A stretch of DNA of 7,261 nucleotides. Origin: a virus (Duplodnaviria > Heunggongvirae > Uroviricota > Caudoviricetes). Made by a program: the position numbers and the translations under genes. The first letter of the stretch is position 1. Each line of letters opens with the position of its first letter. Shown here piece after piece: positions 1 through 7,261 of the stretch. The notes under the pieces are model-generated. The model was not told where the DNA came from. It saw nothing but the letters and a program-made list of their open reading frames with translations, and did no database searches. The DNA is taken from the IMG/VR virus record IMGVR_UViG_2778261276_000010, positions 1 to 7,261 of that record; one strand, written 5' to 3'.

Positions 1-186
1 ATGGCAGAAAGGTTCGTGAAAACGATGAAGGAAGACTACATCGCGTTCATGCCGAAACCGAATATAAGAACGGCATTGCATAATCTTGCAGTGGCGATCG
101 AACATTACAATGAAAACCATCCGCACAGTACGTTGGGTTATCGCTCTCCGCGAGAATATCGACGTCAGCGGGTAACGTTAACTTAA
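1..186 (+). CDS. IS3-family transposase (OrfB/integrase core), C-terminal fragment; 5' part lies outside the window
   Basis: The translation [21 protein letters not shown]...[22 protein letters not shown] resembles the C-terminus of IS2 InsD-type transposases (..[33 protein letters not shown]..) recalled from memory. The ATG at 1 is probably an internal Met. Confidence 0.7.
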
Positions 187-223
187 GATACACCCCCTGT
201 CTGGAAATAAGGGGGCAAGAACA
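1..223 (+). mobile_element. Right end of an IS3-family (IS2-like) insertion sequence, truncated by the window start; includes the transposase 3' end and a terminal inverted repeat
   Basis: Positions ~188-223 read TACACCCCCTGTCTGGAAATAAGGGGGCAAGAACA, which resembles the IS2 terminal inverted repeat as I remember it (..TGTCTGGAAATATAGGGGCAAATCCA). The exact end point is uncertain by a few bp. Confidence 0.55.
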
Positions 224-227
224 ATGA

Positions 228-971
228 TTAGATTCCCTGGTGAGTAAGAATTTTACTTTCTGAACTCCTCTGAGAGTATTGACTTGGAGAAACACCAAAA
301 TAACGTCTAAATACATAAGTAAAGTATGAGACACTGGCATAACCACAGACCTTAGCTACTTTACTAATAGGATAACAACGAGTGCTGAGTAAATATTCAG
401 CCATTTGCATCCTCTCATCAAGTAGGATCTTACTGAATGATACCCCCTCTTCTTTCAATTTCCTCTTTAGTAAACTTTCGCTGAGATATAATCTTGATGA
501 TATATCCTTAAGATGCCATGGTGCAGATAAATCCGTATGAATAATCGTTTTAACTTTAGCCCCTGTGCTTTTCAAACATCCAAACAGAAATACTCCAAAT
601 TGTTTTTCAGAAGAAAATGCAGAGAGACATGTAAAAGCAATAGACTCATCAAAAATTTCTATATATTCAGCACAGTGATTAGCCCAACTAATTAATCCTT
701 TAATTAAACTGAAGTCAGCAAAGTTTATTTTTAAATAAGATGGATATTCCCTACAATCAGAAATATCCCTTAAGTTATTAGCTTTCAAATAGCGACTAAT
801 AAACTCAGCGCCAAAATCCGCCACTATCACTCTTTCAGGATATGTCAGGAAAAAATCTCTATAGCTAGAGTCGACAAGTACAGATAAACCTCTATCCAGA
901 AACACACTCTCTTTTCCGAAATAAACATCAAAGGACTCCAAAATCAATATAACTGAACATGTAGTTGCCAT
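228..971 (-). CDS. AraC/XylS-family transcriptional regulator, AppY/YdeO/GadX-like
   Basis: The C-terminal HTH region (WHLKDISSRLYLSESLLKRKLKEEGVSFSKILLDERMQMAEYLL..CGYASVSYFTYVFRRYFGVSPSQY) closely resembles E. coli YdeO and AppY as I recall them, and the N-terminus MATTCSVILILESFD matches their MxxVCSV motif. I prefer the ATG at 971 (GGTGGA Shine-Dalgarno-like sequence ~5 nt upstream) over the ORF-track start at 980. Sampled 60-nt stretches are about one-third G+C. Confidence 0.8.
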   Translation of the reverse strand: MATTCSVILILESFDVYFGKESVFLDRGLSVLVDSSYRDFFLTYPERVIVADFGAEFISRYLKANNLRDISDCREYPSYLKINFADFSLIKGLISWANHCAEYIEIFDESIAFTCLSAFSSEKQFGVFLFGCLKSTGAKVKTIIHTDLSAPWHLKDISSRLYLSESLLKRKLKEEGVSFSKILLDERMQMAEYLLSTRCYPISKVAKVCGYASVSYFTYVFRRYFGVSPSQYSQRSSESKILTHQGI

Positions 972-1554
972 ATCATCCACCCAATTTAACTGAAACCAGG
1001 ATGAAGTATATGCATATAAAGTTCACTTTGCCAAACTTCAGTATAAAAAACCACATAAAAAATAGGGTGTGATAAAAAATACCGTAAAAATAAAGTAAAG
1101 GATTATAAATTCCGTTACAGTTACAAATGATACTAAAGAAACAATTCCTTAGAAAACCTTATTTACAGCCAATAAGTAAGACACTTATATGATATCAAGT
1201 TTTCATAAAACATAACTAGGCTAAATAGCTGCGCCTAATACCGCTACACTTTTGCCAGCCCATGTTTGCCTCCGGGTATTGACCCCTTCTCTACGCAACT
1301 TCAGTTCCCACCACCAACTTTGCGGCAGCTTTGTAGGATCAATGTCTAAAAGAATAATGGTGACCGATAAGAAAACGACTGAATAACTGCAGATTTTCGC
1401 TCGAAACCTTCCTGTCAGATCCATAGCGAATCAAGTGCTGAATGTCACAGTATCGAACAGAAAACAGTGACGATCTAACCCTTCAAGAATATTCTACGAT
1501 TGTTCTGTTTAGGAAAAGCAAGGCGGGAAGTCGGGAGATAAGTCATTGATAAAG

Positions 1555-1620
1555 TGGCGGAGAGAGGGGGATTTGCCCCCCCGGTAGAGTTGCCCCTACT
1601 CCGGTTTTCGAGACCGGTCC
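1555..1620 (-). other. 3' partial copy of tRNA-Ser (anticodon CGA): anticodon stem-loop, long variable arm, T-arm and acceptor 3' strand with CCA; probable att-site remnant of an integrated element
   Basis: The reverse complement reads GGACCGGTCTCGAAAACCGGAGTAGGGGCAACTCTACCGGGGGGGCAAATCCCCCTCTCTCCGCCA. It has a CCGGU/ACCGG anticodon stem with loop CUCGAAA, a long variable arm, a 5-bp GGGGG/CCCCC T-stem and a TCTCTCC-G-CCA 3' end. The 5' acceptor strand and D-arm are absent: upstream sequence is unrelated. The T-loop reads GGCAAAT rather than the conserved TTCRAAT. Confidence 0.65.
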
Positions 1621-1699
1621 AATCATCAAACGAAACATAAAATTAATTCACATTATGAGGAAAAGTATCTTTTTTGTACTTGTAAATTCAAAGGCTTAG

Positions 1700-2569
<870 letters not shown>

Positions 2570-2588
2570 GTCTTTAAGTGATAAGCAT

Positions 2589-2630
2589 AAACCGCAGCAC
2601 GATCTTCTTGCATACGACGTGCTACGGTTT
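2589..2630. terminator. Hairpin between the convergent GIY-YIG-like gene and pin; possible bidirectional terminator
   Basis: AAACCGCAGCACG (2589-2601), a 16-nt loop, then CGTGCTACGGTTT (2618-2630). This gives a 13-bp stem with one G-U wobble, followed by a U-rich run when read on the plus strand. The long loop makes it atypical. Confidence 0.35.
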
Positions 2631-3184
2631 CATTTATCTCCGACCGGAAACTTCTTATACAGTGTCGATATACCAACATCATAGATGATCGCCACCTTTT
2701 GGCGAGGAACGCCTGATGCAATTAATCGCCCGGCCTGCGCCCATTGTTCTGGTGTAAGTTTGGGACGACGTCCACCAATTCGTCCCTGTGCGCGAGCTGC
2801 TTCCAGTCCAGCTTTTGTTCGTTCAACAATCAGTTCACGCTCCATTTCAGCCAGGGCACCCATCACATGAAAGAAAAAGCGCCCCATTGGGGTACTGGTA
2901 TCAATTGAATCCGTCAGACTACGAAAGTTGATGCCTCGTTCGCGCAACTCCTCCACCAGCACGACAAGATGCCGCATACTGCGCCCCAGTCGGTCCAGTT
3001 TCCAGACCACCAGCGTGTCACCTGCCGATAATGTCCTGAGCAGCTTTTTCAGTCCTGGTCTGTCGGACTTTGTACCGCTTATCTTGTCTTCAAAAATCAG
3101 CTCACATCCTGCACAGTTCAGCGCATTACGTTGTAGATCGGTATTCTGGTCATTTGTTGATACACGTATATAGCCAATAAGCAT
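2630..3184 (-). CDS. pin: Serine-recombinase DNA invertase of the Pin/Gin/Hin/Cin family
   Basis: The translation from MLIGYIRVSTNDQNTDLQRNAL... is near-identical in layout to e14 PinE and Mu Gin as I recall them, with the catalytic Ser in the RVS motif, GRxxKL and a C-terminal HTH (IYDVGISTLYKK). Start chosen at the internal Met (ATG 3184..3182) with GGGGGA 8 nt upstream; the ORF-track start at 3220 adds 12 unlikely residues. Confidence 0.9.
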   Translation of the reverse strand: MLIGYIRVSTNDQNTDLQRNALNCAGCELIFEDKISGTKSDRPGLKKLLRTLSAGDTLVVWKLDRLGRSMRHLVVLVEELRERGINFRSLTDSIDTSTPMGRFFFHVMGALAEMERELIVERTKAGLEAARAQGRIGGRRPKLTPEQWAQAGRLIASGVPRQKVAIIYDVGISTLYKKFPVGDK

Positions 3185-3238
3185 GTTAAATCCCCCTGGT
3201 AAAAGCAGGAATGATGCCATTTGCTTGTTATTTCTTCA

Positions 3239-3264
3239 TTTTCATAAACGTTGGTTTGGGAGAA
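3239..3264. repeat. Invertase crossover site A (hix/gix-like 26-bp site, core TT at 3251-3252) containing a 14-bp inverted repeat (3251-3264)
   Basis: TTGGTTTGGGAGAA at 3251-3264 is the exact reverse complement of 5081-5094. The flanking half-site TTTTCATAAACG shows 8/12 dyad symmetry with the other half. Confidence 0.6.
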
Positions 3265-3600
3265 TTATCTCTGGCTGGCACTGCATCGGGTGTCATTGGT
3301 CTGAATGGGTATGTAACGATTCCGTTAATTATTTCAGGTTCCCGGAGAACACTGATTATTCAGTGGGGGCAGGCGAGATTTGGTGGGTCTGGTGGTGAAG
3401 ATGCCGGATATCTTAATGATTTTCCTTTTGCCTTTCCGTCAGCATGTTATGGAATGATAGTTAGTCATGTGGGGCATACACCTTCAGGCGCAGGAATCCT
3501 GTCGGCTTCTGCAATTACATCAAATCAGTTCCGCGGTTTTTCAAGCATAGCGACTGCTGCAAACGCTGTATTAGGTCGTTATATCGCTATAGGGGTGTAA
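3253..3600 (+). CDS. Alternative tail-fibre C-terminal cassette (Sv'-like), currently silent; lacks its own start and would fuse in frame to the constant N-terminal region after inversion
   Basis: The frame is open from the inverted repeat (GGT TTG GGA GAA, codon-aligned identically to the same sequence in the tail-fibre gene) to TAA at 3598-3600. The ORF-track N-terminal extension MMPFACYFFIFINV (3211-3252) is probably not translated. Confidence 0.6.
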   Translation, partial: GLGELSLAGTASGVIGLNGYVTIPLIISGSRRTLIIQWGQARFGGSGGEDAGYLNDFPFAFPSACYGMIVSHVGHTPSGAGILSASAITSNQFRGFSSIATAANAVLGRYIAIGV

Positions 3601-3601
3601 T

Positions 3602-4039
3602 ATGTTTTATAGTCCATCTTTAAACATTTTTGTGAATCCTGCACTTAAGGATGATTACATTAATGCAAATTCATGGCCAGATGATGCTCTGGCTGTCAGT
3701 GATGATGTTTATAATGAATTTGCAATAAATACGCCCCCAGATGGCAAAATTCGTGTTGCAGGAGAGAATGGATTACCCACATGGGCACTAATACCTTCAC
3801 CATCACATGAAGAACTTATTCAACAGGCAGAATCAGAAAGGCAATTATTGCTTAATCAGGCCAACGAATACATGAACAGTAAACAATGGCCCGGTAAAGC
3901 CGCTATTGATCGTCTGAAAGACGAGGAACTGGCGCAATATAATTTGTGGCTGGATTACCTGGACGCACTGGAGCTGGTTGATACCTCCAGTGTGCCAGAT
4001 ATTGAATGGCCTACGCCTCCGGCAGTTCAGGCCAGATGA
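3602..4039 (+). CDS. Tail-fibre assembly protein (Tfa/Mu U-like), partner of the silent cassette
   Basis: Begins 1 nt after the cassette stop. The C-terminus LDYLDALELVDTSSVPDIEWPTPP matches the conserved Tfa C-terminal motif, also seen in the other tfa copy. Confidence 0.8.
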   Translation: MFYSPSLNIFVNPALKDDYINANSWPDDALAVSDDVYNEFAINTPPDGKIRVAGENGLPTWALIPSPSHEELIQQAESERQLLLNQANEYMNSKQWPGKAAIDRLKDEELAQYNLWLDYLDALELVDTSSVPDIEWPTPPAVQAR

Positions 4040-4613
4040 CATCCGGCGCTGTGCTGGTATCTGTTGCCGTCACCGCGTCAATGTAATCCAGCACAGTGTT
4101 AAGTCGGGTGGTCTCTGCCTGCATCAGCTTCCGCCCGGCCTGCAATTTAAGTTGAATCAGACTAATGGAAGCCATTGCAGTATTAATCAGTGACTGACGC
4201 TGTACTTCTGCCGCGTCTACTGCGGCGCTATGCTGTGCCTCAGTATCGGTCACCCATTTCTTACCATCCCATTTATCGAATGGCGTTAACGGGGCGATAG
4301 TGGTTGTATTTTCAGGATAATCACCCGGAGCTGTGATTTCTTTGGCGTCTCCCGTTTCGGTGTTATAGACGATTTCACCGCGATGGTCTGGCACATATTC
4401 CCATGAGTTTAAATCCATCGAACGGCAGATAGCATAACCCGCCTTATGTATACCAGGTTCATCCAGACAGGAATATGCAGGGATACCGACACCAATGGCA
4501 AGATATTCATTTGAAGTAGAAATATATTCCCGAGTTTTACCATCATAGTTATAGACGGTAATATTCCCCGCCTTCGTGGCAATAAGCTCGCTATTTAATA
4601 CGGCGTTATCCAT
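4011..4613 (-). CDS. Tail-fibre assembly protein (Tfa), partner of the currently expressed tail-fibre variant
   Basis: 200 aa with C-terminus VLDYIDAVTATDTSTAPDVIWPELP, the same Tfa motif. The start overlaps the tail-fibre stop as TAATG, with GAGGG ~8 nt upstream. Its 3' end overlaps the other tfa convergently by 29 bp. Confidence 0.8.
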   Translation of the reverse strand: MDNAVLNSELIATKAGNITVYNYDGKTREYISTSNEYLAIGVGIPAYSCLDEPGIHKAGYAICRSMDLNSWEYVPDHRGEIVYNTETGDAKEITAPGDYPENTTTIAPLTPFDKWDGKKWVTDTEAQHSAAVDAAEVQRQSLINTAMASISLIQLKLQAGRKLMQAETTRLNTVLDYIDAVTATDTSTAPDVIWPELPEA

Positions 4614-5383
4614 TATGCAGCCCTCACGATATAGTTAAATGCAATATTTCGTGGACGGGTTTCACTCCCGCCAGTATTACCGATACTCCCTCGTGAATGA
4701 AGTGTCGGTGATGGGATCAGACTCCCTCCTGTATTTGTGGCATCAAGTCCCCGTCCTTGTGTGTATGTCTTTTTGAAAATCGTAGCCAGTTCCCATTCAT
4801 CTTTTGTGTCGTAACCATCATTGGCAACAACAATATGGCGGTGTTTTTCCAGCATCCCTGTCTGAATGCTCAATAAAACACGTCCTGCATCAATACCGCG
4901 CCCGTCATCCCAGCCACGAATAAACTCACCACGTAAATCAGGCAATTTATTTGTCGGATAAGCCTTTGCCAGTTCCGGGTATTCTTCAGCAGAAAAAGCC
5001 GCACCGTTGCATTTCAGCCAGCCTGTTGGCGGTGTGGCTGAAGGCCATGGAACAGGCACACCAACAGGTAATGCAGAGCCTTCTCCCAAACCAAGGTTTT
5101 CGAGAGCCGTTTGCACAGTGCCATCCGATTTGATATCGCCAAACGGATTCTTGCGGCTTAACAGCAGCGCGCGAAGTGCGGTAAGTAACTGGTCGTGCCG
5201 CCCCTTCTCCAGGCTGGCACCGGATGCCTCCACCACGCTGCAAAGTTCCTCCTGCAACATGTCAAAGTAGTCATCATCCAGATCGGTGGCAGGTGTGCCG
5301 GTCTGGGGGTTACCACGGGTAAAACCGTTCTTACCCGCGCCGAACTTATCCTTCTGCGCGGTTTTCGTGTCTATACGATGCAT
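4613..5383 (-). CDS. Short tail-fibre protein: constant N-terminal region (codons 1-101, outside the invertible segment) fused to a variable C-terminal region with a phage tail-collar-like motif
   Basis: 256 aa. The C-terminal part (..[47 protein letters not shown]..) resembles the phage tail-collar domain. GGAG lies 7 nt upstream of the ATG. The 14-bp inverted repeat falls at codons 98-101 (..LGLGE). Confidence 0.8.
5081..5106. repeat. Invertase crossover site B (hix/gix-like 26-bp site, core AA at 5093-5094) containing the 14-bp inverted repeat (5081-5094)
   Basis: TTCTCCCAAACC-AA-GGTTTTCGAGAG has half-sites with 9/12 dyad symmetry and resembles hixL (TTCTTGAAAACCAAGGTTTTTGATAA) and gix sites from memory. 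Confidence 0.65.
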
Positions 5384-5386
5384 GGA

Positions 5387-5536
5387 TTACTCCGGATATC
5401 CTCGCTGCTGCCGTGATTGACCAGGCTTGTAGGACTTCCAGCCTTCACCTTTGTGATTTTCACAGTAGCCAGATGGGTCTGTTGTGGTGTTGCGACAGCC
5501 GCGAACACGGCAAGCCTTTGGTGTGCGCGGTGGCAT
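5387..5536 (-). pseudogene. 49-codon ORF resembling the N-terminus of a phage HNH endonuclease; probable remnant at a deletion junction
   Basis: My own translation is MPPRTPKACRVRGCRNTTTDPSGYCENHKGEGWKSYKPGQSRQQRGYPE. The C-x4-C...YC..H pattern followed by QRGY is typical of the start of phage HNH endonucleases (~110 aa) that sit next to terminase genes. Here the ORF stops 3 nt before the tail-fibre ATG. Not in the supplied ORF track. Confidence 0.4.
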
Positions 5537-5599
5537 ATTCACTCCCTAAAAAACGTATAGCATTATCGCAGACACTTAATGAATGCCTGCTGAATGCCA

Positions 5600-5803
5600 C
5601 TAATCGTCGAGTTGCAATACACCGTGCTCAAGTGACTCTGAGTAAGCGATCAGCCCTGTGTATTCAGGGATAATCTCGCCATCATCCGCTTCGAATTCCG
5701 GGATTGTACCAGTGGTGATGGTGTATTGGGGCTGACCATCTTCTTTCGCGAATGCTGCTAGGTCTTCAATCTGCTTAGCTGTAAGAACTACTGTCATGCT
5801 CAT
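5600..5803 (-). CDS. Small acidic hypothetical protein (65-67 aa)
   Basis: ORF with GAGG 8 nt upstream of the second ATG (5797), so the true start may be 5797. No recognisable motif. Confidence 0.5.
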   Translation of the reverse strand: MSMTVVLTAKQIEDLAAFAKEDGQPQYTITTGTIPEFEADDGEIIPEYTGLIAYSESLEHGVLQLDD

Positions 5804-5815
5804 ACCTCAGTTGTT

Positions 5816-5838
5816 AAAAAGCCCCGCTATTGCGAGGC
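5816..5838 (-). terminator. Rho-independent terminator downstream of the lysis cassette
   Basis: The minus-strand transcript reads GCCUCGC-AAUA-GCGGGGC-UUUUU: a 7-bp GC-rich stem with one G-U pair, a 4-nt loop and a U5 tail, 24 nt after the stop of the membrane-protein gene. Confidence 0.45.
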
Positions 5839-5861
5839 TATGATTGACTAAAGTGATGCTG

Positions 5862-6137
5862 TCAGGTGTGGGTCCAAATGAATTTAACAATCCCAATAAT
5901 GCTAGCCAGAACGCCAAAACCAAAAATAAATTGACCACATACCCCTATGATTCCCGATGCAATGGCACCGGCATTTGTCTGAGCATTTTCGTTTATGCTC
6001 GCCCCCACTAGATACATAATCAAACCAACTATGAGAGATGCGATAATCCAATGTTCCACTGCTAATACAATTACAATGCTCAAAATATCTGCTAAACCAT
6101 CACTATGACCACTCACTGCATATCCTTGCTTTGACAT
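5862..6137 (-). CDS. Small integral membrane protein (91 aa, 2-3 predicted hydrophobic helices), function unknown
   Basis: Hydrophobic stretches ILSIVIVLAVEHWIIASLIVGLIMYLVG and GAIASGIIGVCGQFIFGFGVLASIIGIV. Lies immediately downstream of the spanin genes. Confidence 0.55.
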   Translation of the reverse strand: MSKQGYAVSGHSDGLADILSIVIVLAVEHWIIASLIVGLIMYLVGASINENAQTNAGAIASGIIGVCGQFIFGFGVLASIIGIVKFIWTHT

Positions 6138-6203
6138 TTGAAAAATTCATCACTGGATTATAATTGTTTACACCCTTCATAGTCGTTCGAATATGATAAA
6201 AAA

Positions 6204-6740
6204 TCAATTGTGGGGGATAGCGTTATTTGACTCTCTCAACGAGTCGTAAATACGTTCACACGTCATCCCGGCGGTGTAGCGTTCGTCAGCGATTCCAGCA
6301 TAACGTTTAGCTTCTGCTGCAATATCTCCGAGCATGTCGGCGAACATTCCGGCGTCGGCGTCGGTTGTTTTGCTTCGGACGGCAGCGGCAAGATCAGCGG
6401 TGTGCTTTGCGGCGTCCAGGCGTGCGGCAAGCTTTGTTGCTTCGGTACGCAACTGGCTAACAGTGGCAGACAGGCCAGCAGCAGTGGCAGCAGATTTAGC
6501 GGCTTGTGCTTGTGCATCTTTTACAGCCTCATCACGGGCAATTATGCGCCCTTGTTCAATCCAGCGTGCGGCAGTCTGCGCGTTCGCTTCCTGTGAAGAT
6601 TCCATGCTATTGTGGTCAGCCCACTTCTTTTGCCAGCCCCGCTCACTCCAGATGTTCCCGACAAGAAATGCACCAGCCAACATCAGCAAAACAATGATTG
6701 TTTTCCACCGCGCCTGAACAAAAGCAAAGACCGCTGTCAT
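6204..6740 (-). CDS. Rz-like i-spanin (inner-membrane spanin subunit)
   Basis: Has an N-terminal transmembrane helix ([20 protein letters not shown]) followed by an Ala/Gln/Lys-rich, coiled-coil-like periplasmic domain. The start overlaps the endolysin stop as ATGA. It contains an embedded lipoprotein ORF. Confidence 0.8.
6263..6517 (-). CDS. Rz1-like o-spanin (outer-membrane lipoprotein), embedded in the +1 frame of Rz
   Basis: Signal peptide [22 protein letters not shown] with lipobox L-A-S-C, then a proline-rich mature region ([21 protein letters not shown]). GAGG lies 9 nt upstream of the ATG. Entirely inside the Rz ORF in a different frame. Confidence 0.7.
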
Positions 6741-7261
6741 ACCAGCAACGCCGCCCGCGCTTTGTTATAACGACTATTTCTGTCAGCCAGTCCATTCTGG
6801 CCACCGTTGATGATCTGCGTTACACGGACAACATCACCTGAATACATCAGACAACCACGTAATGTGAAATACCATGCAGCAGAACGGGCTGCATGTTTCT
6901 CCTGTGTCAGCAACTCTGGTGTGCTGATCAGATCCAACTTCAGCGCCGCACCGCATTTGGCGTAGTTCTCGCGGCCGGTGATTTGAAGCAGGCCACGACC
7001 GCGATATTTCCAGCCGTCACCCTGGCTGTTATTCCCCATGCGGTCACCATAAACCAGATTGGCTATTTGCGGCTGGTGGGCTACCTGCTTACCATCGACA
7101 CGCCCCAGCATTTCACACTGATAAGGCGTCAGGCGTTTACTAAAGGTTTTCTTCAGCCCGTCTACCGAGTAGTTGAAGCTTTCCACCAGCGAGGTAAAAC
7201 CAGCAGATTCATGCCCAACTTGTGCAATGAACATGGCCTGATCGTTAACTGCTGTGATTCC
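6737..7261 (-). CDS. Phage endolysin, glycoside hydrolase family 19 (chitinase-like lysozyme); 5' end lies beyond the window
   Basis: Motifs [15 protein letters not shown] (two Glu about 9 residues apart) and [15 protein letters not shown] match the GH19 signature. The frame stays open upstream of the Met at 7234 to the window edge (..[19 protein letters not shown]), so the real start is probably off-window. Confidence 0.85.

Follow-up and report, generated by a model that had tools for sequence, protein, structure and literature searches.

A short AT-rich stretch near one end of a viral DNA raises the question of what its regulator gene is and to which mobile element it belongs. The window (the whole stretch analysed, IMGVR_UViG_2778261276_000010:1-7261, 7,261 nucleotides) begins with the end of an insertion sequence, followed by a gene for an AraC-type regulator, a fragment resembling a tRNA and a run of prophage tail and lysis genes. 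Such an arrangement could be read as a novel regulator on its own islet beside a prophage. Positions 228-971, however, very probably represent an orthologue of patE within a conserved phage-borne cargo module, the product being a presumed activator of acid-resistance genes. The module consists of the following features:

1-223, plus strand: 3′ terminal remnant of an ISEc48-like element of the IS3 family (IS2 group), recognised by the IS2 TnpB profile, Pfam rve_3 and an alignment with the full-length relative L006
224-227, no strand: ATGA, the 4 nt that separate the IS end from the stop codon of patE, read from the sequence
228-971, minus strand: probable patE orthologue, an AraC/XylS-family transcriptional activator; intact 247-aa ORF with 98% identity to WP_000246059.1
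972-1128, minus strand: patE upstream region, which travels with the gene; homologous to L008 and L009 and holding a sigma-70-like site
1129-1220, no strand: AT-rich spacer, conserved with the module and without a match to L008 or L009
1221-1276, no strand: terminal piece of 56 nt left by an IS630-family (ISEc33-like) element, matching the ends of annotated IS630-family/ISEc33 transposase genes in many genomes with up to 98.2% identity
1277-1554, minus strand: core-chromosome DNA of about 280 bp normally found just downstream of serU, identified by its match to the serU locus
1555-1620, minus strand: 3′ 66 nt of the tRNA-Ser gene serU, from the anticodon stem to CCA, contiguous with the match to the serU flank

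The reading frame of the regulator is intact and extends from an ATG at 971-969 to a stop codon at 228-230, as in the RefSeq annotation. A GTG at 980 offers an alternative start for a 250-aa product, but the ATG at 971 is more likely: it gives the N-terminus MATTCSVI, which aligns with the N-termini of YdeO, GadW and AppY. The N-terminal domain is similar to those of YdeO and GadW, and the C-terminal domain is a double helix-turn-helix. [quoted passage not shown] Residues 157-234 match Pfam HTH_AraC (60 bits, cut-off 26.6) and HTH_18 (58.2 bits, cut-off 33.6). Among solved structures the DNA-binding domain of GadX is closest (3mkl, E = 2.4e-24). Homology with YdeO, GadW and AppY spans the full length in alignment. 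The intact frame, the Pfam matches and these alignments bear out the initial annotation, which had described an AppY/YdeO-like AraC regulator of 247 aa. In databases the gene carries only the generic RefSeq/NCBI label 'AraC family transcriptional regulator'; PHROG 1450, which matches over the full length, is labelled 'unknown function'.

The gene is AT-rich and horizontally acquired. Its coding sequence has 34.5% G+C (26.6% at third codon positions), the adjoining 972-1250 has 30.1% and the whole of 228-1250 has 33.3%, compared with 48.3% for 2570-7261. The one-third G+C previously given for the regulator region was thus accurate, and the 50-55% given for the prophage part was slightly too high, with 200-nt windows in that part spanning 35.5 to 58%. 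A sliding-window comparison confirms the contrast. A strain identical to window 1-3264 offers a neighbourhood of 31.7 kb for comparison: its stretches of 1023 nt have a mean G+C of 50.5% (sd 6%), only 0.3% of them have 34% or less, and the neighbourhood minimum of 33.2% is the value of the patE stretch itself. The AT-rich island is real because so few stretches of this length reach such values.

The identity of the gene follows from its closest characterised relative. The window protein is identical at 242 of 247 positions (98.0%) to WP_000246059.1 of the O157:H7 strains EDL933 and TW14359, a protein of equal length. The five substitutions are D26E, L29S, Y37S, H153R and L183I, of which L183I is the one inside the DNA-binding domain and is conservative. 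The variant residues are either conservative or recur in relatives: H153 in AppY and in a 79% identical phage protein (P0022), L183 in YdeO, GadW and GadX, and L29 again in P0022. In both EDL933 and TW14359, WP_000246059.1 is the sole AraC-family gene between thrW and the end of a P4-like element, and window 1-3264 is colinear with these genomes at 96.4-96.5%. [quoted passage not shown] 2012, as that work is summarised in PMC10877973. The same gene has been described as 'putative regulator (prophage CP-933H)' (PMC2907692), and Z0314 and Z0316 are tail-fibre genes of CP-933H (PMC4048457). Both lie a few genes upstream of z0321, which fits the gene order in EDL933 (tail fibre, tfa, tfa, gp53-like, pin, GIY-YIG, AraC) and in L007. 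The link between z0321 and WP_000246059.1 is therefore one of position, family and gene order and not a sequence-to-sequence match. The question whether the protein is an orthologue of a named regulator or a new clade is answered in favour of the former by the 98% identity to EDL933 PatE: the gene is already known, and the window holds another patE allele in its usual place.

The next closest group consists of phage-borne AraC regulators of 243 aa (P0027, P0028 and others) with 51-52% identity, which is probably the PsrA/PsrB group of O157:H7. PsrB has been reported to bind the same hdeA region as PatE (PMC10877973).

The DNA that abuts the 3′ end of patE is the end of an insertion sequence. 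The last 61 transposase codons occupy 1-186, matching positions 232-290 of the 301 in the NCBIfam IS2 TnpB profile as well as Pfam rve_3, and the right inverted repeat extends up to base 223. An alignment with L006, a full-length IS3-family relative of 97.8% identity, reaches base 223 (...GGGGGCAAGAACA) and then diverges; the same terminal sequence ...GGGGGCAAGAACA is the inverted copy of the L006 left end. With a transposase C-terminus and an inverted repeat, the IS-like end is not an unrelated sequence. An 'IS2-like terminal repeat' about 4 bp away from the regulator stop had been part of the initial annotation. The distance is 4 nt exactly, and the element does belong to the IS2 group, but it is ISEc48-like, being 95.6-96% identical to full-length elements annotated by NCBI as ISEc48 family. 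IS2 itself was rejected under a working criterion of high nucleotide identity, since identity to it is about 72% (218 nt compared), whereas ISEc48-type elements reach 95.6-97.8%. Nor is this a complete active IS: the 3′ end only is present, annotated as a partial 'integrase core domain' pseudogene. The remnant measures about 251 nt in the lineage of the window and 491 nt in O157 and the phages.

The junction between IS and gene is not a local event. Among 5426 complete E. coli genomes a query across it is covered in 649, against 645-659 for the gene, so that essentially no copy of this patE allele lacks it, and it must be old and inherited. A synteny comparison for IS-free versions, proposed with the initial annotation, returned none of this allele in the same 5426 genomes. 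Apparent 'homologues' of 306-308 aa were rejected as IS-free forms, since they arise by read-through or frameshift into the IS remnant or by a miscalled N-terminal extension. Two such read-through/frameshift variants of 307-308 aa (P0018 and P0020) run into the antisense strand of the remnant; their extended frame is the counterpart of window 47-971 on the minus strand, where the window has a separate ORF at 47-346 (minus strand). P0020 stands for 5 sequences on 16 contigs, and some lineages thus carry a C-terminally altered PatE.

On the other side of the gene, the conserved upstream region holds one sigma-70-like site, TTGGCA-18-TATACT, at 1034 to 1005, 34 nt upstream of the start codon. Promoter-like sites overall were fewer than the shuffled expectation in the promoter/terminator scan, which makes this weak evidence. 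With the IS630-family piece at 1221-1276 and the ISEc48-like piece at the opposite end, the patE cassette is bracketed by two different IS scars.

The tRNA-like fragment comes next. Positions 1277-1620 match the serU locus with about 97% identity in 5405 of the 5426 complete E. coli genomes, corresponding to 2,043,195-2,043,538 in K-12. ARAGORN found no tRNA gene in the whole window, and an Rfam search with permissive E-values returned nothing beyond a spurious plastid-UTR hit and, over the serU fragment, a weak partial hit to tRNA-Sec. The piece is a fossil attR-type core and not a tRNA gene. Its layout is that of an attR junction (phage arm, core, host flank), yet it is located away from serU. 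The arms on its far side are unrelated: the point of divergence is 1616 for lambdoid backbones and 1620 for the pin/GIY-YIG backbone. The whole looks like natural host-flank capture of the specialised-transduction type. Because two unrelated phage backbones abut the serU core within 4 nt of each other, it is conceivable, if improbable, that the retained core acts as a portable secondary attachment or recombination site, through which serU-integrating phages would gain the acid-resistance regulator site-specifically and not illegitimately.

The distribution of the module shows where it belongs. The window is E. coli DNA, with 1-3264 being 100% identical to strain CH4794 and 1-5399 being 99.9% identical to strain G4/9. 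The gene is found in 659 of the 5426 complete E. coli genomes (about 12%), including non-O157 commensal and animal isolates, and among these carriers it always lies within the phage module. A scan of genome contigs with patterns back-translated from the protein gave nothing that tblastn confirmed and is uninformative on the range beyond E. coli. The module of about 1.6-1.9 kb keeps the order ISEc48-like remnant, 4 nt, patE, upstream region, IS630 remnant, serU flank and serU 3′ fragment. The sequenced genomes of three lambdoid phages, mEp332, ev099 and PhiR70_1, also contain window 1-1616 at 98.3-98.6% identity. The annotation of the flanking genes in ev099 places it between a tail-fibre assembly gene (tfa) and int-xis, a position that corresponds to the b region of lambda. 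In strain MS 124-1 it is located at the bio/ybhB end of a lambdoid prophage, and in STEC409 it adjoins argW-intS and its upstream part is cut by IS1.

In the closest relatives of the window the prophage ends are marked by direct repeats of 45 nt derived from thrW. The IS remnant of EDL933 and the neighbouring P4-like integrase are separated by 45 nt that duplicate the thrW 3′ end. In G4/9, the closest genome, one thrW copy lies left of the window, 308 nt from its start, and another adjoins the prophage integrase 24.5 kb away; CH4794 likewise has one copy on the left, at about 308 nt. In all three genomes patE lies between or just inside these repeats. Since the repeats lie outside patE, the regulator is part of the att-delimited prophage and occupies the end away from the integrase, and the literature rightly calls it 'prophage-encoded'. 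The earlier proposal that the regulator lies outside a tRNA-delimited prophage and is a separate acquisition does not hold: the tRNA in question is the serU fossil, which fails as a prophage boundary with its 3′ 66 nt only and with bracketing repeats that derive from thrW, and the module itself occurs in lambdoid phages. The P4-like integrase of O157 was considered as the owner of patE and rejected, as the thrW 3′ duplicate lies in between; the module is also found without a P4-like element in the phages, MS 124-1, STEC409 and G4/9.

To the left of the window, CH4794 has a separate island between two thrW 3′ duplicates (L001 3881-14732), which carries a type I restriction-modification system, the toxin-antitoxin pair AbiEi/AbiEii and integrase genes in a degraded state. 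The same place in O157 is taken by a P4-like satellite with an ABC-three-component system. The stacked contents at thrW in CH4794 indicate several elements in tandem there.

More distant relatives suggest how the module arose. Two proteins with 82% (P0021) and 79% (P0022) identity are encoded between the Q antiterminator and the holin of lambdoid prophages. Homology of the window with these regions (L008 and L009) spans only 1128/1129 to 230/234, that is the gene and 157 bp upstream. A hairpin followed by a T-run is found just upstream of the homology boundary in the L008/L009 phages, and the holin begins about 170-185 bp after the relatives' gene. P0022 has the same length, a similar C-terminus and a stop codon at the same place, which indicates that the IS did not truncate the protein. 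As the relatives are followed by the holin, the IS replaced DNA of a phage lysis region and not a target gene, contrary to the earlier suggestion that the original 3′ context and possibly a target gene had been lost to it. The L008 gene has 36.5% G+C against 44-45% in its flanks. By its atypical composition, its own upstream region and its setting between conserved phage genes, patE appears to qualify as a phage moron.

The most economical reconstruction from these breakpoints would start from a lambdoid phage in which patE was a moron, a self-contained accessory unit with a promoter of its own, located between Q and holin. IS insertions may then have cut patE out of this setting. It would have come to lie beside the serU attachment site and been captured into a phage genome together with the host flank, to be spread later among backbones by phage recombination.

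What the protein does has been studied for the EDL933 orthologue, and the proposal for the window draws on that published work and on family knowledge, the window allele itself being known from its sequence. PatE of EDL933 activates gadB, gadC, gadE and hdeAB and represses LEE genes (PMC10877973, PMC10057817, PMC11879457), acting on the hdeA promoter between -132 and -45 (PMC10877973). Its expression is RpoS-dependent by a factor of 6 (log2 12.4 in the wild type vs 10.0 in an rpoS mutant) and is high in stationary phase (PMC2907692). By analogy, transcription of the window's patE would rise in stationary phase via RpoS. The C-terminal double helix-turn-helix would bind AT-rich sites upstream of acid-fitness-island promoters (hdeA from -132 to -45, gadE) and activate them. 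The predicted outcome is higher glutamate-dependent acid resistance and, where the genes are present, lower LEE/type III expression.

Several other explanations can be set against a patE orthologue in a conserved phage-borne module. The gene could be a new regulator of the AppY/YdeO type that sits on its own AT-rich islet beyond the prophage and lost a downstream partner or target gene to a local IS insertion. Its composition, the IS end 4 bp from the stop codon, the tRNA-like fragment between the gene and the tail-fibre/pin genes and the generic NCBI label all invite such a reading, but it is very improbable given the 98% identity to the CP-933H regulator known as PatE and an IS junction common to about 649 genomes and 3 phage genomes. 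It also conflicts with the relatives that have the same stop site followed by a holin gene, and with the location of the gene inside a thrW-repeat-delimited prophage in related genomes. Even less credible is an orthologue of a core or K-12 regulator (YdeO, AppY, GadX or GadW) that was displaced into a prophage. YdeO is the best NCBIfam match and, like GadW, aligns over the full length, yet the score against the YdeO equivalog NF007407 is 146.6 bits and remains below the cut-off of 348; against the GadX equivalog NF007432 it is 112 bits with a cut-off of 500 and involves the C-terminal half only. Identities amount to 35% with YdeO, 33% with GadW, 29% with AppY and 36% with GadX, the last over the C-terminal part only. 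AppY is excluded both by its 29% identity and by a locus that differs from the DLP12 site adjoining ompT. A gene that occurs in just 12% of E. coli genomes, always in a phage module, is likewise not what a displaced core gene would predict. These four proteins are subfamily relatives only.

A G+C content of 30-35% is typical of H-NS-bound DNA, and patE falls within this range. It could therefore be patE by descent and yet a silent or drifted passenger here, through H-NS silencing, through loss of the native 3′ end or terminator to the IS or through the five substitutions. The promoter/terminator scan found no terminator-like site after the patE stop codon, and the read-through/frameshift variants of 307-308 aa elsewhere suggest relaxed constraint in some lineages. 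Against this, the ORF is complete and uninterrupted, its five variant positions are either conservative or found again in relatives, and the EDL933 orthologue, functional according to the literature, has the same IS junction. That orthologue is also well expressed in stationary phase, and its level speaks against complete H-NS silencing, at least in that condition (PMC2907692). A silent passenger is thus unlikely, and a patE orthologue that retains its presumed function is the preferred reading.

The remainder of the window belongs to the phage backbone. The pin/tail-fibre backbone ends towards the serU scar with a gene at 1796-2569 (plus strand), which is also conserved in O157 and other strains. 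Its 257-aa product has a GIY-YIG nuclease domain of the LEM-3-like type (Pfam PF22945) and falls into PHROG 5356, a group of unknown function. A Pin-type serine invertase gene at 2630-3184 (minus strand) adjoins a gp53-like ORF. Two tail-fibre-assembly genes at 3602-4039 (plus strand) and 4011-4613 (minus strand) are convergent and overlap, and a tail-fibre gene occupies 4613-5383 (minus strand). The segment 2630-5383 resembles the invertible host-range switch of the Mu G segment; an inverted-repeat search for Pin crossover sites gave nothing convincing. The tail-fibre gene is joined directly to a cysteine-rich ORF of 51 aa at 5387-5542, perhaps a fragment of an HNH endonuclease. Candidate lysis genes, named from their translations, are Rz-like (6204-6740) and endolysin-like (6737-7234). 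The junction beyond 5399 is found in none of the 5426 complete E. coli genomes, the best matches ending at 5399, which points to an unsampled deletion variant of the prophage as the source of the window.

As a discovery the gene matters little, since it encodes a characterised phage-borne activator of glutamate-dependent acid-resistance and hdeAB genes. The value lies in annotation: both the RefSeq gene and PHROG 1450 can be given the name PatE. What is mildly new is confined to the fine mosaic structure of the module and to the finding that sequenced phage genomes contain it. Lambdoid phages that carry the gene together with a captured piece of serU provide an example of host-flank capture and of the spread of a regulator of host stress genes.

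Among known systems, PatE of EDL933 is the closest counterpart. It shares with the window the ISEc48-like remnant 4 nt from the stop codon, the upstream region, the IS630 remnant, the serU scar, GIY-YIG and pin, and the chromosomal neighbourhood is the thrW prophage site in both cases. The two differ in the length of the IS remnant (491 nt vs about 251 nt), in the remainder of the prophage and in the neighbouring island. IS2 and ISEc48 resemble the window remnant in a transposase C-terminus that fits the IS2 TnpB profile and in a terminal inverted repeat ending in CA. The 243-aa regulators are, like PatE, carried by lambdoid phages and homologous over their full length, but they form a distinct clade. 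YdeO, GadW, GadX and AppY belong to the same AraC subfamily and keep the double helix-turn-helix; their loci differ and identity is 28-36%. According to the literature these K-12 regulators and PatE act on the same regulon (gadE, hdeAB), and AppY is likewise phage-borne, in prophage DLP12. Finally, stx in Stx phages occupies the same slot between Q and the lysis genes as the 79-82% relatives, whereas patE in the window now adjoins an att site and lies between IS remnants.

Follow-up and report, generated by a model that had tools for sequence, protein, structure and literature searches.

A tRNA fragment lying beside phage genes is usually taken as a prophage boundary, a habit that calls for caution in annotation. 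The question raised by the present locus is whether such a fragment, at positions 1555–1620 (minus strand) of a 7,261-nt viral DNA (hereafter the window, meaning the whole stretch analysed in this study), marks the end of the prophage that carries it. The fragment represents the 3′ 66 nt of the tRNA-Ser(CGA) gene serU and reads, from window position 1620 to 1555, GGACCGGTCTCGAAAACCGGAGTAGGGGCAACTCTACCGGGGGGGCAAATCCCCCTCTCTCCGCCA. When it was aligned with the annotated serU gene of K-12, 64 of the 66 positions were identical, which is far above chance, and the identity ran from near tRNA position 24, in the 3′ D-stem/anticodon stem, as far as the CCA end. The anticodon is CGA, within the loop CTCGAAA. 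The fragment lacks the 5′ acceptor strand and most of the D arm; when the RNA was folded, the anticodon, variable, and T arms were kept and the acceptor stem was missing, and the fragment does not form the complete cloverleaf of a functional tRNA-Ser gene. ARAGORN detected no tRNA gene in the window, and Rfam gave no tRNA match there even at E ≤ 1. A sub-threshold Rfam match to Plastid-psbl-rps4 at 1558–1609 on the plus strand (31.8 bits, against a gathering threshold of 68) is the antisense of the tRNA piece.

The sole mismatches between the fragment and serU change TT to GG at T-loop positions 54–55, and the T-loop therefore reads GGCAAAT in place of TTCAAAT and departs from the conserved T54-Psi55-C56. 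We compared these two positions among sister copies of the fragment. TT was found in K-12, MB15, ev099-type phages, and the O157-type strains 9000 and 2017C-4109; the intermediate GT was found in strain 41; and GG was found in the window, G4/9, and 7784. This TT–GT–GG series is consistent with relaxed selection, and, as judged by sequence comparison, GG is a derived decay mutation in the T loop. The remainder of the fragment outside this change is intact. The edge of unbroken identity with serU varies by lineage, being 66 nt in the window and 62 nt in the sister copies, and the phage arm is still tRNA-like for a few nucleotides past that edge. The original prediction, made from the DNA letters, had described a nonfunctional 66-nt minus-strand 3′ piece of tRNA-Ser with a decayed GGCAAAT T-loop, and both descriptions agree with the serU alignment, the negative ARAGORN and Rfam searches, and the series in the sister copies.

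The sequences on both sides of the fragment indicate how it arose. On the CCA side, positions 1277–1554 (minus strand) are a 278-bp chromosomal spacer from between serU and yodB. The homology to the serU locus starts from TATTGA, and the spacer is 97–98% identical to the serU loci of K-12, MB15, and strain 41 and 99.1% identical to the native serU flank of CFSAN061771. On the other side, positions 1621–1728 are the phage P arm of a serU-type attP of the ST64B family. Beyond the tRNA block, local alignment of this arm with the ST64B attP arm gave a score of 32, while 1000 shuffles gave 12.1 ± 2.0 (z = 10), and at the genuine serU locus of MB15 the joint is flanked by this same arm. Insertion of ST64B in serU has been reported (PMC10100743). 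The gene order of ST64B is int (sb28)–tRNA-Ser copy (attP)–pin (sb27)–tail fibre. Hence the locus combines a block of 3′ tRNA identity, the native downstream flank of that tRNA gene, and a P arm belonging to a phage that has a cognate integrase. From this arrangement, window 1277–1728 is read as P arm, core (O), and B′ arm, i.e., an attR-type joint formed at serU, in which the tRNA piece is the core of a fossil attR.

We searched for a living counterpart of this joint with a chimeric query consisting of the yodB-proximal spacer of K-12, the serU 3′ piece, and window 1621–2040. Of 5,426 complete E. coli genomes, five covered 95–100% of the query, and all five carry the joint at the native serU locus together with an intact serU and an ST64B-type integrase. 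In MB15, the order from the left is zinT, yodB, the spacer, the joint (GGTCC|AATCATC...), a GIY-YIG gene, pinE, and tail fibre genes, followed by the baseplate, tail, head, terminase, lysis, and early genes and xis, and at the right end by the integrase, three cargo genes, the intact serU, and mtfA. With ST64B Int, the MB15 integrase shares 83% identity, and its family includes the integrase encoded beside serU in a lambdoid serU prophage (58% identity). The element had been placed on the 5′ side of the fragment, with GIY-YIG, pin, and tail fibre genes within it, and a comparison with the serU locus of relatives had been proposed; the MB15 layout is the one foreseen, and it settles the origin of the fragment, whose maker is the phage still attached to its 5′ side. 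Displaced 3′ fragments of at least four kinds (ca. 66, 62, 44, and 15 nt) occur at the native serU locus across E. coli strains, the 15-nt kind being found in CFT073, the carrier of PAI-CFT073-serU. These differing lengths suggest that several integrase types with different crossover positions use serU.

Beyond the spacer, the window does not continue into yodB. The homology to the serU locus stops 278 bp past the CCA end, at 1276/1277, against the terminal ca. 55 nt of an IS630-family element (1222–1276), which has a 93% match to the end of an annotated transposase gene and also matches PPompW phages. The outer end of this remnant lies at a CTAG target (1216–1219), and internally it is cut where the serU spacer starts. 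The 1276/1277 joint itself showed no diagnostic signature, microhomology, or intact IS that accounts for the fusion of the IS630 interior to the spacer. Further left are a gene for an AraC-family transcriptional regulator (228–980, minus strand; Pfam HTH_AraC and HTH_18), which is annotated in RefSeq for G4/9, 7784, and O157 strains, and the C-terminal remnant of an IS2 (IS3-family) transposase orfB (1–186, plus strand), which runs off the left edge and carries the annotation of an incomplete integrase core domain or of InsD from IS2. PatE (Z0321), described on CP-933H/OI-8, reportedly activates acid-resistance genes (PMC10877973, PMC11879457). The AraC gene sits where patE is described in O157:H7, and judging from this position it is probably a PatE-type prophage regulator.

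The AraC gene is cargo that travels with the fossil joint, and the joint with this cargo in place of yodB was found in 413–434 genomes. Whether the cargo could be native DNA downstream of an intact serU was examined with a second chimeric query (cargo, spacer, whole serU, and the mtfA side), for which a coverage of at least 80% was required. None of the 5,426 genomes had the cargo adjoining an intact serU at this coverage, and this candidate explanation was rejected. In G4/9, the query of whole serU and the mtfA side had only one place, and the native serU locus of this strain may be absent or rearranged.

The present setting of the joint is a different tRNA locus. No complete E. coli genome covered at least 80% of the window, and its chromosomal position was taken from relatives matching window 1–5399. 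This part is 99.9% identical to E. coli G4/9, where the copy adjoins yagP′/paoABCD and not serU. There, the block is found 1.8 kb into a prophage that is bounded by 3′ repeats of thrW (thrW 3′ piece: TGGTGCCGATAATAGGAGTCGAACCTACGACCTTCGCATTACGAAT). One 45-nt repeat is located 263 bp left of window position 1 (L001 19694–19738), and a second is located at L001 44279–44323, 16 bp after int1; the intact thrW stands further right, after a second P22-like remnant and next to proA. int1, the P22-type integrase of the prophage, shares 57% identity with int2, which abuts thrW, and has no relationship to the serU-type Int. The thrW fragment left of the cargo was also found in 7784, 2017C-4109, 9000, and O112ab:H8. 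The context of the thrW array was inspected in a handful of the ca. 430 genomes, and every close relative inspected had the same setting. In the closest genomes, therefore, the fragment is not the current attachment site and the real boundary is the thrW fragment ca. 260 bp left of the window edge; the same would hold for the source genome of the window, as far as its sequence allows it to be placed.

At the thrW locus, G4/9 has a tandem array of units with direct thrW 3′ repeats between them (see also L008 13905–13949); after the window-type prophage comes a P22/Sf6-like remnant that carries gtrA/gtrB, a tailspike gene, and a second integrase gene. Left of the window in relatives is a P4-like satellite (L003 16565–17954, L010 3313–4738, L023 1–954, and L024 85–1474) carrying genes for an integrase, a primase-helicase, and psu/sid/delta-like proteins, with an ABC-three-component defence system in 7784. 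Its integrase gene abuts a displaced thrW 3′ fragment, which appears to have been reused as an attachment site.

The left part of the window also occurs outside chromosomes. Window 1–1616, comprising the IS2 remnant, the AraC gene, the IS630 remnant, the spacer, and the tRNA piece, recurs with 98% identity in three free phages, ev099, PhiR70_1, and mEp332; its position in them is between the side tail fibre genes and int. In ev099, the int product is lambda Int (787 bits, end to end; PDB 5J0N/1Z1G) and is only 22% identical to the serU-type Int. The packaged genomes of these three phages thus contain host DNA contiguous with a hybrid att, as expected of a transduction hybrid. The presence of one block both in free phages with lambda Int and in thrW-bounded relatives indicates that the fragment is passenger DNA moving between phage backbones. 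The same flank and cargo are, moreover, joined to two unrelated P arms, ST64B-like in the window and lambdoid, SerU-LTIIb-like in ev099 and O112ab. A kinship between the ev099/SerU-LTIIb arm and the window arm, suggested by eye, was not significant (z = 1.0) and was dismissed.

On the phage side of the joint, the first gene (1796–2569, plus strand) encodes a LEM-3-like GIY-YIG nuclease (Pfam PF22945), and its product, WP_000355484.1, is common to G4/9, 7784, and MB15. In the E. coli phages, a GIY-YIG gene separates pin from the att arm, an interval of only ca. 200 nt in ST64B; the gene may be a moron or a homing-type insertion at the very end of the phage late region. It is followed by a gene for a pin-type serine DNA invertase (2630–3184, minus strand; Pfam Resolvase and HTH_7), which is annotated as pinE and is syntenic with sb27 beside attP of ST64B. 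The hairpin between the GIY-YIG gene and pin gave a sub-threshold Rfam match to CssrB (Shigella sRNA B) at 2593–2652 on the minus strand (24.5 bits, against a gathering threshold of 76). Next to pin is an invertible tail-fibre region (3211–5383; Pfam Gp53-like_C, Caudo_TAP twice, and Collar), in which 19-nt inverted repeats (3246–3264 and 5081–5099; 95% complementary) bracket a segment of ca. 1.85 kb containing two tail-fibre assembly genes and alternative fibre C-termini. This segment has the opposite orientation in 7784 and strain 9000, and it looks like a host-range switch of the Mu gin or e14 pin type.

Further right, the window has another joint. The N-terminal 140 nt of an HNH endonuclease gene (5397–5536, minus strand) is fused to the start of a tail-fibre gene (5383); the homology of the left part ends at 5399 and that of the right part begins at 5397, which sets a deletion joint at ca. 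5397–5399. An e14/P27-like prophage in strain 2018-05-5CC matches the right part (5397–7261) with 100% identity. About 20 kb, from terminase to baseplate, is missing at this joint and is intact in 7784, 2018-05-5CC, and MB15. Neither the GTDB representative genomes nor the JGI metagenomes nor IMG/VR contained a match to a query spanning the joint (5380–5419).

Several other explanations of the fragment were weighed against these data. That it is a chance tRNA-like sequence, or a functional if unusual tRNA, has a negligible probability: nothing except the resemblance itself speaks for it, the 64/66 identity together with 278 bp of contiguous serU-locus homology speaks against chance, and the absent acceptor and D arms and the negative searches speak against function. 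Another explanation takes the fragment for a functional attP core, with a 3′ copy of serU carried by the phage to make the gene whole again on integration. An ST64B-type attP does hold such a copy, and the block is present in free phage genomes, but the neighbours of the fragment do not fit. Its 3′ arm is E. coli chromosomal spacer and not a phage P′ arm beside a cognate int, so that the two arms are not both phage-specific; the lambda Int gene of ev099 lies ca. 2.4 kb off, behind IS debris; and the integrase of the window-type prophage is of the thrW/P22 type. Because the ev099 int encodes lambda Int, we rejected the fragment as the attP of ev099-type phages, and as an attP in general it is most improbable.

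According to the original prediction, the fragment is the present attR of a serU prophage, with the chromosome directly to its left and an intact serU and an integrase gene to its right. Its orientation logic is correct, and such a layout does exist in the five genomes with an identical joint, MB15 among them. However, past the 278-bp spacer come the IS630 remnant, the AraC gene, and the IS2 remnant instead of yodB, and the nearest genomes have a thrW-bounded prophage without a serU partner. In G4/9, the nearest complete genome, a search of 45 kb for the expected direct-repeat partner found a single serU core and no second core or tRNA-Ser, an outcome that the prediction itself had named as refuting it, and the integrase present is P22-type and not cognate to serU. 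Nor does the fragment lie at its target tRNA locus with non-phage DNA beyond it, the neighbours being yagP/pao and window 1–1276 being phage-borne. The prediction was thus right in seeing a true attR-type joint produced by integration at serU and wrong in making it the boundary of the present prophage, which the thrW repeats provide; as a description of the present boundary it is very unlikely, and beyond the right window edge neither an intact serU nor a serU integrase is to be expected.

Our preferred reading, to which we give a probability of about 0.85 as a whole, is that the fragment is a relocated fossil attR of serU inside a thrW-bounded prophage and not a present boundary. An ST64B/P27-like temperate phage integrated into E. 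coli serU by means of a serU-specific tyrosine integrase and displaced the 3′ ca. 62–66 nt of the gene. The displaced piece stayed joined to the P arm, GIY-YIG gene, and pin on one side and to the serU–yodB spacer on the other. The integration at serU and the displaced-piece joint are established. Later, the joint was separated from the serU locus, keeping no more than 278 bp of host spacer, and it now lies between the phage late end and the cargo, inside a degraded CP-933H-type prophage in the thrW array by yagP/paoABCD. This setting was observed in the closest genomes and is presumed, from sequence similarity, for the source genome. For the relocation we infer two plausible routes: an aberrant, lambda-bio-like excision that took attR with adjacent DNA, or an IS-associated illegitimate joining of the IS630 interior to spacer position −278. 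Either route would have been followed by module exchange among related prophages.

A related possibility is that the relocated fossil attR is still a recombination substrate, either as a portable secondary attB for serU-type integrases or as a 344-bp patch of homology. It would explain why one captured flank with its cargo carries two unrelated P arms: the left boundary (IS630/spacer) is identical and the arms cease to agree within 4 nt of the edge of the core, both arm types come from phages with one Int family (58–83% identity), and the anticodon stem-loop core is intact. Reuse of the nearby thrW fragment by the P4-like satellite points in the same direction. Against it, no uncollapsed intermediate with two serU cores in one thrW array was seen among the few arrays inspected, and the arms could also have been exchanged by homologous recombination with a true attR at the serU locus. 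We consider a continuing role as a substrate possible, yet on balance unlikely. In a specific form of this idea, the fossil would be a portable landing pad through which serU integrases insert phages into the thrW prophage or lambda-type phages, and tandem collapse then swaps the late modules. Integration of a serU-type phage into the fossil and subsequent tandem collapse may give the two arms, and late-gene modules would then be exchanged between unrelated phage types; we hold this form to be tentative and somewhat less likely still.

As a relocated fossil attR, the locus is a case of ordinary prophage mosaicism and a new instance of a pseudo-tRNA att remnant. Reading the fragment as the boundary would place the prophage end wrongly by ca. 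2 kb and name the wrong target gene and the wrong integrase. The locus also offers a clear natural example in which an att joint and host DNA were captured and handed from one phage backbone to another, along with an AraC regulator gene. Its 344-bp serU-derived patch is a second copy of serU-locus sequence, ca. 1.7 Mb from the original, and is a potential substrate for rearrangement or secondary integration.

Among known systems, the prophages SerU-LTIIb (KU052038), MB15, and STEC1589 resemble the window in having a displaced 3′ piece of serU followed by the downstream spacer. In SerU-LTIIb this piece is annotated as a 62-nt pseudo tRNA-Ser adjoining yodB, and MB15 shares with the window an identical P arm and identical GIY-YIG, pin, and tail-fibre genes. 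These three prophages are at the serU locus, with yodB past the spacer and an intact serU and a serU-type int at the far end, whereas in the window the spacer breaks off after 278 bp and the joint is internal to a thrW-bounded prophage. The attP of ST64B has a homologous core and P arm and the same gene order on the P side, and ST64B Int belongs to the same integrase family as those of the E. coli serU prophages. On its 3′ side, however, ST64B has P′ and int, making it a true attP, and the window has E. coli chromosomal spacer, as in an attR; unlike ST64B, the window has the GIY-YIG gene inserted between the arm and pin.

K-12 has pseudo-tRNA att remnants of its own, ptwF at CP4-6, pauD at DLP12, and pawZ at CPZ-55. 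Like the window fragment, they are displaced 3′ tRNA pieces left by integration, but each stands at the boundary of its own element, whereas the window fragment is away from its parent locus and inside another element; the true boundary in relatives, ca. 260 bp left of the window, is a ptwF-like thrW fragment. Lambda bio and gal specialised transducing phages carry a hybrid att and adjacent host DNA, and the window block is like them in placing a hybrid P-O-B′ with contiguous host DNA inside phage genomes. It differs from them in that its att is a fossil belonging to another integrase system than that of the carrier phage, only 278 bp of host DNA is left, and the cargo is flanked by IS remnants.

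Follow-up and report, generated by a model that had tools for sequence, protein, structure and literature searches.

Gene content and chromosomal setting of the locus

The window (the whole analysed stretch of 7,261 nucleotides) carries a pin gene next to a segment that is bounded by two recombination sites and filled with tail-fibre genes (Table 1), every part of which was assigned by Pfam, PHROGs and PDB. The constant N-terminus of the fibre (Sc) lies outside this segment, while two in-frame alternative C-termini, the collar-type tip Sv and the gp53-like tip Sv′, lie inside it, each with a tfa gene behind. Sv is related to the collar regions of T4 gp37 and gp12. The two tfa genes are convergent and overlap by 29 bp, and the one encoding 145 aa starts 2 nt past the Sv′ stop codon. 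The gene after pin encodes the defence nuclease PD-T4-3/CMoRE.

Table 1. Features of the invertible locus and of the adjoining deletion scar (positions in the window).
Feature	Position	Strand	Length	Description
pin	2630..3184	-	184 aa	Serine DNA invertase (catalytic residue Ser9); gene directed away from the invertible segment
Putative Fis-dependent recombinational enhancer	3100..3162			Two 15-mers resembling the Fis consensus, within the 5′ part of pin
Pin-proximal ORF	3211..3600	+		18-aa leader MMPFACYFFIFINVGLGE, then the unfused alternative tip Sv′
Pin-proximal recombination site	3239-3264		26 bp	Reverse complement TTCTCCCAAACC AA CGTTTATGAAAA; crossover dinucleotide 3251-3252
Sv′ tip (segment-internal part)	3253-3600	+	111 aa	Pfam Gp53-like_C, 1e-12
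tfa	3602..4039	+	145 aa	Chaperone paired with the gp53-like tip; Pfam Caudo_TAP, 4e-34
tfa	4011..4613	-	200 aa	Chaperone paired with the collar-type tip; Pfam Caudo_TAP, 3e-31
Assembled fibre gene	4613..5383	-	256 aa	Pfam Collar, 2e-15, residues 108-155
Collar-type tip Sv	4613-5080		155 aa	Variable part of the fibre gene
Fibre-proximal recombination site	5081-5106		26 bp	TTCTCCCAAACC AA GGTTTTCGAGAG; crossover dinucleotide 5093-5094
Fibre constant part Sc	5093-5383			Together with the shared GLGE codons
Deletion scar	5387..5542	-		Remnant of a phage HNH endonuclease gene (its first ~47 codons) joined to the final 3 codons of ymfQ

Pin has the organisation of the Fis-dependent serine invertase family, with an N-terminal catalytic domain, a nucleophilic serine and a C-terminal HTH (Pfam Resolvase, 9e-52; HTH_7, 5e-13), and the N-terminal MLIGYxRVSTNDQ motif round Ser9 is intact. 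Its sequence shares 95.7% identity with K-12 PinE and, over 181 aa, 80% with Mu Gin, and it matches the Gin structure PDB 3uj3 with E = 1e-94. A mechanical list of open reading frames gave a 196-aa pin ORF from an ATG at 3220 (2630-3220), which we rejected in favour of the start at 3184 (MLIGYIRVS). As originally predicted, pin lies just outside one of the two sites, adjoining that at 3239-3264.

Two features of the fibre genes differ from the original prediction. The ORF on the strand opposite to the fibre gene had been described as start-less; two ATGs in its frame, at 3211 and 3214, precede the repeat by 13-14 codons, and its homologues are annotated as CDS in RefSeq. The fibre, taken to be unusually short, is of a common size, given that K-12 StfP has 209 aa and that intact e14-like prophages carry fibre genes of 212-256 aa directly after ymfQ.

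Sequences related to the window's left part adjoin yagP/paoD, with a tRNA-Ser fragment near; this fragment was recognised by BLAST only, and ARAGORN called no tRNA. A match to Rfam RF04351 was not accepted as tRNA evidence, because it concerns an unrelated plastid family and its 31.8 bits lie below the gathering score of 68. In the strict sense, e14 is defined by integration at icd together with an mcrA gene that follows pinE, a combination that does not apply to the window. The yagP/paoD setting and the PD-T4-3/CMoRE cargo therefore mark the element as e14-like, a sister of e14 rather than e14 proper.

The prophage had been predicted to lack other structural genes, and a deletion located between lysis cassette and fibre gene explains this absence. 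When the window was aligned with both strain G4/9 and strain 2018-05-5CC, the junction could be mapped to the base (5397-5399, at a TAT microhomology), and gene maps of intact relatives indicate that ~17.8 kb is gone, starting within the HNH gene and reaching the end of ymfQ, comprising the terminase, head, tail and baseplate genes. The HNH′-YmfQ′ fusion protein has no match in the gene index from either start, the 46-nt junction is absent from GTDB species representatives, and no complete E. coli genome spans at least 80% of the window. By these searches, the junction seems to be rare.

Recombination sites, putative enhancer and predicted exchange of fibre tips

Exactly two copies of the 14-mer TTGGTTTGGGAGAA are present in the window, one on the plus strand (3251-3264) and one on the minus strand (5081-5094), forming a perfect inverted repeat, with 0.10 matches expected by chance and at least two copies in 0 of 200 shuffles. 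Allowing one mismatch, the repeat grows to 19 nt (3246-3264 and 5081-5099). Both copies are embedded in 26-bp sites that are identical at 21 of 26 positions and resemble Mu gix (17/26 for the pin-proximal and 18/26 for the fibre-proximal site), which bears out the prediction of 14-bp repeats inside hix/gix-like sites. Internal dyad symmetry is imperfect in both (8/12 and 9/12, respectively), and the asymmetric central dinucleotide AA is common to both, in inverted orientation. The inverted repeat published for e14, TTGGTTTGGGAGAAGG (PMC12529663), agrees exactly with the core of the fibre-proximal site. A third copy of the 14-mer was not found in the window even at up to two mismatches, for which reason a multi-state switch of the shufflon or Min type was rejected.

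The right-hand repeat covers codons G98-L99-G100-E101 (GGT TTG GGA GAA) of the 256-aa fibre gene, and the left-hand repeat provides the same GLGE codons in the plus-strand ORF that stops at 3600, so that the predicted identical codon alignment holds. When 3253-5092 is inverted in silico, the reading frame is preserved, the fibre ORFs of the two orientations measure 256 and 212 aa with a common 101-aa prefix, and the 155-aa collar-type tip is exchanged for the 111-aa gp53-like tip. The in-frame swap and the assignment of a separate tfa to each tip thus stand as predicted, with the sizes corrected to 111 aa for the tip (not 112) and 212 aa for the alternative fibre (not 213).

Within the 5′ end of pin, two 15-mers resemble the Fis consensus: TATCAACAAATGACC agrees at six of seven consensus positions and GTGCAGGATGTGAGC at all seven. 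Their centres lie at 3155 and 3107, a spacing of 48 bp, and the proximal one is 96.5 bp from the crossover centre. Mu gin and K-12 pinE possess the same or near-identical 15-mers at equal spacing and equal distance from gix, in a region that is also constrained by protein coding, which partly confounds their conservation. By sequence, these 15-mers are candidate Fis-binding sites that fit the enhancers of this invertase family, in which two Fis sites 48 bp apart lie in cis about 100 bp from one recombination site; enhancer geometry has been described for Hin (PMC3798978). A simple scan of the window found no sigma-70-like promoter for pin; it returned 3 promoter-like matches where 6.6 were expected, and was of little use.

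By analogy with the Gin/Hin paradigm, Pin dimers would bind both 26-bp sites, and Fis, bound to the putative enhancer within pin, would promote assembly of an invertasome. The central AA/TT dinucleotides would then receive staggered cuts, and a 180-degree subunit rotation would invert the 1840 bp between them. In the orientation seen, fibre residues 1-97 and GLGE are joined to the collar-type tip, followed by the 200-aa Tfa; in the other, the same residues would be joined to the gp53-like tip, followed by the 145-aa Tfa.

Both orientations in natural genomes

Public complete genomes already hold the relevant "experiment", in the form of near-isogenic isolates that differ by the flip only. Over 8400 bp of the homologous locus, O157:H7 strain 113 differs from strain 119 solely by a precise inversion of 1889 bp (0 other mismatches), and a series of near-identical cattle isolates is divided between the two orientations. 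The flipped junction predicted from the window is present with 100% identity over 400 bp in 4 complete E. coli genomes, and with at least 96% in 17. When flipped, positions 2600-5400 are colinear with strain E7476 at 99.7-99.9% identity, save for an IS insertion. The Sv′ allele of the window adjoins pin in 47 genomes and Sc in 24. In addition, the e14 P segment inverts within K-12 cultures (PMC4272514; PMC12529663).

In two alternative readings, the locus does not recombine. According to one, the inverted repeat would be a mere by-product of two diverged fibre-gene copies sharing a GLGE-coding motif, a notion that fits the position of the repeat within coding sequence in both copies. However, identity breaks off sharply on the variable side, the sites continue as 26-bp gix-like dyads into non-homologous flanks, and exact reciprocal junctions are present in natural genomes; the by-product reading is already refuted by the precise inversion between O157:H7 113 and 119, and we give it virtually no credence. 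According to the other, repeats and pin would be recent leftovers of a switch that is frozen in this strain, as might be suggested by the single orientation displayed by one assembled sequence and by the decay of the prophage. Against this stand a full-length Pin with its close identity to the active PinE, two intact sites whose core is that of the active e14 sites, and other E. coli Pin-family invertases able to act on these sites in trans. We therefore consider a frozen switch improbable; judging from its sequence, the window's own copy should still flip.

Present role and relation to known systems

Together, the results confirm the locus as an intact e14-type P segment, a real but ordinary case of an already known system. 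Less firmly, although still with high probability, we interpret it as a two-state, Pin-catalysed switch in the fibre operon of an e14-like E. coli prophage that now persists, most likely, as a still-flippable relic. The predicted designation as a host-range switch holds for the ancestral role and for the DNA-level architecture. It does not hold for the present role: a virion of the same element, as served by tail-fibre host-range switches such as Mu G, P1 C and p15B Min, is missing here, and with its virion genes deleted the element cannot build a particle whose host range could change. The 17.8-kb deletion thus makes a still-flippable relic the most likely status, rather than a working host-range switch. 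This status is argued from the genes missing within 7.3 kb and from comparison with relatives, and selection for a host function is possible.

One such function would be anti-phage defence. In this scenario, the host has co-opted the switch as a phase-variable device, and the ORF at 3211-3600 is expressed now, its product masking outer-membrane receptors. The window configuration is equivalent to the "inverted" K-12 state, and the ORF is the counterpart of K-12 StfE2, with a leader 17/17 identical to that of StfE and a gp53-like domain; StfE2 has been reported to block adsorption of phage T2 (PMC12529663). Moreover, the pin end of the P segment has been kept together with a defence gene in three independently deleted e14-like prophages (K-12 e14, G4/9 and the window), the defence gene of the window being PD-T4-3/CMoRE. 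However, the gp53-like tip is only ~37% identical to that of K-12, the AGGA motif 0-3 nt from the ATGs is poorly spaced for a Shine-Dalgarno sequence, the scan detected no promoter for the ORF, and PADLOC has no model matching it. The ORF may be a mere frame left open across the site, as for S′ in Mu, and the StfE2 claim comes from over-expression and docking in a single study (PMC12529663). We thus regard co-option by the host as unlikely, and the same applies to its extended form, in which the gutted prophage would keep the switch to toggle an adsorption blocker of other receptor or phage specificity, forming a small defence island with the type IV nuclease CMoRE.

Even less probable, in our estimation, is a role in trans, whereby the fibre and its Tfa would equip another myovirus prophage or tailocin of the same cell whose YmfQ/baseplate is compatible, and the switch would still set the host range of that particle. 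The constant N-terminus is indeed widespread, as the Sc part of the probe matches ~2,000-2,600 of 5,426 genomes, often in several places each. The fibre gene also retains its ribosome-binding site (GGAG), and the lysis genes precede it on the same strand without an intervening terminator-like site. On the other hand, the window bears no sign of a second compatible prophage, and fibre genes are normally supplied in cis.

With the still-flippable relic as the preferred reading, the window offers a clean, base-resolved example of a switch outliving the decay of its own prophage. The remaining interest lies in whether host defence is what preserves fibre switches that have been orphaned in this way, as claimed for K-12 by one 2025 study (PMC12529663), a question for which the divergent gp53-like allele of the window is a natural test case.

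For discovery, the locus carries little weight, since the description of the system dates from 1985, RefSeq annotates it, and its flipping has been measured in culture. The e14 P segment and PinE are reportedly the subject of Plasterk and van de Putte in 1985 and of Mehta et al. in 2004. The RefSeq annotation of the system is pinE.

The closest known system is e14 of K-12, which shares the gene order Sc - [Sv - tfa - tfa′ - Sv′] - pin - type IV restriction gene, the crossover core and the kind of host prophage, a deleted e14-like lambdoid/myovirus hybrid. Fibre residues 1-101 are those of StfP (101/101 identical), and the 200-aa Tfa is 86.5% identical to TfaE. By contrast, the segment measures 1840 bp in the window and 1797 bp in e14, and the alleles differ: the collar tip is 61% identical, the gp53-like tip ~37% (compared with the StfP tip) and the 145-aa Tfa 51% (compared with TfaP). 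The two elements also differ in location (icd for e14, beside yagP/paoD for the window's relatives) and in the cargo after pin (mcrA in e14). The internal deletion of the window is different and larger, and its orientation is opposite to the K-12 reference.

The predicted Mu G / P1 C / e14 P architecture is likewise supported, all structural elements of such a switch being present and intact. As in Mu G/Gin and P1 C/Cin, a constant S N-terminus lies outside the segment, S/S′ C-termini and U/U′ chaperones lie inside, and the invertase gene is located just outside one of two 26-bp sites; the Fis-consensus-like 15-mers of the putative enhancer are also the same or nearly so in Mu, at the same 48-bp spacing and 96.5 bp from the site. 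Unlike the window, Mu represents a complete phage, whose switch has been shown to alter host range, with a segment of ~3 kb, far longer fibres (S = 504 aa) and GA rather than AA as the central dinucleotide of gix. Hin/hix of Salmonella belongs to the same invertase subfamily and follows the Fis/enhancer logic that is proposed for the window, and hixL has the central AA found in the window sites, but Hin flips a promoter and does not exchange protein C-termini.

The invertible segment and its genes

Within the 7261-bp window, the 14-mer TTGGTTTGGGAGAA has exactly two copies, 3251-3264 (+) and 5081-5094 (-), and allowing up to two mismatches reveals no third; 0.10 matches are expected by chance, and none of 200 shuffles held two. 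In a repeat search, the pair grows to 19 nt with one mismatch and constitutes the longest inverted repeat within 2500-5600. The surrounding 26-bp sites are identical to each other at 21 of 26 positions, share an asymmetric central AA in inverted orientation, and match Mu gix at 17-18 of 26. The repeat corresponds to codons G98-L99-G100-E101 of the 256-aa fibre ORF, and the plus-strand ORF ending at 3600 carries the same four codons (GLGE) in frame. Inversion of 3253-5092 (1840 bp) in silico keeps the reading frame and yields a 212-aa protein that has residues 1-101 in common with the 256-aa fibre, the variable parts being 111 and 155 aa, respectively. The inverted repeats of the original prediction are thus borne out; its 112-aa tip and 213-aa fibre were each one residue too long, and in the plus-strand ORF that it called start-less, the ATGs at 3211 and 3214 are in frame.

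Features of the switch and of the deletion junction (window positions; domains from Pfam)
Feature	Position	Strand	Sequence or assignment	Remark
26-bp site, fibre side	5081-5106		TTCTCCCAAACC-AA-GGTTTTCGAGAG	dyad imperfect, 9/12
26-bp site, pin side	3264-3239	reverse complement	TTCTCCCAAACC-AA-CGTTTATGAAAA	dyad imperfect, 8/12
pin, 184 aa	2630-3184	-	Resolvase + HTH_7	
256-aa fibre	4613-5383	-	phage tail Collar domain	residues 108-155
Alternative tip	3250-3600	+	Gp53-like_C	
200-aa tail-fibre assembly protein (Tfa200)	4011-4613	-	Caudo_TAP	
145-aa tail-fibre assembly protein (Tfa145)	3602-4039	+	Caudo_TAP	
HNH-YmfQ fusion ORF, 51 aa	5387-5542	-	in frame	three-way alignment

PHROGs agree with the Pfam assignments of the five switch gene products. 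The collar tip is similar to the T4 gp37 and gp12 collar regions, and the gp53-like tip bears a weak likeness to an R1 pyocin fibre. The recombinase is 80% identical to Mu Gin, with the active-site stretch MLIGYxRVSTNDQ conserved, and Gin is also its best solved-structure match (3uj3, E = 1e-94). The tfa genes are convergent and overlap by 29 bp (4011-4039); an 18-nt inverted repeat within them (89%; 3949-3966 / 4075-4092) arises because their homologous C-terminal coding regions (…LDY(L/I)DA…) face each other.

Following the Gin/Hin paradigm, Pin dimers would occupy both sites, synapsis would depend on Fis and an enhancer, and the central dinucleotide would be cleaved, with a 180-degree rotation. 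As now oriented, the operon comprises the constant N-terminal part of the fibre (Sc) with the collar tip, then Tfa200; after a flip, it would comprise Sc with the gp53-like tip, then Tfa145.

It had been suggested that the 5′ third of pin be inspected for a Fis enhancer. The Fis consensus is GNNYRNNWNNYRNNC, and, scored over the seven positions of this degenerate motif, the 15-mers TATCAACAAATGACC (centred at 3155) and GTGCAGGATGTGAGC (centred at 3107) match at six and seven, respectively. Their spacing is 48 bp, and the proximal one is separated from the crossover centre by 96.5 bp. In Mu gin, where the first 15-mer is identical and the second matches at 14/15, neither the spacing nor the distance from gix differs, and both 15-mers are likewise present in K-12 pinE; the geometry also matches that of the Hin enhancer, where about 100 bp separate hixL from the proximal Fis site (PMC3798978). 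This likeness is supportive of a candidate enhancer but is not proof, because the motif is degenerate and the region codes for the conserved active site.

Both orientations among sequenced genomes

The junction that a flip should create, between Sc and the gp53-like tip, was searched for in 5,426 complete E. coli genomes. Four match it perfectly over 400 bp (100%), two others match at 99.8%, and 17 reach 96% or above; the window's own junction type was found in 513. The window's gp53-like allele adjoins pin in 47 genomes and Sc in 24. Strain E7476 is colinear with the flipped form of window 2600-5400 (99.7-99.9%), the sole interruption being an ISCro1 insertion. This IS66-family element (2510-5353 of L005, the E7476 locus) lies within the 145-aa tfa homologue inside the invertible segment, and thus leaves the E7476 gp53-like fibre without its chaperone; the two alignment blocks there share 8 query bases, in keeping with a target duplication of 8 bp.

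The strongest evidence for flipping comes from near-identical O157:H7 cattle isolates, with one orientation in strains 113-118, 130, 131, 136 and 137 and the opposite one in 119-121, 132-135 and 138-141. Inverting the 1889 bp that separate the two sites removes every difference between the 8400-bp loci of strains 113 and 119 (0 mismatches). In K-12 cultures, both orientations coexist (PMC4272514), with about 30% inversion in the wild type, raised by PinE or PinQ (PMC12529663). The parts, the sites, the reading frame and the natural recombinants with exact reciprocal junctions support the predicted Pin-driven tail-fibre inversion switch; for the window's own strain, we infer flipping.

The deleted prophage and its cargo

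Identity over window 1-5399 is 99.9% with E. coli G4/9 and 97.5-99.4% with many further genomes, O157:H7 among them; upstream of the fibre gene, these genomes carry ymfQ and baseplate J, and O157:H7 also a full contractile-tail module. Window 5397-7261 is 100% identical to strain 2018-05-5CC, where its counterpart (lysis cassette, two small genes and an HNH endonuclease gene) belongs to an intact e14-like prophage, ordered as ymfK/ymfT/ymfL early region, HK97-type head, Mu-like tail, ymfQ, fibre, tfa, tfa′ and pinE. In a three-way alignment, the breakpoint falls at 5397-5399, where there is TAT microhomology, and ~17.8 kb is missing. This deletion accounts for the previously noted lack of other structural genes and for the fusion ORF, in which the first ~47 HNH endonuclease codons run into the last three of ymfQ (…GYPE*). 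Searches for the HNH-ymfQ junction found no instance among the GTDB species representatives, in the gene index or in the 5,426 complete E. coli genomes. The fibre is not unusually short, as had been supposed: K-12 StfP has 209 aa, and the fibres of intact relatives 212-256 aa.

Because there is no baseplate to carry the fibre, the switch no longer has a host-range function unless particles come from another prophage. The fibre gene keeps a GGAG ribosome-binding site and is preceded by the lysis genes, which are on the same strand; a scan found no terminator-like site between them, so the fibre gene may still be transcribed late after induction.

Between the spanin gene and the HNH remnant lie two small conserved phage genes, 5600-5803 (-; phrog_9518, 67 aa) and 5862-6137 (-; phrog_28582, 91 aa), whose products have no Pfam or PADLOC match; the latter looks hydrophobic and membrane-like in translation. 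An 84-aa ORF (6263-6517, -), nested out of frame in the DUF2514/Rz-like spanin gene (6204-6740, -), resembles an Rz1-type o-spanin in having a proline-rich tail and a lipobox-like motif, LLASC.

At the other end, an IS3-family transposase is represented by a C-terminal fragment (integrase core; 1-186, +), followed by a low-GC (about 33%) AraC-family regulator gene (228-980, -); both are kept at the locus in G4/9 and O157:H7. The 81 nt at 1540-1620 match part of a tRNA-Ser gene region of E. coli at 97.5% identity; since ARAGORN called no tRNA there, the stretch reads as a truncated copy of tRNA-Ser that probably represents an old duplicate of the attachment site. The single Rfam hit there, sub-threshold and to an unrelated plastid family (RF04351), is uninformative either way.

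Just beyond pin, the gene at 1796-2569 (+) matches PD-T4-3 over its full length (E = 2e-140). This defence system, which has lately been given the name CMoRE, is a type IV nuclease of the GIY-YIG kind and cleaves phage DNA containing 5hmC or glucosyl-5hmC. K-12 e14 has mcrA, likewise a type IV restriction enzyme, in this position (7347-8180 of L007, the K-12 locus). On the same far side of pin, strain 2018-05-5CC carries a retron Ec67 reverse transcriptase beyond the GIY-YIG gene (L004, 10285-12120), and Z1322HEC0006, where pin is truncated, a DUF262 protein (L006, 1990-3879). Across these relatives the slot holds different defence-type genes and resembles a hotspot of variable cargo at the end of the prophage.

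StfE2 and the relation to e14

The single non-trivial angle of the switch concerns the pin-proximal ORF. According to a 2025 paper (PMC12529663), inversion of the K-12 P segment creates StfE2, a pin-proximal leader joined to the gp53-like StfP tip, which blocks adsorption of T2 and some other phages. The window's configuration is equivalent to that inverted state. The leader of ORF 3211-3600 is identical to that of StfE2 (17/17), but the gp53-like tip only about 37% so; expression signals are weak, with AGGA 0-3 nt from the ATGs, and a promoter scan found none for this ORF. That it encodes an StfE2-like adsorption blocker is improbable.

The system as such is already known and carries the RefSeq annotation pinE. 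The published e14 inverted repeat, TTGGTTTGGGAGAAGG, bounding a P segment of 1797 bp, has the same core as the window's sites. Conservation relative to K-12 is complete in the constant fibre part (101/101 with StfP), and stands at 95.7% for Pin (PinE), 86.5% for Tfa200 (TfaE), 61% for the collar tip (StfE), 51% for Tfa145 (TfaP) and about 37% for the gp53-like tip (StfP tip). The window's element type adjoins yagP/paoD, with the tRNA-Ser fragment nearby, whereas K-12 e14 resides at icd, and the cargo gene after pin differs as well. Given these differences in chromosomal site and cargo, the sequence comparison marks the element as a sister of e14 rather than e14 itself, with the same switch but different receptor-binding alleles.

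Follow-up and report, generated by a model that had tools for sequence, protein, structure and literature searches.

An e14/SfV-type prophage arm in which a single internal deletion has very probably joined an HNH endonuclease gene to the end of ymfQ

Prophages of the SfV/SfI/e14 type combine lambdoid regulation and lysis genes with an HK97-like head and a Mu-like contractile tail. The intact prophage locus of E. coli 2018-05-5CC (NZ_AP027886), here called L001, is of this SfV/e14 type. Its late genes begin with two holins, a GH19 endolysin, a DUF2514 protein, ORFs of 91 and 65 aa, a 116-aa HNH protein, a P27-type terS and terL. They continue with ymfR, the portal, an HK97-type protease, the major capsid protein, connector and closure proteins, the tail terminator, the sheath and the tube, and end with the tape measure, a DNA circularisation protein, the baseplate (gp45/46/47-like), ymfQ, the fibre gene and two tfa genes. 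L001 and the intact SfV/SfI/SfII/SfIV-type elements all carry cos and the complete module of 17-18 kb for packaging, head, tail and baseplate.

Defective members of the family are well described. In K-12, internal deletions have disabled e14 and left chimeric genes behind: ymfN combines a replication protein with terminase, and a second deletion is marked by the stretch from beeE to jayE. The e14 element has lost the lysis cassette, the HNH gene and terS, and has kept ymfQ along with fragments of terL, portal and baseplate J. The element in E. coli G4/9 (NZ_CP060073; L003) has an internal deletion of its own, in which terL' is joined to baseplate J', and it keeps ymfQ, terS and the full HNH gene.

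We analysed a stretch of 7,261 nucleotides (the window), which lacks the entire 17-18 kb module and cos but outside this gap follows the gene order of L001 and the intact SfV/SfI/SfII/SfIV-type phages. It is very probably one arm of a defective SfV/SfI/e14-type prophage, in which codon 47 of the HNH gene and the last codons of ymfQ have been brought together by one deletion of about 17.8 kb. The features on which this reading draws are as follows.

2630..3184, minus strand: pinE-type serine invertase, 184 aa; 95.7% identity to K-12 PinE over 184 aa
3211..3600, plus strand: ORF for an alternative fibre C-terminus; starts just outside the P segment and runs across the left crossover site
3246..5099: invertible P segment, with inverted crossover sites at its ends (3246-3264 and 5081-5099)
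3602..4039, plus strand: tail-fibre-assembly gene, inside the P segment
4011..4613, minus strand: tail-fibre-assembly gene, inside the P segment
4613..5383, minus strand: tail-fibre gene, 256 aa; Pfam Collar, 1.9e-15
5387..5536, minus strand: HNH'-'ymfQ fusion ORF, 49 codons from ATG (51 aa if a GTG at 5542 is the start)
5390..5393, minus strand: Shine-Dalgarno GGAG of the fibre gene, 6 nt upstream of its ATG; kept from the 3' end of ymfQ
5397..5399: deletion junction, a 3-bp microhomology (ATA) common to both parental sequences
5600..5803, minus strand: acidic ORF of 65-67 aa; phrog_9518, 1.7e-40
5862..6137, minus strand: hydrophobic ORF of 91 aa; phrog_28582, full length, 3.5e-54
6204..6740, minus strand: Rz-like inner-membrane spanin, DUF2514, 178 aa, intact; Pfam DUF2514, 1e-41
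6263..6517, minus strand: Rz1-like outer-membrane lipoprotein spanin ORF; phrog_11621 'Rz-like spanin', 2e-6
6737..>7261, minus strand: GH19-type endolysin; Pfam Glyco_hydro_19, 1e-7; the C-terminal ~174-175 of 205 codons lie in the window

An earlier sequence-only reading of this DNA had named the endolysin, the spanins, the small ORFs, the 49-codon ORF and the fibre gene, and each is present on the minus strand with the same coordinates. The endolysin gene is cut by the end of the window, so that its N-terminus lies beyond position 7261; the part inside is 100% identical in DNA to the gene for the 205-aa 'glycoside hydrolase family 19 protein' of L001. The Rz1-like ORF is embedded in another frame of Rz, and its translation has a signal peptide, a lipobox (LLAS|C) and a proline-rich mature part. 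In its architecture the pair thus corresponds to an embedded two-component Rz/Rz1 spanin, and it is predicted to act as one. Two small ORFs do stand between the lysis genes and the fibre gene, as had been noted, but they are native neighbours of Rz and HNH in intact relatives and not debris of the deletion. The 91-aa ORF lies between Rz and HNH in all intact relatives listed, and the 65-67-aa ORF occupies the equivalent position next to HNH. Between the lysis genes and the fibre gene the interval holds no packaging or morphogenesis gene. Upstream of the break the window is 100% identical to L001, whose late region has the order of the SfV/SfI/e14 type (holins, endolysin, Rz/Rz1, HNH, cos, P27-type terS, terL); in the window that order stops at HNH codon 47. 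Beyond the break it has the distal arm of the same type, with an invertible-C-terminus fibre, two tfa genes and Pin; of ymfQ, which is Mu gp48-like, only the last codons are left.

The 49-codon ORF had been taken for the N-terminal part of an HNH endonuclease, and this is borne out by 47/47 identity to residues 1-47 of the 116-aa HNH protein and by an alignment to positions 17-68 of the 175-position PHROG HNH profile. The Pfam HNH domain (PF01844) of the full protein spans residues 66-112 and is absent from the ORF, for which there is no Pfam match. What remains is the Cys-rich N-terminal stretch of 47 residues, without the catalytic beta-beta-alpha-metal domain that defines an HNH endonuclease. 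The ORF consists of HNH residues 1-46, a Tyr common to both parents, and Pro-Glu-stop from ymfQ. It is a truncated HNH gene and not a member of a full-length small-protein family, and it should be annotated as an HNH'-'ymfQ pseudogene fusion.

The end points of the deletion were mapped by megablast of window positions 5200-7261 against 5,426 complete E. coli genomes; the whole window was also compared. In ten of these genomes there is a 99.8-100% match to positions 5397-7261, where a gene annotated 'HNH endonuclease' covers the small ORF, and in none does the match extend across position 5397. Base by base, 5397-7261 equals L001 20001-21865 (100%, zero mismatches), and the window sequence ending at 5399 corresponds to the L001 sequence ending at 2208. 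Leftward from 5399 in steps of 100 nt, identity to L001 falls from 99% to 96% and then to 93%, and it is lost at about 5100, where the invertible segment starts. The difference in offset between the two blocks amounts to 17,795 bp missing relative to L001. That interval of L001 contains the HNH catalytic domain, cos, terS, terL, the portal, the protease and the major capsid gene, as well as the connector, the closure proteins, the sheath, the tube, the tape measure, the baseplate and all of ymfQ except its last codons.

At the level of single bases, the parental HNH gene reads ...CGA GGA TAC GGA ACA... and the parental end of ymfQ reads ...TTT AAA TAT CCG GAG TAA, followed by TCC ATG. The junction in the window reads ...CGA GGA TAT CCG GAG TAA TCC ATG. 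Since the fusion is in frame with ymfQ, the 49-codon ORF stops at ymfQ's own stop codon. The sequence-only reading was exact in placing this stop 3 nt before the fibre ATG (TAA at 5389..5387, TCC at 5386..5384, ATG at 5383..5381); the same gap natively separates ymfQ from the fibre gene. The Shine-Dalgarno sequence of the fibre gene is likewise identical to L001 2201-2204, ahead of the fibre ATG there. Alignment with an intact relative thus fixes both end points to the base, at 5397 on the HNH side and at 5399 on the ymfQ/fibre side. The proposed deletion from inside the HNH gene to just upstream of the fibre gene is correct at the HNH end; its distal end lies within the last ymfQ codons and not in intergenic sequence. 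The broader proposal, that a large internal deletion brought the lysis cassette to the fibre gene, is supported by these end points and by the 17,795 bp that separate them in L001.

The genomic contexts of the exact fibre and Rz proteins indicate that the arrangement in the window is the derived state. These were assessed in 24 blocks, among 985 for the fibre and 567 for Rz. The exact fibre protein has ymfQ and a full tail/baseplate module upstream in all nine of the matches listed (of 985 blocks). The exact Rz protein stands downstream of holins and endolysin in all ten of the matches listed (of 567 blocks), and is followed by the 91- and 65-aa ORFs, HNH116, terS, terL and portal in nine of those ten. 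The deleted arrangement was not found around either protein; the matches listed are non-deleted or differently deleted contexts.

The two arms are most similar to different strains. For window 1-5399 the strain is G4/9 (99.9% identity), in a match that stops at the end of ymfQ, and for the right arm it is 2018-05-5CC (100%). This might suggest that illegitimate recombination made the junction from two different members of the family in one chromosome, or from an infecting phage and a prophage already resident, so that it would mark a chromosomal rearrangement or a hybrid element. In keeping with that, the 5' end of the HNH gene in G4/9 itself is just 79% identical to that of the window, a value that also rules out derivation of the right arm from a G4/9-type remnant, and many E. 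coli genomes carry several prophages of the family, with up to five matching places per genome. We nonetheless regard such an origin as very unlikely. The evidence can be summarised as (i) intact L001 has both types of arm at one locus: it adjoins yagP'/paoD-paoA/yagU and carries pinE and the LEM-3-like GIY-YIG protein WP_000355484.1, and both this identical protein and the yagP/pao locus are common to L001 and G4/9; (ii) window 1599-3264 is 96% identical to the pinE/GIY-YIG region of L001; (iii) L021, a remnant with several deletions and with truncated holin and endolysin genes, also has an L001-type lysis arm at the pao locus; (iv) the order and orientation of the arms are exactly those of one prophage; (v) a deletion between distant prophages would take out chromosomal genes. 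Points (i) to (iii) assign both arms to a single prophage type and a single locus, with the order and orientation that the window shows, and the occurrence of pinE and this GIY-YIG gene in L001, at yagP'/paoD, speaks for one deletion within one prophage. Exchange of P segments, which are usually mosaic, suffices to account for the differing best matches. Among complete E. coli genomes, none has a right arm of the L001 type together with a left arm that exceeds 99% identity to the window across the P segment, and the ancestor must therefore have been a mosaic of both. Among phage records, SfI, SfII and SfIV of Shigella match window 5200-5399 at 98-98.5% with their fibre/baseplate-wedge boundary.

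We propose that the single deletion occurred by illegitimate recombination inside one prophage, which would have been integrated at the thrW/yagP-pao locus, either through replication slippage or through microhomology-mediated end joining. The parental break points share no in-register homology longer than 3 bp, and the longest k-mer shared within ±100 bp is 6, which rules out homologous recombination between repeats. Illegitimate recombination is suggested by the ATA alone at the join, by the lack of a Pin-like site or longer repeat, and by the distance of about 280 bp to cos. This pattern supports the mechanism weakly, as about 5% of random junctions would have at least 3 bp of microhomology. 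An in-frame join would be expected by chance in one case out of three, and so calls for no selective explanation. Had part of the ancestor already been deleted, as is the case in G4/9, the event would have removed less than 17.8 kb.

A phage enzyme could in principle have made the deletion, either Pin acting at a pseudo-site or the terminase/HNH machinery cutting at cos, with subsequent end joining. A Pin-type invertase and its sites do lie 300 bp from the junction, and the HNH/cos/terminase region provides one end point. The break points, however, match the 26-nt crossover site at only 11-13 of 26 positions, no better than shuffled sequences (mean 12.3-12.9), so a Pin pseudo-site is discounted, and the real crossover sites at 3246-3264 and 5081-5099 are both intact. 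A deletion end at cos is discounted too, since about 280 bp separate cos (L001 19714-19723) from the break in the HNH gene (20001). Identical end points were not found to recur in independent lineages, and involvement of either enzyme seems extremely unlikely.

The junction also has to be weighed as a product of assembly or sequencing, that is, of a chimeric contig or read. Both sides of the exact junction are covered in none of the 5,426 complete E. coli genomes; its 36- and 21-nt patterns have no match in GTDB representative genomes, nor has the 21-nt pattern in JGI metagenomes or IMG/VR. Neither the 49-aa nor the 51-aa fusion product is on record in the gene-position index. Assemblers, though, mis-join at shared repeats, and here there are 3 bp in register and at most a shared 6-mer within ±100 bp. 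Gene order, strand and even the reading frame are kept across the join, and analogous deletions are well documented in e14, G4/9 and L021. An artefact is accordingly highly improbable.

The loss of cos follows from the position of the deletion. In SfI, a 10-nt cos overhang, TGCCCGCCCC, lies between the HNH gene and terS (PMC3636060). The same decamer, TGCCCGCCCC, is found at L001 19714-19723, inside the deleted interval, and is missing from the window. With cos and the packaging, head and tail genes gone, the element would be unable to make virions or to be packaged by a related helper. Since the 17,795 bp of L001 that hold the packaging and morphogenesis module are absent between window positions 5397 and 5399, the element is not a functional member of the SfV/SfI/e14 type. 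It should be called a defective derivative, without cos, packaging, head or tail genes in this arm.

The fibre gene had been read as a lambda-type side tail fibre. This does not hold: the protein is a baseplate-attached fibre of a Mu-like contractile tail (StfP/gp53-like, with a collar domain). It has a constant N-terminal part of ~95 codons (5099..5383), and its variable C-terminus is encoded within the invertible segment. Over residues 1-105 it shares 98% identity with K-12 StfP; the C-terminus shares 61% with StfE. The inverted repeat that bounds the P segment reads AAACGTTGGTTTGGGAGAA / TTCTCCCAAACCAAGGTTT, with both crossover sites intact, and the two copies match the published e14 crossover repeat, TTGGTTTGGGAGAAGG (PMC12529663). 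A Caudo_TAP domain was found for the assembly genes, with identities of 86.5% to TfaE and 51% to TfaP. The same invertase is annotated pinE in G4/9. An invertase gene beside inverted crossover sites that lie inside the fibre gene is the arrangement of the Pin/Gin/Cin/Hin systems, and the segment is predicted from this layout to be switchable. The suggestion that the remnant keeps lysis, fibre-switching and cargo functions can be upheld in terms of intact reading frames and crossover sites, which would be compatible with those functions; the DNA of Rz, of Rz1 and of the endolysin portion inside the window is the same as in an intact prophage.

If the late promoter and the antiterminator upstream are still present, transcription of the late (lysis) operon may continue into its distal part, the fibre, assembly and Pin genes. 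The interval from Rz to the fibre gene has no detected sigma-70-like promoter, and terminator-like sites there are not above chance, which is consistent with the fibre genes forming the distal part of the late transcript. The window contains no tRNA or Rfam family.

In K-12, the phase-variable fibre of the e14 P segment has been reported as a receptor-masking anti-phage factor against phage T2 (PMC12529663). It is conceivable, if improbable, that the present remnant is maintained and not just decaying, as a compact module of lysis, fibre, tfa and Pin genes under a late promoter whose tail-less fibre masks a receptor against phage. Were this so, the preserved ribosome-binding site of the fibre gene and the in-frame stop would reflect selection for fibre expression. 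The wider relevance of the locus is that it provides another tail-less prophage with an intact Pin-switchable fibre module.

The closest described systems frame this deletion on both sides. L001 is the intact counterpart, with lysis-arm DNA 100% identical to that of the window and the same GIY-YIG cargo. G4/9 has the same left arm, comprising an IS remnant, an AraC gene, the GIY-YIG gene, pinE, the P segment and the fibre, whereas its lysis cassette is of the essD/rrrD/rzpD type, unlike that of the window. K-12 e14 belongs to the same family and retained the same arm, namely ymfQ, an StfP-type fibre, an invertible P segment, two tfa genes and pinE, with a nuclease cargo gene beyond pinE as in the window. 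The cargo itself differs, being a GIY-YIG gene with an AraC regulator in the window and mcrA in e14, as does the locus, since close relatives of the window lie at yagP/pao and e14 lies at icd. The losses differ as well: the window kept the lysis cassette that e14 lost, and lost in one step all that lies between HNH codon 47 and the end of ymfQ. Decay of prophages through internal deletions is well known, and the window adds one precisely mapped case. It is one more independent deletion allele of the e14/SfV family, with end points of its own, and an instance of ordinary, textbook prophage decay.

Family members carry independent internal deletions whose end points differ (L003, the defective prophage of E. 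coli G4/9, 25961-28205; L023, 8671-11423; L021, a further remnant, 9276-14244), which suggests that the structural module decays frequently and in a manner that is not site-specific. The deletions take the following forms.

E. coli G4/9: internal deletion, terL'::baseplate-J'
K-12 e14 (cryptic prophage): internal deletions, ymfN and beeE/jayE
L021: internal deletions, holin and endolysin genes truncated, plus a terL fusion

The called length of the large terminase gene also varies among otherwise intact relatives. It is called as 498 aa instead of 577 aa in L013, L017 and L022 (12176-12410), where a 230-nt gap follows terS; a frameshift in terL, or another start site, could account for the shorter call.

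Two small ORFs lie between the spanin gene Rz and the HNH endonuclease gene, within window 5600..6137.

91-aa hydrophobic ORF, phrog_28582
65-aa acidic ORF, phrog_9518

Both were found between Rz and HNH in all intact relatives seen and are a conserved component of the late region.

At the prophage end, strains with a common prophage arm vary in the cargo carried between the LEM-3-like GIY-YIG gene and yagP'/paoD. The slot and the gene that borders it are located as follows.

Window 1..1745; L003 19977-21795; L024 2973-6022; L004 13638-20630: cargo slot, GIY-YIG to yagP'/paoD
Window 1796..2569: gene with LEM-3-like GIY-YIG nuclease domain (phrog_5356, 2e-143)

The window, G4/9 and O157:H7 hold an AraC regulator in DNA of 32-35% GC together with an IS3-family remnant, and strain 2018-05-5CC, host of an intact relative, holds a retron Ec67-type reverse transcriptase. 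L021 has an autotransporter, and further strains have an integrase with CTD6/MC2/AAA_23 genes. The slot looks like a hot spot for cargo or defence genes. In the window, some 760 nt without a long ORF (981..1745) separate the AraC and GIY-YIG genes; searches of this interval for tRNAs and Rfam families found none.

Comparison with e14 of K-12 bears on both the nuclease and the fibre genes. The McrA restriction endonuclease lies just past the invertase gene pinE in e14, whereas the window has the GIY-YIG gene in that place, which may be an alternative nuclease cargo. The invertible P segment (window 3246..5099) lies in the orientation that joins a StfP-type constant N-terminus to a StfE-like C-terminus, opposite to that of the K-12 reference. 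For e14, flipping the P segment has been reported to yield a chimeric fibre protein that blocks adsorption of phage T2 (2025, PMC12529663).
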